Virus record (IMG/VR): IMGVR_UViG_3300034358_000008
Span: 124,001-188,000 of that record
DNA length: 64,000 nucleotides
Direction: 5' to 3' (one strand)
A model generated the notes under the pieces. That model made no database searches and had not been told where the DNA came from. It was given only the letters and a program-made list of their open reading frames with translations. This document shows, piece after piece, positions 1 to 64,000 of this stretch. How positions within the stretch are numbered: position 1 is the first letter of the stretch; each line of letters begins with the position of its first letter. The translations under genes were made by a program, and so were the position numbers.

Positions 1-255
1 AAGCCATGGCAAATGTGGTACACCAAGCTAAACAACATAAAAGAGGATACACCCATGCCCTTCCTCAAATACACCATACAGGTGTTTGGAGATGGCGTGG
101 ATCTAGTGCCTCAACCGCGTGCGATCGTAGGACAGTTACGTCAACTAGCCCTTAACAAGAAGTGGTCACCCGTTACCACTGAAGGCAAGTTGTACCATGA
201 CATTCAAGCCTACGGCTCAAAAGAACTTAAAGAATCATATGCTACGCTGAGATAA
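1..255 (+). CDS. 3' part of a conserved hypothetical protein (phiKZ gp66 position), truncated by the window edge
   Basis: Frame is open from base 1 to TAA at 253-255; lies directly upstream of the ChmC-like gene. Confidence 0.55.
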   Translation, partial: KPWQMWYTKLNNIKEDTPMPFLKYTIQVFGDGVDLVPQPRAIVGQLRQLALNKKWSPVTTEGKLYHDIQAYGSKELKESYATLR

Positions 256-326
256 TACTCCAGCAGCATATCTTACGTACCACACACTCTCGAGAAGTGT
301 AATTTAATCCAATTGGAGTTATACCC

Positions 327-1100
327 ATGTCGCAACAGCAAAACTTCCCAGCACCAATCCTGAACATCTTCTCTGTAATGTCCAACTGGATGTTCGCAGA
401 TCCTGTAGAAGGTTCTCAGAAGCGCCCTAACCTGCGCTTTGGTGTTTACGGTAACGTTCCACGGGTTACTGTTAAAACCAACGTTCAAGGTGATATGAAC
501 AATGGCAAGATCGATTTCAACATGGACCTTGGTACTTTCGCAGTAGCTATGGCTTACCTGCGCAAGCTGACTGAAGGTGTGCCAGATACTCCAAACGAAC
601 TCAAACTGATCTATCAAGATGACTTCGTTGCTGGTAAGAAGTTGGATCGAGTAATGACTCTGTCCACTCTGGTAATCGGTAAAGCTACTGATGGTCGTAT
701 CTACATCGCTGTGCTGAGTTCCCAACAGTCGCGTCCACGCATTCGCTTCTTCTTCGGTCCTACCAAATACCATGCTATTCAAAATGGTGATGGTTCCATG
801 CTGGGTGCTGATGCAATGTCCGTAGCTTACGCTAACGGTTTCGCTCGTACTGTTGAACCACTGATCTACAACCTGCTGACCGGTGCAAACTTCGACCCTA
901 ATGCTAAGAACGTTGCTAACCCAGCCAACATGAATGGTGGTGCTGGCCCTGGTGGTAAGCCGGGTGGTGGCGGCTTCAACGGCGGTGGTCAAGGTGGCGG
1001 TCAACAACAGCAACGCCCTCGTCCACAAGGCGGCGGTAATACCGGTACAACTGCTAACTTCGACTCCTTTGATGCCGAGCTTCCAAGCTTCGACTTCTAA
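327..1100 (+). CDS. chmC: ChmC-like phage-nucleus-associated RNA-binding protein (phiKZ gp67/Imp6 position)
   Basis: 257 aa; ~195-aa folded region plus G/N/Q-rich disordered tail ending ELPSFDF; immediately upstream of the gp68-like nvRNAP subunit as in phiKZ-like phages; SD GGAG. Assignment by synteny and architecture. Confidence 0.7.
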   Translation: MSQQQNFPAPILNIFSVMSNWMFADPVEGSQKRPNLRFGVYGNVPRVTVKTNVQGDMNNGKIDFNMDLGTFAVAMAYLRKLTEGVPDTPNELKLIYQDDFVAGKKLDRVMTLSTLVIGKATDGRIYIAVLSSQQSRPRIRFFFGPTKYHAIQNGDGSMLGADAMSVAYANGFARTVEPLIYNLLTGANFDPNAKNVANPANMNGGAGPGGKPGGGGFNGGGQGGGQQQQRPRPQGGGNTGTTANFDSFDAELPSFDF

Positions 1101-1176
1101 GTCCCTTCTTTAACATACGGCGATCTTGAGTTTAACTCAGGGTTGCCATATGCCCTCCCGCTCGGTTCAGAGCCAA

Positions 1177-1210
1177 TAGAAATTATTTCAGATTTATATC
1201 ATACAGGCGT
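1177..1210 (+). promoter_or_regulatory. Variant early-type promoter TAGAA-N13-TATATCAT-N4-GCGT
   Basis: Same spacing as the four TATATTAC promoters in the window; just upstream of the 1232 ATG. Confidence 0.6.
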
Positions 1211-1231
1211 AGTACATATTAGAGGTTCTCT

Positions 1232-2818
1232 ATGAAATTCGCTGTAACCAATGTGCAGGGCAATGGGTTTACTCAGGTAAGTGTTACACATGGCGATATT
1301 GAATTGCTATGGAGTGCACGTGCGTACAGTAAGGTTAAACTTCAAGATCCTAATCGGGTCTTCCGGGAGTTGAATGGCTATCTAGAAAACGTTGATGCAC
1401 CTACGCAAGATCGGTTGTTCCACAGCTATGAAGAAATCCACAAGCTGTTCAAGATGGGCTTCGATCCTTCGATGCTCGTTAGCAGTTTGATTCACCACAT
1501 CGGTGAGATCTATAAACAGATCCCAATGAACCGTCTGCGACGTTGGTTGTTGACTATCGGTAACTTGCACATCCCTGCTGATATCCAGGATACCATCACG
1601 GAAGACTCCCGCTATAACAAGCGTGAGCAAACTTATCTGAAGTCCGACTACATCAACATCGCAACTGTAGCCCTAGCTCTCCAAGCTATGATTCCAGTAT
1701 GGGGTGAGTACATTGATCAGTGTACCGATCAAGAGTTGTATAAAGAGAACAACGTAATCGGGTTGGTCTCTGAAACAGAACTGGCCAACTGGCCAATGGG
1801 TGAAGTGGATATGTTGGGGGAAGAGATCCCAACTGTATTCGATAAGCTCGGTGGTTATGTGAAGTATTGCGTTGACGATGAACCATTGTCGTTGGCTCGT
1901 GCTTGGGCAGGTCTGAGTTCCACAGACATTCGTGTGCTACTGCAATCTAAAGTGTTGGTACGTCGTCTGACTATCATTCCACTGAACGATCCAACCAGCC
2001 ACTCGATCGTAGCAAACATCTTCCGTTACGTGATGACTAACCTCACACCAGCAGAACGAAGCACAGCTGATCGTGTAGCGAAGAAACTCCCTGAAGGTGG
2101 CGGTGGCGGTGGTGATGACGAAGATAAAACATCGTTCATTGAATCACACAAAACCAAAGGTCGTATCAGTCCAGGTGACATCGAGGCTTACAACATCGAT
2201 GCAATGGATTATGAATTGCTAGCTGAAGAAGTAGATCCAACGATCTGCAAAACTAAACTGGCCCAGTGTATCAGTTGTATTCAAAGTGTCGGTAACGTAG
2301 AGATCCGTCCACACCAGATCCTGCTAGCACAGTGGGTAATGGCTAAAGCGTTTCCTGCACGAGCTTTCTACCATATCTCCAAACTCCCAGTGAACTACCT
2401 GTTGGCTACATCTCAGGCACTCCTGTGGCATTGGGGTTTCAACGATGCAGCTATCTTGATGCAGGTAGAACCGTTGCGTCATGGGGATCATAACTCCACG
2501 ACTCAACTCAACCAGACTCGTCAGGGTTCTCGTATCGCAAATCGGTTCCGTCCACAACTGGATGAACTGTATCCGCACATGAAACTTCAGAAGACTCCGC
2601 AAAATGGTAATGAGACTCCTAAGCCAGAAAACATGGCTGGTCTCGCGATCAACAACTGTAACCATTCTATCCGTGGCTCAAACTGGGTTTACCATGGACC
2701 AGATAAGTTGTTCAAAGAAGCTAATCAAGTAACCCATAACAAGGTTCTGATCCTTCCGCAGACCATCAAGCACACGATCACTGAAGTTGTGATTCACCTG
2801 GCTCAGATCAATCAGTAA
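1232..2818 (+). CDS. Non-virion RNA polymerase promoter-specificity (sigma-like) subunit, phiKZ gp68-like
   Basis: 528 aa; size and position between ChmC-like and PicA-like genes; SD GAGG. Confidence 0.75.
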   Translation: MKFAVTNVQGNGFTQVSVTHGDIELLWSARAYSKVKLQDPNRVFRELNGYLENVDAPTQDRLFHSYEEIHKLFKMGFDPSMLVSSLIHHIGEIYKQIPMNRLRRWLLTIGNLHIPADIQDTITEDSRYNKREQTYLKSDYINIATVALALQAMIPVWGEYIDQCTDQELYKENNVIGLVSETELANWPMGEVDMLGEEIPTVFDKLGGYVKYCVDDEPLSLARAWAGLSSTDIRVLLQSKVLVRRLTIIPLNDPTSHSIVANIFRYVMTNLTPAERSTADRVAKKLPEGGGGGGDDEDKTSFIESHKTKGRISPGDIEAYNIDAMDYELLAEEVDPTICKTKLAQCISCIQSVGNVEIRPHQILLAQWVMAKAFPARAFYHISKLPVNYLLATSQALLWHWGFNDAAILMQVEPLRHGDHNSTTQLNQTRQGSRIANRFRPQLDELYPHMKLQKTPQNGNETPKPENMAGLAINNCNHSIRGSNWVYHGPDKLFKEANQVTHNKVLILPQTIKHTITEVVIHLAQINQ

Positions 2819-2828
2819 GAGGTTACAC

Positions 2829-4517
2829 ATGCAGCATTTCAACACTGGCGCTACCGTAGGTAACTCTCCAGGCAACACTAAGATTCGTTTTGGTGAGAAT
2901 GGTTTCATTGCAGTTCAGACTGGTACCTATCAGGCTCAATATCTTCGGCCATTTAACCCGAACACTAACGAGAACGTTGTACGTCAACTTCGTGAAGCTA
3001 CTAACGAAGGTCTTAACCTCGGTGTCAGTGCAGTACAAGAGATTGCGGCAAACGTAATCACCCCAGCATCGATGGTTGAAGGCGAGGTAATGATTCCTGA
3101 AGGTTTCACTTCTCGTCGTTTCCGCATTATGTGTCGTGTCTTCGAAGAGCATCCGTTCTTCAAAGGTGCAACTACCCAACGGATCTTCTATGGTTATTCG
3201 GATCACTGCGATGCAACTTTGCAAAGCGGTCTCATGGACCCACGCATGCGGGTTTACTTCAACTCCGAAACCATCGTAGCTGAATCGATCATCAACACGC
3301 CTAACGGTCCTCAGACTCAAGCTAAGATCATCGGCTCTAACCAGATCATCTCTCCGGTGAACATGGTTGGTGGTGACAATGGAATGTTCGCGAAGCCTTC
3401 CAGCTTCCTGATCCGTCCTGAAGATAACTTCAACAAAATGCAAACTCGTGCTGTTGCAGAGAACCTGCAAAAGACTGGTTTGATCGATGTCAAGATCGAT
3501 GCTGAATACGATCACCGCACTATGGTTGGTGAAGGTGGCTCGTTCAAGTATTCGATGCGTAAGGATACTTCTCCAGTTCGTTATCTGTCGAGTTCGTTGA
3601 GTGCATATCAGCATGCTCGTAAAGAGTACAACTCGTCGACTCATGACACTGATGACATCCTGTTCAATCGCGGTACTGATTCTTCGGAAGTATTGTTTGG
3701 TGAAGCTGCGGCAATGTGTCGTAACAGTTCCATCACTAACAACACCTTCCTGCAAGTTCTGCGTGACCACACCGGTTACATGGAAAAGGGTTTTGTATTG
3801 TGGGGTGAGCTGTGTGGCTTGTTCCCAGAACTGATGCAGACCAACGTTGCTCGTTTCGCAATGGATGATGGTCGTAGCATCAAGCAAGTTTCCCATGCTG
3901 GTCAATCCCAGAACTGGAACGGCGCTGACTATACTTCTATCGGTGCATCGCTGTTGGCTCAAACCATTCCATCGATTATGATGGATACGTTCTTGCGTCA
4001 AGTATCGTTCGCTGTAACGAATGGTAATGGTCCGAATGAATATCTGTTCGAGATCCATGGTCAAGCATCTGCCAGTATCATCCGTGGGATTGACATGCGT
4101 CCATATCTGCTGGAGATGGAACGTCGAGTTAAGGTTGACGTACTGCACAACATCACCCGTGGTAACCAACTGCCATTCCGTATCTCTATGATCTCGGACT
4201 TGGCTGGTGAATCGATCATTGACATCTCGATTGGTAACGAAGCAGTAGAACGTTTCGTAGCACCGACCTTTGCTGATAGTCTGTTCTCCCCAGTTATCAC
4301 ACGTAACCATCAGCTATCTAGTAACATCGCTAACGATATTACTTGGTTGGTTAAGAAGGTTATCGATGGTGATAACGATGTTAGTAACTTCAATCAGTTT
4401 AACGCTCAACAGCAAGGCTATCAAGGGTACCAACATCCAGTAGCACAAGCTGCACAATTCAATCCTCAAATCTTTACCGGAGTGAGCAACAATGTCGCCG
4501 ATCTTGGTCTCCTATAA
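2829..4517 (+). CDS. picA: PicA/Imp1-like phage-nucleus protein import factor (phiKZ gp69-like)
   Basis: 562 aa; directly after the gp68-like gene; Q/N-rich C-terminal tail; SD GAGG. Assignment by synteny. Confidence 0.7.
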   Translation: MQHFNTGATVGNSPGNTKIRFGENGFIAVQTGTYQAQYLRPFNPNTNENVVRQLREATNEGLNLGVSAVQEIAANVITPASMVEGEVMIPEGFTSRRFRIMCRVFEEHPFFKGATTQRIFYGYSDHCDATLQSGLMDPRMRVYFNSETIVAESIINTPNGPQTQAKIIGSNQIISPVNMVGGDNGMFAKPSSFLIRPEDNFNKMQTRAVAENLQKTGLIDVKIDAEYDHRTMVGEGGSFKYSMRKDTSPVRYLSSSLSAYQHARKEYNSSTHDTDDILFNRGTDSSEVLFGEAAAMCRNSSITNNTFLQVLRDHTGYMEKGFVLWGELCGLFPELMQTNVARFAMDDGRSIKQVSHAGQSQNWNGADYTSIGASLLAQTIPSIMMDTFLRQVSFAVTNGNGPNEYLFEIHGQASASIIRGIDMRPYLLEMERRVKVDVLHNITRGNQLPFRISMISDLAGESIIDISIGNEAVERFVAPTFADSLFSPVITRNHQLSSNIANDITWLVKKVIDGDNDVSNFNQFNAQQQGYQGYQHPVAQAAQFNPQIFTGVSNNVADLGLL

Positions 4518-5841
4518 CAAATCTCTGATCGCATTCTCTCTCGTCACTGACGATGAAGATATGGTTAGTCAGAAACAACCAACCGGTACGCTGTCGCCAA
4601 TGAAGGTTGATGGTCGCCGGCTGGTATTGCCAACCAAAGCATGGCAACGCAAAGGCTATGGTGAAGACTATCAGCCGTATCACCCAGGTTGTGAAGTAAT
4701 GTCTCGTGAAGGTACTTCACCAGTCATTCAGATGATGCAACGTCAGGCTAAAGCTAGTATCGCTCACGCGGTAGTTAGCATGGGTCAAGGCTTGCTGCAA
4801 GTGGCTGTTGATAAAGACACTCACAAAGACCTGCCGCTCGAATGCACCGAGTTCCTGAAGAAGCTGTCCAATGCGGATAAGACTACTAAAGAACTATTCG
4901 AGAAGCTGATCTCTGCTGCCGTTAAGAAGAATCGTCTGTTGACGGTATATCTGAAGAATGGTGGTCAGTACGATGGTAAGAAAGTAAACCGTTCGTGTAT
5001 CATCCGTTTTCCGATCGTTGAAGATCTGAAAGCCGAATCCAAAGACAACGTTGTCTTGGGTGTTACTGTTCCGAAGAAACAACGCCCTACCTTGATCGCA
5101 CTGTTCGATCTGATCGTACCTAACGGCGAGAACCCAGAGGAATACTCCTTCGGTACTACTGCACGTGTGGCACCATACTTCATCAGTCTGCTGACAGCTT
5201 TCCACAAGATCGCTTCGGTACTGAATGAACTGATCGAAGCCTATGCGGTTAAGCTGCATATTCCAGTTAAGCCATTCGAGCTGTACGACCTGAGCATCGT
5301 TGACGACATCATCAAGCATTACGATGATATCCCACCGTACTCTGGTAACGAAGGTAAGACTGACGCTCAGCCAGAAGAAGCAAGTGAAACTGTGAGTGTG
5401 GTTAAGAAAGCTGCGGTTGCTAAAGCCCAAGCCGAGAAACCACGTGAAGCAGTTCCACAGTTGGTACGTGGTAGCGCTCAGGTACTGACATCCGCAGTGC
5501 CTGCAACGGTAGAACACGTTGGTAAGAAAGCCGCTTCCATGGCTGACTTCATGAATGCTACCCAACCTCAGGCAACTGGTGGTTTCCAACAGCATCAACA
5601 ACCACAATTGAACACTGGCTTCGTACCAGTAACGTTCAATCAACAGCAACCACAGTACGCACCACAATCGTTTAATGGTAATTTCAACGGCGGTGGTAAC
5701 AGCTTCGCTCCTGCTCCTGTAGCAGCACCAGCGTGGATGGGTGGTGGTCAACCAGCTGTGAATCAAGGTTCAGCAAACCCTTTCATGGCAGCAACAATGA
5801 CTGGGCACACCGGTAACAACGGTGGTCTTGGACTAATCTAA
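4492..5841 (+). CDS. Conserved chimallivirus protein (phiKZ gp70-like) with low-complexity C-terminal tail
   Basis: 449 aa; overlaps the end of the PicA-like gene; followed by a terminator. Confidence 0.7.
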   Translation: MSPILVSYNKSLIAFSLVTDDEDMVSQKQPTGTLSPMKVDGRRLVLPTKAWQRKGYGEDYQPYHPGCEVMSREGTSPVIQMMQRQAKASIAHAVVSMGQGLLQVAVDKDTHKDLPLECTEFLKKLSNADKTTKELFEKLISAAVKKNRLLTVYLKNGGQYDGKKVNRSCIIRFPIVEDLKAESKDNVVLGVTVPKKQRPTLIALFDLIVPNGENPEEYSFGTTARVAPYFISLLTAFHKIASVLNELIEAYAVKLHIPVKPFELYDLSIVDDIIKHYDDIPPYSGNEGKTDAQPEEASETVSVVKKAAVAKAQAEKPREAVPQLVRGSAQVLTSAVPATVEHVGKKAASMADFMNATQPQATGGFQQHQQPQLNTGFVPVTFNQQQPQYAPQSFNGNFNGGGNSFAPAPVAAPAWMGGGQPAVNQGSANPFMAATMTGHTGNNGGLGLI

Positions 5842-5853
5842 GAGACGGCATAA

Positions 5854-5891
5854 ACTGGGGTCTTCGGACCCCGGTGTATGTTTTATTTTTT
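5854..5891 (+). terminator. Intrinsic terminator (TTCG-loop hairpin plus T tract)
   Basis: ACTGGGGTC-TTCG-GACCCCGGT followed by GTATGTTTTATTTTTT. Confidence 0.75.
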
Positions 5892-5904
5892 CAAGGGGTA
5901 CCCG

Positions 5905-6159
5905 ATGTCACATCCGAACAATCTAAGTGATGAGTATCCATGTCAGGGTGATACTTGGGCTATTAGTCCGAGTGTATATAACTTCACTGTTGTATTGGTA
6001 ACCCCTAATGGAAAGATTCGTTATGTAGATAACATCCACTTAGGTAACCGACGTGTAAAAGAAACCGACCTTGATGGATTCAAAGCGTTTAATCTAGGTA
6101 AACCATTTATGGGTACCTATGAATTCATTGAACAGTTTGGCGTTACCGTTTCAGAGTAA
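5905..6159 (+). CDS. Hypothetical protein (~84 aa)
   Basis: ATG at 5905 follows AAGGGG SD; the ORF-track start at 5878 falls inside the terminator. Confidence 0.5.
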   Translation: MSHPNNLSDEYPCQGDTWAISPSVYNFTVVLVTPNGKIRYVDNIHLGNRRVKETDLDGFKAFNLGKPFMGTYEFIEQFGVTVSE

Positions 6160-6505
6160 TGAAGTATTGTTGTAGTTCCGCGATTGCTTCTGGATGCGGT
6201 TCTATATACGACGTTGGCTGCGCTCGGTTTAGCGGATCACGTAACTCACGACCAAACTGATTGGGGTTAGTCATTCCATTAACCCTTGTGAACAACCAGT
6301 GTGTTTCTAGGGTGTGACCTTTGGACAGCAAGAAGCCTGAGAAGTCACCCTCGAACTGATATAGCTCTGCTGGGGTCAGTACATGGCGAACTGCATATAA
6401 CGTCCTGAGCTGGTTCATGTGCATTTCTAGGATATGCCTGAACTCTGGGTTGTAGAACATATTCGCCCCAGGTGATTCCATAAGTAGTTTAATTGTAAAA
6501 GCCAT
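6143..6505 (-). CDS. Conserved hypothetical protein, possibly LysM/T4 gp53-like baseplate protein
   Basis: 120 aa; SD GGAG; pattern YQFEGDF...HWLFTRVNGMTNP resembles the W-x4-N-x3-[DN]P end of LysM/gp53 folds. Confidence 0.5.
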   Translation of the reverse strand: MAFTIKLLMESPGANMFYNPEFRHILEMHMNQLRTLYAVRHVLTPAELYQFEGDFSGFLLSKGHTLETHWLFTRVNGMTNPNQFGRELRDPLNRAQPTSYIEPHPEAIAELQQYFITLKR

Positions 6506-6517
6506 TGGAAAACTCCA

Positions 6518-6551
6518 TAGATTTTATTTGAGATCTATATCATTGATGGGT
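6518..6551 (+). promoter_or_regulatory. Variant early-type promoter TAGAT-N13-TATATCAT-N4-GGGT
   Basis: Near copy of the 1177 element; upstream of the nvRNAP beta/beta' operon. Confidence 0.6.
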
Positions 6552-6569
6552 CAAAGAAGGTGAACGTGT

Positions 6570-6818
6570 ATGGCGTGTCAGATCGCTGAGGCTTTAAGAG
6601 ATCCATTGGCGTACTATAGAAAGATGCCAAAATATACTGTGTACTCTTTATCTAGTATTCTTAGTGAAGAACTACCTGCGGGCAAACTATTATGTAACGA
6701 AGTTGGAAGTACAGTTGATTGGCATCGGTTCGTGTTAGCACATGATCCGGGGTCAGAGGCTTATGCCGTTTACAACTTAGCGATGTGTGAGTTTGAGGAA
6801 CGTAAATGTTTGAGATGA
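6570..6818 (+). CDS. Hypothetical protein (82 aa)
   Basis: SD AAGGTG; first ORF after the promoter; overlaps the beta gene start. Confidence 0.55.
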   Translation: MACQIAEALRDPLAYYRKMPKYTVYSLSSILSEELPAGKLLCNEVGSTVDWHRFVLAHDPGSEAYAVYNLAMCEFEERKCLR

Positions 6819-9133
6819 AACGGATAGCCCGTGAAGTAAAGTACCAATATGCCGGTAACGCGATTATCGACCCATGGTTTGGTACTACCTCCGCAGCACG
6901 GGGCGCAATGTTGTTGGGTCAGATTACACAGGCTCCGATAATCAAAGGTGCAGAACCACGCTGGTTCCAAACAGGTGGTGAACTGCGTTTCGGCGAACAC
7001 AGTTTTGACATGAGGATTCCAGAAGACTGTCAGATCCTTTCGGTAATGCGGAAGTATCCAACTGGTCATGGTGCTGACTCTATCAAGCATAACCCGGAGA
7101 CAACGATCTTCTATGAGCACTACTACGACGAATACAAAACCGTCGGTGTACTGCGCGTACCGGAGTTCATGACTTTCCACCAGACATTCGGCTTTAAGCT
7201 GGAACGTAATAAAGAAGTGTGGGAAAACATTCACCCAGGTGCAATGATCCCTAAAGATACCATTCTGTCTCAGTCTGCTGGTTTGAGTAAAGATGGTCAC
7301 ATGTGTGCGGGTTTGAACGTGCAAGCGTGTTTCCTTTCTCATTATGCCACCATTGAAGATGGATTCTTGATCTCTGATGAGATTCTTGAAGAGTTCGCTC
7401 CTCGTGCTTATGGTACTGCGATTGCAAGTTGTGGTCGTAAGAGCTTCCTGCTGAACGCTTATGGGAACAAACCATTCCCAGACATCGGTGAGAAGATTCG
7501 TCCTGATGGCGTTGTATTTGCAATGCGTGATCTGGATGACGATCTGTCTCCAGCTGAGATGACTCCACGAGCACTACGTGAAATCGATCGTACCTTCGAC
7601 AAGGTAGTAATTGGTGAACCGGGTGCAACTGTTAAAGACATCAAGATCTATCGCGATGAACGTCAGAACCCAAGCTATACTCCATCGGGGATGGAGAAGC
7701 AACTGATGAAGTATTACGATGCCCTGTGCACGTATTACCGTGATGTCCTGAAGTTCTATCATTCGTTGAAAGCTAAACGTAAAGACCGCCTACGGATCAC
7801 TGACGAATTCAACCAACTGGTAGTAGAAGCAATGATCTATCTGCCACAAGCAGAAGGTCAACGTAAACTGACTCGTATGTATCGTCTTGATCCTCTGGAC
7901 GAGTGGCGTGTAGAAATCACTTATGAATCCCTGAAAGAACCAGGTGGTGCTTACAAGATCACTGACTTCCACGGTGGTAAAGGTGTTGTCTGTAAGACGC
8001 TCCCACGAGCACAGATGCCACGAGATGAGTTTGGTAATATCGCAGACGTAGTCATCTTCGGTGGTTCGACAATGCGTCGATCTAACTATGGTCGTATCTA
8101 CGAACATGGTTTTGGTGCTACTGTTCGAGACTTGGCTCAACGCATCCGTGTTGAAGCTGGCTTTGAACGTCATGGCACACTCACCAAACAAGAACTGCGT
8201 AGCAATCCTAAAGCTAACGATCAAGCATTCATCGACTATGCATTCAACGAGTTCCAAGAACTCTGGTGGATCATTGCTCCGACGATGCATGACATCATGA
8301 AAGACCACCCTAATCGCAAAGAGTATATCCACGAGGTGATGGAGCAAGGCTTCAGTTATATCTTCACCCCGATCGATGATCCAACTCACTTGCCAACAGC
8401 AATGGACACAGTGATTAATAGTCGGTTCCGTCCGAACCATACTCCAGTCACACTCATGGGTCCTAACGGTAAGGAGATCACAACCAAAGATAAAGTTCTG
8501 ATCGGTCCGCTATACATGATGTTGCTTGAGAAGATTGGTGATGACTGGTCGGCTGTAGCATCTGTTAAGGTTCAACAATTCGGTCTGCCATCGAAGCTGA
8601 ATAACAATGATCGATCCAGTACTCCTGGTCGTGAATCAGCTATTCGTTCGTTCGGTGAATCTGAGACTCGTTCTTATAACTGTACTGTAGGTCCTGAAGC
8701 TACTATGGAACTGTTGGATCAAACCAACAACCCATTGGCTCACACGAATGTGATTAACAGTATCCTGACTGCGGAGTGCCCAACTAACATTGATCGCGCT
8801 GTAGACCGTGCGAAGGTTCCATTTGGTAATAGTCGTCCAGTAGCTCTGTTGGATCACATGCTCGAGATGCGTGGCATCGAATTCGTGTATGAACCAAGTC
8901 CAGGTTACAATGAGTACATGGCTTCCAATCCAGTTATCGATAAGGCACCAACGCCGTATGTTGGACCTAAGGTTAAGCATGAAGTAAAACGAGCAGCAAC
9001 ACGTTTGGCAAACTATAACAGTAGCTTCGAATCAATCGGAGACACTGGCTTGACGGAACGTATTACCGAAGCATTAGGTCTTCCGAGTAGTATGAGTCTG
9101 GAAGATGCTTTGGGTGTAGGGGAATATGCATGA
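6806..9133 (+). CDS. rpoB: Non-virion RNA polymerase beta subunit, C-terminal part (phiKZ gp71-73-like)
   Basis: KITDFHGGKGVVCK matches beta GDKxxGRHGNKGV; also IEDGFLIS, RRSNYGRIYE, IGPLYMMLLEK, RSFGESE. Confidence 0.92.
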   Translation: MFEMKRIAREVKYQYAGNAIIDPWFGTTSAARGAMLLGQITQAPIIKGAEPRWFQTGGELRFGEHSFDMRIPEDCQILSVMRKYPTGHGADSIKHNPETTIFYEHYYDEYKTVGVLRVPEFMTFHQTFGFKLERNKEVWENIHPGAMIPKDTILSQSAGLSKDGHMCAGLNVQACFLSHYATIEDGFLISDEILEEFAPRAYGTAIASCGRKSFLLNAYGNKPFPDIGEKIRPDGVVFAMRDLDDDLSPAEMTPRALREIDRTFDKVVIGEPGATVKDIKIYRDERQNPSYTPSGMEKQLMKYYDALCTYYRDVLKFYHSLKAKRKDRLRITDEFNQLVVEAMIYLPQAEGQRKLTRMYRLDPLDEWRVEITYESLKEPGGAYKITDFHGGKGVVCKTLPRAQMPRDEFGNIADVVIFGGSTMRRSNYGRIYEHGFGATVRDLAQRIRVEAGFERHGTLTKQELRSNPKANDQAFIDYAFNEFQELWWIIAPTMHDIMKDHPNRKEYIHEVMEQGFSYIFTPIDDPTHLPTAMDTVINSRFRPNHTPVTLMGPNGKEITTKDKVLIGPLYMMLLEKIGDDWSAVASVKVQQFGLPSKLNNNDRSSTPGRESAIRSFGESETRSYNCTVGPEATMELLDQTNNPLAHTNVINSILTAECPTNIDRAVDRAKVPFGNSRPVALLDHMLEMRGIEFVYEPSPGYNEYMASNPVIDKAPTPYVGPKVKHEVKRAATRLANYNSSFESIGDTGLTERITEALGLPSSMSLEDALGVGEYA

Positions 9134-11109
9134 GAAAGCTGAATGAGTATAGCGCGCAACAGATCGCGGCGATGTCGTATGATGATCTGTTTGCACTTCC
9201 AGCAGAATGGCACAAGGTAAAGTTCGCTGATGGTGATGTAATCACCAAAGACCGAATCACTAAACTGACAGCCATGCTCTGGGCACCTTTCAAAGCATAT
9301 CCCGAGGTACCAATCTTGAAGGAACACCACCTTCAAGAACAACGCGTTACAGCGAAGTCTCTGGTGAAGATGCTGAATAAGATTATCTGGCACATCCATG
9401 CCAAGAATCCGACTCCAGTAGATCCAGAACACTTAGCCCGATTGGCTATTGAAGCTAAGAACGTGTTCTACAATCAATCCGCCCTGAAGCTTCCTGAATA
9501 CTTCGCAACGCTCAGCATGTTTGAGATTAACGAAGTATGGCAGCACCCTAAGATCCGCGAGGCCAATACAGACATTGAGCCTACTACGCATGGTATCGAA
9601 GGGATCTCGTATAAGAAACTCAAAGATGCTTTCATGGACCCCGATCTGTTTATCGGTAACTCGATCATCGAGGGTCTTAAGTCTGGTACTCAGAAGATCG
9701 AACAGCTTTATCAAGCATTCGGTCCTCGGGGTTTCCCAACAGACATCAACTCTGACATCTTCCCAGAACCTGTGTTGCAAGGCTACATTGAAGGTATCTG
9801 GGGTTTGTACGAGAACATGGTTGAATCCCGTTCTGGTACTAAGGCTCTGCTGTATAACAAAGAACTGCTCCGGGTAACCGAGTACTTCAACCGTAAGTCT
9901 CAACTGATCGCTCAGTATGTACGGAACTTGCATCGTGGTGATTGTGGTGCCGATTACGTTACCTTCCCGGTAATGAAAGGTTATCTCCGTTCCATGAATG
10001 GTAAGTTCTATCTGAACGAAGAGACTGGACTGATGGATGTACTGACAGGTGAAGAAACTCATCTGATCGGTAAGCGTATCAAGATGCGATCCGTAATGGG
10101 TTGCATGCATAAAGATCCACAAGGTGTGTGCTCGACTTGTTATGGTCTGCTGGCGGATAACATCCCTCATGGTACCAACATCGGTCAAGTAGCCGCAGTA
10201 TCGATGGGTGACAAAATCACCTCGTCTGTATTGTCGACTAAGCACACTGATGCAACTTCTGCGGTAGAGCAATATAAGCTAGGTGGCATTGAAGCCAATT
10301 ACCTGCGTGAAGGTACTCAATCAGAAACGTTGTATCTGAAACGAGAACTGGATGGTAAAGGCTACAAGCTAATGATCTCTCGTGCAGAAGCGGCTAACCT
10401 CGCTGACGTACTGATGATCGAAAACCTACATGGCTATCCTCCGACGTCTGCGTCTGAGATGACTCGTTGTGGTTTGGTACGGAATGTAGGTGGTGAGGAC
10501 GTAGGTGACGTTCTGACGGTATCGCTGTATAACCGTAAGGCTAGTTTGTCGCTTGACATGTTGAAGCACATCAAGCAAGTACGCTGGACTCCCGATGATC
10601 GTGGTAACATTATCATCGACATGGAAGGGTTTGATTTCAATCTACCTTTCCTGACTCTGCCGTATAAGCACGTTAACATGTACGAAGTGATGAAGCGTAT
10701 CCAATCGTTCCTCCACTCGGGTTCTGACACTGAAGGTTCGAAGCTTAGTTCTGACAAGGTAGGTTTTACTAGCAAGACTTATCTAAAGAACTACTCTTCC
10801 GTGATCGAAGGTGTGGTGGCTCTAGCACAGCTGGTTAACGAAAAGATCAATCTGCCAATGGTGCACTGCGAAGTACTCGCGTATGCTATGACAGTAAAAT
10901 CGATCCAGCAGAAAGACTTCAACCTGCCTAAGCCAGGGATTAGCGGTCAGTTTGAGAAGTATAACAAGCTGATGCAATCTCGTGACTTGGCCGGTACGAT
11001 GGCTTTCGAGAAACAACATGAACCATTTGCCAACCCTGCAAGCTTCCTGTATACACAACGTAACGATCACCCTTATGTGAACGCGGTGATGGGAGGAAAG
11101 CTTAACTAA
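9130..11109 (+). CDS. rpoC: Non-virion RNA polymerase beta' subunit, C-terminal part (phiKZ gp74-like)
   Basis: Bridge-helix region ESRSGTKAL...EYFNRKSQL...DCG; zinc motif RSVMGC...VCSTCYG; trigger-loop region NIGQVAAVSMGDKITSSVLSTKH; ATGA overlap with beta. Confidence 0.92.
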   Translation: MRKLNEYSAQQIAAMSYDDLFALPAEWHKVKFADGDVITKDRITKLTAMLWAPFKAYPEVPILKEHHLQEQRVTAKSLVKMLNKIIWHIHAKNPTPVDPEHLARLAIEAKNVFYNQSALKLPEYFATLSMFEINEVWQHPKIREANTDIEPTTHGIEGISYKKLKDAFMDPDLFIGNSIIEGLKSGTQKIEQLYQAFGPRGFPTDINSDIFPEPVLQGYIEGIWGLYENMVESRSGTKALLYNKELLRVTEYFNRKSQLIAQYVRNLHRGDCGADYVTFPVMKGYLRSMNGKFYLNEETGLMDVLTGEETHLIGKRIKMRSVMGCMHKDPQGVCSTCYGLLADNIPHGTNIGQVAAVSMGDKITSSVLSTKHTDATSAVEQYKLGGIEANYLREGTQSETLYLKRELDGKGYKLMISRAEAANLADVLMIENLHGYPPTSASEMTRCGLVRNVGGEDVGDVLTVSLYNRKASLSLDMLKHIKQVRWTPDDRGNIIIDMEGFDFNLPFLTLPYKHVNMYEVMKRIQSFLHSGSDTEGSKLSSDKVGFTSKTYLKNYSSVIEGVVALAQLVNEKINLPMVHCEVLAYAMTVKSIQQKDFNLPKPGISGQFEKYNKLMQSRDLAGTMAFEKQHEPFANPASFLYTQRNDHPYVNAVMGGKLN

Positions 11110-11170
11110 GACGGAGGTCGGGGCATTCGAGAGGGGCTACGGCCTCTCTCGTCTACCTTGTTAATTTTTT

Positions 11171-12712
11171 ATGCAACCCCTATTAAAAGCTGAACGTTAT
11201 ACACACGGAGTTCGCCTATCGGGATTCACACGAGAAACATTTGAGAAGATGGCTGGGTTTCTGGAAGGTCTGTGCCTGAAAGAACCAAAGAAACTTCCGG
11301 GTGGCCGGATGATCATGGAGTTGAAGAAGAAGTATTACGGTGTTTTTGAAGACTTCAAAGAGGTCTATCTCCATCGTAACTCCTTCGAAGACCTTGTGAA
11401 CTATCTAGCCAATCGGAACATCCCAAGAGAAGCTATCGAAGTTACTGAAGTTCCTATTCCAGTAGCTGCCGGTGCTTCCTATGAAATGTACGAGAAATAC
11501 GTACTGCGGGATTATCAAGAGCTTATTGTTGAAGACATCTTGAGGCTAGGGTATCACTCAGCTCGCGTAGATCTACAAACAGGTAAGGGTAAGACCCTAA
11601 GTGCCTTGGCTGCTTTAGCCAAACGTGGTGGTCGTGCTGTAGTAATGGTTCCGCCTAAGTACTTCGGTATTTGGATTGAGGCATTGACGAACACCTATAA
11701 AGGCTACGAGAATCCAAGCAGTAAGTGGATGACCGTAAGTGGTTCCGCCGAACTCCAAAAACTCATTGACAGAGGAATCGAAAATGACCTGGAGGGTGTT
11801 GACGTTATCGTCATCTCCAACGTCACGTACCGCTCGTACATTGACAACTTCGAAAAGTATGGCCATGAAATTGTTGCTCTGGGTTATAACGCTCCGCCTC
11901 CAAGGTTCCATGAGGCAATCCGAGTGGGTATGCAGATCAATGACGAGATCCAAGAAGATCCGGGGCTTGTGTATCGCATCGATATGTATAGCAACGTTAA
12001 TCTTCAAATCTATCTGTCTGCTACTCCTTTTACAGGTAATGCCTACGTAACGAAAATGATCGAGAAGATGTTGCCGCCGAATACCATGGTGCGTTTGCCA
12101 AGTATCGATGTCTACATTAACTGTTTAGGTTTGATTTACTCTGAACCTAAGATCAAACCCAAAGACTATCTAACACCGTTCAAGAACACGTATAACCATG
12201 CGCGTTATGAAACGGTTATGATGAAAGACAAAACGCGGTTGCACAATTACCTTAAGATGGTGGGTAAGATTACATCAGCGTTGTTTGTCAAAGACCGACA
12301 ACCGGGTCAGAAGATGCTTCTGTTGTGTGCTACCGTTGCGTTCATTGAGACCGTAACCAAGTACCTAGTGGAGCTTTACCCTGATCTGGAAATCAATGGT
12401 CACGTCTCTGGATGTCCATACGAACGTTTGCTTAAGAACGATATTACGGTCTCGACGATTAAGTCATCGGGTACAGGTGTCGACATTCCTAACCTACGTG
12501 AAGTTGGTTTGCTCCAAGCTACTGACTCAAAGAAAGATAACATTCAGATCTTAGGTCGTCTACGTAAATTGCGTGACTTCCCTGACCTGACGCCAAGGCT
12601 TACGTTCTTGGCATGTGAGGCAATCCCTCAGCACTGTAAATACGCAAAGAACAAGAAAGAGCACTTCGCTGGTCGAACGCTTAACTTCAAGATGATGCGT
12701 ATAGCCATGTAA
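11171..12712 (+). CDS. SF2 DExx-box helicase (phiKZ gp75-like)
   Basis: LRDYQ Q-motif; Walker A LQTGKGKT; DEIQ; SATP; GTGVDIP; QILGRLR. Confidence 0.9.
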   Translation: MQPLLKAERYTHGVRLSGFTRETFEKMAGFLEGLCLKEPKKLPGGRMIMELKKKYYGVFEDFKEVYLHRNSFEDLVNYLANRNIPREAIEVTEVPIPVAAGASYEMYEKYVLRDYQELIVEDILRLGYHSARVDLQTGKGKTLSALAALAKRGGRAVVMVPPKYFGIWIEALTNTYKGYENPSSKWMTVSGSAELQKLIDRGIENDLEGVDVIVISNVTYRSYIDNFEKYGHEIVALGYNAPPPRFHEAIRVGMQINDEIQEDPGLVYRIDMYSNVNLQIYLSATPFTGNAYVTKMIEKMLPPNTMVRLPSIDVYINCLGLIYSEPKIKPKDYLTPFKNTYNHARYETVMMKDKTRLHNYLKMVGKITSALFVKDRQPGQKMLLLCATVAFIETVTKYLVELYPDLEINGHVSGCPYERLLKNDITVSTIKSSGTGVDIPNLREVGLLQATDSKKDNIQILGRLRKLRDFPDLTPRLTFLACEAIPQHCKYAKNKKEHFAGRTLNFKMMRIAM

Positions 12713-12716
12713 ACCA

Positions 12717-12742
12717 GTCCCTCCTTCGGGAGGGGCTTTATT
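12717..12742 (+). terminator. Intrinsic terminator
   Basis: GTCCCTCC-TTCG-GGAGGGGC-TTTATT after the helicase stop. Confidence 0.75.
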
Positions 12743-12757
12743 CCGTCTCGAGGTCAC

Positions 12758-12961
12758 ATGAGTACATTTCAATTCTGTTGGGGGATCGGTATCTTCCTTT
12801 TGGCGATGATAACCTACAGCTATATCTTTATTAAAGCTTATAAGAAAGCTAAGGGTTATACCTACTACCGTATCTTCCTTGGTCTTTTGCTGTTGGCCAT
12901 TGATCTAGCGTTTATCGGTTGTATGGTGATCATGTATAAAGTGTACGTGGGGTTAGTTTGA
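12758..12961 (+). CDS. Small membrane protein (two hydrophobic segments)
   Basis: 67 aa; SD GAGG; two hydrophobic stretches separated by a K/Y-rich loop. Confidence 0.7.
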   Translation: MSTFQFCWGIGIFLLAMITYSYIFIKAYKKAKGYTYYRIFLGLLLLAIDLAFIGCMVIMYKVYVGLV

Positions 12962-13185
12962 TGGAACTGTTTATAGTACTAAAACTATTCACTATCGTCT
13001 ACGCCTGTGGGTCGGTCATACAGGCCCTGTCGTTCCATCTGGCGATGTTTAAGCCTAGGGACCACCGTTATGCCAAGTACATGCTTGATAGCTTTGTAAT
13101 GTTCTGTCTGAGCCTTGGTGCGTGGTTTGCAGTAAATCTAATAGAAGCTACTTATCTTGAAATGCTTGCGAGGAATGCAGTATGA
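12958..13185 (+). CDS. Small membrane protein
   Basis: 75 aa; overlaps previous stop; two hydrophobic stretches. Confidence 0.65.
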   Translation: MMELFIVLKLFTIVYACGSVIQALSFHLAMFKPRDHRYAKYMLDSFVMFCLSLGAWFAVNLIEATYLEMLARNAV

Positions 13186-13406
13186 GTATAGATCTCAATA
13201 TCAAAGTTATCTACGGGTTGATCCCAGTGGTGTGTATTCTGTTAGCCTCCATGGTCTACATGTCGGTGAAGATGAACTCTGGTGTGGCTGATGTCACGGC
13301 AGCTCAATGGAATTGCTTCCGGTATACAACTTGGACTACGGTCGGTACATGTGTATTGTTAGTGATAGCATCGGTTACACTACTAATACGTCAGCAACTG
13401 CAATAG
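13182..13406 (+). CDS. Small membrane protein
   Basis: 74 aa; ATGA overlap; SD GAGG; two hydrophobic stretches. Confidence 0.7.
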   Translation: MSIDLNIKVIYGLIPVVCILLASMVYMSVKMNSGVADVTAAQWNCFRYTTWTTVGTCVLLVIASVTLLIRQQLQ

Positions 13407-13437
13407 AACCCTTTTAAAGGGTATATTACGTGGGTGA
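13404..13437 (+). promoter_or_regulatory. Early (virion RNAP) promoter TAGAA-N13-TATATTAC-N4-GTGA
   Basis: TATATTAC at 13422-13429 is the known phiKZ early promoter core. Confidence 0.8.
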
Positions 13438-13453
13438 ACTAGAGGAGGTGCAT

Positions 13454-13630
13454 ATGTACGCAATCGTTCTACTTCACACGCTAGTACTGTTGTTGTCAAT
13501 ATGGATGGTATTTATTGGACTTAAGTGTTCAACTCCAGCGCGGGTGGTTTCAATGATACTACTCAGTATCGCACTAATCGCGTTGGATGGATATTCATTC
13601 ATGATGTTCCTAGATACACTTGGAGGTTAG
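13454..13630 (+). CDS. Small membrane protein
   Basis: ATG at 13454 after GAGGAGG; two hydrophobic stretches. Confidence 0.7.
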   Translation: MYAIVLLHTLVLLLSIWMVFIGLKCSTPARVVSMILLSIALIALDGYSFMMFLDTLGG

Positions 13631-13632
13631 GC

Positions 13633-13782
13633 ATGGCTATTTTAGTTTTGTTCTATGCCGTGGTAGCAGTGTTGTCGCTGGGTATGATGGTCATGGGACG
13701 TTGGTTGACTGTGGCTGGCGTACTGCTATTCCTTCTTGATGGTTGGGCCTTCTGGGAGTTTCTGGAGGTCCTAAAGAGGTGA
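13633..13782 (+). CDS. Small membrane protein (49 aa)
   Basis: ATG at 13633 after GGAGG; MAILVLFYAVVAVLSLG...; in frame with ORF-track 13525..13782. Confidence 0.7.
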   Translation: MAILVLFYAVVAVLSLGMMVMGRWLTVAGVLLFLLDGWAFWEFLEVLKR

Positions 13783-13785
13783 TGT

Positions 13786-13998
13786 ATGGAATATCTGCTG
13801 ATGGTCGTTGCACTGGTCTACGGTTTCCTGTTCTTTAAAGCTTTAGGGAGATTGATGATCTGTAACTTTAATATCACGTTGTTTCTAAGTGAGAGCACCT
13901 ATGCCTGGATGGGATTCTTTTTCCTCTTCAATCTGGTTGCACTTATCTTCGCTGGCGGCGGCATGGTTATTAAAGCAATGGTTGATGCAACACTCTGA
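13786..13998 (+). CDS. Small membrane protein
   Basis: 70 aa; SD GAGGTG; hydrophobic. Confidence 0.7.
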   Translation: MEYLLMVVALVYGFLFFKALGRLMICNFNITLFLSESTYAWMGFFFLFNLVALIFAGGGMVIKAMVDATL

Positions 13999-14008
13999 TA
14001 CGGCATAA

Positions 14009-14050
14009 GCCCCCTCCGATTGGAGGGGGCAATATGTTCTTTTTTTTTTT
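14009..14050 (+). terminator. Terminator between convergent genes
   Basis: GCCCCCTCC-GATT-GGAGGGGGC followed by an 11-T run. Confidence 0.8.
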
Positions 14051-14053
14051 GCG

Positions 14054-14434
14054 TTATCCCAACCCTTTAAGGAGTTGGTTTGCACTGATCCCTTCTTGAA
14101 CCGATTTAGATTCAGCTATGGTTACCATGAACCGAGCGTCATCGAAAGGTAGTTCGAAGAACTCATTGATGCTGAGTCCGTTAACTAGATGGATACGGTA
14201 GTTAATAAACTTACGTTGCCATGTTCGTCTAGGGCCACCTTCAATGATGTTTTCCTTAGGATGCAATCGCACTAAGTCTAAGGGGTCATTGGTTTGGTGC
14301 GTGCAGATACCGCGATCTTGTTGATACGCTTTGCGGGTGACCATCTGTGTAACTACGGGGCGCATCGGTCCCTGAGTCATATAGAGATCTTCCAGTTTGG
14401 AGTTCTCTATTTCCTGCAAACCGAATGACAGCAT
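14054..14434 (-). CDS. Chaperone 'T'-like domain; probably also or only made as a -1 frameshift extension of the 530-aa gene
   Basis: GLSINEFFELPFDDARFMV resembles the gpT/gp51-type motif; frame stays open upstream through the TTTTTT run at 14541-14536. Confidence 0.6.
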   Translation of the reverse strand: MLSFGLQEIENSKLEDLYMTQGPMRPVVTQMVTRKAYQQDRGICTHQTNDPLDLVRLHPKENIIEGGPRRTWQRKFINYRIHLVNGLSINEFFELPFDDARFMVTIAESKSVQEGISANQLLKGLG

Positions 14435-14499
14435 CGTGACGTGTCCATCCGGGTCGGATAGGTCAATTCCTAACCGACTGGATTTAGGGTCTTTAGCTT

Positions 14500-16092
14500 C
14501 TACCCCTGGTGAGACACTTTCCGGGCCGCTAACGTAAAAAACGTTGAGAGCATGTCAATCGGTACCAAGTGCGGCAACCGTTCGTTGAATGCAATCCCTT
14601 GTGGGGACTTACACGTCGAGCACTGGTGCGATGGGATAGCGATTACACCAATGATAGATTCGTTAGCGTACGCGTTAACACGTTCAACGAATTTGTCGAA
14701 GTACTCATGTTCCGAAATAGTCGAGGAAATGAATTCCATGATAACTTCAGGATCGTCCGTAAAGAGCTGGTCTTCAAAGTCTACGGCTTCTTCATCTTTC
14801 AGGTAGATTGCAGACACCCAGTGTGCGTACTGAGTCGCTTTGGTAGCCGATTGCAGACGACGGATGTACTCGAACCGCTGATTACCGTCTGGGGACTCGT
14901 TAAAGGCTCCCTGAGACATTTCGATGAGAGTATCGTACCAAAGCTTAGCTGCGATACGACGTTCAGCTACGGACGGTGGAGACAGTTTGATACCAACGTC
15001 ATTCAGCCAGACAACCTTAGCGTTACCGATACTGAATGCCTTACGGTATTCAACGAAAGCATCTTCTGGTTGTGCGTCCAAACGCTTAGCGATGAACTTA
15101 CGTTGTTCGATGGTGTATACCGAGTCATCGTAGTTAACGATGTTCGACATGTTCATCTTAAACTCAGTTACGCCAGAGCAGTTACGTGGATCAGCGATAC
15201 ATGGTACCGAGTAGTTGAAACCATCAGGGTACATTACCGATGCCAGTGCGTGATGCAGAATGCACTCGTCAAAGATACTGATCTCAGACTCAAGGTCCGA
15301 TGGAGTTTTGTACTGACGGTTAGAGCTAGTAACACAACTCATAGCCAAATCAGTTACAGCATCCAGCATACGGAAGCTTGCGTGAGAGAATGCCAAACCT
15401 TTGGTGTCGTTACCGAGTTGTACACGGATAGACTGGAGTTCAGTTTGCATTGCTACTACTTCACCCAGCGAAGGACGACGCAGCCGGACCCAAATACCAG
15501 AGTGTGGCAAGAAGGTTTCGTATGTACCACCCATACCCGAACGATAGCTCAGGTAAGCCAGTGCGGCTTCTTTGGATTGACGCTTAGATTTGTCGTAAGT
15601 CTGTGCAGGACGACCCGGACGAACCAGCTTGGTATGGTTTGGTACAGAAGCACCGTCACGCCAGAAAGAACCTTCACGACTGAGAGCACCAGTAGGAGCT
15701 TCATCAAGAGAGATGTTCTGCAAACCAGAGATCAATGCTGCCAGCCACTTAACGTCGGTGCTAGTATTGGTGAGTTCACCATTACGCATTGCTTCTAGCA
15801 GTTCGTTGTTACGTTCGAGAACTTCGTTAAGCGTATTGAAGTTTTCACGTACGTAAGAGATGATTGGCAGTTCACCTTTAATAGGTTCGCCAGCAGCTTT
15901 ACGTTCGTGTTGGAAGTTTTGCTCAGTCTGTAGTGGAGTCCACAGTTTTTCTGGCTCAGGTTCTGGCAGGTCCAGATTAGGTGGCATACCAACAGACTCA
16001 GGAGATGCTACAAACTCATTGGTATAGTCATCTTCTGTATCGAACCGATCAGGTACTTGTACTTCAGATTCGATGTTTTCGTTATCGCCCAT
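14500..16092 (-). CDS. Tail/baseplate-hub assembly chaperone-like protein (phiKZ gp77 position)
   Basis: 530 aa; LPHSGIWVRLR, C-x6-C and CSTC zinc-type motifs, FF near the C-terminus; resembles T4 gp26/gp51-type chaperones. Confidence 0.55.
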   Translation of the reverse strand: MGDNENIESEVQVPDRFDTEDDYTNEFVASPESVGMPPNLDLPEPEPEKLWTPLQTEQNFQHERKAAGEPIKGELPIISYVRENFNTLNEVLERNNELLEAMRNGELTNTSTDVKWLAALISGLQNISLDEAPTGALSREGSFWRDGASVPNHTKLVRPGRPAQTYDKSKRQSKEAALAYLSYRSGMGGTYETFLPHSGIWVRLRRPSLGEVVAMQTELQSIRVQLGNDTKGLAFSHASFRMLDAVTDLAMSCVTSSNRQYKTPSDLESEISIFDECILHHALASVMYPDGFNYSVPCIADPRNCSGVTEFKMNMSNIVNYDDSVYTIEQRKFIAKRLDAQPEDAFVEYRKAFSIGNAKVVWLNDVGIKLSPPSVAERRIAAKLWYDTLIEMSQGAFNESPDGNQRFEYIRRLQSATKATQYAHWVSAIYLKDEEAVDFEDQLFTDDPEVIMEFISSTISEHEYFDKFVERVNAYANESIIGVIAIPSHQCSTCKSPQGIAFNERLPHLVPIDMLSTFFTLAARKVSHQG

Positions 16093-16094
16093 GT

Positions 16095-16787
16095 TTAAGC
16101 CTCAATATTCAATTCGGTGATACCAACAGCTTCCAGTTCTTCCATCAGGACTAGGATCAGCGGTTGGACAGCTTGTTCGATGTGACCTTGGATCTTGGTA
16201 TAGTCCATAGTCAGTTTGCTGATGAGTTCGATGTCAGCTGGGGTAGGCTTACCTTTCTTACCGGTAGCTTTCTCGCCCAGAGCTTTGACAGCAACCATCA
16301 AATGCGTGATGTCATTGGAGAGCGTATCGAAACGCTTTTCGAACCCTTCGGGATCAGTCAGTTTAAGTTTGTAGTCTTGAATATTAACGCCGACCGGCAG
16401 AACAAACAGGCTGGTCTGACTAATTGAATTGAGTGCAGCTTCTTGCATTTGATGAACGATGCTCCAACCATCTTGAGCGAGTAGCTCATTGGCAGCTTCA
16501 GCAGATTGTTCGATCACTTTGTTCATGTCTACGTTTGGAGTTTCTTGTTGCATGGTGGATTCCTTGTTAAAGATCTTGTCGAGCGCAGCAGAGAGTCTTG
16601 CTTCGTCTTCGGGAGTAGGTGGTGGTCGACCGGCGAACTCATGTGCATTAGCGATGGTAGAGAGATCACGACCTTCTACTTGGGCGACATGTTTCAATGC
16701 AGTCACAAGACCAGCTTTTTCTTCTTCGGTCCAAACATGGGGTGGGTGACCAGTCGGAGCTTGGAAATGACAGAGGCTAAGGTCCAT
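16095..16787 (-). CDS. Hypothetical protein (phiKZ gp78 position)
   Basis: ATG at 16787 after AAGGA; second SD-led in-frame ATG at 16553. Confidence 0.6.
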   Translation of the reverse strand: MDLSLCHFQAPTGHPPHVWTEEEKAGLVTALKHVAQVEGRDLSTIANAHEFAGRPPPTPEDEARLSAALDKIFNKESTMQQETPNVDMNKVIEQSAEAANELLAQDGWSIVHQMQEAALNSISQTSLFVLPVGVNIQDYKLKLTDPEGFEKRFDTLSNDITHLMVAVKALGEKATGKKGKPTPADIELISKLTMDYTKIQGHIEQAVQPLILVLMEELEAVGITELNIEA

Positions 16788-16909
16788 TGGATTTTCCTTA
16801 CGGCACGGTTGATAACATAGATAATACACCTTCGGTAATCTTTGTTCCTTATTAAAGAGTACGGTGCTACCTAACGGTATGTTAAACCTATCTACCTAAA
16901 GGTACTTAA

Positions 16910-17761
16910 ATGAAACTCGAAATCCAAGATGCCCTCTCGAGCTTGATTCCACCAGAGCAGATGCAGATCATTTCTGACGTCGTCGATACTCTATTGGAGA
17001 AAGACTATGGCTTGGCACTCGATGAGCTGAACCAAGTTTTGATGATGGCTGACGATATGGCCGACTCAAGCATGTTGGTTGCTCGGGTACAAGACATCCT
17101 GACGTACGCTATGAACTATTGCCTTAACGACTATGGTATCACACTCGGTGAAGATGCTTCGTTGAAACTTCGGCATGACATTTATAAGACGCTCATTTAC
17201 ATCCCGCACTACATCATCCCTGACGATCTAGCCCACATCTTTAATAGCGATTACGATAACCAAGAAACTATCGCTCAGATCGTACCTTACTTCACGGACC
17301 ATCCTGCTGATGTTGCGCTGGAACATATTGAAGAAGTTAGTGATAACATCATCGGTTACCTTCGTGAATCTATTAATGCTCGACTGAAGACTCAAGGTGA
17401 GTACGTCGGTGGTCGTGTAGATGCTGATCGAGTTAAGGTCATTAACCGTCTGCTGCACACTAATGAACCGGGTAAGTTCAGTATGATGGTAGAGCTGGCT
17501 AACGCTGGTGTACGGGTAGGTCGTCCTTATGAAGAACTAATCAATCTGAGCTTCGAACAACTCGAAGGTCGGAACCCAGTTGAAGCTGCTGCACAGATGG
17601 TAGGACTTGCATTCTTTAGTGACTTGCCTATCGGTGGTATCTGGCGACAAATCGATACTTCTCTGGATGACTACACTGATAACCCGATGGAAAGACGAAT
17701 CATGCTCGATGAGATCGGCACCATCAAACGTAACGTTGGTAACTTAGATGAAGCTACGTGA
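16910..17761 (+). CDS. Conserved protein (phiKZ gp79-like)
   Basis: 283 aa; SD AAGG; overlaps the start of the vRNAP beta' gene. Confidence 0.7.
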   Translation: MKLEIQDALSSLIPPEQMQIISDVVDTLLEKDYGLALDELNQVLMMADDMADSSMLVARVQDILTYAMNYCLNDYGITLGEDASLKLRHDIYKTLIYIPHYIIPDDLAHIFNSDYDNQETIAQIVPYFTDHPADVALEHIEEVSDNIIGYLRESINARLKTQGEYVGGRVDADRVKVINRLLHTNEPGKFSMMVELANAGVRVGRPYEELINLSFEQLEGRNPVEAAAQMVGLAFFSDLPIGGIWRQIDTSLDDYTDNPMERRIMLDEIGTIKRNVGNLDEAT

Positions 17762-19085
17762 TTATTTCCTTGAGGCTTTAACAGCCGGGATGGGTCGTAA
17801 GCGGATCTGGATGAACAGTTTGGTTAGCGTTGTTTATAACAACGAAGACGTAGCTGACTTCATGTACAAACCTCATTTAAAAGATGGGAAGATGTACTTC
17901 TACAAACCAGACAGCAACGAACCTGTTTACATTGACGATTACGTTGATGGTATTGCACCAATCCACTTCCGTGATGAGTTCATTCTCCAACCGGGTGAGA
18001 TCCTTAACTATAAAGGAACTGAGCCACTTCGTACTTGTTACGGTAACGTATTCTTTAACCATCTCTGTTTGGTTGAACCCTTTGCTGATCTGATTCCTTT
18101 CGCTGCTGGTACTATCGTGCCTTCCAAGTTTGAAGACTTTATCTTGGAGAACATGATTGATGACCGGGAAGATGGCGATGAGTCTGAAATGGCTACAGGT
18201 GGTAAGCTTTACGTTTGGCAGTATCTTAAGTTCTGTGACCACTGTCTGGCAATCCCAGGCTATGCTGACGGACTGGTAACTTCCACTACCCGTAAGTCTT
18301 TGATCTCCAACCCTAAGTGGCCAGCTATCCGTGCTGCTTGGATTGAGAAGAACAAACATCGACTGAATGATCCAGCTGCTGTAGCAGAGCTGTCAGTTAT
18401 TGCTACCAAGTGTGACGATGAACATTTGGATGGTGATGAATCTCAAGTCTTCTATAAAGCTAAGAAGAAGCTCGAAGGTGCACGTCGTAAAGTACACTAC
18501 ATGTTCGGTGGTGAATCTCCTTTCTCTGATGGTACGACTGTTGAGTTTATCTCGAAGTCTCTTGAAGAAGGTATTGATACTGACCACATGTCGGTAATGA
18601 ACAACTCCCTACGATTCGGTTCTTATAACCGTGGAGCACAGACTGCTCTGGGTGGTGAGTCTACTAAGACGATTTATCGAATGGTAGGTACTGCACGAAT
18701 CATCGAACATGACTGCAAGACATGGTTGGGTGTTCCGACTATGATCTCCGACTACAACTACGAAGACCTTTATGGTTACTCGTATATCGAAGACGGTGAA
18801 TCCATTTTGATCACTAAAGAGAATGCTCCAGGCCTACGTGGTCAACGCATTGCTATTCGTGGTCCGATGGTGTGTAAGGCTGGTCGTGATATCGAGAAAG
18901 GTACGATCGGTAAAGGTAAGAACATCTGTGCTGTGTGTGCGGGTACTGCATTGGCAGAGAACCCTAACGGTATTCCAGCTGCTACTGCTGGTGTAGGTGG
19001 TCGATTCCTGATGGTGTTCATGTCGAAGATGCACAGCTCGACACTCCGTACGGTTAAGTGGGATATGCACGCCCGCATTACCTAA
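17748..19085 (+). CDS. rpoC: Virion RNA polymerase beta' subunit fragment (phiKZ gp80-like)
   Basis: SLEEG...RFGSYNRGAQTALGGESTK...IIEHDC aligns with the beta' bridge helix; RGPMVC...ICAVCAG zinc site; trigger-loop-like FMSKMHS. Confidence 0.9.
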   Translation: MKLRDYFLEALTAGMGRKRIWMNSLVSVVYNNEDVADFMYKPHLKDGKMYFYKPDSNEPVYIDDYVDGIAPIHFRDEFILQPGEILNYKGTEPLRTCYGNVFFNHLCLVEPFADLIPFAAGTIVPSKFEDFILENMIDDREDGDESEMATGGKLYVWQYLKFCDHCLAIPGYADGLVTSTTRKSLISNPKWPAIRAAWIEKNKHRLNDPAAVAELSVIATKCDDEHLDGDESQVFYKAKKKLEGARRKVHYMFGGESPFSDGTTVEFISKSLEEGIDTDHMSVMNNSLRFGSYNRGAQTALGGESTKTIYRMVGTARIIEHDCKTWLGVPTMISDYNYEDLYGYSYIEDGESILITKENAPGLRGQRIAIRGPMVCKAGRDIEKGTIGKGKNICAVCAGTALAENPNGIPAATAGVGGRFLMVFMSKMHSSTLRTVKWDMHARIT

Positions 19086-19144
19086 CATCTTATGAAACGG
19101 GGATTGCTTGCAGTCCCCCACAATTCCAAACAAGGTTAATCACA

Positions 19145-20515
19145 ATGGCTAAGAACAAATTCTCTAACTTCGCTCAGCTGGCTTCTGTTACAACCCCAAC
19201 TAAAGCTGCCGATCTGGAAACTCCAGTCACTCCAACAGAAACCATTCAACAAATCGACAGCGTAACTACTGATGGCGATGCTATCATTGTAAATACCGTT
19301 GATACCCAAGGCGAAGACCTCGGTGATGTTAGTGTACCTGCTACCGAAGCACGTGGTGCCACCGTTCCAATCGTTCAAGTCGATGAGCTGGGTTATCTCG
19401 CTACTACTCCAAGTGAAGAACTGTCTCCTTTCGAAGAGTCGGTAGAAGACGAACGTGCACACGAAGACTCCGCTCCGGGTCTTAATGACGAAACTGAAGA
19501 AGAGCCAGACGGCACAGCTATTACGGATGAGAGTACCCTCACTCCATTTGTACCGCCACCTCTTACTCTGAATGATCGTGATGTTCAGACTTGGACTACC
19601 GATGAACTGGAAGCTTACATCACTGGTAACGTAACCGAAGATGTTTACTTCTCCACCGTTAAGTCGGCAATCAATGAGCATCGCATTCGTGTAGACCGCT
19701 TGTCCAACGCATGGACCATCGAAGAGTGCAAGGCCTTTCTGGAATCGGGTATTGTACCTGCCAAAACGTCCAAAGGTGCTTGGGTCAAAGACGAAACTCG
19801 TAAGCATCGTCGCGAGCATGAATGGTCTACTCAAGAACTGGAAAGCTGGGCACTGGGCGAGATCCAGCCTGAGGGTGTAACTCTGCCTGCTGGTCTGGCA
19901 TTGGAACTCAAGGATCGCCTTGCTCTGAACGTACCGTCCCAAGACGTACAGGCTATTCTGACTAACTACAAACATCGTACTGGTCAAGTAAATAAGCCAA
20001 CTGCAAATCCAGCTCCTACAGCTGTAGCTGCATTCGTAACTGAATCCCAAAAGGCTTCGGTTGCAAAACAAATTACCTATGAAGGTCTGACCGAAATGAA
20101 TCAATCTTACATCGAAAGTTCGCTGGCTGCTTTTGCTGCTGCAATGAAACCGGGTAAAGCTGTCTCTCCTGCCTTTGGTGGTGAAGCTCAGAAACTCCTG
20201 ATGCAAATCATCAACTATGCTATCCGTCTGGAAGACCCAGCTGCTAGCCGTAGTGCAATGAATCTGCTGCTCGACTACTTCCGTGCTAACCGTAGTCATG
20301 GTCAGTTGTTCGAAGACACCTACGCATTCCGCTTCATCGAAGACATGCGTGCTACCGCTAAAGAACAAGAGTCTCATGCTGCTCTGTTGACCCTGTTCCT
20401 CGTATACGCTGACCCACTGACTGAGCTGCGTGCACAAACTGATACTGGTTCCCTGATCAAAGGTGTACCTACTCAGTACCAATCGCGTCTGTTTGAATTC
20501 TTCAGCAAGTTGTAA
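19145..20515 (+). CDS. Conserved protein (phiKZ gp81 position) with acidic disordered N-terminus and three W[ST]xxE repeats
   Basis: ATG at 19145 after AAGG; in frame with ORF-track 19058..20515. Confidence 0.7.
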   Translation: MAKNKFSNFAQLASVTTPTKAADLETPVTPTETIQQIDSVTTDGDAIIVNTVDTQGEDLGDVSVPATEARGATVPIVQVDELGYLATTPSEELSPFEESVEDERAHEDSAPGLNDETEEEPDGTAITDESTLTPFVPPPLTLNDRDVQTWTTDELEAYITGNVTEDVYFSTVKSAINEHRIRVDRLSNAWTIEECKAFLESGIVPAKTSKGAWVKDETRKHRREHEWSTQELESWALGEIQPEGVTLPAGLALELKDRLALNVPSQDVQAILTNYKHRTGQVNKPTANPAPTAVAAFVTESQKASVAKQITYEGLTEMNQSYIESSLAAFAAAMKPGKAVSPAFGGEAQKLLMQIINYAIRLEDPAASRSAMNLLLDYFRANRSHGQLFEDTYAFRFIEDMRATAKEQESHAALLTLFLVYADPLTELRAQTDTGSLIKGVPTQYQSRLFEFFSKL

Positions 20516-20522
20516 TACCCGT

Positions 20523-20556
20523 CATAAGACCCCGGCCTAACGGCTGGGGCTTTATG
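20523..20556. repeat. CATA-hairpin-TATG intergenic element; 27-nt exact inverted copy at 63918-63944
   Basis: 20530-20556 CCCCGGCCTAACGGCTGGGGCTTTATG is the reverse complement of 63918-63944. Confidence 0.8.
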
Positions 20557-20559
20557 CTG

Positions 20560-21258
20560 TTATACACGGTCTGCAATGTTCGTACTAGGATAAGCTCGAC
20601 CATTACCCCACATAATGCGGATACATCCATCGCCACCTTTACCTGATAGGCGGTTACCACTGGAACGTAGTTGGGCACCACCACCACCACCGTAGTTAGC
20701 ACCAACGATCGTGCTACTTGTAACACGTACGCCTAATGGAGAACACCCTCCGCCTAGGATACCACTACCGGAGCCACCGAATGTACCTGAGTCGCCACCT
20801 TTCACATCCCCGGACGAACCGCCACCTGAAGCACCGTTAGCACTGTTACTACCGCCTACGACACTATCAATAGTTGTAGACTCTGCGGCCTGCACACCAG
20901 CAATGACGCCAAACGCACTTGAGGCATAATCGGTTTGGTATGTACCAGCTGTACCCATTGGTAGAGATTGTGCAACACCACCACTCCCTATCACTAATGT
21001 ATATTTATCACCTGGAGTTACCGGAATATCATTCTTCCAACGTACACATCCGCCCCTACCGGCATCTGCCGCCGCAGCGGATTGAACTCGACCCCGCAAA
21101 CCAGCTGAGATAACGGCTACACTAATAGAGGTAACACCGACGGGAACAGTCCATTCGATTGTACCGGGAGTACTGAGTACATCTTGGCCACCTTTAACCA
21201 TTGGATCTGGTGGACCACTACTGGTGAAGCCAGCCCATGCTAGATACTGTTCAATCAT
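20560..21258 (-). CDS. Glycine-rich virion/tail appendage protein
   Basis: WTVPVGVTSISVAVI...VTPGDKYTLVIGSGG...YGGGGG...GGDGCIRIMW is a typical phage Gly-rich domain. Confidence 0.7.
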   Translation of the reverse strand: MIEQYLAWAGFTSSGPPDPMVKGGQDVLSTPGTIEWTVPVGVTSISVAVISAGLRGRVQSAAAADAGRGGCVRWKNDIPVTPGDKYTLVIGSGGVAQSLPMGTAGTYQTDYASSAFGVIAGVQAAESTTIDSVVGGSNSANGASGGGSSGDVKGGDSGTFGGSGSGILGGGCSPLGVRVTSSTIVGANYGGGGGAQLRSSGNRLSGKGGDGCIRIMWGNGRAYPSTNIADRV

Positions 21259-21924
21259 TTAAACCTCCTCAATAATCGGTCGCCATCCAGCGTAGTTAGC
21301 TGTAGTGTTATTGGGCACATACCAACCAGCAGTCAGCTGGTGCGCTTTATCTTGGTCGTTATAGCACCGTACCATGTGATGTGTTGCAGGTGTGTAGCTA
21401 TCCTGAACCCAAGACATTGTACCATTGCCATTCGATACAGCTGTATAGGTAGTCTCAAGCCCTAGGTCGACATCGAGATAAGCGGCTAATCTAGGATACG
21501 CCATGACGTAAGGGTGGTCTTTAGACACGCCATTATAGATCGGATAAACCAGATCGTTAAAGGAACCACCAGTAGAGATCGTGTACTGCGATGTGACAGG
21601 TGGGATATAACCTGTAGGAAGCCTCACCGTGTGAGCTTTACCATTGATCATGAACTGTTGATTACCGAAAACCAAACCTAGCGCATTCAATGCTTCCCAT
21701 GTCATCCCATGACGGAGAACTTTCTTAGCCAGGTAAACGGTCTTACCCAAATATGTATACTTAAGCCAGTTTACCGAAGCGTTGGTAACTGTACCTGTAG
21801 ACCCCATACCTACCAGAGTCGTAAGTGCTGCGGCTGTAATGAAATCTGCCCCAGCTACTTCTCCTAGGAAAACCGTACCTGGCTTCTTAGGCGGCAGGCT
21901 CAGCATGAATTCTAACATAGTCAA
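21259..21924 (-). CDS. Virion structural protein of a phiKZ-like paralog family
   Basis: FLGEV...DFIT...WLKY...K.LR...W...GWRPIIE pattern recalled from phiKZ-like virion paralogs. Confidence 0.6.
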   Translation of the reverse strand: MTMLEFMLSLPPKKPGTVFLGEVAGADFITAAALTTLVGMGSTGTVTNASVNWLKYTYLGKTVYLAKKVLRHGMTWEALNALGLVFGNQQFMINGKAHTVRLPTGYIPPVTSQYTISTGGSFNDLVYPIYNGVSKDHPYVMAYPRLAAYLDVDLGLETTYTAVSNGNGTMSWVQDSYTPATHHMVRCYNDQDKAHQLTAGWYVPNNTTANYAGWRPIIEEV

Positions 21925-21986
21925 TACCTATTGATGTTTAATAACTATAAGATTAGCGACATAAAGCTACCCCGAAGGGTAGCCTA

Positions 21987-22511
21987 TTATGCCTTAACGA
22001 TTGTAAAGCGTGCATCGTAGGGAGGTAATACAATGACCTCTTTCTCCGATTTAGCTTCTTTACGTCTTGCAGTTGCAATCAACAGGTTGAGTTCGTCTGT
22101 AATCCAAATGTAAGCGTCTGGTGTGTTGTGTAGCTGCACTACAGTTGATCCATAAGCCTCAGCCATGGATTGATCAGTTGTGAAGCTTAGAGGGCGTTCC
22201 AGAGCGTATTCATAAGACTCACCGATGTGGTGTGGTTTTACTTTAGCTCCCAACCAATCGCGTTTCATCAGCCCCATCGTGTCTTGGTAAGCAGACGTAG
22301 GATAGAATCCACGGAATAGATTAGTTCCCTCAGGTAGTGGCTTAATAGCTTTAAGCTGTTCAGCGATGTCCTTCAACTCAGTGTACATATGCATGTCCGG
22401 TAGTTCAACCCATCGGACCAGTAACTTGATTGCATCAGGCATAGCCATGTAAGCGACTGTTACCTTATCATCCAGTTTCTTTACATCGAACGTCTTTGCT
22501 TCTTCGTTCAT
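21987..22511 (-). CDS. ADP-ribosyltransferase, R-S-E (ARTC) clade
   Basis: LFRG, SFTT...AEAYG and EKEVIVLP in the expected order; 4-nt ATGA overlap with the upstream NADAR-like ORF. Confidence 0.75.
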   Translation of the reverse strand: MNEEAKTFDVKKLDDKVTVAYMAMPDAIKLLVRWVELPDMHMYTELKDIAEQLKAIKPLPEGTNLFRGFYPTSAYQDTMGLMKRDWLGAKVKPHHIGESYEYALERPLSFTTDQSMAEAYGSTVVQLHNTPDAYIWITDELNLLIATARRKEAKSEKEVIVLPPYDARFTIVKA

Positions 22512-22882
22512 TGGTAACTCTCATTCAACAATTCACATAAAGCTCGTGCTTGGGAGATATCGGTATTAGCGAAACAATCGCTTAACCACAGATCATTAGC
22601 TTGAGCGCCTACAGCTAGTTCTCGCATGAGTTCAGGGTTTGCCTTAGCCCATACTCGCCAAAGATCTTTATAAGCTTCCCAGAGGTCTATGGACGTATCT
22701 AAAGGAGGTTTACCTTTGCCGTCACGCCAGTTACTACCACCTGGATTGTAACCTTTAACATCGCACTGATAATGACACTCAATAGTCCGCCCATCCGGCA
22801 TATAAGCAAAGAGTGCACTGTAACGTTTATCGCCAACGGAGGAACATTCGTATCCTCCGCGACGCTTCCACCGGTATGTTAC
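22508..22882 (-). CDS. NADAR-like protein (putative ADP-ribosylhydrolase); no canonical start codon for the full-length frame
   Basis: Frame extends 27 codons upstream of the 22801 ATG (VTYRWKRRGGYECSSVGDKRYSALFAY-MPDGRTIECHYQCDVK); E-x-SS...SA...[TS][IV]E-xx-[YF]Q...K resembles DarT1-associated NADAR. Confidence 0.6.
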   Translation of the reverse strand, partial: VTYRWKRRGGYECSSVGDKRYSALFAYMPDGRTIECHYQCDVKGYNPGGSNWRDGKGKPPLDTSIDLWEAYKDLWRVWAKANPELMRELAVGAQANDLWLSDCFANTDISQARALCELLNESYQ

Positions 22883-24984
22883 TTTGGGACTTCAGTTTCT
22901 TTGCTGGCCAGATAGGCTGCGAGGATTACATCCAAGCGTGGTGCCTTGAGGATCTTCTGACCAATCTCCAACACGTTAACTCTGCAACCCGTAAGGTTAA
23001 CACCCAGCTCACGTTTATGGTAATCACTAATGCCTTGGATGGCAGCAGTTTCCATAACCGTTGTTTCACGAGCAATGTTCAGAATCTGACTAACGTTAGG
23101 ATAAGTCGATACAATGTCCAAGTCAGCTACGTGTGTCCAGATCAAGCTCCGATAGTCGGGGAAGTCTTTAACACACTTAACGCCATTAGGACCCGCCATA
23201 TAGGAAGGCAGTGTAACGATCCATCCATCGTGACCTACCACGTATTGATCTAAGTCATGAACCATCTGGTCAGAACTAGATCCAATTACGCATGGTTCTG
23301 GTCGAGCCAAATACCAGAAGTGCATATCGTCAACGAGGCGCTTAGGGTTCGAGTTAAAGTTCTTAAAGTCCGAAGACTTAGAGAACAATGTAATCGATGC
23401 ACCCAAGTCACTGATCTTCTCATCAAGTTGTTCCAGTCGGATACTGTCGATGATGTTGTAGATGCCGTAACGAACCTTGTGGTTCTTCTGCATCTCGATG
23501 TGCCATTCGATCCCGAAGAGATGGTCAGTTTCTGCAAACTTCAACTTACCAAAGTTCAGCTTAAAGCTAACCTTGTAACCAGCGAATACGTTTACACCCC
23601 ACTCGAGTTTATCAACCGATTTCCATACAGGCTCACGGTGTTCTACTTGGTAGGAGTGCTCTTCGAATTCGTAGATAGCCGATACGGTATCATCATCATC
23701 GAAGTCTGGTACGGAATCATCATCCGCGTCTTCGTCCAGTTCTTCCTCATCTTCGTCTTCAACCGCAATAGTCTCGGTTACGGTTTCAGTGGTAACGACG
23801 TCTTCGGATGGATTAGATACACTCCAGTAAGGGTGACTACCCGAACGGTCAGCCATAGACTTGTCGGCATTCTTTAGGAATGCTTTCAGATCGTCTTCTG
23901 TCTTGATCTCAGATTCTTCATCAACGCTCAGTTCTTTACGAAGGATTGCATCCAATGCATAACTGGATTCTTTACCTTTAGCCAGACGAGTTACACGATA
24001 CGTCGACATCGAGTCAATGCACTGGAAGCTAGCTGGAGCTGTAATCCAATGCCATTGGTCTTCTGGACCTTTAGACTTAGTCACACCAGAAGCGGTAGTG
24101 TTCATCGCTTGGTCTTGACGATAGTGGAAGTAACGGAACTGCTTAGGTACAGAAGGATCACTGAATACTTCAGCTGGATCAATCCCATAACGCTCCAACG
24201 TAGCCAAGATTTTGGACATGTCGAAGTCGATGTTCCAGAAAGCAAAGAAGTCAGGCTTCCACTCATGCAAACGTTTCATGCACTGAATAACGATATCGGC
24301 AGGAGACTCAACTACTTCGATTTGGATATTCAGGTTACGTGCTTTACGTAAAGTCACCAACTCAGGAATACGTTCGAGTTCATCAAACGTCTCTTGTACT
24401 GGATCTTTCAGGTCTTCTACCCAATGCTTGAGATAAGCAAGGTAAACATTAGACTTGTGTGTAACAGACATACAGATGATCTGACCATCGTTCTCAGATT
24501 CATAAACGTTGGTTTCAATGTCACCGCCTGCTACGGTGTTACGAGAGATCAATCCCGGATAGGTCGTACGGTAGTCGTTCTTCAAGCAACATACAGAACT
24601 AACGTCAGAGCCATAAAGAAATGGACTGCGACTAAGCTGTCGCATTCTAGGATTAGGTCCCATGCTGTAATCTTTCAATGCTTTCGCTACAGCGTATGGC
24701 ATCTTAGACTGAGTCGTCTTGAACTTACGTAACTGACTCAGTGGCATGTAGTCTTTCTTTTCTTTGTACGGTCTTAACCGTTCTTCTTTGTATACGGCTG
24801 GATCGATATAAAAAGAACGTTCGTAGTTAGGAATCATTTTGATTCGACTAATCCTACGCTTATCCTTAAGGTGAACTACTTCCTTAACGACGTGCATGTC
24901 GTTACGACCACCTTTCTCGTTTACAAAGGTAATGTGTTTGGCTTCAATGCCTACCACATCTTCCTTACTGAATTCTTCGCTCAT
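22879..24984 (-). CDS. Split family-B DNA polymerase, 3'-5' exonuclease plus motif A part (phiKZ gp82-like)
   Basis: ExoI DIET, ExoII FWNIDFD, ExoIII YNIIDS, polymerase motif A DIVSTYPN; motifs B and C absent. Confidence 0.85.
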   Translation of the reverse strand: MSEEFSKEDVVGIEAKHITFVNEKGGRNDMHVVKEVVHLKDKRRISRIKMIPNYERSFYIDPAVYKEERLRPYKEKKDYMPLSQLRKFKTTQSKMPYAVAKALKDYSMGPNPRMRQLSRSPFLYGSDVSSVCCLKNDYRTTYPGLISRNTVAGGDIETNVYESENDGQIICMSVTHKSNVYLAYLKHWVEDLKDPVQETFDELERIPELVTLRKARNLNIQIEVVESPADIVIQCMKRLHEWKPDFFAFWNIDFDMSKILATLERYGIDPAEVFSDPSVPKQFRYFHYRQDQAMNTTASGVTKSKGPEDQWHWITAPASFQCIDSMSTYRVTRLAKGKESSYALDAILRKELSVDEESEIKTEDDLKAFLKNADKSMADRSGSHPYWSVSNPSEDVVTTETVTETIAVEDEDEEELDEDADDDSVPDFDDDDTVSAIYEFEEHSYQVEHREPVWKSVDKLEWGVNVFAGYKVSFKLNFGKLKFAETDHLFGIEWHIEMQKNHKVRYGIYNIIDSIRLEQLDEKISDLGASITLFSKSSDFKNFNSNPKRLVDDMHFWYLARPEPCVIGSSSDQMVHDLDQYVVGHDGWIVTLPSYMAGPNGVKCVKDFPDYRSLIWTHVADLDIVSTYPNVSQILNIARETTVMETAAIQGISDYHKRELGVNLTGCRVNVLEIGQKILKAPRLDVILAAYLASKETEVPK

Positions 24985-25201
24985 TGCAGTGCCCCAATGT
25001 GTGTATAGCTGTATAACTTAATACGGTCGAGTTTATTCATCCTGAGAGATGAATGATAAGAGCAATAAGGCTATTAGCTAACGCTAATATTAATTAAAAA
25101 TAAAAAGCCCCCCCTCCGATGCTCTTAGTCTAGTCTACATTAGATAAGACTTCTCAAGTATTTCTTAACACAATCTTTATGATTACAATTGAGGATCTCC
25201 C

Positions 25202-26470
25202 ATGTACAATGAAATTATCTCATTAGAGATGCTAGCCATTGGAGCAAAGACACCACTCGTTAAGTTAGTAGAGTCGTACGTGAAAGATGTTCGTTCACTC
25301 TGGACTACCTATCCTAATAACCAACCCACTACTCTGTATGACGACCTGGGTAAGATCAGCTCTAAGTTCATTAAAGATGTTAAACGTACAGTTGGTGCTA
25401 ACATTACCATTGACATGTACAATATCGATGGACCATCAGCAGGAGTCATGTCTGCAATCTGGTTCAATGGACACTCCGGTTCAAGGTATTACAGTGACCC
25501 AGCCTTAAAGATCGTCTCCGATGATAGCGTATCATTACATCAGGTACTTGAACTAGACCTGAAGAACGTAACGGTCAGAGGTACATTGGCAGATGCTCTT
25601 TCGTTTAAACTGTTCTTTACCGACTACATCTTCTTCAATACCAAATTCCTTACGGATAATGAATTTGTTGCAACACTACTGCATGAATTCGGACACATCT
25701 TCAACACGTTCATGACCCTAGGGGATTACGTTTGGTTGAACTACTATCTGACCGATGGCATAGAGATTCTAATGGGTAAGCGTCCTAACAAATTAAAGTT
25801 AGAGATCTTTAACCAACGATGGATTGATGAGAACGTCCCCGAAGATCTTCGAGAAGCGTTCACTAACGATAGAAACGAAGACAATGCTAAACGCGTTATC
25901 TTCAGTGCTCTTAAGAAAGCCCCACGTCATCACCTTACTAATAACCCTATCATGGCTGTACGTCGTGAAGAGCAGCTTGCTGATATGTTCGCTACTCGCC
26001 TAGGTTATGGTAAGTACATGGTGGATGCTAACTATAAGTACGATCGTCAATACGGTGATCCGCAACTGGTTGGTCGTCGTTGGTATGCAGAAACTGCTAA
26101 AGTTCTGGTAAGTCTGGTACTGTTACCCGTAGCGGCTATCGGGATGATTATGTACGACCCATTGATTCACGATGGACTCGTTGCACGTTATGATGACCCG
26201 ATGACTCGTAACGTCAGAATACGACGTGACCTTGTTGCCCAACTCAAAAATCCTGGACCACTTAACCGTGATGCAATCGTTGCCGATATCGATGCAATTG
26301 ATGCCATCATTAAAGAGTATTCCACAAACGCTTCTGTCATTGACAGCTTCGTAAACTTCTTCAGACCCGACATTCGTAAGCAACGACAGAATACTAAGGT
26401 TGAAGATGATTTAGAATCACTCATGCAAAACGACCTGTTCCTACAGGCTCACAAACTCAGTAAACTCTAA
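25202..26470 (+). CDS. Virion protein with zincin-like metallopeptidase motif (phiKZ gp84-like)
   Basis: LLHEFGH and downstream EEQLADMFA; N-terminal ISLE processing site; SD GAGG. Confidence 0.7.
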   Translation: MYNEIISLEMLAIGAKTPLVKLVESYVKDVRSLWTTYPNNQPTTLYDDLGKISSKFIKDVKRTVGANITIDMYNIDGPSAGVMSAIWFNGHSGSRYYSDPALKIVSDDSVSLHQVLELDLKNVTVRGTLADALSFKLFFTDYIFFNTKFLTDNEFVATLLHEFGHIFNTFMTLGDYVWLNYYLTDGIEILMGKRPNKLKLEIFNQRWIDENVPEDLREAFTNDRNEDNAKRVIFSALKKAPRHHLTNNPIMAVRREEQLADMFATRLGYGKYMVDANYKYDRQYGDPQLVGRRWYAETAKVLVSLVLLPVAAIGMIMYDPLIHDGLVARYDDPMTRNVRIRRDLVAQLKNPGPLNRDAIVADIDAIDAIIKEYSTNASVIDSFVNFFRPDIRKQRQNTKVEDDLESLMQNDLFLQAHKLSKL

Positions 26471-26481
26471 GGTACCTTACC

Positions 26482-26922
26482 ATGCGTATTGGTTATGAAA
26501 TTTCGAAATACCTCAAAGAAGTCCGCACTCCAGAAGGCAGTGATCGTGTACTTCGGGCTATGATGGTTGCTAACGCCCTTGGCTACCACTTCCCTATTGA
26601 TCCTGCGAAGTCTGCTATTGACAACGCTGCCGACTTTGCTGACGAAGCGCGTAAGGTAGTGGGCCAGATCAATGAGAACCTTTCTCTGGATTCTAAGCTT
26701 GCTCTGGAACTGTTCAAGCAAGTCATTGCAATCCGTCATGAACTGATTGTTGGGGGCTGTGACATCTCGATCATGGAAGCTGCCATGCGCTCCCATACCG
26801 CTGATCAACATCAGACTGGCGCTGAGACTGTAGCTGCTACATCCCTGCTCACTAACCTTGAGTTCATGCGTGCACAGAATGGTATTCGTTCCGTTCTGCA
26901 ATCGCTCGGCACCGAAGGCTAA
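26482..26922 (+). CDS. Virion protein (phiKZ gp85-like)
   Basis: 146 aa; SD AAGG; synteny. Confidence 0.65.
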   Translation: MRIGYEISKYLKEVRTPEGSDRVLRAMMVANALGYHFPIDPAKSAIDNAADFADEARKVVGQINENLSLDSKLALELFKQVIAIRHELIVGGCDISIMEAAMRSHTADQHQTGAETVAATSLLTNLEFMRAQNGIRSVLQSLGTEG

Positions 26923-26933
26923 GGGAGTAGGCT

Positions 26934-27236
26934 ATGGATACCAGTGATGACACAATCCGACATCCTCGTATTACTAAAGCCACCGCTAAAGCTCTTATCG
27001 CCATGGAGAAGATCATCATTGATACTGATATGTCAGTGGTGATCTGTATGGTCAGACTTACTAATGGTCAACGATTGGTTGCGGATGCAATCGTCGCTAA
27101 CTATAAAACGTTTGATCCTGAACGCGGAACACAAATCGCACGAGCCAAGATTATCGATGAGATCATCAGGCTTGAAATGTATGACCTTCGAAAGAAGCTA
27201 CATGAGCAAAAAACTAAAGGAGGTCGGCAATGCTGA
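26934..27236 (+). CDS. N4 Gp49/Sf6 gp66 family protein (Acb4-like nucleotide-sponge candidate)
   Basis: PRIT...ICMVRLTNG...FDPERGTQIARAKIIDEIIRLEMY follows the family pattern C-x3-L-x-NG...FD-x-E-x-G-x2-IAR...LE-x-Y. Confidence 0.65.
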   Translation: MDTSDDTIRHPRITKATAKALIAMEKIIIDTDMSVVICMVRLTNGQRLVADAIVANYKTFDPERGTQIARAKIIDEIIRLEMYDLRKKLHEQKTKGGRQC

Positions 27237-28477
27237 CTGAAACAGAAATTCTGGACGAACAAGTCCAAACTCTTGACGAAGCATTGGATAAGCTGGAAGA
27301 ACATTCTGCTGAACCCATCACTCCGAATGAGCTAGGTGACGTTGACGCCGGTCATGCATTGTCCGTTACCGTTGAATGCCTTAAAGCTACTCGTGATCTT
27401 TACCACACCATCTCCCAAGAAGGTGTATCTGCTGCTGACGTTCAAGCTCTACGCAGTATTCGTGATCGGATGTCGCCGTATATGACCCTGACTCCAAAGG
27501 TTGCTTTGGAAGCTTATGAAGGGATGTTTACGCCTAATCGTAGTATGATTAACCAAGTCATTTCGCAAGAAGCTACTCTGGCTGAAATCGGTACTACGCT
27601 TAAGGAATGGTTCTTCAAGTTCTTGGACTTCGTGATCAAGATCGTTGACTGGTGTCGTGTTGTATGGAACTCGGAAGAAGCAGTACGCATTCGACTGAAG
27701 GCTCTAGACTCTAACCTGCAAAGCATGTACAACGCATTCGATGATTGCTTGGTACGTAACAAGTTGGCAGGTGTGGACATGTTGCCACAACTGACTGCTA
27801 TCGCTAAGGTAGTGTTGACCGATCCTAAATTGACTCGTTCTGAAGCTATGTTGATTGCATTTGGCCTGAAAGGTCATGACTCGGTTATTGTCCATGGTGA
27901 CAAAGACATCGACTACACCTTTAACTTGCTTATGAAAGATGTGGCTTCTCTGAAGACCCACGTTGAACAGAACAAGCCAATGGCAGTTGGTATTGACTTC
28001 GCTACTGATCTCCATGTAACTGCTGAAGCAATGGAAGAACTGTTGGTTGCTACCGACGAAGTAGATTTCTTCTTTGATCATCTCGGCACTGAGTTCTGGA
28101 TGCATCCGAAGCGTTTGGTGGGTCGTCCTATCTATGCTCCATCGCACAACATCCTTCAAGTACAACGTCTGGCTAAAGAGTTCCGTACTATCAAACGTAA
28201 CGTGAACTTTGATAACCTCAAAGAAGTAGACATCTTGGTACAGACCGTAGAGAATATCTCGGGTTGTGTTCAAGGGTTGGAACGAGTGATTGCCTTTAAG
28301 CAAAAGCTGTACGGTGATTACTATAAGGCCTCCGCTACAATGGCTAACTTCTATATCCGTGGTCGTGATGTCCTGATTGACCAGATCGCTAAGAATGGTG
28401 ATGAAGACATTAACCGTGTGGTATTGACCAAGCTTAATAAAGTTTGGGATGAGATCCTCAAGAAGATGGGTATGTAA
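27230..28477 (+). CDS. Virion head protein (phiKZ gp86-like)
   Basis: 415 aa; acidic N-terminus with ALE and SQE sites, followed by LKEWFFKFLDFVIKIVDW helix. Confidence 0.7.
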   Translation: MLTETEILDEQVQTLDEALDKLEEHSAEPITPNELGDVDAGHALSVTVECLKATRDLYHTISQEGVSAADVQALRSIRDRMSPYMTLTPKVALEAYEGMFTPNRSMINQVISQEATLAEIGTTLKEWFFKFLDFVIKIVDWCRVVWNSEEAVRIRLKALDSNLQSMYNAFDDCLVRNKLAGVDMLPQLTAIAKVVLTDPKLTRSEAMLIAFGLKGHDSVIVHGDKDIDYTFNLLMKDVASLKTHVEQNKPMAVGIDFATDLHVTAEAMEELLVATDEVDFFFDHLGTEFWMHPKRLVGRPIYAPSHNILQVQRLAKEFRTIKRNVNFDNLKEVDILVQTVENISGCVQGLERVIAFKQKLYGDYYKASATMANFYIRGRDVLIDQIAKNGDEDINRVVLTKLNKVWDEILKKMGM

Positions 28478-28519
28478 CAGCATAAAGCCCCTGCGGTTAA
28501 GCAGGGGCAATATGTCGTC

Positions 28520-31444
28520 TTAGACGGGATCAAGCGTGTGACGGTACCAGTTAAACACAACGTCATCTTCAACGGTGAGTTCTTGGTTAGGCAGTACTGT
28601 CAGTTTCTTACGAATGGCCAAACGTACAGCATCATCTTCAACAGTCAAGATGGTGAAGTTGTTAGTACCACCCAGACCAGCCGCTTCGATAGCCATTACG
28701 TCATCACCCGAAGTTTCCTTCAGCTTAGAGATAATGTCAGACATGCTGATTGTGCTACGTTGCAGATACTCGTTAACGACACGCTTAGCGTTCGCAATGA
28801 GGCTAGGACGAATCGTAGGGTTGGTGTAGCCAGGCTTGCTGAGATAGAAGCTCATGCTAAACGCTTGATCTACAGGAATGGTTACCTGCTGACCTTCACG
28901 GATACTTGCTACGGTGTCACCATAGGTCGTGGTTGGGTAAAGGAACAACTCGGCCTCACTCAACAGACGTGCATCCAAAGCAGCGATGTCGTTCTGAATC
29001 CACGTTACGATTTCCATAGGGATCTCTTGTGCGTAAGCAGCGGCATCCCGTTCGTTAGCGTAGTAGAACAAACCATCAACCATGAACAGCGTGGTCTCGT
29101 ACAACAGCTTACGTGGCTCCAACAGAATCGGATTACCATCCGCATCGATGATCGGGTCACCAGCACGATGATCCATTACTGGATTACCTTGTTCATCCAA
29201 CACAGGGTCACCCACTTTGTGGAGTACCTTGTAGTCGAGCGTTCCATCTGGCTTGACTGTGATAATAACGTTACCGTTAGCATCCGTCTCGTAGATCGTA
29301 GTGGTGTAATAAGCTGGCACGTTATGGTCGTACTTCTTATAGCTCTCAGAACTCAACACAGGGCGACTACGACGCCACAACCGACTAAGGTCGTAACCGA
29401 GTGTAGTCTTCAACCGTTCACGAGTAACGGTCATGAACTGATCTGGCAACAAATGTACCTGAACCATTTCATCAAGGTCGTTAGGTTGATAGCCTGGAGT
29501 AATGGAGTTAACCACGCAGATCGTAATATCCAGATTCGTGAGCAATGGAGCGAAGTAGTTATTCTGCACTTCACTAAACATACTCATGTTGGTAGTACGA
29601 AGTTCACCAGCACTGTTAAGGTCGAAGTTAGACTCGATCTCGAATTCAAAGATTCGTTCAGCGTCTTGAATACCAACCTGTTTACCGTTTACCGATGCCC
29701 AACGTTTCTCACCCTCTGGTTGATAACCGATTTGTACCAACACTTGGTTATCTTCCAACTTACGGAACTGTTCACCCGATTCCAACTTGATACGAATACC
29801 GTAACCTTTAGGAGTGCGATAGATGTCGTACTCTTTGATTGCTACTTGAAGGTTAGCCGTATCGTTCTCACCCACAAACAGTTTCTGAGTGACAGTCGGT
29901 TTGTCCAAGTAGTAAGGGCGCATGTCGAAGTTGTTATTCGTAGCATCCAGCACGTTGTGGAATGGCGAATACACGTAACGAGAGTTGTTCATCTCACGAG
30001 CACGTTGTTCAGCTGACATTCCATCCAATCGATCGATAGCATCATCGGACAATGGAGTCACTTTACCTTGATTAAAGGCGTAAAGCATGGAAGGCAACAG
30101 AGTTTGTCGCAGACCGTTGTCAGATACATGCTGAGAGCCCGAGATACTGTCCATGTTGAACGTAATCTGTGACATGGCTACACCTGCCCCAGAAACAACA
30201 TCGAGGGCTTCTGGGGTACCTAGACGCCGTGAGGCGAGGTATTCCAAATTGGTGATGTTATCGACGTTAGTTACCAATGCATAACCACGACGATCCAACT
30301 GAGCGGAAAGCTGTACGTTAGTAATCGGAGTTTGCATCGGACCCAAGGTGTTGTTGATAACTTGTTCCCGCAGTGTTTCGAAAGCCATTGCGTTAGCACC
30401 ACCTGTTACACGTTGACGCGCCAAAGGCTGACAAGTCGTGAGGGTTTCCAGTGGAGCAGAAAACGTTTTGTCATCATCAATCGAGTTGAACTTAATAGTG
30501 AACTCGTTATCTTGGATCGTACCCATATCACGATCCAATTCCCCCAGTGTAGTATAGATGTCGATCCGAATAGAACCTTCAGCCATACCAGTAGTTACAT
30601 AAACCGTGGGGATACTTACTTTCAGGATGTTGTTCACAACCTTGAACACTACGGTTAGATCCATAGGGTCGTAAGTCAGAGCAGAGTGAGTCGTAGTGAT
30701 CTCATCCCATGACTCTTCGTTATCACGAGAGATATAAGCACGAGCGTAGTAGAACTGGTTATCGAATGTGTAATCCGTTTGGAACAGATCCTCAGGGTTA
30801 AGCACATCCGAATAGCTACGTACTTGGAACTGATAGACGGGGATAGTCATTGCCATCAAACGACGACGTTGGTTATCCACCTTCGATATCATCATGTCCC
30901 ATTCAACGATGTTAGTGGTCAACGCTTGAATTGGGGATTCTTTATCCAATACGTATTCTACTGTAACACCACCGTGACGCATTACTGTCATCTGGATCGG
31001 GTACTGCATTGTGAATGGTAGACCAGCTGCTCCGAATTGAGTCAGTCGTGGGATAACCAAACGTTTGAGTCCCTGATCCCCAAATGGTACAGCCTTAGCT
31101 ATGATCTCATCGTAGTCCAAGAACAACATCCATGGAGTGCTCGCTGGAATAGCAAAGCGACCCAAGTAGTCATCATCAGACATGTGGAGATACAGTTCAT
31201 CTTGAGTGAGTGCTTGACGTGCATACAAACGACGCATCAAGGCTTCGATCTCACTGATGTTAGCAGCAGTTTCGATACTACCGCATTCCATCAGGTACAC
31301 GAACGGGAGAGTACCATCCGGTACATCGTAAGTCGGGTTAGCTGGATCTGGGTTTAGCTGTGAATCCAATTCGTCTAGCATCAACGATTGAATCAAACTC
31401 GGGTTACGTAGAACCTCGTAAAGGTTATCTTTAAAACTGCTCAT
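28520..31444 (-). CDS. Baseplate (wedge-like) structural protein (phiKZ gp87-like)
   Basis: 974 aa; IYTTLG...TGGAN..FETLR resembles baseplate J/T4 gp6; synteny. Confidence 0.7.
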   Translation of the reverse strand: MSSFKDNLYEVLRNPSLIQSLMLDELDSQLNPDPANPTYDVPDGTLPFVYLMECGSIETAANISEIEALMRRLYARQALTQDELYLHMSDDDYLGRFAIPASTPWMLFLDYDEIIAKAVPFGDQGLKRLVIPRLTQFGAAGLPFTMQYPIQMTVMRHGGVTVEYVLDKESPIQALTTNIVEWDMMISKVDNQRRRLMAMTIPVYQFQVRSYSDVLNPEDLFQTDYTFDNQFYYARAYISRDNEESWDEITTTHSALTYDPMDLTVVFKVVNNILKVSIPTVYVTTGMAEGSIRIDIYTTLGELDRDMGTIQDNEFTIKFNSIDDDKTFSAPLETLTTCQPLARQRVTGGANAMAFETLREQVINNTLGPMQTPITNVQLSAQLDRRGYALVTNVDNITNLEYLASRRLGTPEALDVVSGAGVAMSQITFNMDSISGSQHVSDNGLRQTLLPSMLYAFNQGKVTPLSDDAIDRLDGMSAEQRAREMNNSRYVYSPFHNVLDATNNNFDMRPYYLDKPTVTQKLFVGENDTANLQVAIKEYDIYRTPKGYGIRIKLESGEQFRKLEDNQVLVQIGYQPEGEKRWASVNGKQVGIQDAERIFEFEIESNFDLNSAGELRTTNMSMFSEVQNNYFAPLLTNLDITICVVNSITPGYQPNDLDEMVQVHLLPDQFMTVTRERLKTTLGYDLSRLWRRSRPVLSSESYKKYDHNVPAYYTTTIYETDANGNVIITVKPDGTLDYKVLHKVGDPVLDEQGNPVMDHRAGDPIIDADGNPILLEPRKLLYETTLFMVDGLFYYANERDAAAYAQEIPMEIVTWIQNDIAALDARLLSEAELFLYPTTTYGDTVASIREGQQVTIPVDQAFSMSFYLSKPGYTNPTIRPSLIANAKRVVNEYLQRSTISMSDIISKLKETSGDDVMAIEAAGLGGTNNFTILTVEDDAVRLAIRKKLTVLPNQELTVEDDVVFNWYRHTLDPV

Positions 31445-31453
31445 TGAAGTTCC

Positions 31454-32503
31454 TTATTGCTGATCTTGGTAATTTAGTTTGAGGTTACCACCAAAGCGTG
31501 CTTCGTATTCACTACGTAGTACATGCCATTCCAGTTCGTTGTGAGCTTCCACATTGATGTATGGATAAGCTTCAAAGTTGAACCAGTCTTTCTCGTTAGG
31601 CTTCAATTTAACTGTGGCCTGACCACGAGCTTCATCGCGCATCGCTGGGTTGAATTCCTGAACCAATTCATTAAACTCATAAATGAGGATATAGTCGTAA
31701 ATTGTCAACCCCATGCACCGCCAACTAAAGTTCAGTTGATCACTCACAGTTTGGTAAGGAGATTCAGCACCGTCACCTGTAAAGTTAAGGCCTTGACCAG
31801 TAGGGGCGTTCATAGCAAGACAGGCTCCAGGAGCCGCCACACGTTGAACGTACGTTTTGGTGGAATCCATCACCAAGCGATAGATACGGATGTTAGCATC
31901 GTACTCATTAAGCATTACCAACTCAGGATAGGGCATAATCCGGCCTTCCCGGTTAAGGCCCATGTAGATTTCCATCATTGCCATCATCCATGTTATAGGA
32001 TCTCCGTCAATGTTACGGGTTGTCATCTGTAGGTCATAAGTACCATATTGGTACGGAACGTCGTCTACATATGCCATCACATCACGATACACACCCGGAG
32101 TCGTAGTACTCAGGTTCAGCGTGAAGTCTTCCCAACCGGTAAGACTAATTAGGTTGTTGGACAACAAAGGCATGAACGGGTTGAGTGGGTCCACTCCTGG
32201 GCACCAGTCAGTACCTTTCTCTTTGTGTTGTTCTGGATCTAGATATGCTCGGACTCGGCGTTCGATACTCCATGGGTTTGGGTTTAGCAACATTTGCAAC
32301 CGTCGATCGACCATGCAGTTTGATTCAGACAAATTTAGATACGGACGTGTAAAGAATGTGTAACCGTGGTTCTCTGTGTTTAGAGGTACGGCGTTGTTAC
32401 GGCCAGTAATATTCAACCCGCGAAAGGTATCATGTACAGCTTGATCCCGCGGAGACAAACCCGTGTTCTTAATAATCTGATTGATGAAATCACTTAAAGC
32501 CAT
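31454..32503 (-). CDS. Tail/baseplate structural protein (phiKZ gp88-like)
   Basis: 349 aa; GYTFFTRP motif; upstream of and co-oriented with gp87-like. Confidence 0.65.
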   Translation of the reverse strand: MALSDFINQIIKNTGLSPRDQAVHDTFRGLNITGRNNAVPLNTENHGYTFFTRPYLNLSESNCMVDRRLQMLLNPNPWSIERRVRAYLDPEQHKEKGTDWCPGVDPLNPFMPLLSNNLISLTGWEDFTLNLSTTTPGVYRDVMAYVDDVPYQYGTYDLQMTTRNIDGDPITWMMAMMEIYMGLNREGRIMPYPELVMLNEYDANIRIYRLVMDSTKTYVQRVAAPGACLAMNAPTGQGLNFTGDGAESPYQTVSDQLNFSWRCMGLTIYDYILIYEFNELVQEFNPAMRDEARGQATVKLKPNEKDWFNFEAYPYINVEAHNELEWHVLRSEYEARFGGNLKLNYQDQQ

Positions 32504-32540
32504 TTTCTTAATCTCTTAGTCAATTAAAGGAAGAGAGAGT

Positions 32541-33740
32541 ATGCCATTACCAATTGTTAACTCCGCAATTCGTGGAGACGCTGGTGCTATCGGTCGCGAC
32601 CTGATGGCGACAGTACTGACTGCTGCGAAATCGATGAGTAGCATTAGCTCGCTCGCTGATATTACTAAGCCGCTGCGAGTAGAACCCATCACCATTATCG
32701 ATCAGACCATCGCTGATCAGCCATACATCTTAGACCTACTCAAATTGAGTGTTAGTCTCTATGCCGGTTATTACCTGCAAGCGGTTAACATGGTATTCGG
32801 TGTTGGTAAGATTGATACCCTGAAGGTATTTGATTCGCTTAACCCTGAGCGTAGTGGTGCCAGTGCACTGGGCTTTGAGAACTTCCGCACGGCGGTGTAC
32901 TCTCATGAAACCTATGCCAATGGCCTACCGGCTCTGGAAGCGTTTTCTCGTCCAGTACGTGAAGGTTTGATTGCTGAATATTCGGAAGAGAAGTATAAAG
33001 CTGCTCTGGAAGCATTCGGCGGTAAGAACGACGACGCGTCTGATCAGACCGGCGATAAGAGTCCAATTCACAGTATGTCCTCTGGGGATTCTCAGAAAGT
33101 TTATGAGGCTGAAAACCTCGCTGTAGGCAAGCTGGTCAACGTTGAAGTTAAGTCTGGTAACGAGAAAGCTAAGCTGCCGGTTCTGATTAAACTCATTCCT
33201 GCAATCGTGCCTTCCGATACAATCACTCATATCTTTACTGCTGGTGGACGTGATACTTGGGCTCACCGCCTGTTCCTGGTGAAGTCTGGTCAGATTAAAT
33301 TCTGGCGCGACTTCGTAATGGGTCAGGATATGATCGATGCACACATGACTGCATTGATGTCCGATAAGTCGGGTGTTTACAAGACTATCCTTGATCGTCG
33401 TCGTAACAACGTAGCACAAGCTATCCAGTCTGGCCGCTTGAGTCTGGCGGATGCTTCGAACATCGCAGTTATCTCCGGTAGCACCATGAAGAAATCGGCG
33501 AACACTCTCTACGCTAAGATCGATGATGTTAACGTACGTAAGAAGTTCTTCGATAACTCCTACCTGCTGATGATGATGGTAGTTGACGAACGTTGGAACC
33601 GTGTAACCATCTATCACCGTGGTGTTGATCTGGCTTCTAGCTGGAGAATCGACGACATCAAGATCGCTGAGAAATCGAAAGGTCAGGACATCACTGAGAT
33701 CTTCAAAATGTTCAGCAAACAAATGCACACTAACATCTAA
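32541..33740 (+). CDS. Virion head/inner-body protein (phiKZ gp89-like)
   Basis: 399 aa; GFE and ALE processing sites; synteny. Confidence 0.7.
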   Translation: MPLPIVNSAIRGDAGAIGRDLMATVLTAAKSMSSISSLADITKPLRVEPITIIDQTIADQPYILDLLKLSVSLYAGYYLQAVNMVFGVGKIDTLKVFDSLNPERSGASALGFENFRTAVYSHETYANGLPALEAFSRPVREGLIAEYSEEKYKAALEAFGGKNDDASDQTGDKSPIHSMSSGDSQKVYEAENLAVGKLVNVEVKSGNEKAKLPVLIKLIPAIVPSDTITHIFTAGGRDTWAHRLFLVKSGQIKFWRDFVMGQDMIDAHMTALMSDKSGVYKTILDRRRNNVAQAIQSGRLSLADASNIAVISGSTMKKSANTLYAKIDDVNVRKKFFDNSYLLMMMVVDERWNRVTIYHRGVDLASSWRIDDIKIAEKSKGQDITEIFKMFSKQMHTNI

Positions 33741-33751
33741 AGGAACTCACG

Positions 33752-34645
33752 ATGAGCATTCTTTCTTTCATTGAATCGCTGCCCGCAGTAATGGAGCGGC
33801 GTCAAGTAATGACTGTCGTTGATCAGCTGAAGATGGAGTACGACGATACCGTTGCTCCTTTCATCGACGAAGTCCGTGAGGCCTTTGCTGGCGTACCGAT
33901 GAAGTCCATGCTGATGAAGCGGATGGATACTACCCATCGTCGTTACGTTAGCTTCCAAGGTAACTCCTTGGGTCTGATCCTCAACAACCTTTCGAACATC
34001 CGTAGTTCTTTTGACATCATCGAAAAAGATGTTAAGACTGCGTTCAGTGTTCAGTTCACCAATAACAACATGTCCTTCGAACGTGCAAACGTTTTGAAGT
34101 TCATTGAAGCTCTGGCCTTCTACATCCGGTATGCTCGTAAGTTCATGCTGTTTGCTATCGCTCAGGAATCTCTGGCTGTAGGTAAAGCTACCGCTCCTAA
34201 GTGGTCTGCTGCTGAATCGGAATGGGTTGACACCAACATGGATCAGTTCGCTGGTCTGTACGTCACCATGAGTCTGCCACCAGCTGAGTTCAAGTCCCGT
34301 ATCGCTAAAGCATCTAATGCCACTGTAGATCCGCAGACCTTCCAACTGGCTCAACAGTCTTTGGGTGCTCAGAAAACTGACCCACTGGAAATGGACGGTT
34401 TCTCTCCACGTCAAAACCCATTCATGATGATGGGCAAGTTCTTGGCTGAGATGCAAGTTAACCGTTACCACGAAGCTAAGGAAGAATTCTACGGTCTGCA
34501 ACTGCGACTGCAAGAACTCAAAGACCTTACTAATGGTGAGCCATCTAACCCAGTTATCCAGAAGCAGATCCAAGCTTACGAGAAACGTATTTCTGAATAT
34601 GAATACGAGATGCGTAAGACTGAAGAGAAAGCTGGCCTGCACTAA
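33752..34645 (+). CDS. Virion head protein (phiKZ gp90-like)
   Basis: 297 aa; C-terminal coiled coil; SD AAGGA; synteny. Confidence 0.7.
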   Translation: MSILSFIESLPAVMERRQVMTVVDQLKMEYDDTVAPFIDEVREAFAGVPMKSMLMKRMDTTHRRYVSFQGNSLGLILNNLSNIRSSFDIIEKDVKTAFSVQFTNNNMSFERANVLKFIEALAFYIRYARKFMLFAIAQESLAVGKATAPKWSAAESEWVDTNMDQFAGLYVTMSLPPAEFKSRIAKASNATVDPQTFQLAQQSLGAQKTDPLEMDGFSPRQNPFMMMGKFLAEMQVNRYHEAKEEFYGLQLRLQELKDLTNGEPSNPVIQKQIQAYEKRISEYEYEMRKTEEKAGLH

Positions 34646-34654
34646 GGAGGCACC

Positions 34655-35188
34655 ATGGCGACTAATGCTGTTAAACCCTTTGACGGTAATCGCGAATACT
34701 CCGGTGGGCAATCTAAGCCTGGCAAACGATTCGAGATGCGTCAAGGTGATCCACGGGTTCATGAACTGTTTGTAGAGTTCACCAACTTCCCTAAGATCGC
34801 TACCACTTGGAACTTCCAGAAGCGTGTAGTCGATCTGGCCCAAGAACTGTTCGCTGGTGATTACAGTTGGTTTATCCGTCAGGATTCCAATGCCATGCTT
34901 ACCGATCAGAACTACGCGTTCGTATTGGACACCATTCGCTTCATCGCAAGTGGTACACGTAAGTTCAGTATCCACACTTGGCCTGCTCTGGTTTCTTACA
35001 ATGTTCCTATTGTGACGGAATCGGTTGAAGGTCGTCGTGAGATCTACTTCATGATGGATAAGCTGGATGTCCCAACGGACTCGGCTAAGATCATTCAGAA
35101 GTGGTTGTCTCATAAAGGCGGTTTCGATGATCTGATGTATACCCTACATCTTCTGTTCGGTACTGTCCCTGAGCAAGTTAACCGCTAG
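34655..35188 (+). CDS. Virion protein (phiKZ gp91-like)
   Basis: 177 aa; SD AAGGAGG; synteny. Confidence 0.7.
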   Translation: MATNAVKPFDGNREYSGGQSKPGKRFEMRQGDPRVHELFVEFTNFPKIATTWNFQKRVVDLAQELFAGDYSWFIRQDSNAMLTDQNYAFVLDTIRFIASGTRKFSIHTWPALVSYNVPIVTESVEGRREIYFMMDKLDVPTDSAKIIQKWLSHKGGFDDLMYTLHLLFGTVPEQVNR

Positions 35189-35196
35189 GAGGGATT

Positions 35197-36507
35197 ATGG
35201 TTAATTCCATTAACCAGTCCCAACCTGATAATCTCGGCGGGGTAACACCCGCCGATTTTAACGTCTTGTCTAACGAGTACTTCGCTTCACTAGAATTTCA
35301 CAAGTTACAGTCGGATAAATTGATTGAGGAAATGGTTGCTTTAGAGCAACTCTTTATCGTTATTGAGCATGGTGAATCCCAGCTTATCGGTTATGCCCTC
35401 GAGAAATATAACCTGACTGAAGTGATCTCTACTGAAGACGCTGACCGTGCGGCTATGCAGGCTTGGGAACGAGTGAAAGTAAACATGCGTAGATTCCAGA
35501 GCGATCTGTTCGGCTATGCAAAAGTAATCCAGTCTGGGTCAGAACGTTTGGTTGAACGCCTTGAGATGTTGGCAGAGATGGCTAATAAGGCTAACTCTAA
35601 ACCTTTCAAGGAAGAAGTCGCCGTTAAGAAGAATGCTAAGTTCTCTATCAATGGTGGATTCCAACCTAAAGACATTCGTCCAGTATTGGAAGGTACTAAC
35701 AATCTCTTTGATTTCTATGACCGAGTTCTGTTACCGTTCTTGAAGCAAGCAGACAAGCTACTCAGTACAGTGCAGACCGATCAAACTTGGGCTGACGATG
35801 GCGACATGCGATTCGAGTTGTTCGAAGCCAGTAAATGGATGAAGAACTTCACCCCTCTGGAAGAACCAGATGATCGTTTCCGTGCATCAGCTTTCGTAGT
35901 TCGTGGTGTTACTGCCCAAGGCGAGAAAGCTTTGTACTACGCTGGCCCTAAACCAGATGATAGCGAACATGCTAAAGACTGGGGTTACTTCATCAACGTG
36001 GTTCGATCGTTACGCTTGCGGTATGTTAAAGTACCTGACGTAGTACCGGTCAATGGATCGGATAGTAATATCAAAGTAGATCCCCCTACGACTATCCGGC
36101 AACGGGTAAGTTATTTGTTGGGTATCGCTAAACGTATTGCTGCACGAAAAGGTTACGACCAGAAGATCTCTACTGAAATGCGTAAGCTTGAGCGATCAGC
36201 GGATAAGATCCGTAACGGTGCTCGAAACATGAAGCCTACGTTAAAAGATGGAGTGGGTGGTGATCTTGGTAATGATGACGACGATAACGAAGAACAAGGG
36301 TCTCAACCTAACACTTCCAAAATCGTACAAGACTTGACCACGATCATGAACTCCATGACTCGTCTAGTGAGTGACTACAATAACGCCGTTGCTGGACAAC
36401 TCAGACTGCTCGGAGCCATGGGCTTTATTGCGGATCTTGAGCTTAAGGCGTATGAAGCACCGATGGATAAACCTGAACCAGAAGTCCAAGCGAAACTCGA
36501 CCAATAG
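35197..36507 (+). CDS. Virion head protein (phiKZ gp92-like)
   Basis: 436 aa; SLE, ALE and STE sites in the N-terminal ~80 aa. Confidence 0.7.
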   Translation: MVNSINQSQPDNLGGVTPADFNVLSNEYFASLEFHKLQSDKLIEEMVALEQLFIVIEHGESQLIGYALEKYNLTEVISTEDADRAAMQAWERVKVNMRRFQSDLFGYAKVIQSGSERLVERLEMLAEMANKANSKPFKEEVAVKKNAKFSINGGFQPKDIRPVLEGTNNLFDFYDRVLLPFLKQADKLLSTVQTDQTWADDGDMRFELFEASKWMKNFTPLEEPDDRFRASAFVVRGVTAQGEKALYYAGPKPDDSEHAKDWGYFINVVRSLRLRYVKVPDVVPVNGSDSNIKVDPPTTIRQRVSYLLGIAKRIAARKGYDQKISTEMRKLERSADKIRNGARNMKPTLKDGVGGDLGNDDDDNEEQGSQPNTSKIVQDLTTIMNSMTRLVSDYNNAVAGQLRLLGAMGFIADLELKAYEAPMDKPEPEVQAKLDQ

Positions 36508-36572
36508 CCAAGTGGGAACCTACGTGGTTCCCATTATGCTATGTTATTCTAATTCCCAAGAGAGTCTAGAAC

Positions 36573-38519
36573 ATGTCCCTTTTTCACCTGAATAAATTCG
36601 TCACCGGCAATGAAGATTTTGCCGATGCACATGAGCCATTGAATGATGGCGTTAAAGAAGTCCCTAATGCCCAGACCGTAGCCGCCAGTACCAAAACTGG
36701 GGACGTTGGTACAGACACCAATAGTCAGGGTCCAGCGAAAGTAATTCCAGAAAAGGAAGATACTGACGATGTCACAGAGAAGCAGTTCGATACCGTTAAA
36801 GAATCCGCAGAAGGCGGATCTGAATCCACCCCAGCTAAACCTGCCGGAGAAACGTCGGAATCGAAACCTACTCCTCCTCCAGCTAAGCCAGCTGAAAGTG
36901 CCGAAGGTAGCGAAACGGATTCCAGTGATGGGACAACTAAGCCACCGCCTTTCGTAAAGAAAGATGATGCTGAAGATTCCGAGGTTGAAGCTGATGAGCC
37001 AAAACTGGAACACGATACGGCTGAAGCGACTGATTCTGAAATCAAGAAAACAGAAGCTGCAACCAACTCGCTCGAAGACTATGCCAAATTCGCTGGTCGA
37101 TACGACATCATCGGTTACCCTCGCCGAGATCAAGACCGTCTTCGCAACACAATCGGTTTTATTAACCGTCGTGCTGGCAAGTCTGGTACTGTAACTAAGT
37201 TGAGTCTCGAGTGCATCAGTGAAGCTGTTACCACTGGTAAGGCACGTCTGGAAAACCTGCGTGCCCAAGCTAGTCTTCATGCTGCTCGTAAAGTATCGTC
37301 TGAGAACTACGGGGCTGTAGTTGATCACGCTGTCTGTGGTGAACCAACTGCTCACGGTAATCCGCCATTGGAACCGATTGTTGCAGAACAGCTTACTGAA
37401 GTCGAAACCGACGCAATGGATCTTCCTGAGATTGCTGAGATCGGTCGTATTCAAGAAGCGGTACAAACACTGCAAGGTGCCGGCGTAGCTATTGAACAAC
37501 ACTTAGCTATCCTGCGTTCTAATAAACGCGTCTCTAAACAGGCTGCTGCTGTACTGCAAGCTGGCCTGGAACACATCGACCATATTTGCGGTCTGAAGGT
37601 TCGTGCTACAGGTATGGAAGGTTATCTGACCACTCCACGTGCTGCTTGCGAAGAAGCCGATATTAACGAGAAGTCTCTGACTGACCGCGCTGGTGAGATC
37701 GGTGCTAAGATCATGCATTTTGTGCGTAAGCTGATTAGCATGGCCGAAGAAATTTGGAGTAAGTATCAGACAGGTGTAGAGGCTACACGTAAACGACTGG
37801 AAGCACTCGAAGCTAAAATCAAGGATGTAACGGATGAAGGCAGCGGGCAGAAAATCGTTCTGAACAATCCAAGCGAATTCATGTTCATTCGTGATGAGTT
37901 CGTAGGTCTCGAGACACCGGTCGAAACCCTACAGGCCTTTGAGTTGATTCACAGGTCTTATATTGAAGCAGATCGCGGGATCGTGTCGACTATGCTCGCA
38001 GATTGCCGTCACGCTGATGATGTACAAGATTTGGTGGGCCATATTGAAATGCGCCTTGATCGATTTAAACGTGCTCGAGAAGTCCAGAATCTCGTGGTTC
38101 CGGGTAACTACATCGTTCGCGCAGTCGGCCCTATCCTCAGTCTCGGTAAAGCCGAAGATGCTCCTGAGACTCCAAACTCGGTTGAATTCGACGCTGATCT
38201 TAGTATCATTAAGACTAACCTCCGTGGTATCCATAAATTCCTGGATAATCTTAACCATGGTGATACGATTAACTTGCTTAAGAAGAAGAGTAACGATACC
38301 GTTAAGGTAATTGTCGATACACGTAAACGTCTGGGTGGCGAGTTTGATGAGATTGAGTTCCAGAAATTCCAAACTCGAGTGATTGAAGTTTTGAATGAAG
38401 TGTTTGATCTTAAGGTCTACTTCAAGGCAATGGGTGTATTTGCAAAGATCGCTCAGGCTCAATTGAACGTGGCCGAAGCTGTGTTAGCGGCTCATACCAA
38501 AAGTAGCTCCAAAGAGTAA
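36573..38519 (+). CDS. Internal head/inner-body protein (phiKZ gp93-95 family)
   Basis: 648 aa; long acidic/Pro-rich propeptide; SLE, SSE and GME sites. Confidence 0.7.
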   Translation: MSLFHLNKFVTGNEDFADAHEPLNDGVKEVPNAQTVAASTKTGDVGTDTNSQGPAKVIPEKEDTDDVTEKQFDTVKESAEGGSESTPAKPAGETSESKPTPPPAKPAESAEGSETDSSDGTTKPPPFVKKDDAEDSEVEADEPKLEHDTAEATDSEIKKTEAATNSLEDYAKFAGRYDIIGYPRRDQDRLRNTIGFINRRAGKSGTVTKLSLECISEAVTTGKARLENLRAQASLHAARKVSSENYGAVVDHAVCGEPTAHGNPPLEPIVAEQLTEVETDAMDLPEIAEIGRIQEAVQTLQGAGVAIEQHLAILRSNKRVSKQAAAVLQAGLEHIDHICGLKVRATGMEGYLTTPRAACEEADINEKSLTDRAGEIGAKIMHFVRKLISMAEEIWSKYQTGVEATRKRLEALEAKIKDVTDEGSGQKIVLNNPSEFMFIRDEFVGLETPVETLQAFELIHRSYIEADRGIVSTMLADCRHADDVQDLVGHIEMRLDRFKRAREVQNLVVPGNYIVRAVGPILSLGKAEDAPETPNSVEFDADLSIIKTNLRGIHKFLDNLNHGDTINLLKKKSNDTVKVIVDTRKRLGGEFDEIEFQKFQTRVIEVLNEVFDLKVYFKAMGVFAKIAQAQLNVAEAVLAAHTKSSSKE

Positions 38520-38528
38520 TCTTTCGTC

Positions 38529-38554
38529 GGGGAGGTTCGCCTCCCCTTCTTATT
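38529..38554 (+). terminator. Intrinsic terminator
   Basis: GGGGAGG-TTCG-CCTCCCC-TTCTTATT. Confidence 0.7.
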
Positions 38555-38572
38555 CAGTACAAGGTAAGTTAT

Positions 38573-39742
38573 ATGTCCGATGATACTCGCGAGAGTCACA
38601 CCCACCGCCCAGATGACGAAGCAGCTGATGACCATACAGCCGATGCTAACTTCATTCAGGATACAGTCCTAGAAGTAAATGAACTCATGGGCGTACGTAC
38701 CGCTCTTGAGCAATACCGGGACCAAGTAGCTGCTGCTGGCATTGACGGACTAGATCCAGTCGCCAAGCAGATCATGCGTGTTAACCTGCAACAACTCAAA
38801 CTTAGTCGTAATGCCATTGGTCTAGAATCTTTTGATCTGTCCAAAGACACCTTGTCAGTAGAAGACTTTGCTGAATCACTCAGTAATCTGGGTGAAAAGA
38901 TTATGGCCTTGATTAACCGTCTCATTGAGATGGCTAAACAGTTCGCTACGAAGATGATGGCAGGCCTTGAAACAGTTAAGACCCAAGCTGAAGAACTGAT
39001 GGACTCGATCCGCAATAAGAAGCGTGGTCCAGCCAAACGTGTTTCCCAAGAGTTCCATGAAGGTGATCAAACCATCACCATCGATAACCCAGGCATTCTG
39101 TTTGCTAATGGTAAGTTCTGCCTTGATGATTGTCGTGCAGAGCAAGAAGTGATCAAGTTCTTTATTCAGCAATGGCCTAAGTATGCCATCGAACAAATCA
39201 GCCGCGCTAAGAAAATGGTTGGTGAGTACGATGTTGAATCTGGTAACTCTGAGAACTTTGAATCCAACGCTGGGTTCATTGGTAACCACGAGTCCTTGGT
39301 TAAAGGTATTACTGAAGCAGTATTGCCGGGTAACAAAGAGATCGCCTTTAAATACGTTGCGCTTGGTCCTGAGTTGGTTGACTCCGAACATGCTACCAAA
39401 CCTCCTGCATCGCATACGTACGAGGTTCGTACCGAAGTTGAGATGACTGGTACGCTGCGTAAGAACGTTGCTACCATGAACGCTCTGGGTTCGATGTACA
39501 AGGAAGAAGCTGCTGTACTGCAAGAGATGTCTACGCTGGCCGAATCCCTTAACAAGCTGGAAGGTCGCCGTGGTGAAACCATCTTTAAAGGTGCACGTGA
39601 TGCTTTGGATGCTATCTCGAATATGATGATGGATCTGATCACCCGCCTCAAGCCTAACTACGATCCGATCGTCCGTCACTTGGCTCGTGTGGGTACAGCC
39701 CGTAACGCGGCAGTTCGTAAAGAATTCGACGCTGCGGTCTAA
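38573..39742 (+). CDS. Internal head protein (phiKZ gp93-95 family)
   Basis: 389 aa; GLESF and SVED sites followed by the family's amphipathic helix. Confidence 0.7.
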   Translation: MSDDTRESHTHRPDDEAADDHTADANFIQDTVLEVNELMGVRTALEQYRDQVAAAGIDGLDPVAKQIMRVNLQQLKLSRNAIGLESFDLSKDTLSVEDFAESLSNLGEKIMALINRLIEMAKQFATKMMAGLETVKTQAEELMDSIRNKKRGPAKRVSQEFHEGDQTITIDNPGILFANGKFCLDDCRAEQEVIKFFIQQWPKYAIEQISRAKKMVGEYDVESGNSENFESNAGFIGNHESLVKGITEAVLPGNKEIAFKYVALGPELVDSEHATKPPASHTYEVRTEVEMTGTLRKNVATMNALGSMYKEEAAVLQEMSTLAESLNKLEGRRGETIFKGARDALDAISNMMMDLITRLKPNYDPIVRHLARVGTARNAAVRKEFDAAV

Positions 39743-39772
39743 TCCTATAATCCCATCCTGAGGAATTTACAC

Positions 39773-41107
39773 ATGAGTTTGTTTAAAGATGCAATGGCTG
39801 AAGGTGGCGTAAGCGTGGAAGATTTCCAAGATGCCCCTCCAGCAGAACTGATGGTCGAAGAAACCATTGTTAGTCCAACCGATAATCCTTCGGTTAGTAT
39901 TCCTATTACTGCTCCAATCGATACCCCTATCGTTGAAGAACCAGTAGCTCCAATCGAAGACATCCCAGTTACTAACGCTGAAGTCATGATTGAGCAAACC
40001 GTTTGTGAGCACACCGCTCTGCAAGAGAAAGCAGACCAGTTGATCGCTATGCAGACAGCTATGGAATCGTATCGTACCATCGTCCGGGAAACTGGCTTCA
40101 ATGGTATCGATTCTACCGCAGCTAAAATGCTGCAAGTACAGCTGCGTGAAGCGGCTCGTGTTCTGGGTATCTCGTCTAAGATTGGTTCCATGGAATCCTT
40201 CTCTGCTAAGGGTCCTCGTGAACAACATGAACTGGCTACTGTATCGTTGGAAGACATCAAGTCTGCCAGTAAGCATGCCTTGCAGAAGTTCATGGAAATC
40301 GTTAACAAGATCATTGAGTTCATCAAACGTGCCGGCCAAAACTTTTTCGATGGTGTTAGCCAAGTAGAACGGGCTATTACTGAACTGGACGGTAAGCTGT
40401 CTAAGATCAAAGTTGCTGGTGGTGAAGGTACGTTCAAATGTAACGCTGGTATCCTTAAAACTGGTGATACCTTCGATCGTGAAGTATCTCCTGATATCCA
40501 TGGTCTGGCCCATTTCGCATCTTATGCTTATCCTGAAGCAATCGTTAAGTTCCTTGACGGTATGACCAAAGGCGTTCTTAAGTTTGATGCTGATGGTGCA
40601 GGTACCGCTGAGGTAGACGCCTTCTTTGAACAGTATTCCAAACCACTGCAATTCTTGTTCGACCAACAAGCAGATAAAGATGTACTGCCTGGTGGTTACA
40701 AAATGGACATCAGTGAACATGGTCTGGCAATCGGTATCAGTGTAGCTGAAGCACCGTCCGGTGAGGCAGAGGATCTTCCAGTACTACCTACCACTACCTT
40801 GCGTAAGTTGGTACGTGACATGAAAGCACTGCTCGTTCAACTGAAAGAGATTCGCCCAGAGTCTGAGAAGATTTCCCAGTCGGGTAAGAAACTGGTTGAA
40901 GCCGTTAAGCGTGCTATTGCTAAAGGTGGTGAAGGTAACGAAGCTGCCTACAATGAACTGGCTTTGAAAGTTGGTAAGATGGTACAAGAGTCTGCACCTC
41001 GTTCGGGTGAGATCATCGACTACGTTATCAAGTATGCCAAAGCACACTGCGTTGCAATTGGTCAACAGATCAAGGTTATTGAGTCTGGCTCCAAAGCTGA
41101 AGCATAA
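39773..41107 (+). CDS. Internal head protein (phiKZ gp93-95 family)
   Basis: 444 aa; SVED, SMESF and VSLED sites. Confidence 0.7.
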   Translation: MSLFKDAMAEGGVSVEDFQDAPPAELMVEETIVSPTDNPSVSIPITAPIDTPIVEEPVAPIEDIPVTNAEVMIEQTVCEHTALQEKADQLIAMQTAMESYRTIVRETGFNGIDSTAAKMLQVQLREAARVLGISSKIGSMESFSAKGPREQHELATVSLEDIKSASKHALQKFMEIVNKIIEFIKRAGQNFFDGVSQVERAITELDGKLSKIKVAGGEGTFKCNAGILKTGDTFDREVSPDIHGLAHFASYAYPEAIVKFLDGMTKGVLKFDADGAGTAEVDAFFEQYSKPLQFLFDQQADKDVLPGGYKMDISEHGLAIGISVAEAPSGEAEDLPVLPTTTLRKLVRDMKALLVQLKEIRPESEKISQSGKKLVEAVKRAIAKGGEGNEAAYNELALKVGKMVQESAPRSGEIIDYVIKYAKAHCVAIGQQIKVIESGSKAEA

Positions 41108-41112
41108 TCTCG

Positions 41113-41141
41113 ACGGGGCACTTCGGTGCTCCGTTTTATTT
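41113..41141 (+). terminator. Intrinsic terminator
   Basis: ACGGGGCAC-TTCG-GTGCTCCGT-TTTATTT. Confidence 0.7.
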
Positions 41142-41151
41142 AGGTGTCGCT

Positions 41152-42261
41152 ATGACCGAAGACATTGAATACCAAGAACATCCAACTGAGGGGGTTCAGG
41201 CTAACCCTAAGGTACTGAGTGATCTACTGGAAGCTGATGATTTACTTGCTGCTGAGATCCTTACCTTAATCGGGTCTGTTGAACACTACCGTAATGATCG
41301 CCATCGTTCCACGAAGCAGTTCACCTTGGGCTTAGAAGCCGAAGAAGAACATGGGATGTTTATGCGCTTGCTCGATAGCCTTATTACATTCCTGATCCGT
41401 ATGGTTAAAGACGTAACTGATGGCAGCATGGGCTTGAGCATTAACTTAGCCAAGATCATCAACCGTGCAGAACAGATCAACACTACGTCCCGTGCTAACC
41501 GACGTACCAACAAAGATGGTAAGTTCAAAATAGAGACCCGTGTCTCGAACTTGTCTATCAACTACAAAACGATCAATGATCCACAACGGATTCTGATGTA
41601 TCTGAAATCTGAGGATCAAATCGTCCGTAAGTATTTCCGTTACCAAGATGAAGAACTGCTTAAGATCGTTCCTGCGATTATGTCCCTTCGTCCAACCGAT
41701 GATCGTGCAGTTGAAGTATTGGCGAGTCTGTTGAGTAACGTAAGTCCATTGGGCTTTGCTAAGGTTAACGGCTTTAGTGATCGTGGTTCTCGTTTAGTGG
41801 GCCCACACATGTTGGGTAACCAACAGCTGATCGTACTGGATAAGAATCCAACGGGTGAATTCCATGAACAACTGATCGGTCAAGAGTTCCTATTGCAACC
41901 TTCGGATGCTGAGCCTAAAATTCCTCCTGCATATATCGAGTTCGATGTATTTGCGAAGACCATTGAGCAAAGCATTCTTCGTCAGGTAATTGCAACGGCA
42001 ACTGACTTATCCAGTAAGACCGGCGTAATCTCTCGTGCCCGTAGAGCTAGTCGTATCGGTGAGCTGGTTAAGTATCTGGAGAGAATCCGTAAGGACGTAG
42101 CTTCTGGTGCTTATCAAGGTGCTGACTTGCAAGCTGCTACTAATTTCATTCTACTGTTGGAAGCTTTCGACAACTGGTTGGTTAACCCATACCTCAGTCT
42201 GTTGTCATTGATGGTACGCAATATGTCTGCCGTCTTGAACGTTTGCGAAGCCAACAACTAA
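41152..42261 (+). CDS. Virion head protein (phiKZ gp96-like)
   Basis: 369 aa; GLE site at about residue 60; synteny. Confidence 0.65.
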   Translation: MTEDIEYQEHPTEGVQANPKVLSDLLEADDLLAAEILTLIGSVEHYRNDRHRSTKQFTLGLEAEEEHGMFMRLLDSLITFLIRMVKDVTDGSMGLSINLAKIINRAEQINTTSRANRRTNKDGKFKIETRVSNLSINYKTINDPQRILMYLKSEDQIVRKYFRYQDEELLKIVPAIMSLRPTDDRAVEVLASLLSNVSPLGFAKVNGFSDRGSRLVGPHMLGNQQLIVLDKNPTGEFHEQLIGQEFLLQPSDAEPKIPPAYIEFDVFAKTIEQSILRQVIATATDLSSKTGVISRARRASRIGELVKYLERIRKDVASGAYQGADLQAATNFILLLEAFDNWLVNPYLSLLSLMVRNMSAVLNVCEANN

Positions 42262-42362
42262 CCACATTGCTGACTTATTATCTGATAGTATAAATTCGTC
42301 CCGTGGTTAGGTGGAGGACGAACTTCCTAACCACATTAAGCAATACTACAAAGGTAAACAAC

Positions 42363-45188
42363 ATGTTGAAAGTGACTTCCCAAAATCTTTTCTCTGTGTC
42401 TCTTGAAGACCATACGGAAGAGACCGCTAAGGAACTTGATGAACAAGGAGCGATCTCCACAGCCGATGCTGAGGAAGTAGTTGCTCCAATCACTCCTGAT
42501 GCGGATACAGCCGAGGCAGGTGATGATATTGGCCAAGCCACTCCGAAAGAAGAAATCGGAGCAGATGACAAAGCCGACATCACCCAAACCGTAACCGAAG
42601 ATGAGGTACCGCTCGATGGTGCTCCAGACGTAACTGCTACCACTGATGATAGTGGGCAGACTGCTGAGATGACCGAGCTGTTCCAAGAAGGCGAACAAGC
42701 CGCTGCTACTAAGGACGAAATCGTTCAAGAAGCTACAGCGGAAGTAACCGGCGGTGACGCTGGTGATGCAACAGATGTAAACGGTAATCCTGTTACCCCC
42801 GAACAAGCTTCGGTCAATGCTGAAGAAGATGCGACTGAAGACGAGATCGACGACGAGGTAGAAGAAGAAGCTGCCGCTAAAGATATCCATCAAGAAGCTG
42901 CTGAAGTTGATGAGAACTCCGATGAAGAACTCGGTGAAGCTATCAATGACAACACTGACGAAGCTGGTGAAGCAGGGGCAGAAGGCGAAGGTGGTGATCT
43001 AGGCGGTGACGCCGGTGGTGATCTGGGTGATGGTGGCGACGCAGCCGCTGGTACAGACGACTTGGGAGATCTAGGTGACGATACGGCTGACGATGATACG
43101 CCTTTGGAAGGCGCTGCTGACTTGGGTGATAGTACCGATACTACTACTGACGAGTCTACTACCGATGATGTGGATGCTACTGGTGCATCAACTGGTGATA
43201 CTGATAACGTTGATGGGACTGATGGTCTGGGCGATGCTGAGTCTACTACGGAAGACCCTTTGGTCGATACGGCATCCGAAACTGGCGACGTCGCAACTGA
43301 CGGGACTACTGAAACCGCACTCGACGAAACCGGTGGTGATACTTCTGATGTTACCGAAGAAGTCGAACAACAGAATGAAGCTGCTGACGTAACCGCTGAA
43401 GCTGCTAGCTCTGACGTAGATGAAACGGCCTTCATTGCTGACGAGACTCCAGAGCAAGAAGGTAACGTTCCTGAAACAGCTGATACTACTGTTGCTGATG
43501 ATACCAACGACGGTAGTGAAATTGTTGCTGAGGCAGAAGCTCCAGCTACTTCGGGTGATGACGTTTCGACTGCTACTTCTACCACTGAGGAAGAAGACAC
43601 TGAACTCGACGACGATACTCCACTGGAAGGTGCAGAAGACCTTGGTGTTGATGCTGAAACAGATCTGACTCCAGCTGGTCAAGACAATGGTGAAGAAGAC
43701 GCTACTGCGGCTACCGTAGAAGAGTCCACCACTGATCAAACTGCTGAAGACCTGCAAGACGGGTTGGATGACGTATCTGCTGCAACTGCTGAGGTAGAAG
43801 AAGATGCCGGTGAACCTGTTGACACAACTACTGAAGAGACTGCTGATACCACTGGCGATGAAGTCACTGAAGAAACTGATGCTGTGGACGTTGAAGGTGG
43901 AGAAGTCGAAGCAACTGAAGAAGAAGCTGACTTTGATGCTGGTGAAGTTGACATCAAGGACGTAGACACTAGCACTACTGACGAAGACGTAGAAGAGGCT
44001 ATGGCCAACGCTGCTGAAGTTGGTGAGTGGGGTGATGCGGACGAGAAAGAAGCTGATATCGGTGACAAGACTATCGAAGAACTTCAGAAAGAGAAAGAAT
44101 CTCTGGAAGTGTTCCGAGTGCTGTTGGAAGACGGTATTGCTAACGAGAAATACGATCCGGGTCTGTTGGCTTATATGAACGGTACTATGGAACCACTTCG
44201 TAAGAAGCTGGCTGCATTGGACGCTCACTTCGAAGACAAGATTTCGGGTAAGGTATCGCTTGAGATGTATGGTCCTAAGGATATGGATCTGGCTTATCGT
44301 GCAACTCTGGAATCTTTCCAAGGCATGGTATCCCGCATCACTACCGTTACTACTGGCATTGCTCACAAGATCGAGAAATGGTGGTCACGTGGTTTGGTTG
44401 ACAAAGTTGTAGCTCGTGCCGACGCACTGGATAAACAGATCGACCTGTGCCTGACGCAACTGAAAGATGCTGATTACTCTACCAAAGACATCACTGGTGT
44501 TCGTGGTTACTTGTCTACTAGTGAAACCAATCTGGTTAAAGCTGTGGGTGAAGACCTTAAGCTGACCACTGATATTTCCATCAAGGGTATCAAGGCTTCT
44601 GAAGGTTTGCAGGGTACAGTCGTAAAAGCTTTGAACGACATCATCTCGGCTGGTAATGAGAAAGAAATCGATCGTGCTTTGGATGGTCTGGCTGATTTGA
44701 AAGGTACTAAGGAATCTTTCCCAAGTGCTGCATTCACTACTGGCTTGCTGGGTGGTTGGAAACTAGAGATCCGTGAGGCCTCTGGCACTGATCGTACAGA
44801 CCGAATTGAAGCACTGGGTCATACCGGTATTCCCGTAGGCGTTAAGTCTGGTAAAGCTGGTGACGGCTCCACCTACAAACTGTCTAAGGGTGATATCGCT
44901 AACCTGTTGAAGTTCGCTAAGACCTACGTTGGCGTTGCTCGTAAGTTGGCTAATACCACCGGTGATCGTGCTGTAGAGATCTCTACCAAAGTTCGTACTA
45001 CTCGTAACCGTGCTCTACCTGTAACGGCTGATACTCGTGTACGTGGCGATGAACATGGTGTTGATGCTGCGGCTACCACAATGAAGTTGTTGGCCCAAGC
45101 TCACTTGGATCTGTACAAGTTCATCACTAAGCATTGCGTTGAAGTTGCTGACGCATGCTGCATGGTTGCTAAGAAAGCAATCAAGTAA
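42363..45188 (+). CDS. Inner-body protein with very long acidic propeptide (phiKZ gp97-like)
   Basis: ATG at 42363 after AAGG; ~570-aa D/E/T/A/G-rich region; VSLED, VSLEM and TLES sites before a ~290-aa basic mature domain. Confidence 0.75.
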   Translation: MLKVTSQNLFSVSLEDHTEETAKELDEQGAISTADAEEVVAPITPDADTAEAGDDIGQATPKEEIGADDKADITQTVTEDEVPLDGAPDVTATTDDSGQTAEMTELFQEGEQAAATKDEIVQEATAEVTGGDAGDATDVNGNPVTPEQASVNAEEDATEDEIDDEVEEEAAAKDIHQEAAEVDENSDEELGEAINDNTDEAGEAGAEGEGGDLGGDAGGDLGDGGDAAAGTDDLGDLGDDTADDDTPLEGAADLGDSTDTTTDESTTDDVDATGASTGDTDNVDGTDGLGDAESTTEDPLVDTASETGDVATDGTTETALDETGGDTSDVTEEVEQQNEAADVTAEAASSDVDETAFIADETPEQEGNVPETADTTVADDTNDGSEIVAEAEAPATSGDDVSTATSTTEEEDTELDDDTPLEGAEDLGVDAETDLTPAGQDNGEEDATAATVEESTTDQTAEDLQDGLDDVSAATAEVEEDAGEPVDTTTEETADTTGDEVTEETDAVDVEGGEVEATEEEADFDAGEVDIKDVDTSTTDEDVEEAMANAAEVGEWGDADEKEADIGDKTIEELQKEKESLEVFRVLLEDGIANEKYDPGLLAYMNGTMEPLRKKLAALDAHFEDKISGKVSLEMYGPKDMDLAYRATLESFQGMVSRITTVTTGIAHKIEKWWSRGLVDKVVARADALDKQIDLCLTQLKDADYSTKDITGVRGYLSTSETNLVKAVGEDLKLTTDISIKGIKASEGLQGTVVKALNDIISAGNEKEIDRALDGLADLKGTKESFPSAAFTTGLLGGWKLEIREASGTDRTDRIEALGHTGIPVGVKSGKAGDGSTYKLSKGDIANLLKFAKTYVGVARKLANTTGDRAVEISTKVRTTRNRALPVTADTRVRGDEHGVDAAATTMKLLAQAHLDLYKFITKHCVEVADACCMVAKKAIK

Positions 45189-45258
45189 ACATAAGTCCCC
45201 TACCTTCGGGTAGGGGTTTATGCCGGATCTTATGATCTTTTTAATTGAGGGCTACACC

Positions 45259-46923
45259 ATGGCCTCCGCCGTTATTGTTCTACCAGACGTATACGAAACC
45301 ATCATGCGTTCCGTATCTGTAAGTGCTGTGAGTCAGATTGCGACCTTCATGGGTCTGCCTCCTGAGACTAACGTATATTTCCCCGGACGTACTGAAACCG
45401 TTCCAATGAACGACGGTATGTTTGGTAACTGTTGTGAAACAGCCAACGCTGTACACTTTGATCCAGAGACTCGGATTGAAGTAACCTACGAAGAAATGAC
45501 TGAAGAGAACTTCACATTATCGACATCGGTTAAAACTCAAGAGAACTACCCGATCTTTATTGATGAGACTCGTGGAATTGTAGTTCGACCAGTACGACGT
45601 TTTATTGACTTCCGTATTGATATCCGTTATCAAGCCCCTAACGTTGTAATTGCACAACGCTGGTTAGATGACATGCGTATCCGGTTGTCCCAAGGTGTAG
45701 GTGATTTGACCTTTGCTCTAGAGTACCACTACAACATCCCTCATCCGATGATGGCTCTGTTCAAAGGACTCTACGACACCATGGAGAAATCTGCATGGCC
45801 AAGCGGTAAGGAGTTCAAAGACTGGTTGAATGAACGGTTTATCCAACCAACCACTGATATGGTGACCTACACGGGCACACACCCTCAGCTGTCGGTCTAT
45901 GAGCGTCAAGTGGATGTCGTGGGTCACTTCGACTTTATCAACACCCCAGAGACACCACAGCCCGTTTCAGATAAGGCGGGTGCATACGAAGTTAACTTCA
46001 GTTACATCTGTCGTTATGATCGCCCTACACATCTGTACATCGAATATCCGATGGTTGTGCATCAATGTCCTATCCCTAAGTTGTTCCGTCCTGAAGCTCC
46101 GCTGTATCTAAACTATCAACAGGTAGATCGGAAGACGACTAACCTGAGGGGTTCGTTAGAACATGCGTTCATTCTAGCACAACGTCGAGGCTTGCCTTAT
46201 ATCCAGTATCCCGATGTAGATGAATGGGTAGCTCCTGATGAGTTCCCTGAACATCTTACATTCTTTACTGGTTTGATTGCATTGGATTGCGATGACCTCA
46301 AATACGTCATGGACTTTAAGTCCTTGGGTAGGTTTACCTTTAGCCCACACGTCTTAGAGTTCTTTGAGTCTGTCGGTTCAAAGGCATTTGTTGAAGGCGG
46401 GTTGTTCAACATCAGACTGTATCGTAATGGCGAACGTCATCGTGTACCGTTGGTAATGGAACCTGGAACACTCAAGCTTAAGACCGAGCGTGACCTTGAT
46501 CCACATTACTACTACCATGTTCAGATCTCTGTGAATGGTGATTGGTTGACTGTTCCTAATTACTACTGGCAAGGGATGCGTCGTTACCCTACCGTACTGT
46601 GGCAACTAGCTCGAATGTTCTATACCTGCTTTGGTCGTGAACCTATCGAGAAGATGAAACTGTTAGGTGTGGGTCGAACCCGTAGTGTCGATACTGACTG
46701 GCCCGGTGAAGGTACCACCAATTGGACTAAAGACGTTCCGGCTTACCGTACTGGTATTGTCAAGATGTCCGACATCCACTGTGCTCAGATTCAACGCGGT
46801 GATACCAACCCCGATGAGACAGGTCCTAACGGTCCAGGCGGTGGGATGATCGGTCGTGATAACTGGGGTCCAACCAACGTGCTTTACGCCGGCATCATTG
46901 CCGATCGTAAACCGCAACAATAG
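45259..46923 (+). CDS. Virion structural protein (phiKZ gp98-like)
   Basis: ATG at 45259 after GAGG; synteny. Confidence 0.65.
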   Translation: MASAVIVLPDVYETIMRSVSVSAVSQIATFMGLPPETNVYFPGRTETVPMNDGMFGNCCETANAVHFDPETRIEVTYEEMTEENFTLSTSVKTQENYPIFIDETRGIVVRPVRRFIDFRIDIRYQAPNVVIAQRWLDDMRIRLSQGVGDLTFALEYHYNIPHPMMALFKGLYDTMEKSAWPSGKEFKDWLNERFIQPTTDMVTYTGTHPQLSVYERQVDVVGHFDFINTPETPQPVSDKAGAYEVNFSYICRYDRPTHLYIEYPMVVHQCPIPKLFRPEAPLYLNYQQVDRKTTNLRGSLEHAFILAQRRGLPYIQYPDVDEWVAPDEFPEHLTFFTGLIALDCDDLKYVMDFKSLGRFTFSPHVLEFFESVGSKAFVEGGLFNIRLYRNGERHRVPLVMEPGTLKLKTERDLDPHYYYHVQISVNGDWLTVPNYYWQGMRRYPTVLWQLARMFYTCFGREPIEKMKLLGVGRTRSVDTDWPGEGTTNWTKDVPAYRTGIVKMSDIHCAQIQRGDTNPDETGPNGPGGGMIGRDNWGPTNVLYAGIIADRKPQQ

Positions 46924-46934
46924 AGGACAGCTAA

Positions 46935-48347
46935 ATGCCTTTGTATGAAGAAGAAGAGAGTCTAGACGTCCCCGAATCAGTTAACCCGGTTCAAGTCAAA
47001 GCTTACCCTGATGCTTATCGGGGTATTGCTATTGATACCAAGTACATGCCTAAGTCGAGCATGCTTGCGTGGATCAACGGTTCTAACTGGCGAGTGACTT
47101 ACTACTCTCAAATCCTAGACGCTACACAAGAACCAACGGCGTTGGCATTAGATCGACAGCCACCGTATCAACAGTATCAACGAATCGTTGGGGTTGACAT
47201 CAAGGTTAACCAACCTCTAGACATCACCCAAGATGAACGTATCCGTACATTTAGCGTTACCGGTAGTGGCCACACTTATCCTGCATTGACTCCTAACGTC
47301 GGTGACATGATGATCGGTAACATTGGTGATGGACGAGCAGGTATCTTCACGCTCACTAGCGCACGCCGTGAAACTTACATGCGTGATTCGACATACGCTG
47401 TTGAATGGAAGATGGTTGGGTTTGTATCACAGCAACAACTCGATAACCTCGAAGCTAAGACACAGATCACTTACTACTGGTCGGCTGATAAACTGGGTTG
47501 TGGTTGTAACCCGTTTGTTACTGAAGCTGAACAAGCGATGGCACAAGAGTTCGCAAAACTGCGTACTGAAATCATCCGTCGTTATTTGGCAGACTTCTTC
47601 TCCACACAGTTCTTTACGTTCTTGGTCCCAGATCAACTTAATACTACCTATGATCACTTTGTGACTAAGATGTTACTGAGTATTCTGGATATGAGTCGAG
47701 ACTGGAACTTGCGAAGAGCAAGAATCCTGAACGTGATGTCTGAACGAGTAATGTCTGAACCGACTGTATGGGATATGATCGTCCAGCAGAACCCAGCTAT
47801 TGGGTGCGGGTCTACAGAACGTGCTCATCTCGTGATGACCATGATCTCCCGTTGGAAACCTGAACTCCAAGCAATTGGTTATTCTGGCATTCCACGTATG
47901 GTGTATCCAATCGATGCCCCTACGAACGTAGACGCTGCTTACGATGGTTCTAACCGTTGTCGCCCAGAAGGTATTCCATACCAAGCGGGTAAACCGCGCC
48001 GTCCACCAAAGGGACCTTATCAGTCTCAAGCACAACGGAACGAGAAATGGTTCCAACGTGTACCCCCTGAAGAACAACTCGATCTCAATCGGGCTTGGAG
48101 TTTCCCTCCAGATATTAAGCCTATCGTAATCGACGACTATTACGTTTTCTCTGAAGCCTTCTATTACGAAGACGCTAAGCTTCAAAGTAAACTGGAACTA
48201 TTGATCTGGCAAATGATCAAGGGTGAACCAATCAACAAAGAACAATTGTTGGCTGTCACTAAGTGTTGCCTCTCTTGGGATAACCTTGAGCGGTTCTACT
48301 ACCACCCCGCTCTGATTCTTTTGCTAGGCTACGCATTGAGGAACTAA
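46935..48347 (+). CDS. Virion structural protein (phiKZ gp99-like)
   Basis: 470 aa; SD GAGGA; PNVGD motif; synteny. Confidence 0.65.
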   Translation: MPLYEEEESLDVPESVNPVQVKAYPDAYRGIAIDTKYMPKSSMLAWINGSNWRVTYYSQILDATQEPTALALDRQPPYQQYQRIVGVDIKVNQPLDITQDERIRTFSVTGSGHTYPALTPNVGDMMIGNIGDGRAGIFTLTSARRETYMRDSTYAVEWKMVGFVSQQQLDNLEAKTQITYYWSADKLGCGCNPFVTEAEQAMAQEFAKLRTEIIRRYLADFFSTQFFTFLVPDQLNTTYDHFVTKMLLSILDMSRDWNLRRARILNVMSERVMSEPTVWDMIVQQNPAIGCGSTERAHLVMTMISRWKPELQAIGYSGIPRMVYPIDAPTNVDAAYDGSNRCRPEGIPYQAGKPRRPPKGPYQSQAQRNEKWFQRVPPEEQLDLNRAWSFPPDIKPIVIDDYYVFSEAFYYEDAKLQSKLELLIWQMIKGEPINKEQLLAVTKCCLSWDNLERFYYHPALILLLGYALRN

Positions 48348-48348
48348 C

Positions 48349-48942
48349 ATGTCCGCCGAGCATTTCAAACTGTGTAAACGTTATACCCCTGCATGGCGTT
48401 TATTTAACCTTCGATTTAAATGCATGGCGAGTTGTTTGACCGAGGTAACTACCGAGTACCTAGCCAGTGGCAATGCTATCATGAACGTCACTGGTAACAA
48501 ACAAGTCGATACTTTGGCAATGGGGCGGATGGAGTATAAGAACTTCACCGCTGCGGCGCTAGCCATGTTGATATCCGAAGGTCACTCATTCGCTATCACG
48601 AACCTGAACGACTGTATCCAGATGTATGCTGATATTCAGGATCACTTGAACGATATGTTGCAGGCTGCTAAACAAGCGTTTCACTTAAGCGATCTGCCAC
48701 CGGTGGAAGACCTCCGTTCATTCGAATCTCTGGCTCTAGAAGTTTATCGAGTAGCTAAAAAGCTAGAGCCTAGAGCCGAAGTACGATCCAGTATCTTTGA
48801 CTCTTTCGTTGAGATGTCCCGTAGACGTAACTTGATGGCTACCAACAAATACGTTACTTCGTTGGATGCTCGTGAAAATGAACTGCGTCCGTATGTGTCC
48901 ATCGTGGATGACATTGAACGCTACATGGCGGAGCTTTACTAA
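48349..48942 (+). CDS. Conserved protein (phiKZ gp100-like)
   Basis: 197 aa; SD GAGGA; PPVEDL motif; synteny. Confidence 0.65.
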   Translation: MSAEHFKLCKRYTPAWRLFNLRFKCMASCLTEVTTEYLASGNAIMNVTGNKQVDTLAMGRMEYKNFTAAALAMLISEGHSFAITNLNDCIQMYADIQDHLNDMLQAAKQAFHLSDLPPVEDLRSFESLALEVYRVAKKLEPRAEVRSSIFDSFVEMSRRRNLMATNKYVTSLDARENELRPYVSIVDDIERYMAELY

Positions 48943-50321
48943 TGTCTTATGATTCAACGTTACTTAACAAAGCCGCTGAACGTGTGGTCAATGATGGCGA
49001 AGGTTACTACAACACCCGCATGAGTATTAACATTCGTGCTGGCGGTAAGTGGATTAAGCCTAACCGTTTTGACCACCAACATATCGCGCGAGATTACAGT
49101 ACTGGTCCTCTAGGGGATATTCGTCAGATTGAGGTATTGATGTTGTTGGGTGATTACACCTACGATATCTTGCCTTATCGTGATAACCTCATGGTGGACA
49201 TAAATGAAACCCCGCTTGTTATGGGTACTAGTGCCCGTAACTGGGAACGCTTTGCCGGTACTAAACGGTTTAAAGCTGTGTTGGACCTACAAGGGCAAGA
49301 CAACACAACCCTAACCAACAAGCAAGCCCCAATGACCAGCCGTGAGCAGATGAACCAAGTCGGTATGAAGTCAGTCGTATTCACTTTGGTAGATGAGTTG
49401 TGTTATAAACTCATGATGCTGACTGTGGGTGTTACGCTACGTCAAATGACAACACTCGATATGCTTACATGGATTCACAAGCATTACTTCGATCAGGTCT
49501 TTGATGGTTCGAACAAACGTATCGAAACCTTAAACATATGGAAGCAAGACTTTAACCCTGAGATACAACACCAGATTGCTTTCCCTGATGGGATGCTATT
49601 GAAAGACGTAACCAAGTTCCTACAGAACGACGAAGCGGGTATCTACCCAACCGGGTGTGGTCGTTATATCCAGAATGGTCAATTCTACGTTTATCCCCTG
49701 TTTGATACAACTCGATACCAGAAGCATTCCAAAGTCCTCAACATTATCAACATGCCTAACGAACGATTCAAAGGTACTGAGAAAACATTCCTTGATACCA
49801 CACGATCCCTAACGATTATTTGTACGGGTGGTAACACGAGTGAAGACTCATCCACCAGTAAGAATATTCAAGACGGCAATGGTTTTCGTTTTGGTGATGC
49901 CAAGAAGCTTTTGCAGATGGGTACTATCAAAGACAACCGAATGCTGATTGACCGAGCTACTAACCTTTTCGAGGTGGCTACTGAAGCACTCGCTGAAGGT
50001 ATCAACAACGTACGCTGGGCAGCTGATCGCTTTACTGGTAACCCATTGAAGCAGTACACGCAGATGGCTCAGAAACGTGGACAGAAGCTGGACGTGGAAT
50101 GGTTCCGCTCTAACCCCGACCTCTTAGAACCCGGCATGCCTGTTAAGTACCAGACTTTGGATGGTAATACAGTTAAGACCTACTACGGTACGCTATTGGG
50201 TGTGAACGATAACCGCATCCCAACTGATGGCGGTAACAACACATCCAAATATGACGGTATCGCTAACCTGAGTTTGTTCTTGGTTCGTGCTACTGAAAAT
50301 GAACGTGTAACGATTGCATGA
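48942..50321 (+). CDS. Baseplate hub-like virion protein (phiKZ gp101-like)
   Basis: 459 aa; TAATG coupling; C-terminal DLLEPGMPV is typical of hub proteins. Confidence 0.65.
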   Translation: MSYDSTLLNKAAERVVNDGEGYYNTRMSINIRAGGKWIKPNRFDHQHIARDYSTGPLGDIRQIEVLMLLGDYTYDILPYRDNLMVDINETPLVMGTSARNWERFAGTKRFKAVLDLQGQDNTTLTNKQAPMTSREQMNQVGMKSVVFTLVDELCYKLMMLTVGVTLRQMTTLDMLTWIHKHYFDQVFDGSNKRIETLNIWKQDFNPEIQHQIAFPDGMLLKDVTKFLQNDEAGIYPTGCGRYIQNGQFYVYPLFDTTRYQKHSKVLNIINMPNERFKGTEKTFLDTTRSLTIICTGGNTSEDSSTSKNIQDGNGFRFGDAKKLLQMGTIKDNRMLIDRATNLFEVATEALAEGINNVRWAADRFTGNPLKQYTQMAQKRGQKLDVEWFRSNPDLLEPGMPVKYQTLDGNTVKTYYGTLLGVNDNRIPTDGGNNTSKYDGIANLSLFLVRATENERVTIA

Positions 50322-50736
50322 CGTGGAGACCGCGATGAACATTTTGATACACATTGATTCGTCGTGGTCATACCACTTTTTCGAATTCAACAAACCTGCG
50401 ATTAGTACCCTAGATTTCTTTGAGTTCATAGACACGTTCTATAGCTCAGCAATGCTCTACCTGCAAACCCATGTTAACCATCGTTTCGGTTTACGTGCAC
50501 CTGAGTACAATGACGGCATAAATGGCTCCATGCAAATTTGCAATAAGTACCCAGAGTTAGCAGAAAAGATCTCTCAGGCCTTCAGAGATTTGCATCACCG
50601 ACATAGACCATCATTGGGTGCCCTGCAAGGCCCTATAACGAAGATACAGACGATTTGCGATGACACGGGTATACTGACTGCCATTGTAGTCACCATTGAT
50701 ATTAGAAGCAGTTTAACGCCTATATTACACTTGTGA
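50314..50736 (+). CDS. Hypothetical protein (140 aa)
   Basis: TTG start overlapping the previous stop; start position uncertain. Confidence 0.5.
   Translation: MHDVETAMNILIHIDSSWSYHFFEFNKPAISTLDFFEFIDTFYSSAMLYLQTHVNHRFGLRAPEYNDGINGSMQICNKYPELAEKISQAFRDLHHRHRPSLGALQGPITKIQTICDDTGILTAIVVTIDIRSSLTPILHL
50703..50736 (+). promoter_or_regulatory. Early promoter TAGAA-N13-TATATTAC-N4-GTGA
   Basis: TATATTAC at 50721-50728. Confidence 0.8.
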
Positions 50737-50756
50737 ACTTACAGGAGTAATGACCT

Positions 50757-50924
50757 ATGGATAAGGCTACAATTGCGTACGAGAAAGCTCATCAAAAAGC
50801 GATCGAGCATCATTGGAAAGAAAATGTCATGAATGACCGCACGGTCAGACTGATAACCCCAGTGCGTGTAGCTGTAACGTTTGTTGTAACGCTGTTAATA
50901 ACTTTCTACTTTAATGGTTTATGA
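50757..50924 (+). CDS. Small membrane protein (55 aa, not in ORF track)
   Basis: SD AGGAG; MDKATIAYEK...VAVTFVVTLLITFYFNGL; first ORF after the promoter. Confidence 0.55.
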   Translation: MDKATIAYEKAHQKAIEHHWKENVMNDRTVRLITPVRVAVTFVVTLLITFYFNGL

Positions 50925-50934
50925 GGTAAGCATC

Positions 50935-51108
50935 ATGTTCGGCAATTTCTACGATGAAAAGAAATCCAAAGAAGCTAACGCAGAAGAATTCGCGAAGGCA
51001 CATCACAACAAAGAAGTAACCCAGCACTACGTCATTGCAGTGGCGTTGTTCACTGGTCTGTGTGCAGCAATCGTTGCCGGTAAGAAGGTGTACGACGAAG
51101 TAAGATAA
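50935..51108 (+). CDS. Small membrane protein
   Basis: ATG at 50935 after GAGG; C-terminal hydrophobic helix. Confidence 0.6.
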   Translation: MFGNFYDEKKSKEANAEEFAKAHHNKEVTQHYVIAVALFTGLCAAIVAGKKVYDEVR

Positions 51109-51122
51109 GGATGCCCAATTAG

Positions 51123-51878
51123 ATGAGTGAATATCAAACGACTCGTCCCAATGGTAGCCAATTCGTTGCATACGTGCTAACGCATACACAAAGTGGCAAA
51201 GTGTACGTCGGTAGCACATCAAACCTTCAGAGACGGATCTGGGAGCATCAGGGTAAATTAAAACGTGGTACTCACCATAATAGCGAGCTTCAGAAACTTT
51301 ACGATGCTAGTAATGAGATAGAATTTAATTCTTTCCCAGCACTGGATAACGTAACAGTCCTGGAACTGGAAAGAGATATTATCTCAGAATACGCCGTTAT
51401 GGGTAATGTGCTTAACGTTATTAGTGATCCTGTTAATCCATCAGTTACTAATCCTCCTTTGATTCAGTATCGCGATTCTATAGCTAAACGTGTCAGCATC
51501 GACGGTATTGAATATACGAGTATAAAACAGGCTGCGAAGACACTGAGTTACAGTAAACAGAAAATACAATATTGGTTAAAGAGTGTGAGCACTGCCCACG
51601 AGAATGTTTTCTACGTGGGATCGCCAAAAGAAATCTCTGTTACTGGACGGGTAAACCTATCTGAATTGGCTCGAGCCAATGGGTTATCTGTATCGACTGT
51701 TACAGCACGGAAAAGAACGGGTGTATCGGCAGATGAGTTATTTCTACCGGTCGTCGATTCAACCGTGAAAAAGCTTTCTGACTATCTTGGTTTGAACTAT
51801 TCAAAAATTTGGTATCAACTAAATACAAAGGGACTGTCACCCAATGAAATAATACAGAAGTATTTAAGTGAGTCAAAT
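51123..51878 (+). mobile_element. Homing-endonuclease insertion (GIY-YIG, NUMOD1/HTH)
   Basis: Motifs above; appears more AT-rich than the core genes by eye. Confidence 0.6.
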
Positions 51879-52373
51879 ATGACCAAAGAAAATGTCCAAT
51901 TCGTAATAGGTACCGATATCTTCAAACAGGATGGCGACCTTTACATAATCACGGTTAACTGTGTTGGTGTAATGGGGGCCGGATTAGCCAAATCTTTCAA
52001 AGAAGCCCATCCCGACCTATATGAACGCTATCGTCATGATTGTCGGATGAAGATTATTACAATCGGTAATCCTGTAATCTACACAGCTGATAACGGCAAG
52101 CACTACATGATGTTCCCTACTAAGGATCGCTGGCAAGATCCATCACTACCTGAATACATTTCCTCTGGCTTACAGTGGATGGTGGACTCGGTTGGTGAAG
52201 AAGGTGATATCGACCCGGCGTGGAAAATAGTAATCCCTCCTTTAGGGTGCGCTAACGGCGGGCTTAGTTTCGCAGACGTAAAAGAAAACATAAAACTCTT
52301 TGCTGGGCACATGCCTAATGAAGTTGTAGTGGTCTATCCTCCGTGGATGGAAACCACGAATGCATGGGATTAA
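51123..52373 (+). CDS. GIY-YIG homing endonuclease fused in frame to a DarG-like macrodomain
   Basis: VAY...KVYVGST...RR..EH...H.N..LQ and NUMOD1-like IDGIEYTSIKQAA; from Met253 (51879) TVNCVGVMGAGLA...FPTKDRW...PPLGCANGGL. Confidence 0.85.
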   Translation: MSEYQTTRPNGSQFVAYVLTHTQSGKVYVGSTSNLQRRIWEHQGKLKRGTHHNSELQKLYDASNEIEFNSFPALDNVTVLELERDIISEYAVMGNVLNVISDPVNPSVTNPPLIQYRDSIAKRVSIDGIEYTSIKQAAKTLSYSKQKIQYWLKSVSTAHENVFYVGSPKEISVTGRVNLSELARANGLSVSTVTARKRTGVSADELFLPVVDSTVKKLSDYLGLNYSKIWYQLNTKGLSPNEIIQKYLSESNMTKENVQFVIGTDIFKQDGDLYIITVNCVGVMGAGLAKSFKEAHPDLYERYRHDCRMKIITIGNPVIYTADNGKHYMMFPTKDRWQDPSLPEYISSGLQWMVDSVGEEGDIDPAWKIVIPPLGCANGGLSFADVKENIKLFAGHMPNEVVVVYPPWMETTNAWD

Positions 52374-52425
52374 CATAACGCCCCCGGCTAACGCTGGGGG
52401 TTTATGCCGTTACGAGGAGACAGTT

Positions 52426-52839
52426 GTGCGAATAAGCATTGGTGAACAAAGCAGTATCATGCAGATGTGGAATGAACTGAGTGAAGTACTCGGGTTCAAT
52501 GAGTTCGTTGATCCTACCGCTCATGCAGTCTCTAAGACTGTTAAAGATTTTCAAGAGATCGATGATGAGCTTAAACGTCGTCGTGAGCCGGTAAAGGAAG
52601 AGCGACCTTCGTGGTATTACCAAGCAGCTACTCGACCTTATCCGAAGGGGTATCGTTACCCGCAAGGTATGGGGATTGCTCGTGCAATCAAAGAAGAACG
52701 TATCGGTACACCGTTGGAACGCTTTGAGTGTTTCTACGAAGCTGAGACTGATGTGATACAAGAAGCAGTCAAAGAGAATCTGGGTGCACCGGGGTATATG
52801 TCGTACCGCGATGCTTGTAACACAGGCAGTTGGTATTAG
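52426..52839 (+). CDS. Hypothetical protein
   Basis: GTG at 52426 after GAGGAG; the ORF-track start lies before the intergenic hairpin. Confidence 0.6.
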   Translation: MRISIGEQSSIMQMWNELSEVLGFNEFVDPTAHAVSKTVKDFQEIDDELKRRREPVKEERPSWYYQAATRPYPKGYRYPQGMGIARAIKEERIGTPLERFECFYEAETDVIQEAVKENLGAPGYMSYRDACNTGSWY

Positions 52840-52870
52840 AAGCCAACTGAAGGCTATATTACTACTGTGA
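52837..52870 (+). promoter_or_regulatory. Early promoter TAGAA-N13-TATATTAC-N4-GTGA
   Basis: TATATTAC at 52855-52862. Confidence 0.8.
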
Positions 52871-52895
52871 ATTAACTTAACTGAAGGAATCTACC

Positions 52896-53222
52896 ATGTC
52901 TCAAAAAGTGAAACAAAAGCACGTCTATCAGATCTGCGAAGGCGAACTGGTATCTGCTGAAATCCTGTGGCCTGATCGGGAAGAAACCAAAGGTAAGTTC
53001 GTAGCTACCGGCATCATGGTTTTCCCAAACGGTGATCTGGGCGGTGAAGTTCGTACTTCCCTGATCGTCTCAGGCAGCAAAGAAGAAGGCCAGGTCGAAA
53101 CATTGAACTCGATCTATAAGTTCGTGGATCGCCCTGCCGACAAAGAGCAAACTGACAATGGCCTGTGGGGTGCAGTACGTCCCATGATGAGCCAAGAAGA
53201 GAAAGGTGAACAACATGCGTGA
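52896..53222 (+). CDS. Hypothetical early protein
   Basis: 108 aa; SD AAGGA; VRTSLIV...VETLNSIY motif common in small phage proteins. Confidence 0.7.
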   Translation: MSQKVKQKHVYQICEGELVSAEILWPDREETKGKFVATGIMVFPNGDLGGEVRTSLIVSGSKEEGQVETLNSIYKFVDRPADKEQTDNGLWGAVRPMMSQEEKGEQHA

Positions 53223-53310
53223 TCTGGTTAAAGGCTTGGTCGGTATCGTGGTTGTGGTGATTGCAGTACGGATTATCTACGAAGTGGTAGATGACGCCGT
53301 TAACGCATGA
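53215..53310 (+). CDS. Membrane microprotein (31 aa, not in ORF track)
   Basis: SD AAGGTG; MRDLVKGLVGIVVVVIAVRIIYEVVDDAVNA; ATGA overlap with the next gene. Confidence 0.55.
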   Translation: MRDLVKGLVGIVVVVIAVRIIYEVVDDAVNA

Positions 53311-53654
53311 GCTTCGGTCGTGTAGTGAAAGGCATGGCTATTGGCTGTGCCGCATCAGTGGCGATGGTCGCTTCCATCGCTTTATTAGTCTCTGCCCGCC
53401 TAGGTGATGTCAGAGAACTGCAAACGTATCACTGTAACCGCACACGCGAGGCTGTGAGACGAATGCATCTTAGTCTGATGCAAGGAGATAACTATCGCCG
53501 GCTCTTTCCTCAGGAGCGAGCTGACGAGATTAGATCCATGGCTTCCCTCGTAGTACATGCAATGGTCGTTCAGGTAGATCCGCTATACCAGCAGGATGCT
53601 ATCGACTTCGCTTTAAACAACCTAACCCAAATCTGTTCTGAGGAATTAACATGA
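53307..53654 (+). CDS. N-terminally anchored membrane protein
   Basis: 115 aa; hydrophobic N-terminal helix. Confidence 0.65.
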   Translation: MSFGRVVKGMAIGCAASVAMVASIALLVSARLGDVRELQTYHCNRTREAVRRMHLSLMQGDNYRRLFPQERADEIRSMASLVVHAMVVQVDPLYQQDAIDFALNNLTQICSEELT

Positions 53655-53797
53655 AATACGTAATTGGTTCTGTTGCTGTTCTGGCTGCTATCGGTACCGC
53701 AGCTTATTTCTACATGCAAGACCAAGATGGGCAGAAGGCTGAAGCTCGCAATGCTGAACGTGCGGCAGCGGCTGAAGAAACTGCTGAAGCAATCTAA
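53651..53797 (+). CDS. Membrane microprotein (48 aa, not in ORF track)
   Basis: SD GAGGA; MKYVIGSVAVLAAIGTAAYFYMQD... Confidence 0.6.
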   Translation: MKYVIGSVAVLAAIGTAAYFYMQDQDGQKAEARNAERAAAAEETAEAI

Positions 53798-53830
53798 CTG
53801 TAACCTCAACCTTCTCTCAAGGAGAATCAA

Positions 53831-54106
53831 ATGATCGGCGCTATCTTCAAATATACACTCGCTGCTGTAGCAGGTGCTGTAATCTTCGCTACCTGTATGC
53901 ATGTGGCTGATGAAGAAGCATTGAACCATATCCGAGATATGATCGATGCGCATGCAGCACTGTCTCGTGCAAAAGGTCTGGATGGTGAAGAATTGAAGAC
54001 CGAGATGGTGAACTTCATTCACTCTCATCGCCAAGCGTGGGATAAAACCTACATCATGGCTGAAACTGGTCGTTCTGCTCAACTGCTTTACGGTCACTGG
54101 GTGTAA
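53831..54106 (+). CDS. N-terminally anchored membrane protein
   Basis: 91 aa; SD AAGGAG. Confidence 0.7.
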   Translation: MIGAIFKYTLAAVAGAVIFATCMHVADEEALNHIRDMIDAHAALSRAKGLDGEELKTEMVNFIHSHRQAWDKTYIMAETGRSAQLLYGHWV

Positions 54107-54114
54107 TGCCCAAC

Positions 54115-54144
54115 GGGGGTTCTTCGGAGCCCTCATTTATTTTT
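54115..54144 (+). terminator. Intrinsic terminator
   Basis: GGGGGTTC-TTCG-GAGCCCTC-ATTTATTTTT. Confidence 0.7.
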
Positions 54145-54208
54145 AATAACGTTTTACTTTATTTAAGCTAACCGCTGCACTTAAAAATAACTAATAGGAA
54201 ATTAAGCA

Positions 54209-54451
54209 ATGGCACGTGCTCCACTTCATGAAATCCTCACTCGTAACTTCTGGCATACTGATCACATCATCGATGACAATGAAGTTTGCATCCACGATCC
54301 CTTCAATAATGGGAACCGTGCGTTCTATCTGTTGGATACTAATGGTGTCCACGACGATCTCTCCACCGTAAGCCTTACACAAGGGCTTGCTGAAGCGCTG
54401 GAGCTTCCCTCCAACGTTTCTCTGAACGATGTACTGGCATACTGCCAATAA
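54209..54451 (+). CDS. Hypothetical protein
   Basis: 80 aa; SD AGGA. Confidence 0.65.
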   Translation: MARAPLHEILTRNFWHTDHIIDDNEVCIHDPFNNGNRAFYLLDTNGVHDDLSTVSLTQGLAEALELPSNVSLNDVLAYCQ

Positions 54452-54498
54452 CTCACCAAGGGGCTCTACGGGGCCCTAATCAAGGAGTTGTTATTTCC

Positions 54499-54657
54499 AT
54501 GAAGAATTATGAGTTGTTGTCGTTCTTCGTAGGCTCTGGATGTTTCATCGGGACCCTCTCTGGAATCATCTTTGGCCCAAGTCAATGGCAAGCTATCGGT
54601 ACTGTTATCGCAGCTGCTGTATTGACTTACGCATTCCCGCGTATCTTTAACAAATAA
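54499..54657 (+). CDS. Small two-helix membrane protein (52 aa, not in ORF track)
   Basis: SD AAGGAG; MKNYELLSFFVGSGCFIG...IAAAVLTYAFPRIFNK. Confidence 0.55.
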   Translation: MKNYELLSFFVGSGCFIGTLSGIIFGPSQWQAIGTVIAAAVLTYAFPRIFNK

Positions 54658-54682
54658 ATTCATTAATTGAAGGAATCTAAAA

Positions 54683-54838
54683 ATGAAAGCAACTCTTCTG
54701 TTGGTCGGTCTGGTACTCGGTGGTCTGTTCATCAATGAAAAGATGACTCCTGTACAGGCTGAAGAAAACAAAACTGAAATCGTTTACGGTACCCGTATCG
54801 GCCCTACCGGTGACATCCAACTCGTAACTTCCCGCTGA
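54683..54838 (+). CDS. Small signal-peptide/anchor protein (51 aa, not in ORF track)
   Basis: SD AAGGA; MKATLLLVGLVLGGLF... Confidence 0.55.
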   Translation: MKATLLLVGLVLGGLFINEKMTPVQAEENKTEIVYGTRIGPTGDIQLVTSR

Positions 54839-54845
54839 GGTCTGT

Positions 54846-55331
54846 ATGGCTAACAAAACTACCACCATTCATGTCATCCATGAAATCGAAGGTGGTTCGC
54901 TGGTACGCGCTTTCACCGCTGAAGAAGATGCAAAGAATTACTTTGTGCATGAATGTGCAGCAGGTAATTTGGAAGAGCGTTACTACAAGATCTCTCCTCT
55001 CCCGTTGGAAGACATGGGTAAGTCCATGGTTGTTCCACCGGTGGTAATTAAACCTACCCCTAGTCCACAGTTGAAAGCATTTATCGCAGATAATGCTCGT
55101 GACCATGCAACCGAGTGGGTAGACCGCACCTATGAATTGGATGCCGGTAGTCGTCAGGTTGCGATCATCCTCGTAGCTGATAAGATTGAAGAGATCGTAA
55201 ATGATCCAGCTAGTGGTGAATACGGTTTCCGTAGAGCGATGCTGTATCTTGAAGATTGCAAGTTCGACCACAGTAAGTTGGTCCACACTCCACGCGAAAT
55301 CGGGCAGGTGAACTTCGTTGGACGTCCATGA
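54846..55331 (+). CDS. Hypothetical protein
   Basis: 161 aa; SD GAGG. Confidence 0.7.
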   Translation: MANKTTTIHVIHEIEGGSLVRAFTAEEDAKNYFVHECAAGNLEERYYKISPLPLEDMGKSMVVPPVVIKPTPSPQLKAFIADNARDHATEWVDRTYELDAGSRQVAIILVADKIEEIVNDPASGEYGFRRAMLYLEDCKFDHSKLVHTPREIGQVNFVGRP

Positions 55332-55608
55332 ACTTCTGGGTCTTCCGGTTATCCCGATTTGGATTCTATTGATCGGGAGCCTACTCTCCAACTTCGGAGA
55401 GGCTTTCGTAAAGTGTTTCCAATCGCGGAACATTGCACAAGGTCGTGAGGTAGCTGCTGGATTTACATCCTGTGCGGTTACCCTCACCTTTGCTGCAAAC
55501 TTATCCTTTCTAGTATTAGCGGGCTTACCAGCATTGTTAACAGCAATGGTCGGTGGTTCACTAGGTACCGTAATTTCAATTCGTTTCCATAAGAGACTTT
55601 TCAAATGA
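55318..55608 (+). CDS. Small polytopic membrane protein
   Basis: 96 aa; three hydrophobic segments; FQSRN and GGSLGT motifs. Confidence 0.6.
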   Translation: MDVHELLGLPVIPIWILLIGSLLSNFGEAFVKCFQSRNIAQGREVAAGFTSCAVTLTFAANLSFLVLAGLPALLTAMVGGSLGTVISIRFHKRLFK

Positions 55609-56945
55609 GCATCAAACACGTCGTCTCCAACCACCCGCACTTCGAATATGCTGTTCGCACTGCTCGTACCTTTCTCGCTTCTGTAGACATGTCCCAGAAC
55701 ATCGGTAAACCATTGGAAGATGTTTTGGTACGTGAGTTGTTGGCTGTCATCGATTCGTCCCCTGTAACAATGCATGCCATCAATATGCAACGTTATCTGG
55801 AAGGCGAGTTTGATTATAAAGGTCAGATTGCCAAACGTGGTACTGAAGGTGTAATCCGACATCTGTTGGATATCGTTGCAGGCCGAAACGTGGTAGCTGC
55901 ACCACATCATGGCATGGGACAATTGAACAATATGTATCAAATATTCAACAGCCCGATGCCTAGCGCAATAACCTTGTTTAACGCGGCTGCCCATCTGATC
56001 ACACGCACCGCCACCGCCGCTGGCATTATGCTTACGCCTGGGCAAGTAGCGCAATACGCCAACCATATTCGTGGTACCGGCGCTACAACTGATGAAGAGT
56101 TCAGTGCCGCTTTCGATAACATCATGCGTCATGAACGCCCACATCCCTTCCTGAACCCAATGATTGAGATGGTTGAATTCAATCGTGTGCGTCAGGAAGT
56201 CAGCCGGCTGCTGGAGATCGCGAGTGCGTACCGCATGCCATTCCAGATCGATACCTACGCTTCTGAGATTACGTACATACATGGACCTAACTTGAGTGAG
56301 CGTGATATCTCACCCATTCTCGATTCCATCTTGTTGCGTGAGTTGCAAGGTCGAGGTGTGTTTGTAATTGATCAGCATCCCACACTGACCGGTGAAGAGT
56401 CCATTGTTGCCAAAAGCCTGCGAGCTAGCTTGGCTAGACAGGGTGAATCCTGGACTATGAAGGATATCGACAAAGCAGCTATTGCCCTCTATCAAGAGGT
56501 TAAAGAAGCTGGGGTAACGTTGACTACTGAGATGGTGTCTGACTACATCGCTCATCAAATTGTGAGCAGTGCTGCCATGAAAGCAAGATCCATCACCACC
56601 GCTTTGAAAGAAGCAGGTGTGGAGAAGTCTACGCGTAATATCGGTGACACCGAAATCTACGTAAAATCCGATTTGAAGATCGCAGCTGAAGAAATGCTTG
56701 ACCCGTGCAACGGTAAAAGTGCTGTACAGTTGGAACAAGCCATCGGTTATCGGATGGATGATCACTATCGCTTTAACCGTAACGACTGGCAATATGTAAT
56801 GGCACGCGAGTATGGCGTGTCCCCTACAGGCAATGTCTTTATGGGTGCATGGGTTATCCGTGAATACCTTACGGGTGAATACATCGACCACGACCGTAAT
56901 CGTCATGACCTCGCTGAGCGTCATGCAATCAAACTGGAGAGTTAA
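55605..56945 (+). CDS. Hypothetical protein (446 aa)
   Basis: ATGA overlap; long ORF co-oriented with the operon. Confidence 0.75.
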   Translation: MSIKHVVSNHPHFEYAVRTARTFLASVDMSQNIGKPLEDVLVRELLAVIDSSPVTMHAINMQRYLEGEFDYKGQIAKRGTEGVIRHLLDIVAGRNVVAAPHHGMGQLNNMYQIFNSPMPSAITLFNAAAHLITRTATAAGIMLTPGQVAQYANHIRGTGATTDEEFSAAFDNIMRHERPHPFLNPMIEMVEFNRVRQEVSRLLEIASAYRMPFQIDTYASEITYIHGPNLSERDISPILDSILLRELQGRGVFVIDQHPTLTGEESIVAKSLRASLARQGESWTMKDIDKAAIALYQEVKEAGVTLTTEMVSDYIAHQIVSSAAMKARSITTALKEAGVEKSTRNIGDTEIYVKSDLKIAAEEMLDPCNGKSAVQLEQAIGYRMDDHYRFNRNDWQYVMAREYGVSPTGNVFMGAWVIREYLTGEYIDHDRNRHDLAERHAIKLES

Positions 56946-56949
56946 ACAA

Positions 56950-57414
56950 ATGTTTCAAATCATCGACAAGACCGGGATGGCTTTGATCGTGGCTATGGTT
57001 CGAGAAATCGACCGTCGTGAGAAAAAGAATCTGCCCTATGGCGACCACATCCGTGCCCTCATGATTTATCTTGAAGGTGCGGTACCAGGCATTGCTCAAC
57101 GGATTCGTGAAGACATCCTCTGGGAACGTTTCCAGATGCGTTACAACGAACCTAACCGTGATCGCCGTCGCCACTATGGGATGGCTTGTCGCGATCTCTT
57201 CGAGCAGCGCATTTTACATGTGCTGTTTGAATTCGGTTATACCGAGTATCAGGAAAACGATTTCGTCATTGAAGTTAAATTCGGGGCAGATAAGAAGTAC
57301 CACGTAATGGTGATCCGCCCTGACCGGACAATGTTGACCTCTGAAGTGTTCAAGTTTCCATGGGACGCTTTCGCTGGTATCGACAATTACGACTCACTCT
57401 TTGAACGCATGTAA
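56950..57414 (+). CDS. Hypothetical protein
   Basis: ATG at 56950 after GGAG. Confidence 0.7.
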   Translation: MFQIIDKTGMALIVAMVREIDRREKKNLPYGDHIRALMIYLEGAVPGIAQRIREDILWERFQMRYNEPNRDRRRHYGMACRDLFEQRILHVLFEFGYTEYQENDFVIEVKFGADKKYHVMVIRPDRTMLTSEVFKFPWDAFAGIDNYDSLFERM

Positions 57415-57424
57415 GGAATACAAA

Positions 57425-57748
57425 ATGATATCTCAAGCCGAGAAGCTGAAAACTGCTATCGCTACTGGCAACAATGAAAAACGTGATGACGGCTTCGGTA
57501 AAGAGTACTACGCTCTTTACGTCGGCCACATGCCTGACGCTATCCTGGAATTCATTTCAGGTAAGATCGATTTGATGTACCCTGACTTGCGGAAGAACTC
57601 CTGGATTAGTATTCCGGGCGTAGCCTTTCGTCTGCTGGACTACAAGCAATCGATTTACGTAGCCAAGGGCGCGTTTCTGTACATCCACAAGGCAAGCTTC
57701 AAACGCCATCTGAAGAAAGCCATCTGCCGTAACCGTAACCCACTGTAA
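57425..57748 (+). CDS. Hypothetical protein
   Basis: ATG at 57425 after AAGGA. Confidence 0.7.
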   Translation: MISQAEKLKTAIATGNNEKRDDGFGKEYYALYVGHMPDAILEFISGKIDLMYPDLRKNSWISIPGVAFRLLDYKQSIYVAKGAFLYIHKASFKRHLKKAICRNRNPL

Positions 57749-57782
57749 TAGAAACCGCTTAAAGGCTATATTACAAAGGTGA
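57749..57782 (+). promoter_or_regulatory. Early promoter TAGAA-N13-TATATTAC-N4-GTGA
   Basis: TATATTAC at 57767-57774. Confidence 0.8.
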
Positions 57783-57830
57783 TATTCAAATGGGTATCAC
57801 CTATTCAAACATACCTAAAGGAGTTTTACC

Positions 57831-58169
57831 GTGTTCGAACTTAACCTGAAAAACCTGATGATCGCCACTGGTGTTGCTGTAGCTGTGACGGCTACTGTCG
57901 CTGGTGTGGTTATGTGGTGTACCAATAGCAAGTGGGATGAGAAGCATGCCGAGAAGGCATACGACTCCATGCTCGACGCTTACCATGCAGCTGTAGCTGA
58001 ATGTCCAGGTGACCACAACAAAGCTAGCTTCGCCTTCGAGCTGGCCGCAAGTGAAATCCGTAAGACCTTCGCCGAGGCTAACTCCAAGTTTGAAGATGAA
58101 CTGAAAGAGTTCCTCGAGCGTTATGACGAACAAGTCAAGCGTTTGAAGAAAGATATCCGCAAGGCCTAA
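57831..58169 (+). CDS. N-terminally anchored membrane protein with coiled-coil tail
   Basis: 112 aa; GTG after AAGGAG. Confidence 0.7.
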   Translation: MFELNLKNLMIATGVAVAVTATVAGVVMWCTNSKWDEKHAEKAYDSMLDAYHAAVAECPGDHNKASFAFELAASEIRKTFAEANSKFEDELKEFLERYDEQVKRLKKDIRKA

Positions 58170-58176
58170 ACCGAGA

Positions 58177-58217
58177 GCCCACTTCCGAAAGGAGGTGGGT
58201 TTCTATCTTTTCTTTTT
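58177..58217 (+). terminator. Intrinsic terminator
   Basis: GCCCACTTCC-GAAA-GGAGGTGGGT followed by a T-rich tail. Confidence 0.75.
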
Positions 58218-58231
58218 AAAGGAGTTTGAAG

Positions 58232-58522
58232 ATGTCCATCGCTAAACTGGAAGACTGGTATACCTCGAGTATGCAGAACGGTGGAGGTATTGATTTGCCT
58301 GCGCATGAAAAACTGATCGAGTTGTTGGACGATCATACCCTGGCCTCTAAGTTCAAGGCTGACGATCGTCTCCCGAATATGATGAAAGATGTTATCGATA
58401 AGGATAACAACTACGCCACCGACTACGAACTGCGTTTGCCTTATAAGCATGCTCTGCGTCGTATCCTCACCATTTGCAAAGAGAACGGTCTGGAAGTCAA
58501 AGCCGATCTGTCTTTCCGTTAA
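58232..58522 (+). CDS. Hypothetical protein
   Basis: ATG at 58232 after AAGGAG. Confidence 0.7.
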   Translation: MSIAKLEDWYTSSMQNGGGIDLPAHEKLIELLDDHTLASKFKADDRLPNMMKDVIDKDNNYATDYELRLPYKHALRRILTICKENGLEVKADLSFR

Positions 58523-58531
58523 GGGGTCATC

Positions 58532-58966
58532 ATGGCAAAGTCTAAAGCTGAGAAACAGGCGGAGGCTCTCGAACGTAAGCGTAATCATTACGTAAGCCAC
58601 CACCTACCGAACTTTATCAATCGTTCTCCGATAGGTGCTCACTGGACGGGTGATCTGGATGACATGCTCACCTTCGTGCAAGATGTCGCTAATCTGCGTC
58701 GTTACGCCGAAGAAGCAAGTATGACTTTGACGGGTAGTCGTACGGCTTGGGAATCTAACAGTCAGTGGTCAGTCAAACAACTGTTCAACGATCTGGTGTT
58801 CGCTGGTACCATCCACCAATTCTGCTACGACTGTAATGAAACCCGTAATAAGGCGCAGCTACCTCGTGTACCTGTAGACCCTATTGATGTATGGGGTCTA
58901 ACATTCCAACGTGTTATGGTACTGGTCGAACATCCGAAAGTAAAAGAATTGCTCAACGCACTTTAA
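58532..58966 (+). CDS. Hypothetical protein
   Basis: 144 aa; SD AAGGGG. Confidence 0.7.
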   Translation: MAKSKAEKQAEALERKRNHYVSHHLPNFINRSPIGAHWTGDLDDMLTFVQDVANLRRYAEEASMTLTGSRTAWESNSQWSVKQLFNDLVFAGTIHQFCYDCNETRNKAQLPRVPVDPIDVWGLTFQRVMVLVEHPKVKELLNAL

Positions 58967-58978
58967 GGAATAGGTTTC

Positions 58979-59218
58979 ATGTCGGAGTATTCGATTGTAG
59001 TAACGGCTCAACACGATGCGGTTGATTACGATTTCTTTCGTAAGGCAGCGGACCGGAACAACTTCATGTTCCAGATCGAACGTAGTGATCCAGAGCAGAA
59101 ACGCCGCACTATGGTAATCACGCCATATCAGGCTACGACTGCGCTCAACCTGTTTGATATGGTCAATGAACTTGATCGTAACGTACCTCTCCTCGTAACT
59201 TACGTTGTTTGTGAATAA
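58979..59218 (+). CDS. Hypothetical protein
   Basis: 79 aa; SD AAGGA. Confidence 0.65.
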   Translation: MSEYSIVVTAQHDAVDYDFFRKAADRNNFMFQIERSDPEQKRRTMVITPYQATTALNLFDMVNELDRNVPLLVTYVVCE

Positions 59219-59229
59219 AGGAATTTACC

Positions 59230-59643
59230 ATGCAAGCTAATTCGATCCTGTTCATCGATACCGTTAACGAACTGCTGGTTGCGATGGACAAAGCAGAACG
59301 CGTCATAAAGGGAATCATGGATTCCCCGGATTTAAGTAAGGTGGTTGCTGAGGTTTCCGACACTAATAATCGCGTTACTGTTCTGGAACCAGCTATCCTG
59401 AACCTGCGCATGAAACAAATCACTGGCATCTGTGCGAACATGGTGTTGATCGGTTACGTACAGGAGAAAGATCCGAAGCGTGAATTGGTTGACTCTGAAG
59501 GCAACAGTTGGTACGAACTGGCTAAAGCACCACAGTTGACTGTGAAAGCAGTTAAGGCTACTCGTGAAGCATTGGATTACCGTCGTATCGATATCCGAGA
59601 TGCTAAGACCATCGTTGAACTCGTACGGGATGGTCTGTTGTGA
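59230..59643 (+). CDS. Hypothetical protein
   Basis: 137 aa; SD AAGGA. Confidence 0.7.
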   Translation: MQANSILFIDTVNELLVAMDKAERVIKGIMDSPDLSKVVAEVSDTNNRVTVLEPAILNLRMKQITGICANMVLIGYVQEKDPKRELVDSEGNSWYELAKAPQLTVKAVKATREALDYRRIDIRDAKTIVELVRDGLL

Positions 59644-59795
59644 TACCTATCCCACCCTTCATGTTACCTTGGCGTCGCAAGACGAAGGGTGAGTTGGCAC
59701 TGGAGAAGAAGCAGGCTATGGCTAATACAATCATGACTGCTCTCGCTAGACACCAACCCAAGAAGAAACGTAAGAAGCGTATTAAAGGAGTTTGA
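59640..59795 (+). CDS. Highly basic microprotein (51 aa, not in ORF track)
   Basis: GTGA overlap; fills the gap between its neighbours; ends PKKKRKKRIKGV. Confidence 0.5.
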   Translation: MIPIPPFMLPWRRKTKGELALEKKQAMANTIMTALARHQPKKKRKKRIKGV

Positions 59796-59797
59796 AT

Positions 59798-60331
59798 ATG
59801 CAATTCGAAAACTTGTCGAAACATTCAGCTCATTACCGTATTGCTAGTTTTACGGCAGACGGGAAAGAGTATTGGGCTGGCGGTAACGATTGGGTTGCCG
59901 ATCCAGAGAAATACGATGTCTCCATCATGGGACATAAACGTGCACTCGAATGGGTGGCCCGTCTCAACAAGCGTGGGATTGATGTTCACCTCGTTCCAGC
60001 GGACATCGGTCTTCAATTGATTAACTGGAAAGGCATTGGTTGGGTTTTCATCAGTGCCTTAACTGGCAGGCCTCATCAGGTTAAGTTCGTTAACTCGCGG
60101 GGTACTGGTTGGTTCATCAAAGACGTTGGAACAATTGAACAAACCCTCTGCATCAACTACAGCAAAGACTACCGCATGGACATCGTCATTCGTGGTGATC
60201 AGATCGGTGAAGTTACGGCGTGGGTTGAAGGTACGGTGATGAACAACTTCGGTAGCTTTACAATCCCAAGCGATTCGAATCTGATTTATCAGTTCGAGAT
60301 TGAGGTTGAACCTATTCCAGAGTTGTCGTAA
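59798..60331 (+). CDS. Hypothetical protein
   Basis: ATG at 59798 after AAGGAG. Confidence 0.7.
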   Translation: MQFENLSKHSAHYRIASFTADGKEYWAGGNDWVADPEKYDVSIMGHKRALEWVARLNKRGIDVHLVPADIGLQLINWKGIGWVFISALTGRPHQVKFVNSRGTGWFIKDVGTIEQTLCINYSKDYRMDIVIRGDQIGEVTAWVEGTVMNNFGSFTIPSDSNLIYQFEIEVEPIPELS

Positions 60332-60333
60332 CA

Positions 60334-60360
60334 ATCCCTCCTTCGGGAGGGTTTTATTTT
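60334..60360 (+). terminator. Intrinsic terminator
   Basis: CCCTCC-TTCG-GGAGGG-TTTTATTTT. Confidence 0.75.
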
Positions 60361-60396
60361 CTGTTGGCTGTACTTTTATTTAACCAAGGAGTTGTT

Positions 60397-60699
60397 ATGA
60401 TCGCTAAGTTACTGGAAGTTCTCGATAGCGTTACACTGGTTTCACCTGTTACCATTCTGCGCCGTGAGTTGGTAACCGTGAACGAACGGGAAGTGTACGT
60501 GGTTTGCTACAACCACAATAACCATTCGTTCTACACTACCGGTCAATACTTCGTGAGTGAAGCTGCATCGAAGGCGTTCTTCGATCTGCACATTCACGTA
60601 GCTGATCTCACCAAAGAACTCGACCCAGCTCAAGCAGCTGAGTACGCTAAATTCAAACCTCTCGATTTACATGGGTTGACTAACCGTCTCCCTAGTTAA
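60397..60699 (+). CDS. Hypothetical protein
   Basis: ATG at 60397 after AAGGAG. Confidence 0.7.
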   Translation: MIAKLLEVLDSVTLVSPVTILRRELVTVNEREVYVVCYNHNNHSFYTTGQYFVSEAASKAFFDLHIHVADLTKELDPAQAAEYAKFKPLDLHGLTNRLPS

Positions 60700-60711
60700 G
60701 GAGTTCAGACC

Positions 60712-61248
60712 GTGACTGACACTGTATTGAAAAATAATAACGTGATCCTCCAGATCATCGCCCAAGTAGCTGATCGCTCCGATGTAATGTCGATGCCTCA
60801 GTTACCGGCGATTCTCAAAGCCATGGCCGATCATGACGAGTGGGTCTACATCAAAGAAGACGAGGAACTGAACCAGCTGATCGCTGAAGCTGAAACTACT
60901 CGTCTCAACTACACCGCTGTCACTGACCTGCGTTGGGCTTACGAGAAAGTGCTGTTACGTTACGTGCACTTGCTCTGTAATCAACGTGGCCTGTTGTTAA
61001 TCTACCGTTGGGATGATCGTAATTCCCTGCTGTTCGGGATGACTATCGAACAAGGTCGTACCGGTCTTAAAGAAATCTACGCTTTGCGTACGGTGAAGAA
61101 CCGGGAAGAAATCCTGAAGTACGAGTACCACGAAGACCTGACCCGTAACGTGTTCGATGCAATCAAGGTCCGCATCCGACATGTTGATGCAGGTATATCG
61201 TGTTTCGGTTGGCCTGAAGCCCATTTCATCACTTTCCCCCAGGAGTAA
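60712..61248 (+). CDS. Hypothetical protein
   Basis: 178 aa; GTG after AAGGAG. Confidence 0.7.
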   Translation: MTDTVLKNNNVILQIIAQVADRSDVMSMPQLPAILKAMADHDEWVYIKEDEELNQLIAEAETTRLNYTAVTDLRWAYEKVLLRYVHLLCNQRGLLLIYRWDDRNSLLFGMTIEQGRTGLKEIYALRTVKNREEILKYEYHEDLTRNVFDAIKVRIRHVDAGISCFGWPEAHFITFPQE

Positions 61249-61252
61249 TACC

Positions 61253-61750
61253 ATGTCTTCCCTTTATAAAGAAGTTTTCACCGACCGCATTCTGGACGTA
61301 ACTGTCTGGCCTGCCGGTATCTTCCGTGATCTGCAACGTGAAACCAATCACGAAGCAACTCGTATCATCGACGCAGCCAAAGCTCGTGGCTTGCCGATCG
61401 CCGGTATCTTGATGTACAAGCGCGAGGACCTCAGCTTTGAATGGTCAGTCAACCTGGACATCGGTATCGAAACGGTTGCAATGTACCGTAAAGGTTTCCC
61501 GATCCCTTTGCTGGTGATTGATAAGAAGCTTCCATGGGCAGGCGCGGACAACCACGCTGAAATGTCGGAGTCCACCAAGCATCACATGACTCAGAACGGG
61601 CCAGGTGCGGTATTCCGCTTTGCAGCTGAAAGCGTGCTGGAGTCGTTGCGTGACATTACTGTACGTTGGCTCAAGACCGATCTGGTTTCTGCTCAGCAGC
61701 ATAATCATGCCTGGGCAGTTAACGCAATGGATCGGAGCGACGTTCAGTGA
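61253..61750 (+). CDS. Hypothetical protein
   Basis: ATG at 61253 after AGGAG. Confidence 0.7.
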   Translation: MSSLYKEVFTDRILDVTVWPAGIFRDLQRETNHEATRIIDAAKARGLPIAGILMYKREDLSFEWSVNLDIGIETVAMYRKGFPIPLLVIDKKLPWAGADNHAEMSESTKHHMTQNGPGAVFRFAAESVLESLRDITVRWLKTDLVSAQQHNHAWAVNAMDRSDVQ

Positions 61751-62037
61751 GTGGGAAGCCGTGGTCTTACCCTGAAAACACCGAGGTGAAACTTTTTATC
61801 TCTCAAGCAGATGACAGCCGTTCATTCGGTTCTCTGTTGAGCGATATCCGGGATCACTTCGGTTCTTCTTCGACACTGGCTGAATTCGATATTGAGTTCA
61901 CTCGTTGGACGCTTGAAGATCCATGTAGCTGCTGTCGGGATTCTGGCGTATACGGTAACTACTGGGAAATCACACGCCGTGATGAACCCTGCGAGTACAC
62001 CGTAAACCATCAGCTGTCAGATCTCTATCGGGAGTAA
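61747..62037 (+). CDS. Hypothetical protein with CSCC motif
   Basis: 96 aa; GTGA overlap. Confidence 0.65.
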   Translation: MSGKPWSYPENTEVKLFISQADDSRSFGSLLSDIRDHFGSSSTLAEFDIEFTRWTLEDPCSCCRDSGVYGNYWEITRRDEPCEYTVNHQLSDLYRE

Positions 62038-62038
62038 C

Positions 62039-62260
62039 ATGGAAATCACCATTGGGGTTGACACCCTTGTTTTAATCGCGGGCTGTATCCTATTCGTAAT
62101 GCTCATCTTGCAATTGATAGGCGCGGCATACATCCACAACGAGCTTCCTAAAGAAAATAAGCCGTTGGGCATTTACTGGGAACTGTTCCTCTGGATCAGT
62201 TTCGGCACTACGACTTTGGGTATCGCGATCTGCGCAGGGCTTCGTACGTATCTGGGCTAG
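62039..62260 (+). CDS. Small two-helix membrane protein
   Basis: 73 aa; SD GGGAG. Confidence 0.65.
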   Translation: MEITIGVDTLVLIAGCILFVMLILQLIGAAYIHNELPKENKPLGIYWELFLWISFGTTTLGIAICAGLRTYLG

Positions 62261-62363
62261 CATGGAAAAACTACCTGTAGGAACTGCAACGCTCTACTGG
62301 GGATTAGCCATCGGTATCATCGGTGGCTATATCTACATTCATTTAATTTAAAGGAGTTTTACA

Positions 62364-62762
62364 ATGTCTCATTTTGGTCTCACTGCTAACCCTAACGAAA
62401 ATCCAGTATCCGCTGGTAAAGTGCGTGAAGCCTGTACAGGTGCGCTTCGCGAACTCGGAGATCGGCTGAAGAATAAAATCGATCAGATCTTGATCACAGG
62501 TGACTTCGCAAAAGATCGCCGTTACTCCTTCCTTAAAGATGATGGAAAAATCAAGCTGACCTTCGATCTGAGTGAGCTGGCTAACGGTGATCGCACTGAG
62601 GCAGAACGTGATACTGGTGAAGGTTACTACCATGTCCCAGATCTGGTTAAAGAGTATCTGGAAGGCTATTACAATGCATTGGGTTGGGGTACTGACTACA
62701 GTCGTCACGTAGGTAACCAGTTCCACTTGACGGTAGGTCCAATCAAAAAGGATCTGGTATGA
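62364..62762 (+). CDS. Hypothetical protein
   Basis: 132 aa; SD AAGGAG. Confidence 0.7.
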   Translation: MSHFGLTANPNENPVSAGKVREACTGALRELGDRLKNKIDQILITGDFAKDRRYSFLKDDGKIKLTFDLSELANGDRTEAERDTGEGYYHVPDLVKEYLEGYYNALGWGTDYSRHVGNQFHLTVGPIKKDLV

Positions 62763-63226
62763 TCAAGCGGTGGTGGAAACAGTTCATCTATAATCGCATG
62801 GCACGTATCATCGAGAAGGCTGCTGCTTCGGCAACATACGAGAAGTATCAGTATCTCTGCCCATCGATTGGCGTTAAGACATCAAATCCGTTAAAACGTA
62901 AGACTATCCGATTCGTCGAAGATAGCCTCCGTGGCTACCCTACGCTCTACAGCACGATTCGTCGAGCACTCAGAGAAGAAGGTTACGACCCCAAAGATCA
63001 CATGTGGTACGTGCATCTGGATTGGCCTGAACGCATGGTAATTCATCGTGCTTACTGGGCTAAGGTCGTAGCTGAACTCCGCAAGGGTAATCCAACGTGG
63101 GGTAAGTATTTCAACACGAAGGAAATCCAAGCCGATCCTCCACATCTGCGTGATCTGTTTGACCCATCCCAACCGGGTACAAAGTCTGATCAGATTCTGG
63201 ATCAATTACGTAAGGATGCAGCTTAA
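62759..63226 (+). CDS. Hypothetical protein
   Basis: 155 aa; ATGA overlap. Confidence 0.7.
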   Translation: MIKRWWKQFIYNRMARIIEKAAASATYEKYQYLCPSIGVKTSNPLKRKTIRFVEDSLRGYPTLYSTIRRALREEGYDPKDHMWYVHLDWPERMVIHRAYWAKVVAELRKGNPTWGKYFNTKEIQADPPHLRDLFDPSQPGTKSDQILDQLRKDAA

Positions 63227-63438
63227 TGAAAATGTTCAGTGGTCCATTTGGTAATTACGCTGCTGGTAGCTACGGCGCCGTCTTGAATGCTCTCTGTGAG
63301 CAGGAAGGTCGGTCCTGTGGTACGGTGGGTAATTATGTCTTTGGTAGCAATGGCAATATCCTTGCTGGTCACGGAAGTGATAAAGTTGTAGCTACCTACG
63401 TCTGGGAAAATGACGAGATCAAATTCACCTGGATGTAA
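63226..63438 (+). CDS. Hypothetical protein
   Basis: 70 aa; TAATG coupling. Confidence 0.65.
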   Translation: MKMFSGPFGNYAAGSYGAVLNALCEQEGRSCGTVGNYVFGSNGNILAGHGSDKVVATYVWENDEIKFTWM

Positions 63439-63650
63439 AACGCGGCATAAAAGAAGAAGCCTAAGGGGGCACTACTCCCCTTAGGCGGACCATGTCTGAC
63501 GATTAGTGGTCGTCTTCTATGGGTTGATCCAATTACCCTCATTTCCAATTGATCCCCTCGTGGGATTAACCAGTCATTCCGGTAACGGAATCAGAACGAT
63601 ACAAACATGTACAATCACTTTACATAACATTAGATCGGGAGTATTCTTTT

Positions 63651-63914
63651 ATGTCTTGCTTGGCTACTTTGGTTATTAACGCTCAGGAGAAAATGGCAGC
63701 GTCTTACAGCGTCATCGTTAAATCGATTGAGGAGGCTATGTTACAGGGCCGTGGTGAATTGATCCTCAATGCAACGTTGGACTACCAACTCGTTAGCGAA
63801 GAATCCATGCATATGCTGACAGCTAATGCCCTCGTGGATAATGGTTTCAAAGTTACCCGTGGTGGTAATAACACATTCATCGTTAGTGGTTGGGATAAAG
63901 TCAAAGTTCATTAA
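63651..63914 (+). CDS. Hypothetical protein
   Basis: 87 aa; SD GGGAG. Confidence 0.65.
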   Translation: MSCLATLVINAQEKMAASYSVIVKSIEEAMLQGRGELILNATLDYQLVSEESMHMLTANALVDNGFKVTRGGNNTFIVSGWDKVKVH

Positions 63915-63917
63915 CGT

Positions 63918-63965
63918 CATAAAGCCCCAGCCGTTAGGCCGGGGCAATATGTTCTATTTTTTTTT
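63918..63965. repeat. CATA-hairpin-TATG intergenic element and terminator
   Basis: CATAAAGCCCCAGCC-GTTA-GGCCGGGGCAATATG followed by a T tract. Confidence 0.8.
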
Positions 63966-64000
63966 GCTTAAGCCTTTTCAGCCTGTTTGAACATCTTCAT

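Follow-up and report, generated by a model that had tools for sequence, protein, structure and literature searches.

A candidate −1 frameshift site at a run of six T's is conserved in nucleus-forming jumbo phages

The locus described here lies on the minus strand of a 64,000-nucleotide stretch of viral DNA (the window; positions 124,001 to 188,000 of IMG/VR record IMGVR_UViG_3300034358_000008). It consists of a 530-residue open reading frame (ORF) followed, after an apparent gap, by a 126-residue ORF. Near the end of the longer ORF the sequence reads ACG TTT TTT ACG, and the −1 frame that contains the downstream ORF is already open at this run. A shift of one base at the run would therefore join 519 residues of the first ORF to a further 160 residues, giving a fusion of 679 amino acids. 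From the upstream TGA onward, the −1 frame reads H A L N V F Y V S G P E S ... G H V T M before continuing through the ATG of the annotated small ORF. The Cys pairs C298/C305 and C491/C494 and the motif GLSINEFFELPFDDARF are also present. The sequence observations in the original prediction, including the position of the T run, the −1 overlap and the length of the fusion, are correct to the base. Coordinates of the individual features are collected in the table.

Features of the frameshift locus; coordinates are positions in the window
Coordinates	Strand	Feature	Observations
16095..16829	−	Upstream gene of the same operon (position of the phiKZ gp78 / 201phi2-1 gp137 homologue)	Stop lies 3 nt before ATG 16092
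14500..16092	−	Zero-frame gene, 530 aa, of the phiKZ gp77 / 201phi2-1 gp136 family (PHROG 4585)	Ends at TAG 14502-14500; AF2 model pLDDT 84.6, pTM 0.82
14555..14557	−	TGA in the −1 frame, five codons upstream of the slip site	Marks the 5′ limit of the stretch in which the −1 frame can be entered
14536..14542	−	Slippery heptamer G_TTT_TTT (Phe518-Phe519); T6 run at 14541-14536	The proposed −1 shift re-reads T14536 as the first base of TAC (Tyr)
14503..14535	−	Dual-coding overlap (11 codons before the TAG)	Zero frame TLAARKVSHQG; −1 frame YVSGPESVSPG
14435..14499	−	Apparent intergenic stretch (65 nt) that codes in the −1 frame (VEAKDPKSSRLGIDLSDPDGHVT)	Holds no start codon; the PHROG 12109 profile extends into it; aligned by tblastn in 69 phage records
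14432..14434	−	ATG taken by ORF callers as the start of a 126-aa gene (14054..14434)	First ATG/GTG/TTG in this frame; lies inside the conserved domain; is Phe or His in Phabio and phiKZ
14054..14536	−	−1-frame extension, 160 aa plus TAA (14056-14054): a roughly 45-residue predicted flexible linker, then a predicted helical domain (PHROG 12109; PHIKZ076.4 / 201phi2-1 gp135 family)	
14009..14030	.	9-bp G+C-rich hairpin between the convergent genes; likely transcription terminator at the end of the operon	Flanked by an A11/T11 run (14040-14050); phiKZ-type RNA-seq contigs end just past the orthologous stop

To determine whether this arrangement is more than a chance occurrence, related loci were compared. 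Conservation of the T run and the −1 overlap in orthologues had been proposed beforehand as a test, and both features are retained in phiKZ gp77/076.4, 201phi2-1 gp136/gp135 and PhiPA3 074/073. In all 73 loci examined, the domain matching the downstream profile lies in the −1 frame relative to the upstream protein, and its stop-to-stop ORF overlaps the end of the upstream gene and reaches back over the T run. The more distant Cronobacter phage CR5 and Klebsiella phage Miami show the same organization. The layout is kept in every sampled lineage of nucleus-forming jumbo phages.

Codon choice at the site is strongly nonrandom. When the loci were grouped into 39 clusters at about 70% nucleotide identity, the conserved Phe-Phe was found to be encoded as TTT-TTY, with the first Phe being TTT in 38 of 39 clusters. 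In contrast, TTT makes up only 31% of the other Phe codons in these genes, and several G+C-rich phages have ratios of 0:14 to 0:21. The joint log10 P is −22.4, although this value is uncorrected for shared ancestry. The base preceding the first Phe codon is T in 30 of 39 clusters, which gives a canonical T_TTT_TTY, and N_TTT_TTY is present in 38 of 39. The heptamer in the window matches the X_XXY_YYZ consensus at six of seven positions, and so its P-site tRNA would need to re-pair with a mismatch at the first position.

After the site, the −1 frame remains open for at least 150 codons in every cluster, whereas the +1 frame remains open for a median of 10. In many lineages the last −1-frame stop is located 3–12 nt upstream of the site, and it is never located downstream. 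Moreover, in 26 of 39 clusters the first ATG, GTG or TTG in the −1 frame lies more than three codons inside the conserved domain. In phiKZ, for example, this codon is at position +86, while homology starts at +27. The 65 nt between the TAG and the ATG of the window also evolve as −1-frame coding sequence, with 10, 8 and 26 substitutions at the three codon positions. Gene callers assign ragged N-termini to the downstream protein, and searches for natural in-frame fusions of the two parts found none. All 79 representative clusters of the downstream domain are 93–175 aa in length.

The 60 nt following the site are no more stable than other 60-nt windows of the same gene (mean MFE percentile 0.6 over 57 loci), and a search for a conserved downstream hairpin found none. 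No upstream SD-like element is evident. However, such stimulatory elements are not obligatory for phage sites. RNA-seq contigs from four studies of phiKZ-type infections span the gene end, the junction and the downstream ORF, and they show the genomic T7 without an indel, although assembled contigs drop rare variants. Sequencing runs for the window itself yielded only DNA metagenome contigs and no RNA.

The best explanation for these findings is a programmed −1 ribosomal frameshift, and we favor this reading with moderate confidence. In this view, ribosomes translating the 530-aa gene reach G_UUU_UUU, where a fraction slip back one base as tRNA-Phe re-pairs on UUU. One mRNA would therefore give two proteins, the 530-aa product and a 679-aa trans-frame product carrying a C-terminal flexible linker and helical domain, with the junction predicted to read ...STFF/YVSGPESVSPGVEAK in the window phage and ...STFF/YFGGLEVK... 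in phiKZ. Because in most relatives this domain has no initiation codon of its own, it is probably made mainly or only as the fusion. The sequence anatomy, its conservation, the codon bias and the coding signature of the linker are established by our analysis. In contrast, the existence of the fusion protein, slippage by the ribosome rather than the RNA polymerase, the efficiency of the shift and the function of the products are inferred. No junction peptide or ribosome profiling evidence was found in the searchable literature, and the Grad-seq paper supplements that were searched do not list PHIKZ077 or PHIKZ076.4.

Neither the genome records inspected nor the papers searched mention this frameshift. 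Literature searches for a described frameshift in phiKZ gp77, or in jumbo or Chimalliviridae phages, returned none, and the mentions of "gp77" that were found refer to the numbering of other phages. If correct, our interpretation would revise the annotation of a gene found in every sampled lineage of Chimalliviridae, including phiKZ, 201phi2-1, PhiPA3, SPN3US-like phages and PCH45. In these phages the downstream ORF is called with arbitrary starts, truncated (PHIKZ076.4 at 80 aa) or left unannotated. It would also add a family-wide recoding event to a phage group that is under intense study for its nucleus and for therapy, and would provide a testable handle on the function of two "hypothetical" proteins. 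The site would likewise be a clean natural case of a U-run slip site without an obvious stimulator.

Other explanations for the same pattern are possible. The phage or host RNA polymerase might stutter on the T run and add one U to a fraction of the mRNAs, which on standard translation would yield exactly the same 679-aa protein. This alternative is less likely but is not excluded. Most relatives carry T7 or T8, no conserved ribosome-stimulating structure was found, and these phages transcribe with their own unusual multisubunit RNA polymerases, whose genes flank this locus. However, some lineages have only T5 (PS119XW, with ATA TTT TTC, and the clade labeled L025 among our loci, with GTT TTT), which is short for polymerase stuttering. 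The absence of an indel in the RNA-seq contigs also argues against this possibility, within the limits of assembled data, and the register N_TTT_TTY fits tandem re-pairing of tRNA-Phe.

It is improbable that these are simply two ordinary genes, with the small protein starting independently at ATG 14434 (or at varying or noncanonical starts in relatives) and the T run and −1 overlap arising as by-products of a conserved Phe-Phe. Phe518 and Phe519 are indeed conserved residues of the upstream protein, and so part of the T run would be present in any case. Likewise, two genes are called by annotators everywhere, and because the window and some relatives have an in-frame ATG, some independent initiation at 14434 cannot be excluded. 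However, this view does not account for conserved coding sequence upstream of any start codon in 26 of 39 clusters, for the preference for TTT over TTC, for a −1 frame that is invariably open exactly from the T run onward, or for the third-position substitution bias before the ATG. Furthermore, there is no good SD before ATG 14434, and some phiKZ-type records cannot annotate the downstream ORF at all and leave about 500 nt blank. An assembly or sequencing error, or a recently broken single gene, might be suspected since the window comes from a peat metagenome assembly and homopolymers are error-prone. This possibility is effectively refuted by the same frame relation in more than 70 independent genomes and contigs, including cultured, finished phages, with run lengths from T5 to T8, and by the absence of an in-frame version among the 79 clusters.

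The U-run slip site has precedents. A run of six identical bases is a recognized backward-slip motif in annotated phage frameshifts (PMC10885494). The P2 E/E′ pair uses T_TTT_TTG. Re-pairing of tRNA-Phe on a U run also occurs at other −1 sites, such as U_UUU_UUA of HIV-1, and spontaneous slippage on slippery mRNA has been examined in Escherichia coli (PMC9307594). The present site differs from these U-run sites in that the second codon is UUU or UUC and no downstream stem-loop is conserved.

The original prediction interpreted the locus as a tail assembly chaperone like the lambda G/GT pair, and this interpretation is only partly supported. As in lambda G/GT and the −1 frameshift reported to be conserved among the tail assembly chaperones of long-tailed phages (Xu, Hendrix & Duda 2004), the slippery heptamer lies a few codons before the stop, the downstream ORF is in the −1 frame and usually lacks its own start, and two nested products sharing an N-terminal body are predicted. 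In both cases the arrangement is conserved across a whole phage group despite sequence divergence, and no strong stimulatory structure is needed. However, the short product is 530 aa rather than about 100–150 aa, and the gene is not placed between the tail tube and tape-measure genes. Its neighbors in the relatives whose annotation was inspected are RNA polymerase β′ subunits, a helicase and small ORFs; the unusual size and the lack of a nearby tape-measure gene had already been noted in the prediction. Pfam assigns no family to the upstream protein and gives only a subthreshold MUG113 match (E 0.07) for the downstream piece, the corresponding PHROGs are of unknown function, and tail-chaperone models in BFVD match only at E 0.3–2.

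The downstream part had also been proposed to resemble gpT or gp51, which is not supported. This domain has no detectable relative outside its own family. Comparison of the downstream family with T4 gp26 and gp51 by hhalign was not significant, and an ESM Atlas shape search gave nothing above TM 0.37 by query. Searches of the PDB by sequence profile and by Foldseek gave no meaningful match for either part, and VIA-align returned only a helical hairpin at Z ≤ 6.5.

Instead, it is the upstream protein whose predicted fold weakly resembles the T4-type baseplate-hub assembly proteins gp26 and gp51 (PF12322, T4_baseplate). The predicted fold of residues ∼200–520 matches T4-like "baseplate hub assembly protein" models in BFVD (E 3e-5 to 1e-3, TM by target 0.52–0.57), an AFDB "phage baseplate protein" cluster (E 1.3e-3, TM 0.56) and an ESM Atlas cluster partly annotated PF12322 (TM 0.47). 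Both have Cys pairs, and some GenBank records name the jumbo-phage homologues "baseplate hub." In contrast, the protein is twice the size, and the PF12322 HMM gives no hit at E ≤ 5 for the window protein or for three distant orthologues, whereas T4 gp26 and gp51 score 216 and 178 bits. There is also no hit to this HMM anywhere in the 325-kb genome. Comparisons of the upstream family with T4 gp51 and gp26 by hhalign, as single sequences and as a nine-sequence alignment, were not significant; the profile–profile comparison gave a probability of 29%, over the CxxC stretch only.

These weak similarities leave plausible, but do not show, a tail or baseplate assembly role that works like G/GT. With less certainty than for the frameshift itself, we infer that the upstream protein is a nonvirion assembly factor with a gp26/gp51-like fold, for which the short form would provide a common body and a minority long form would carry an extra docking domain. 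A further possibility, which remains tentative, is that throughout the nucleus-forming jumbo phages the small "gene" is not a gene but a domain made only by recoding at a U run, whether by the ribosome or by stuttering of the phage's own RNA polymerase. The two-product, gp26/gp51-like assembly factor that it defines would be the giant-phage counterpart of the G/GT tail chaperone, which is not known to have been identified in T4-like and jumbo myoviruses. If the fold link to gp26/gp51 holds, frameshift-made short and long assembly factors are not confined to the classical tail-chaperone families, which bears on how very long contractile tails and their hubs are built. T4 gene 26 also yields two nested products, 26 and 26′, but 26′ is made by internal initiation in the same frame rather than by frameshifting. 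In the 201phi2-1 record, neighboring gene products are marked as found in virions by mass spectrometry but gp136 and gp135 are not, as expected for an assembly factor.

The original prediction placed a run of six T residues near the end of a 530-aa ORF, with a second ORF open in the −1 frame, and this description proved to be exact in every detail. The T run falls on two adjacent Phe codons, and 11 further codons are read before the zero-frame stop. The −1 frame is open from a TGA codon just before the run to the end of the downstream ORF, and within it the annotated ATG is the first ATG, GTG, or TTG codon. A slip on the T run therefore yields a protein of 519 + 160 = 679 residues. The prediction's interpretation was partly supported, in that recoding at this run is very likely, whereas the proposed identity with a tail-assembly chaperone and the proposed resemblance of the downstream part to gpT or gp51 were not borne out.

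Coordinates of the features described, in the window unless another locus is named
Feature	Coordinates	Strand	Description
530-aa upstream ORF	16092..14500	minus	Upstream protein
TGA	14557-14555	minus	Stop in the −1 frame
T run	14541-14536	minus	ACG TTT TTT ACG; the two TTT codons are Phe518 and Phe519
TAG	14502-14500	minus	Zero-frame stop
ATG	14434	minus	First ATG, GTG, or TTG of the −1 frame
126-aa downstream ORF	14057-14434	minus	Weak MUG113 match at residues 70-101
TAA	14056-14054	minus	End of the −1 frame
A11/T11 run	14040-14050		Adjacent to the hairpin
Hairpin	14009-14030		9 bp, G+C-rich
End of the convergent gene	13998	plus	Faces the minus-strand gene ending at 14054
phiKZ locus (L002)	2050-2267		Downstream ORF called as a truncated PHIKZ076.4
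Two phiKZ-type GenBank records (L076 and L077)	1850-2360		Region after gp77
Val-Phe slip site (locus L025)	about 2968-2979		ACC GTT TTT ACG
Serratia phage PCH45 (locus L008)	2240-2380		Long dual-coding overlap
Reference locus for RNA-seq contigs (L016)	3355-3371		Downstream ORF stop at 3362
T4 gene 26 / 26' (locus L073)	5803-6429		Nested products sharing a C-terminus

The sequence is part of a 324,912-bp viral contig from a peat metagenome, and its closest cultured relative at this locus is Pseudomonas phage 201phi2-1 (73.5% nucleotide identity). The upstream protein belongs to the family that includes phiKZ gp77, 201phi2-1 gp136, and PhiPA3 gp074 (PHROG 4585), whereas the downstream ORF belongs to PHROG 12109, together with 201phi2-1 gp135 and PHIKZ076.4. 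The neighboring genes encode RNA polymerase beta' subunits, a helicase, and small ORFs. This is not a tail module. The PHROG 12109 profile matches better when the −1-frame stretch upstream of the ATG is included (191.6 versus 175.3 bits). Likewise, when the 164-aa stop-to-stop −1 ORF was used as a tblastn query, it aligned from its first residues in 69 phage records, across the end of the upstream gene.

To examine how widely the arrangement is conserved, nine annotated loci and 63 IMG/VR loci were collected. In all 73 sources, the domain matching the downstream profile lies in the −1 frame relative to the upstream protein, and its stop-to-stop ORF reaches back over the end of the upstream gene. 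The same is true of two more distant groups represented by Cronobacter phage CR5 and Klebsiella phage Miami. After dereplication, 57 distinct junctions remained in 39 clusters at about 70% nucleotide identity. The conserved Phe-Phe is written N TTT TTY, and the first Phe codon is TTT in 38 of 39 clusters even though TTT accounts for only 31% of the other Phe codons of these genes. Several G+C-rich phages otherwise use TTC exclusively (TTT:TTC ratios of 0:14 to 0:21), and other Phe-Phe and Phe-Leu dipeptides in the same gene tails start with TTC. Under the background usage of each gene, the joint log10 probability is −22.4. This value is an overstatement because the lineages are related, but the direction of the bias is unmistakable.

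The base preceding the run is T in 30 of 39 clusters, which gives the canonical T_TTT_TTY heptamer. In contrast, the sequence studied here carries G at this position, as do PhiPA3 and Phabio. One clade has Val-Phe with only five T residues, and one protein has Leu-Phe (these exceptions comprise proteins P0051-P0053 and P0017), yet the −1 ORF is still intact. The minimal shared element is therefore T_TTY at the second codon, which suggests that only this portion of the site is indispensable. In PCH45, the zero frame continues for 44 codons after the slip site, compared with 8-21 codons elsewhere, and thus its dual-coding overlap is unusually long.

Several characteristics indicate that the downstream domain lacks its own start. 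After the site, the −1 frame is open for at least 150 codons in every cluster, whereas the +1 frame closes after a median of 10. Stop codons in the −1 frame often lie 3-12 nt upstream of the run, but never between the run and the downstream domain. In 26 of 39 clusters, the first ATG, GTG, or TTG codon of the −1 frame lies inside the conserved sequence. In phiKZ it is at codon +86 while homology begins at codon +27, and in Phabio the corresponding codons are +57 and +25. The motif D-P-x-G-H-V-x4-F-G sits before any start codon in these phages. Moreover, when the sequence studied here was compared with its three closest relatives, the substitutions in the 65 nt between TAG and ATG fell 10, 8, and 26 times on −1-frame codon positions 1, 2, and 3, respectively, which is the signature of coding sequence.

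The annotation of the downstream protein is consistent with this view, since gene callers give it ragged N-termini. An exhaustive HMMER search of 1.84 billion representatives recovered 79 related clusters, all of 93-175 aa, and none was a long in-frame fusion. The upstream homologs all end shortly after the FF motif. GenBank records either call two genes with arbitrary starts, truncate the second (PHIKZ076.4 is called at 80 aa in phiKZ), or leave about 500 nt after gp77 without annotation, as in other phiKZ-type records, although the whole stretch is an open, conserved −1-frame sequence. None of the records inspected annotates a joined CDS.

The best explanation for this pattern is a −1 ribosomal frameshift in which tRNA-Phe re-pairs on the U run. 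No conserved stimulatory hairpin was found, and the 60 nt following the site are no more stable than the rest of the gene, but phage tail-chaperone sites often lack such a structure too. However, the identical protein would be made if RNA polymerase were to stutter on the run and add one U. Two observations argue against this alternative. Some lineages have only five T residues, and RNA-seq contigs from four studies of phiKZ-type infections carry the genomic run without an indel across a contiguous gene end, junction, and downstream ORF. Contigs hide rare variants, and therefore polymerase stuttering, although unlikely, remains open. Sequencing error or a broken gene is excluded by the breadth of conservation. 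Taking the ribosomal and transcriptional versions together, some form of recoding at the T run is very likely on this nucleotide-level evidence. The arrangement is conserved throughout the sampled nucleus-forming jumbo phages and goes unmentioned in the records and papers inspected. No description of this frameshift was found in the searchable literature, although that collection is incomplete and earlier work in subscription journals cannot be ruled out.

The AlphaFold2 model of the upstream protein is confident (pLDDT 84.6, pTM 0.82), but searches of solved structures revealed no relative. Apart from jumbo-phage orthologs, residues ∼200-520 match predicted models of T4-like baseplate-hub assembly proteins of about 250-285 aa in BFVD (E 3e-5 to 1e-3, TM by target 0.52-0.57). 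They also match an AlphaFold DB "phage baseplate protein" cluster (E 1.3e-3, TM 0.56) and an ESM Atlas cluster that is partly annotated PF12322 (TM 0.47). T4 gp26 and gp51 both belong to PF12322, and some GenBank records already name jumbo-phage homologs "baseplate hub." However, sequence-level tests do not support this assignment. There is no PF12322 HMM hit, and hhalign reaches a probability of only 29% over the CxxC stretch, and thus membership in this family is unproven. The 201phi2-1 record marks the neighboring gp138 and gp139 as found in virions by mass spectrometry, but not gp136 or gp135, which fits a nonstructural assembly factor.

The appended part is modeled as a flexible linker of about 45 residues followed by a helical domain (pLDDT 81.7), and searches with it returned no informative relative. 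A Pfam match of the 126-aa ORF to MUG113 (PF13455) is weak and below threshold (E 0.07, 14 bits against a cut-off of 22.3), and is probably noise. The original prediction had likened the downstream part to gpT or gp51, but the resemblance to gp51 and gp26 belongs instead to the upstream part.

By analogy, the system would work like lambda G/GT and P2 E/E', where a slip a few codons before the stop appends an extra domain to a fraction of an assembly protein and the arrangement is conserved across a phage group. It is not a member of that class by sequence, fold, size, or genomic position. The closest family by predicted fold is T4 gp26/gp51. T4 itself makes two nested products of gene 26 by internal initiation, in which the second product, 26', shares the C-terminus of the first, and this is a different route to two related hub proteins from one gene. 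Whereas the sequence arrangement and its conservation were observed directly, the tail or baseplate assembly role and the analogy with G/GT are inferences that are plausible but tentative.

Features near the end of the downstream ORF may relate to transcription termination. A G+C-rich hairpin with an adjacent A11/T11 run lies between the convergent genes and looks like a shared, possibly bidirectional, terminator. RNA-seq contigs from two phiKZ-type studies end within about 10 nt of the stop of the downstream ORF, whereas contigs from two other studies carry an extra A after position 3363 relative to the L016 reference. These differences may reflect a transcript 3' end and a strain difference.

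Follow-up and report, generated by a model that had tools for sequence, protein, structure and literature searches.

A probable -1 ribosomal frameshift would fuse the phiKZ-like phage DNA polymerase to an additional conserved domain

How can a conserved protein domain be made in full when its reading frame offers no start codon? This question is raised by the gene for the catalytic half of the split DNA polymerase in a phiKZ-like jumbo phage, which we analyzed within a window of 64,000 nucleotides (all positions below refer to this stretch). A preliminary description, made from the sequence alone, had proposed that the polymerase subunit may be fused to a NADAR-like domain by a -1 frameshift at C_CCA_AAG. 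The sequence features on which that proposal rested proved correct in every detail. Its interpretation, in turn, was only partly supported: comparative data strongly favor the frameshift and extend it to the whole phiKZ-like clade, phiKZ itself included, whereas the NADAR label remains unproven. We found no published report of such a second polymerase form in the literature searched.

Anatomy of the polymerase/X junction

The zero-frame ORF on the minus strand (24984..22879) encodes 701 aa (80.6 kDa) and matches PHROG 3011, DNA polymerase, with E 5e-226. It is the N-terminal (exonuclease plus palm) subunit of the split B-family DNA polymerase and a homologue of phiKZ gp82/DNAP-N, the role of gp82 being taken from bioRxiv 10.64898/2026.09.30.755723. 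Megablast hit the polymerase genes of 201phi2-1, PhiPA3 and Phabio, with 77% nucleotide identity to 201phi2-1 gp144, the last 200 aa are 73% identical to phiKZ gp82, and the flanking virion-protein genes are the same. The gene ends GTC CCA AAG TAA, placing the heptamer CCCAAAG (22888-22882) in X_XXY_YYZ phase directly before the TAA stop (22881-22879). In the -1 frame, a TGA at 22894-22892, one codon upstream of the heptamer, limits the productive shift window to a 13-nt overlap; the frame then reads AGT CCC AAA GTA ACA TAC CGG TGG and stays open up to the TGA at 22510-22508. Similarly tight windows of 10-16 nt occur in L002, L005, L006, L008-L011 and L028 (L numbers designate phages and assemblies in our comparison). 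Long open frames on both strands of the window hold 26,781 codons and contain exactly one in-phase V_VVA_AAG heptamer, which is this one, located in the only place where a -1 shift can be productive; this is more than chance would give.

The -1 frame encodes domain X (22511..22882, minus strand; 124 codons, 14.2 kDa), a member of PHROG 9995 (E 3.8e-51 over residues 3-123 against profile positions 2-123 of 124), a family with more than 1000 homologues, mostly stand-alone proteins of 122-135 aa, and no characterized member. Its first 27 codons (22802..22882; VTYRWKRRGGYECSSVGDKRYSALFAY) contain no ATG, GTG or TTG, and no ATT, ATC, ATA or CTG either, but carry six residues that are invariant in the family: E12, S14, G17, D18, S22 and A23. 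The first ATG (22799..22801, Met28 of X) is a conserved internal Met/Leu position of the family rather than a start and is not preceded by a Shine-Dalgarno sequence, yet ORF finders use it to call a truncated 97-aa protein, and the same miscall produces 95-96-aa or 38-aa fragments in GenBank records and metagenome gene calls. In contrast, the next gene (21987..22511, minus strand; 174 aa, PHROG 29772, function unknown) has an ATG overlapping the stop of X (ATGA), that is, an ordinary coupled start.

We next searched for elements that might stimulate slippage. A hairpin of about 14 bp with one bulge (22864-22831), formed by the Gly-Gly (GGAGGA) and Ser-Ser (TCCTCC) codons of X, is predicted at about -17 to -19 kcal/mol, with a z-score of -2.3 on a 56-nt window and -0.35 on a 101-nt window. 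As the preliminary description had remarked, it begins 17 nt downstream of the heptamer, beyond the usual 5-9 nt. It is identical in PhiPA3, PS119XW, L006 and L009, but weakened in phiKZ, different in Phabio and absent in L028, L133 and 201phi2-1, indicating that it is not conserved across lineages that keep the heptamer and is probably not the stimulator. No consistent downstream structure or upstream Shine-Dalgarno-like element was found in junctions with the heptamer next to the stop (type A) or further upstream (type B), Rfam returned no frameshift element at the junction, and the window has no tRNA genes. The more likely stimulator is the adjacent stop codon, which lies 0 nt (12 junctions) or 3 nt (2 junctions) after the heptamer in all 14 type-A junctions; this role is inferred from published cases (PMC5009743), in which view slow termination would leave tRNA-Lys on AAG in the P site.

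Conservation of the heptamer and loss of start codons

To test whether the arrangement is programmed, we compared 40 distinct polymerase/X junctions. In all 25 junctions with X in the -1 frame, an in-phase slippery heptamer lies inside the overlap, and 20 of these 25, phiKZ included, have no usable ATG, GTG or TTG. The heptamers are C_CCA_AAG, G_GGA_AAG or A_AAA_AAG, exactly the three most efficient -1 motifs in E. coli (PMC4066793). Conservation exceeds what the protein sequence requires: the codon before the heptamer encodes V, N, P, S or A before CCA and L or R before GGA, and the third base of all seven different codons matches, with a joint chance of about 6e-6 under the codon usage of the window. 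Pro-Lys changes to Gly-Lys with G_GGA_AAG in L028 and L136, indicating that the constraint is on the nucleotide pattern and not on the amino acids. Among start-less lineages, codons 3-27 of X show 352 synonymous against 175 non-synonymous codon differences in the X frame, as compared to 34/509 and 59/454 in the other two frames, a coding pattern confined to the X frame. These data render it very unlikely that X is decaying, with only the 97-aa product or nothing being made and the heptamer merely reflecting the conserved Pro-Lys end of the polymerase, a reading whose support is that gene callers and GenBank annotators call only 95-97-aa or 38-aa fragments.

The preliminary description had set as a refuting condition that close relatives show a GTG or ATG start and no conserved heptamer, and this condition is not fulfilled. 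Some relatives do have GTG (PS119XW, 201phi2-1) or ATG (PhiPA3) starts, but the heptamer is conserved in every one of them, and most lineages have no start. Start codons flip between near-identical pairs (PS119XW with GTG and HPP-Temi with none; L009 with ATG and L006 with none), while the heptamer is kept. The alternative raised there, a single mutation or error in an ancestral GTGA overlap, is rejected, as the start-less state is widespread and the only state seen in the deep-branching lineages. A sequencing or assembly error is likewise rejected, as the same start-less junction is present in independent assemblies, namely L005 (a 96% relative from another metagenome, in which ACA has become ACT, synonymous in the X frame), L006, the isolate phage HPP-Temi, phiKZ and PA7. 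Slippage of RNA polymerase in place of the ribosome is also very unlikely, since CCCAAAG has runs of only three bases and type B has six A's, both shorter than the runs usually needed for transcriptional slippage (PMC5009743).

A further rival is that X is made as a separate 14-kDa protein by ribosomes that terminate at UAA and reinitiate on a non-canonical codon (GUA or ACA here, AUA in phiKZ). Relatives with TAATG or GTGA overlaps (PhiPA3, L009, PS119XW) do look like ordinary coupled genes, five lineages have a start codon in the right place, so that independent initiation of X occurs in some phages, and most family members outside this clade are stand-alone proteins whose Met aligns with the ACA position. 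However, the codons at that position are ACA, ACT, ATA, GTA and GTT, of which only ATA is a known weak start, and GTA as a start codon, another suggestion of the preliminary description, is rejected. In type B, moreover, the polymerase stop lies inside the X coding region, up to 49 nt past the conserved Glu codon, and termination-reinitiation therefore cannot give a full X. Nor does reinitiation explain the phase-correct heptamers, their switching among the three best motifs or the matching third base of the preceding codon; the existence of in-frame fusions also speaks against it, and we consider it unlikely.

Other lineages have an in-frame TAG (TAG-C, type D), a +1/-2 arrangement (the type-C GAAAAGAAG junction) or a true in-frame fusion. 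L123 (contig JAAIGE0100541199.1), a close relative of 201phi2-1, differs from it by one extra C and encodes exactly the predicted trans-frame peptide ...PPKVVSPSIVYTW; this C lies in a C-run and could be an assembly error, also showing that indels can occur, or be miscalled, at this spot. L138 is a second case of in-frame fusion. Protein analyses used only the two separate pieces and these naturally uninterrupted ORFs.

A model for polymerase recoding

In the explanation we favor (probability of roughly 0.8), most ribosomes reaching C_CCA_AAG followed by UAA would terminate and give the 701-aa subunit, while a fraction would slip one base back, with tRNA-Lys moving from AAG to AAA and tRNA-Pro from CCA to CCC, then read GUA ACA UAC and add the 124 residues of X, giving a predicted DNAP-N-X protein of 825 aa and about 95 kDa. 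As X has no initiation codon of its own in this phage, this would be its only route to full-length expression. The yield could be low, as these heptamers alone gave only about 0.3% shifting in E. coli (PMC4066793). In this view, the arrangement is ancestral in the phiKZ-like clade of nucleus-forming phages, with deep lineages using A_AAA_AAG further upstream, the phiKZ/201phi2-1/PhiPA3 group, which includes the window, using C_CCA_AAG (twice changed to G_GGA_AAG) next to the stop, and other lineages having switched to the remaining arrangements. Our analysis establishes the sequence anatomy, the conservation of the signal, the loss of start codons and purifying selection on the start-less part, whereas the occurrence and frequency of slippage, the existence of the trans-frame protein and any enzymatic activity of X are inferred from sequence.

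Several known systems resemble this junction. E. coli dnaX (tau/gamma) uses the same class of motif, A_AAA_AAG being identical to that of the type-B relatives, to produce two forms of a replication protein from one gene in a set ratio (PMC5009743). In dnaX, however, the shift truncates the protein, gamma lacking domains that tau has, and is accompanied by an upstream Shine-Dalgarno-like element and a stem-loop 6 nt downstream, neither of which was found here; here the shift would extend the catalytic B-family polymerase subunit, not the clamp-loader, with a separate foreign domain. Phage lambda G/GT and other tail-assembly-chaperone frameshifts (G_GGA_AAG) represent conserved phage -1 shifts at X_XXA_AAG that add a C-terminal domain to a fraction of the product, with the recoding mode and exact site varying between lineages while the two-product logic is kept. 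The present system concerns replication and not morphogenesis, and in other phages the added domain exists as a free-standing protein. In Bacillus subtilis cdd, tRNA-Lys slips -1 on A_AAG within A_CGA_AAG at the very end of an ORF, yielding a C-terminally extended protein (Mejlhede et al. 1999, cited in PMC5009743); that event is regarded as incidental and adds a short tail, whereas here the extension is a conserved folded domain and the full heptamer is conserved.

If the frameshift is real, the replicative polymerase of the best-studied jumbo phage has an undescribed isoform and an unannotated domain, neither of which is mentioned in the recent cryo-EM work on gp82-gp50-Rhc. It would also correct the annotation of dozens of GenBank genomes in which X is missing or cut to fragments of 38-97 aa, give a function-linked handle on the PHROG 9995 family, and add an unusually clear natural series in which one junction has used -1 slippage on three different heptamers, an in-frame stop, a +1/-2 arrangement and a plain fusion.

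Possible affinities of domain X

The preliminary description had further inferred that the isoform could carry a de-ADP-ribosylase to the replication fork. Sequence searches did not support the NADAR assignment: none of 55 family members hit Pfam NADAR (PF08719) at E<=10, Pfam, NCBIfam and PADLOC gave nothing for X, a profile search of PDB sequences gave only spurious uL3 hits (best E 0.009), and hhalign against YbiA alone or an 11-sequence NADAR alignment gave a probability of 0.2%. As a search of IMG/VR with YbiA returned a single locus whose match region did not translate without stops, ten phage NADARs were taken from GenBank instead. An AlphaFold2 model of X (pLDDT 96.8) showed only weak fold similarity in Foldseek searches: 8bau (NADAR with ADP-ribose) gave TMq 0.50 and E 7.9 in the PDB, and giant-virus NADARs gave TMq 0.54-0.61, probability 0.6-0.69 and E 0.36-0.47 in BFVD, where NADARs were the best hits outside X's own family apart from a few uncharacterized proteins.

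As compared to the NADAR ADP-ribosyl-glycohydrolases DarG1, T4 AdfN and E. coli YbiA, X is likewise a small alpha+beta domain, and an E-INS-i alignment is collinear, pairing RFSA with LSNF, DG with dG, invariant E35 with the invariant NADAR Glu, H-Y-Q with H-a-y-Q, and the last helix N-x-A-R-A-L with N-x-L-G-x-x-L. E35, K43 and D102 are invariant in X, and E35 aligns with the NADAR Glu in both hhalign and MAFFT, although these alignments are not statistically supported and the Glu-Lys spacing is 8 residues, not 7. X is also 30-60 residues shorter and lacks the conserved P-x-x-A-K-R-x-G-R helix region of NADARs.

Based on this weak similarity and on domain context, we infer, with about even odds, that X is a compact NADAR-like or other ADP-ribose-processing enzyme that would clear template adducts, and that tethering to the polymerase would carry it to the fork and into the phage nucleus. 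A precedent is phiKZ AdfM (gp104), an anti-DarT2 macrodomain factor that acts inside the phage nucleus (PMC13309987) and shows that chimalliviruses need a DNA de-ADP-ribosylating enzyme there despite the shell; AdfM is a separate protein, however, whereas X has a different fold and would, hypothetically, enter as part of the polymerase. More tentatively, all phiKZ-like nucleus-forming phages might make the longer polymerase form by translational recoding, with X a miniature NADAR-type enzyme stripping ADP-ribose (DarT-type base adducts) from the template, fusion being its way through the shell, and PHROG 9995 a template-clearing module that phages bolt onto DNA polymerases, RNA polymerases and helicases. 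If X does reverse DNA ADP-ribosylation, this would be a polymerase-tethered counter-defense and an example of piggy-back import into the phage nucleus. In line with an ADP-ribose or template-clearing role, X is elsewhere fused in frame to RNA polymerase, a Dda-like helicase, SLOG and DUF4326, the latter two representing the same fusion niche that has been described for NADAR and Macro domains (PMC9503650).

The polymerase gene and its start-less downstream frame

The region belongs to a phiKZ-like (chimallivirus) jumbo phage. The window lies on a 324,912-bp IMG/VR contig, and the closest cultured relative is Pseudomonas phage 201phi2-1, at about 77% nucleotide identity. The 701-aa minus-strand ORF 24984..22879 is the homologue of phiKZ gp82 (PHROG 3011, E 5e-226), which a 2026 preprint shows to be DNAP-N, the exonuclease-plus-palm half of a split B-family replicative polymerase (bioRxiv 10.64898/2026.09.30.755723). 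Within this ORF, an acidic low-complexity run (VEDEDEEELDEDADDDSVPDFDDDD; 23689-23763, minus strand, polymerase residues 408-432) lies in a stretch that may be an insertion, and may account for part of the size difference from phiKZ gp82 (701 against about 638 aa).

Every sequence feature reported in a preliminary description of this junction was confirmed. The ORF ends GTC CCA AAG TAA, with C_CCA_AAG in phase at 22888-22882, the -1 frame is closed by a TGA one codon upstream, and an uninterrupted -1 frame of 124 codons then ends at 22508. The 27 codons preceding the ATG at 22801 contain no ATG, GTG or TTG, and no ATT, ATC, ATA or CTG either. A hairpin of about 14 bp is located at 22864-22831.

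The 124-residue product of the -1 frame, termed X here, belongs to PHROG 9995, a family without known function. It has more than 1000 homologues in the protein collection, mostly stand-alone proteins of 122-135 aa with no Pfam domain. In the family alignment, the invariant residues E12, S14, G17, D18, S22 and A23 all lie upstream of Met28, and the natural N-terminal Met of stand-alone homologues aligns with the window's ACA codon. The 97-aa ORF starting at ATG 22801 would therefore lack conserved core residues.

Polymerase/X junctions in related phages

To place the junction in context, we collected polymerase/X junctions from GenBank phages, IMG/VR and metagenomes and compared 40 distinct ones (collected loci are denoted by L numbers). 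X directly follows the polymerase in all but one (L120). The junctions fall into five types. In type A, comprising the window, a 96% relative (L005), L006, L009, PhiPA3, PS119XW, HPP-Temi, phiKZ, PA7, Phabio, 201phi2-1 and others, X is in the -1 frame and C_CCA_AAG lies 0 or 3 nt before the polymerase stop; in L028 and L136, the heptamer is G_GGA_AAG instead. In type B, represented by ten lineages (for example, L045, L047, L055 and L108), X is again in the -1 frame, but A_AAA_AAG lies 24-96 nt before the polymerase stop and the -1 frame encodes a Ser/Thr/Gly/Gln-rich linker followed by X, without a start codon. In several of these lineages, the polymerase stop lies inside the X coding region.

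Type C is the Psa21-like group (L014-L021, L124, L127 and L130), in which X is in the +1 frame and an invariant GAAAAGAAG stands in an otherwise variable stretch. Some members carry GTG or TTG at the expected place, whereas others have CTG, ACG or TCG there; L014, L020, L124 and L127 have no canonical start near the N-terminus of X, and L017 and L019 have only a TTG four codons upstream of the expected position. A -2 slip of tRNA-Lys from AAG to AAA would fit this arrangement, although a +1 shift is also possible. In type D (L084/L087, L117 and L129; junction near locus position 2500 or 1900), X is in the same frame as the polymerase behind a single TAG followed by C (TAG CTA or TAG CTG), with no start codon, suggesting stop-codon read-through or a suppressor tRNA. 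Type E comprises two true in-frame fusions, L123 and L138. L123 (contig JAAIGE0100541199.1, locus positions 1780-1800) is a close relative of 201phi2-1 with one extra C in the C-run, CCCCCCAAAG in place of TCCCCAAAG, which puts the polymerase and X in one uninterrupted ORF encoding exactly the peptide predicted for the -1 product of 201phi2-1; this could be a real locked fusion or a homopolymer error.

Evidence for programmed -1 frameshifting

All 25 junctions with X in the -1 frame have a phase-correct slippery heptamer inside the overlap, and 20 of them lack any canonical start. The three heptamers found are the three reported as most efficient in E. coli, with up to 54% shifting with a pseudoknot, about 0.3% alone and up to about 3.7% with a good 3' context (PMC4066793). 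While the amino acid before the heptamer varies (V, N, P, S or A; L or R before GGA), its codon always ends in the base that completes the X_XX triplet. The joint chance of this under the window's codon usage is roughly 6e-6, a rough figure, as the lineages are related and codon usage differs between phages. Pro-Lys is replaced by Gly-Lys while the X_XXA_AAG pattern is kept. Within the window, in-phase X_XXY_YYZ heptamers of any kind number 49 in 26,781 codons, but the efficient V_VVA_AAG class occurs only once, at this site. No tRNA genes were found in the 64-kb window.

A polymerase tree placed type B in the deep branches, with types D and E (L138) nested among type-B lineages, whereas type A is derived and type C is sister to the phiKZ group. 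Start codons appear and disappear between near-identical pairs while the heptamer stays. In start-less lineages, codons 3-27 of X differ mostly at synonymous sites in the X frame (352 synonymous against 175 non-synonymous differences) and not in the other two frames (34/509 and 59/454), from which we infer that the stretch is translated.

In type A, the stop codon next to the heptamer is the only consistently conserved neighbor. A likely course, inferred rather than shown, is that tRNA-Lys on AAG waits in the P site opposite a stop and re-pairs with AAA; nearby stops are known to stimulate shifting in other systems (PMC5009743). The hairpin pointed out in the preliminary description is real, but a stimulatory role is doubtful, as it lies 17 nt downstream of the heptamer, which is too far for the usual stimulators. 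It is identical in several genera, weakened in phiKZ, replaced by a different pairing in Phabio and absent in others, and may either matter locally or be a by-product of the Gly-Gly and Ser-Ser codons. A 35-nt stretch containing the hairpin and a GGAGGA (CGTCGCGGAGGATACGAATGTTCCTCCGTTGGCGA; window 22830-22866) is identical, including all synonymous sites, in the window and in L002, L003 (PhiPA3), L006 and L009, that is, across phage genera whose overall identity is about 76%. For type B, our search for a stimulator returned none.

Taken together, the sequence observation holds, and the comparative evidence supports its reading as a programmed frameshift well, with a probability of about 0.8 on present evidence, the slippage itself being inferred. 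The proposed mechanism is an ordinary bacterial -1 frameshift. Its closest analogue is dnaX, also a replication gene with A_AAA_AAG, and the lambda G/GT and B. subtilis cdd cases are close in site type. What is new is the gene, a phage replicative polymerase subunit, as well as the cargo, the breadth of the clade and the fact that phiKZ itself carries the arrangement unannotated. GenBank shows only a 38-aa PHIKZ082.1 in phiKZ, annotated from RNA-seq, a 95-aa call in PS119XW, two fragments in HPP-Temi and nothing in HUST_1. Full-text searches found no mention of a frameshift in this gene or family, although most subscription journals fell outside their coverage and an earlier report cannot be excluded.

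Candidate functions of X and its domain context

The preliminary interpretation was supported only in part; the proposed NADAR-like identity of X is plausible but unproven, and in our estimate about as likely as not. Sequence methods assigned X to no family: Pfam searches returned nothing for 55 members, NCBIfam and PADLOC returned nothing, and hhalign against NADAR alignments gave a probability of 0.2%. The AlphaFold2 model is confident (pLDDT 96.8). Comparison with solved structures yielded no significant match, a NADAR-ADP-ribose complex (8bau) reaching TM 0.50. Against viral models, the strongest hits outside its own family were giant-virus NADARs (TM 0.54-0.61, probability 0.6-0.69), followed by partial DUF4326 matches. 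The single local hhalign alignment and an unconstrained MAFFT alignment agree on a collinear register, which pairs RFSA with LSNF, DG with dG, the invariant E35 with the invariant NADAR Glu, H-Y-Q with H-a-y-Q, and the last helices; this agreement is suggestive only.

Domain context is more telling. In other phages, X is fused in frame to SLOG and DUF4326, the partners listed for NADAR and Macro domains (PMC9503650), as well as to an N4-type RNA polymerase, a Dda-like helicase and a DprA-like protein. Among the collected proteins (P0121, P0122, P0126 and P0136) and loci (L024, L037, L072 and L059-L090), X occurs N-terminally fused to N4-type RNA polymerase fragments and to Dda-like SF1 helicases, C-terminally fused to DprA/SLOG proteins, between DUF4326 and SLOG, and inside giant ORFs of 1160-1790 aa. 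A domain repeatedly tethered to enzymes that travel along nucleic acids fits an activity on template lesions such as ADP-ribosylated bases, an activity that is inferred here from context and weak similarity. phiKZ already needs a macrodomain enzyme, AdfM, inside its nucleus to counter DarT2 (PMC13309987). We hypothesize that fusing X to the polymerase would deliver it both to the fork and through the nuclear shell.

The same polymerase gene is also interrupted by group I introns (Rfam RF00028, 55-72 bits) just after ...HVADLD in PhiPA3 (L003:3003-3308), HPP-Temi (L011:1884-2219) and L120 (1545-1998). In HPP-Temi, the intron is accompanied by an HNH endonuclease ORF, and GenBank annotates the exons as separate or truncated polymerase genes.

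Follow-up and report, generated by a model that had tools for sequence, protein, structure and literature searches.

Programmed -1 ribosomal frameshifting is known from several slippery cassettes in bacteria and phages, including E. coli dnaX (tau/gamma), lambda G/GT, where slippage takes place on G_GGA_AAG, and B. subtilis cdd, where A_CGA_AAG lies beside a stop codon (PMC5009743). The chimallivirus DNA polymerase is currently given as gp82 together with gp50 and Rhc, and neither an extended form of gp82 nor a frameshift is mentioned in that description (bioRxiv 10.64898/2026.09.30.755723). On the side of counter-defence, phage proteins directed against DNA ADP-ribosylation include AdfN (T4 gp30.3), an orphan phage NADAR which reverses the guanine ADP-ribosylation caused by DarT1 (PMC11257639), and AdfM, a nuclear macrodomain anti-DarTG2 factor of chimalliviruses (PMC13309987). 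ADP-ribosyltransferase (ART) and NADAR genes also occur together as toxin-antitoxin pairs, such as DarT1-NADAR and YarT-YbiA (PMC11125620).

The DNA analyzed here is a stretch of 64,000 nucleotides (the window), which corresponds to positions 124,001 to 188,000 of the IMG/VR record IMGVR_UViG_3300034358_000008. The source phage is a phiKZ-like jumbo phage with a genome of 324,912 bp. The gene at 22879..24984 (minus strand) encodes the N-terminal subunit of a split B-family DNA polymerase (701 aa), named DNAP-N after bioRxiv 10.64898/2026.09.30.755723; it is a homologue of phiKZ gp82, matches the DNA polymerase family phrog_3011 (E 5e-226), is 53-79% identical to phiKZ gp82 and 201phi2-1 gp144, and ends with a TAA stop at 22881-22879. 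In the first-pass annotation, two small ORFs directly downstream of this gene, one NADAR-like and the other coding for a putative ART, were proposed to form a writer/eraser module tied to replication. Both ORFs are indeed present on the minus strand, a frame of 124 codons followed by a TGA stop (22882..22508) and an ORF of 174 aa (22511..21987), and the ATGA overlap between them at 22511-22508 is real. The tie of the NADAR-like gene to replication proved to be even tighter than proposed. In each of the phiKZ-like junctions that were inspected, this gene comes directly after that of the polymerase. The polymerase-NADAR module and the ART, on the other hand, are linked by adjacency alone.

The NADAR-like ORF had been drawn from 22882, which is correct for the open frame but not for the start codon: the codon at this position is GTA, and the first ATG, GTG, or TTG is the ATG of codon 28 (22799..22801, minus strand; read from 22801), which is the start chosen by ORF callers and would yield a product of 97 aa. 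As ATG, GTG, TTG, CTG, ATT, ATC, and ATA are all absent from codons 1-27, an ORF that begins at 22882 cannot use ordinary initiation. The five residues of the GD-R-SA motif that are invariant in the family alignment (G17, D18, R20, S22, and A23) are all encoded upstream of the internal ATG. In 14 relatives that are start-less as well, variable sites within these 27 codons number 10, 14, and 25 at codon positions 1, 2, and 3, respectively, and pairwise codon differences are synonymous in 864 cases versus non-synonymous in 414; judging from these substitution patterns, the start-less region evolves as coding sequence. The frame of phiKZ has no ATG in any of its 123 codons and is annotated there as a 38-aa fragment only, and gene calls of 96 aa are found in five relatives. 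The complete frame matches phrog_9995 over profile positions 2-123 of 124 (E 4e-51), and over 1000 homologues were found, each about 125 aa long. Nothing in the genome calls for an alternative genetic code.

At its 3' end, the polymerase gene reads C_CCA_AAG_TAA. Relative to it, the NADAR-like frame lies at -1 and is open starting 10 nt upstream of the polymerase stop. The candidate slippery heptamer C_CCA_AAG (22882..22888, minus strand) comprises the two sense codons with which the polymerase ends plus the base before them. Each of the 18 distinct junctions of this kind, phiKZ included, shows the same -1 relation, with the NADAR-like frame open from the heptamer, and 17 of them carry an identical C_CCA_AAG; the remaining one (L029) has G_GGA_AAG within CTG_GGA_AAG, a coordinated switch. 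In another relative (L036), the heptamer is A_AAA_AAG and lies 102 nt upstream of the polymerase stop, where it is in register with a -1 NADAR frame that likewise lacks a start codon. All three heptamers are classic bacterial X_XXA_AAG sites (PMC5009743). Eight different codons (encoding V, S, L, T, N, A, or P) precede the heptamer, all of which end in C. Across 13 aligned C_CCA_AAG junctions, the three wobble-type sites of the heptamer are invariant, versus 21 of 22 neighbouring third positions that vary (P ~0.002), and the heptamer and its frame relation are conserved in the relatives beyond the needs of the protein sequence.

Based on these comparisons, the NADAR-like domain is a conserved extension at the 3' end of the gene for the chimallivirus polymerase N-subunit, and in this phage it is most likely produced as a polymerase tail through conserved -1 ribosomal frameshifting. 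Ribosomes on CCA-AAG, with TAA as the next in-frame codon, would slip back by one base at C_CCA_AAG and then read GTA-ACA-TAC onward, giving rise to a polymerase-NADAR fusion of 825 aa, whereas most ribosomes would terminate and release the plain 701-aa subunit. Stimulatory elements are common at -1 frameshift sites, although they are not obligatory. A conserved stimulatory RNA structure was not detected 3' of the heptamer (consensus -5.4 kcal/mol, zero compensatory pairs, z -1.0) and no obvious Shine-Dalgarno-like element was seen upstream of it, the adjacent 0-frame stop being the sole candidate stimulator. No in-frame polymerase-NADAR fusion was found among the 120 best polymerase homologues (463-727 aa in length), and our literature search found no report of a polymerase-NADAR frameshift.

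Start codons do occur at the junction in some relatives that share the heptamer: PS119XW has GTGA, PhiPA3 has TAATG, and 201phi2-1 has a GTG. In a second group (D6, Psa21, and similar phages) the NADAR-like gene is in the +1 frame and mostly starts with GTG or TTG. Both cases indicate that a free-standing NADAR-like protein is viable; this may be the ancestral form. Could the protein be made alone in the window as well, with no frameshift, through restart at a non-canonical codon after the polymerase stop or through initiation at the internal ATG of codon 28? The overlaps of PS119XW and PhiPA3 are classic termination-reinitiation arrangements at the same spot, codon 2 is ATA or ATT in phiKZ and L007, and the NADAR-like family is free-standing in most other phages, all of which would fit independent synthesis. 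We nevertheless consider it unlikely, because the 27 codons lack any near-cognate start in the window and in eight other lineages, a start at M28 would remove the five invariant residues and is not available in phiKZ, which does not have that ATG, and the conservation of X_XXA_AAG at the nucleotide level, together with its G_GGA_AAG and A_AAA_AAG variants, would be left unexplained. It is hardly credible that the start-less frame is a decaying pseudogene or the result of a sequencing or assembly frameshift: even though ORF callers shorten it to 96-97 aa (38 aa in phiKZ), the same arrangement recurs without internal stops in 18 independently sequenced junctions, and the substitution patterns indicate strong purifying selection.

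With regard to the NADAR-like domain itself, its NADAR-like label was borne out by fold, although not by Pfam. When the AF2 model (pLDDT 96.2) was compared with 48,161 solved chains, the NADAR/YbiA structures took the first three places: 8bat_A with Z 9.3 (115 of the 124 residues aligned), YbiA itself (2b3w) with Z 7.9, and 8bau with Z 7.5, against a Z of only 4.2 for the fourth-best match. The model has a NADAR/YbiA-like fold, in which a helical core is flanked by small beta-sheets. Sequence searches of this protein and of the ART against Pfam and solved structures returned nothing useful: the 124-aa translation had no Pfam match, NADAR included, at E<=1, and scanning the whole genome with PF08719 gave no match at E<=10, while control genomes did match. 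Profile comparison of the family with T4 AdfN was not significant, which is a weak test as the target is a single sequence. Foldseek against the PDB missed the relationship (best E 2.7, 8bau at rank 10) that was found by the exhaustive aligner, weak NADAR and DUF4326 matches were present in AFDB and BFVD, and the language-model atlas had no match for the NADAR-like protein. The catalytic set of NADARs consists of a Glu and a Lys of the first core helix and a charged residue at the last strand, either acidic (Glu or Asp) or His (PMC11543638, PMC11125620, PMC11257639). In the NADAR-like family, E35 and K43 are invariant (the first helix of the model spans residues 34-42) and D102, which directly follows the last strand (99-101), is conserved in at least 90% of members; judged by their place in the secondary structure of the model, these three residues may correspond to the catalytic set, with a Glu-Lys spacing of 8 versus 7 in known NADARs. 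The domain is plausibly an N-glycosidase of the NADAR type that would remove ADP-ribose from DNA bases, perhaps while tethered to the replisome.

The 174-aa ORF (21987..22511, minus strand) carries the R-S-E motifs ascribed to it, namely LFRG (R67), SFTT (S109), and EKE (E156/E158), and structure prediction agreed with its identification as an ART. Among the 40 best VIA-align matches to its AF2 model (pLDDT 95.5), almost all are ARTs (Z 5-6.9), and C2-I, ExoS, and C3 head the Foldseek list. Placed by secondary structure, without superposition, R67 lies in strand 66-69, S109 in strand 108-111, which is followed by a helix, and E158 at the beginning of strand 158-161. These three are among the most conserved residues of the family: in an alignment of 96 members, R67 and G68 are invariant, S109 and E158 are nearly invariant, and E or Q is found two residues before E158, which corresponds to a (Q/E)xE signature. 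Profile search extended the family to 152 representatives, some relatives being domains of giant multi-domain phage proteins along with GNAT, HD, SNF2, and SUKH domains. The ORF is single copy in the genome and has no Pfam match, a weak match to phrog_29772 only (an unnamed family), a match to DraT (E 6e-4), and language-model atlas matches that serve as leads only (DRAT, Mod_ADP_RT, and ADPrib_exo_Tox); profile comparison with T4 Alt was not significant, again a weak test against a single-sequence target. The motifs and the model suggest that this ORF is probably an active R-S-E ADP-ribosyltransferase, and by analogy with other R-S-E enzymes its target is most likely a host or competitor protein. 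A terminator-like hairpin (7-bp stem, UUCG loop, then UUUAU) can be read from the sequence just 3' of the ART stop (21961..21983, minus strand); it was not flagged by a consensus terminator scan and is weak evidence only.

Whether the ART and the NADAR-like gene are a pair was examined by a tblastn survey of 50,697 phage records. The NADAR-like gene was detected in 84 of them, 69 of which are Pseudomonas phages (those examined are phiKZ-like), and all 69 contain the NADAR-like gene and lack the ART. Relatives of the ART were detected in only nine records, which belong to distant jumbo phages of other hosts, and there was no overlap between the two sets. The ART adjoins the NADAR-like gene, with the ATGA overlap (22508..22511, minus strand), in the window and its two nearest relatives (L004 and L014) only, where a gp141-like gene is missing. 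In L097 and L005, a gene of 134-137 aa is located between the two, to which the ART is coupled instead in L097; as this gene is absent from the source phage genome, the ATGA coupling is considered a derived state. The two genes are thus not co-inherited, an outcome that the first-pass annotation itself had named as counting against its proposal, and in terms of distribution the ART is a lineage-specific add-on rather than a fixed evolutionary partner of the NADAR-like gene. The assignment of DarT1 to the ARTC clade, on which the pairing had drawn, also has to be revised, as DarT is of the ARTD type with an H-Y-E triad (PMC11543638) and the R-S-E enzyme here is not DarT1-like.

Two other functional readings have to be weighed against this background. 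A dedicated writer/eraser or toxin/antidote module, in which the ART would mark DNA or another target and the NADAR-like protein would reverse the mark on the phage's own material, might be suggested by the ATGA overlap, by the known ART-NADAR toxin-antitoxin pairs, and by an ART-PolyVal domain, which occurs once among the 63 genes that neighbour NADAR-like genes elsewhere in phages. It is nonetheless improbable in view of the disjoint distributions, the separation of the genes in L097 and L005, the R-S-E type of the ART, and the position of the NADAR-like gene after the polymerase regardless of whether an ART is present; prediction of a complex between the two proteins (score 0.02) made no call either way. 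A stronger competitor concerns the substrate, which could be other than ADP-ribosylated DNA, since neighbours of NADAR-like genes in other phages mostly belong to nucleotide metabolism. The domain might then be a damage-control enzyme similar to YbiA with a link to nucleotide supply in replication, either cleaving a nucleotide or an NAD-derived small molecule as an N-glycosidase or binding it. Such a role would be consistent with the activity of YbiA on riboflavin intermediates (PMC11543638), the presence of dCTP deaminase or dUTPase (4 and 3 of the 63 neighbours), SLOG, NUDIX, and HD genes nearby, a SLOG (DUF2493) fusion in AFDB, and the unmatched Pfam NADAR model. However, all NADAR subtypes assayed to date hydrolyse guanine-ADP-ribose (PMC11125620), a DNA substrate would better suit attachment to a replicative polymerase, and a requirement for DNA de-ADP-ribosylating enzymes is known in chimalliviruses (AdfM, PMC13309987), which makes the small-molecule role a less favoured though appreciable possibility.

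Beyond the observed gene anatomy, folds, conservation, and gene distribution, we infer with somewhat more confidence than doubt that polymerase and NADAR-like domain are joined by a -1 frameshift into a fusion, which is plausibly a DNA de-ADP-ribosylase tethered to the replisome, and that the ART is a separate accessory gene. The ART occupies a variable downstream slot, and its translational coupling to the NADAR-like frame arose only once the intervening gene had been lost. The fused NADAR domain would stay with the replisome, enter the phage nucleus together with the polymerase, and clear DarT-type lesions where replication stalls. More tentatively, phiKZ-type nucleus-forming phages in general, phiKZ among them, might make a longer DNAP-N by a conserved X_XXA_AAG -1 shift, so that a NADAR-fold lesion-clearing de-ADP-ribosylase travels with the replisome; counter-defence would then be an integral part of the polymerase. 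Structural work on the chimallivirus replisome is ongoing, and if the frameshift is real, a conserved domain that annotation shortens or misses (38 aa in phiKZ and 96-97 aa elsewhere) belongs to its polymerase, which would add a new case to the recoding known from replication genes and show an anti-defence enzyme that is physically joined to the machinery under its protection. The earlier writer/eraser claim is also corrected, in that the ART is a plausible active enzyme but not the evolutionary partner of the NADAR-like gene.

Compared with known ARTs, the enzyme here shares the common ART fold of DraT, C3, Vis, ExoS, Tre1, and T4 Alt/ModA/ModB and the R-S-E layout, in which strand 1 bears the Arg, strand 2 bears Ser-x-Thr and leads into a helix, and strand 5 opens with (Q/E)xE, whereas it differs from the named R-S-E enzymes in having no Pfam ART match, a length of only 174 aa, and a three-helix N-terminal cap. 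Similar to the DarT1-NADAR (DarTG1) and YarT-YbiA pairs (PMC11543638, PMC11125620), an ART gene adjoins a NADAR-fold gene; unlike them, the two genes are not co-inherited and their adjacency is secondary, and unlike DarT (ARTD type, PMC11543638), the ART is of the R-S-E type. The NADAR-like protein resembles AdfN as a small phage NADAR-fold protein without a cognate toxin that has a conserved Glu in the first helix and a conserved Lys. It differs from AdfN in showing no detectable sequence relationship, in lacking a Pfam NADAR match, and in being physically linked to a polymerase gene, its activity being predicted; it also has an Asp (D102) where gp30.3-type proteins have a last-strand His, and a Glu-Lys spacing of 8 instead of 7.

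Like AdfM, it is proposed to be a chimallivirus enzyme that strips ADP-ribose from phage DNA in the phage nucleus, but the folds are different (NADAR versus macro), the base specificity presumably differs as well, and AdfM is a separate gene rather than a polymerase appendage. A macrodomain ORF is also found in the window (51123..52373). As for the proposed frameshift, the shift site lies directly at the 0-frame stop as in B. subtilis cdd (PMC5009743), and E. coli dnaX offers the same heptamer class, a replication gene, and two products from one message, as proposed here. In contrast to dnaX-type cassettes, neither a 3' hairpin nor a 5' Shine-Dalgarno stimulator was found at C_CCA_AAG, and the proposed shift would not truncate the polymerase subunit but would add a whole enzyme domain to it.

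The DNA polymerase ORF (701 aa; 24984..22879, minus strand) of the 324,912-bp source virus record matches phrog_3011 and is a homologue of phiKZ gp82, the N-terminal subunit of a split B-family polymerase (bioRxiv 10.64898/2026.09.30.755723). The record is related to Pseudomonas phage 201phi2-1 (~77% nucleotide identity) and to other phiKZ-like nucleus-forming phages. The polymerase is followed on the same strand by a NADAR-like open frame of 124 codons (22882..22508) and, through an ATGA overlap, by the 174-aa ORF of an ADP-ribosyltransferase (ART) candidate (22511..21987), 3' of which a hairpin with a 7-bp stem, a UUCG loop and a short U-run (21983-21961, minus strand) was read from the sequence, without being flagged in a consensus terminator scan. 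Just beyond it (20560-21924, minus strand) are a 221-aa ORF, similar only to the middle part of virion structural protein families that are much longer (phrog_1062 and others), and a Gly_rich_2 protein of 232 aa; together they may be a short module resembling tail fibres, within the variable region that also contains the ART. The first-pass annotation had placed and described both small frames, their motifs and their overlap correctly. Its writer/eraser reading is not supported as a co-inherited pair; the finding of value is a probable conserved -1 frameshift between polymerase and NADAR-like frame.

No ATG, GTG or TTG is present in the NADAR-like frame before codon 28, and codons 1-27 also lack CTG, ATT, ATC and ATA. 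This stretch encodes the strongest motif of the family, GGYECSSxGDxRFSA, in which G17, D18, R20, S22 and A23 are invariant. Across 14 start-less relatives, the same codons showed 10, 14 and 25 variable sites at codon positions 1, 2 and 3, respectively, and 864 synonymous vs 414 non-synonymous pairwise codon differences. Judged from these sequences, the start-less codons appear to be translated, which would imply that ribosomes are delivered by something other than ordinary initiation. Gene callers shorten the protein to 96-97 aa in the window's lineage. In phiKZ (NC_004629, 79873-80244), an intact 123-codon frame without any ATG begins at the gp82 stop, and only its C-terminal piece, the 38-aa 'gp82.1' (PHIKZ082.1), is annotated; in Viktualia, annotation breaks the same intact frame up into three small ORFs.

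The 3' end of the polymerase gene, GTC-CCA-AAG-TAA, contains C_CCA_AAG, a heptamer that is a textbook slippery site in bacteria; relative to the polymerase, the NADAR-like frame lies precisely at -1 and is open from the heptamer onwards. The same arrangement was found at 18 distinct polymerase-NADAR junctions, including those of the window, seven metagenomic relatives, phiKZ, PA7, HPP-Temi, PS119XW, PhiPA3, Phabio, 201phi2-1 and Viktualia. The polymerase tail upstream is poorly conserved even as protein, and the codon before CCA may be GTC, TCC, CTC, AGC, ACC, AAC, GCC or CCC, its last base always being C. Among the aligned C_CCA_AAG junctions, CCA and AAG are never swapped for synonymous codons, and 21 of 22 nearby third positions vary. 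One relative (L029) has CTG-GGA-AAG, and hence G_GGA_AAG, a coordinated change in which the slippery pattern is kept with altered amino acids. A more distant one (L036, 2470-2580) carries A_AAA_AAG, a dnaX-type heptamer, 102 nt before the polymerase stop; its register matches that of a -1 NADAR-like frame without a start codon, which shares ~70 nt with the polymerase tail. According to the Atkins review, precisely these three heptamers are the highly shift-prone ones of E. coli, and -1 shifting occurs at A_AAG next to the gene end in B. subtilis cdd (PMC5009743). In 201phi2-1 and Viktualia, a short open linker leads from the heptamer into the NADAR-like domain. There is a good chance that a conserved -1 frameshift operates at the heptamer, by which a domain with the NADAR fold would be attached to the N-subunit of the chimallivirus DNA polymerase. 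In HPP-Temi (locus 1-2504), annotation divides the gene of the polymerase N-subunit into two parts with an HNH endonuclease gene between them, which suggests an intron or similar insertion.

Several observations weaken the case for frameshifting. No conserved RNA structure was detected downstream of the heptamer, and in three lineages the heptamer is accompanied by a start codon at the junction (GTGA, TAATG or a nearby GTG). In a second group of junctions (D6, Psa21 and eight IMG/VR contigs; L012, L013, L015-L022), the NADAR-like domain is encoded at +1 relative to the polymerase and overlaps its end (junction at about 2470-2530), downstream of a conserved GAAAAGAAG. The codon three before a conserved Trp is mostly GTG or TTG in this group, CTG or ACG being the other variants, and no canonical start was found near the junction in L015, L018 and L021; initiation may be weak, or another recoding event may operate, e.g., -2 on GAA_AAG. 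No fully in-frame polymerase-NADAR fusion occurred among the 120 best polymerase homologues. Therefore, a free-standing NADAR-like protein is clearly viable, and it may be the ancestral form, made by termination-reinitiation coupling. For the window itself, ribosomes might restart at a non-start codon after the polymerase stop, but this would leave the nucleotide-level conservation of X_XXA_AAG unexplained. On balance, the complete reading, a polymerase-NADAR frameshift fusion together with its function, is somewhat favoured. In a literature set that covered only a minority of subscription-journal papers, no report of such recoding turned up for phiKZ/chimallivirus frameshifting, gp82 or gp82.1, which is no proof of novelty; a frameshift also goes unmentioned in the cryo-EM work on the phiKZ polymerase from October 2026 (bioRxiv 10.64898/2026.09.30.755723). 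The proposed frameshift is readily testable in phiKZ.

The 174-aa protein had no Pfam match and nine close homologues, and a profile search of 1.8 billion proteins yielded 152 representatives of its family. R67 and G68 are invariant among 96 members, in which W34, S109, A117, G121, E140 and E158 are nearly so, and the consensus (LYRGF ... PLSFTTD ... ITDEL ... TQxEVIxLP) corresponds to an R-S-(Q/E)xE signature. In its confident AlphaFold model (pLDDT 95.5), R67 belongs to the first strand and S109 to a strand that precedes a helix, and E158 begins a late strand. Among 48,161 solved chains, almost all of the top 40 structural matches were ADP-ribosyltransferases (Z 5-6.9), led by the R-S-E enzymes Listeria ART toxin, Vis, C3, Certhrax, iota-like toxin, HopU1, VIP2, ExoS and Tre1; Foldseek agreed with this fold, and the best Swiss-Prot model was DraT (E 6e-4). 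Motifs, model and structural matches all bear out the earlier assignment, and the protein is probably an active R-S-E ART. Contrary to the first-pass annotation, which put DarT1 in the ARTC clade, DarT is classed as ARTD-type (PMC11543638). The genome has one copy of the ART gene; certain relatives of the ART form part of very large proteins together with GNAT, DUF5662, HD, SNF2/ResIII or SUKH domains, which fits the pattern of phage 'polyvalent' proteins.

Across phage records and fetched loci, the two genes do not behave as a co-inherited unit, which counts against the writer/eraser pair by the standard that the first-pass annotation itself had set. By tblastn, the NADAR-like gene was detected in 84 of 50,697 phage records (69 from Pseudomonas phages, those examined being phiKZ-like), and the ART just in nine distant jumbo phages (22-35% identity), whose hosts are Vibrio, Shewanella, Serratia, Xanthomonas, Klebsiella and Ralstonia and none of which is among the 84. 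Among 100 fetched loci, the genes adjoin only in two (L004 and L014, 90% and 86% identical). In L097 (ART 75% identical), a 137-aa gene (3591-4004) separates them and is itself overlapped by the ART, and in L005 (64%) a 134-aa gene (4293-4697) and an opposite-strand ORF intervene. The intervening gene, a homologue of 201phi2-1 gp141 without a Pfam match, normally follows the NADAR-like gene (also L009:1588-1995 and L001:1855-2262) and is absent from the window's genome, so that here the ART comes to lie directly against the NADAR-like frame; the ATGA coupling is thus secondary, a consequence of losing a gene from a variable slot.

DarT toxins ADP-ribosylate single-stranded phage DNA, blocking replication. 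Phage NADARs, AdfN among them, undo the ADP-ribosylation of guanine (PMC11257639), and chimalliviruses already need AdfM, a nuclear macrodomain, vs DarTG2 (PMC13309987). A NADAR-fold domain carried on the polymerase subunit would be located at the point where synthesis stalls on the lesion, and the polymerase would bring it along on import into the phage nucleus. Against such a role, the genes next to the NADAR-like family in other phages mostly serve nucleotide metabolism (dCTP deaminase or dUTPase, SLOG, NUDIX, HD), so a small-molecule substrate is also possible. A 416-aa ORF (51123-52373, plus strand) with a Pfam Macro domain at about 51951-52286 (E 5.7e-8, over the cut-off) may be an AdfM homologue and is a second candidate 'eraser' in the window.

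The NADAR-like frame matches phrog_9995 end to end and is a member of a large and highly conserved family of ~125-aa proteins (>1000 matches at 60-70% identity). The domain is also contained in a 1317-aa viral protein (BFVD A0A516MBM4) and is fused to a DUF2493 (SLOG) domain in a protein of 347 aa (AFDB A0A258KYN5), so natural fusions to other partners exist. The earlier 'NADAR-like' label is supported by the predicted fold, but not by sequence membership: the Pfam NADAR model matched neither this frame nor anything else in the genome, and Foldseek of the model (pLDDT 96.2) vs PDB gave nothing significant, whereas an exhaustive structural search ranked all three NADAR/YbiA structures of its set first, namely Geobacter DarG1 NADAR (Z 9.3, 115 residues aligned), E. 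coli YbiA (Z 7.9) and Phytophthora NADAR with ADP-ribose (Z 7.5), followed by Z 4.2. Known NADARs use a catalytic Glu and Lys plus a last-strand Glu/Asp/His (PMC11543638, PMC11125620, PMC11257639). Placed without superposition, the invariant E35 and K43 in the first helix and the nearly invariant D102 just past the last strand recall these residues, although the Glu-Lys spacing is 8 here vs 7 in NADARs.
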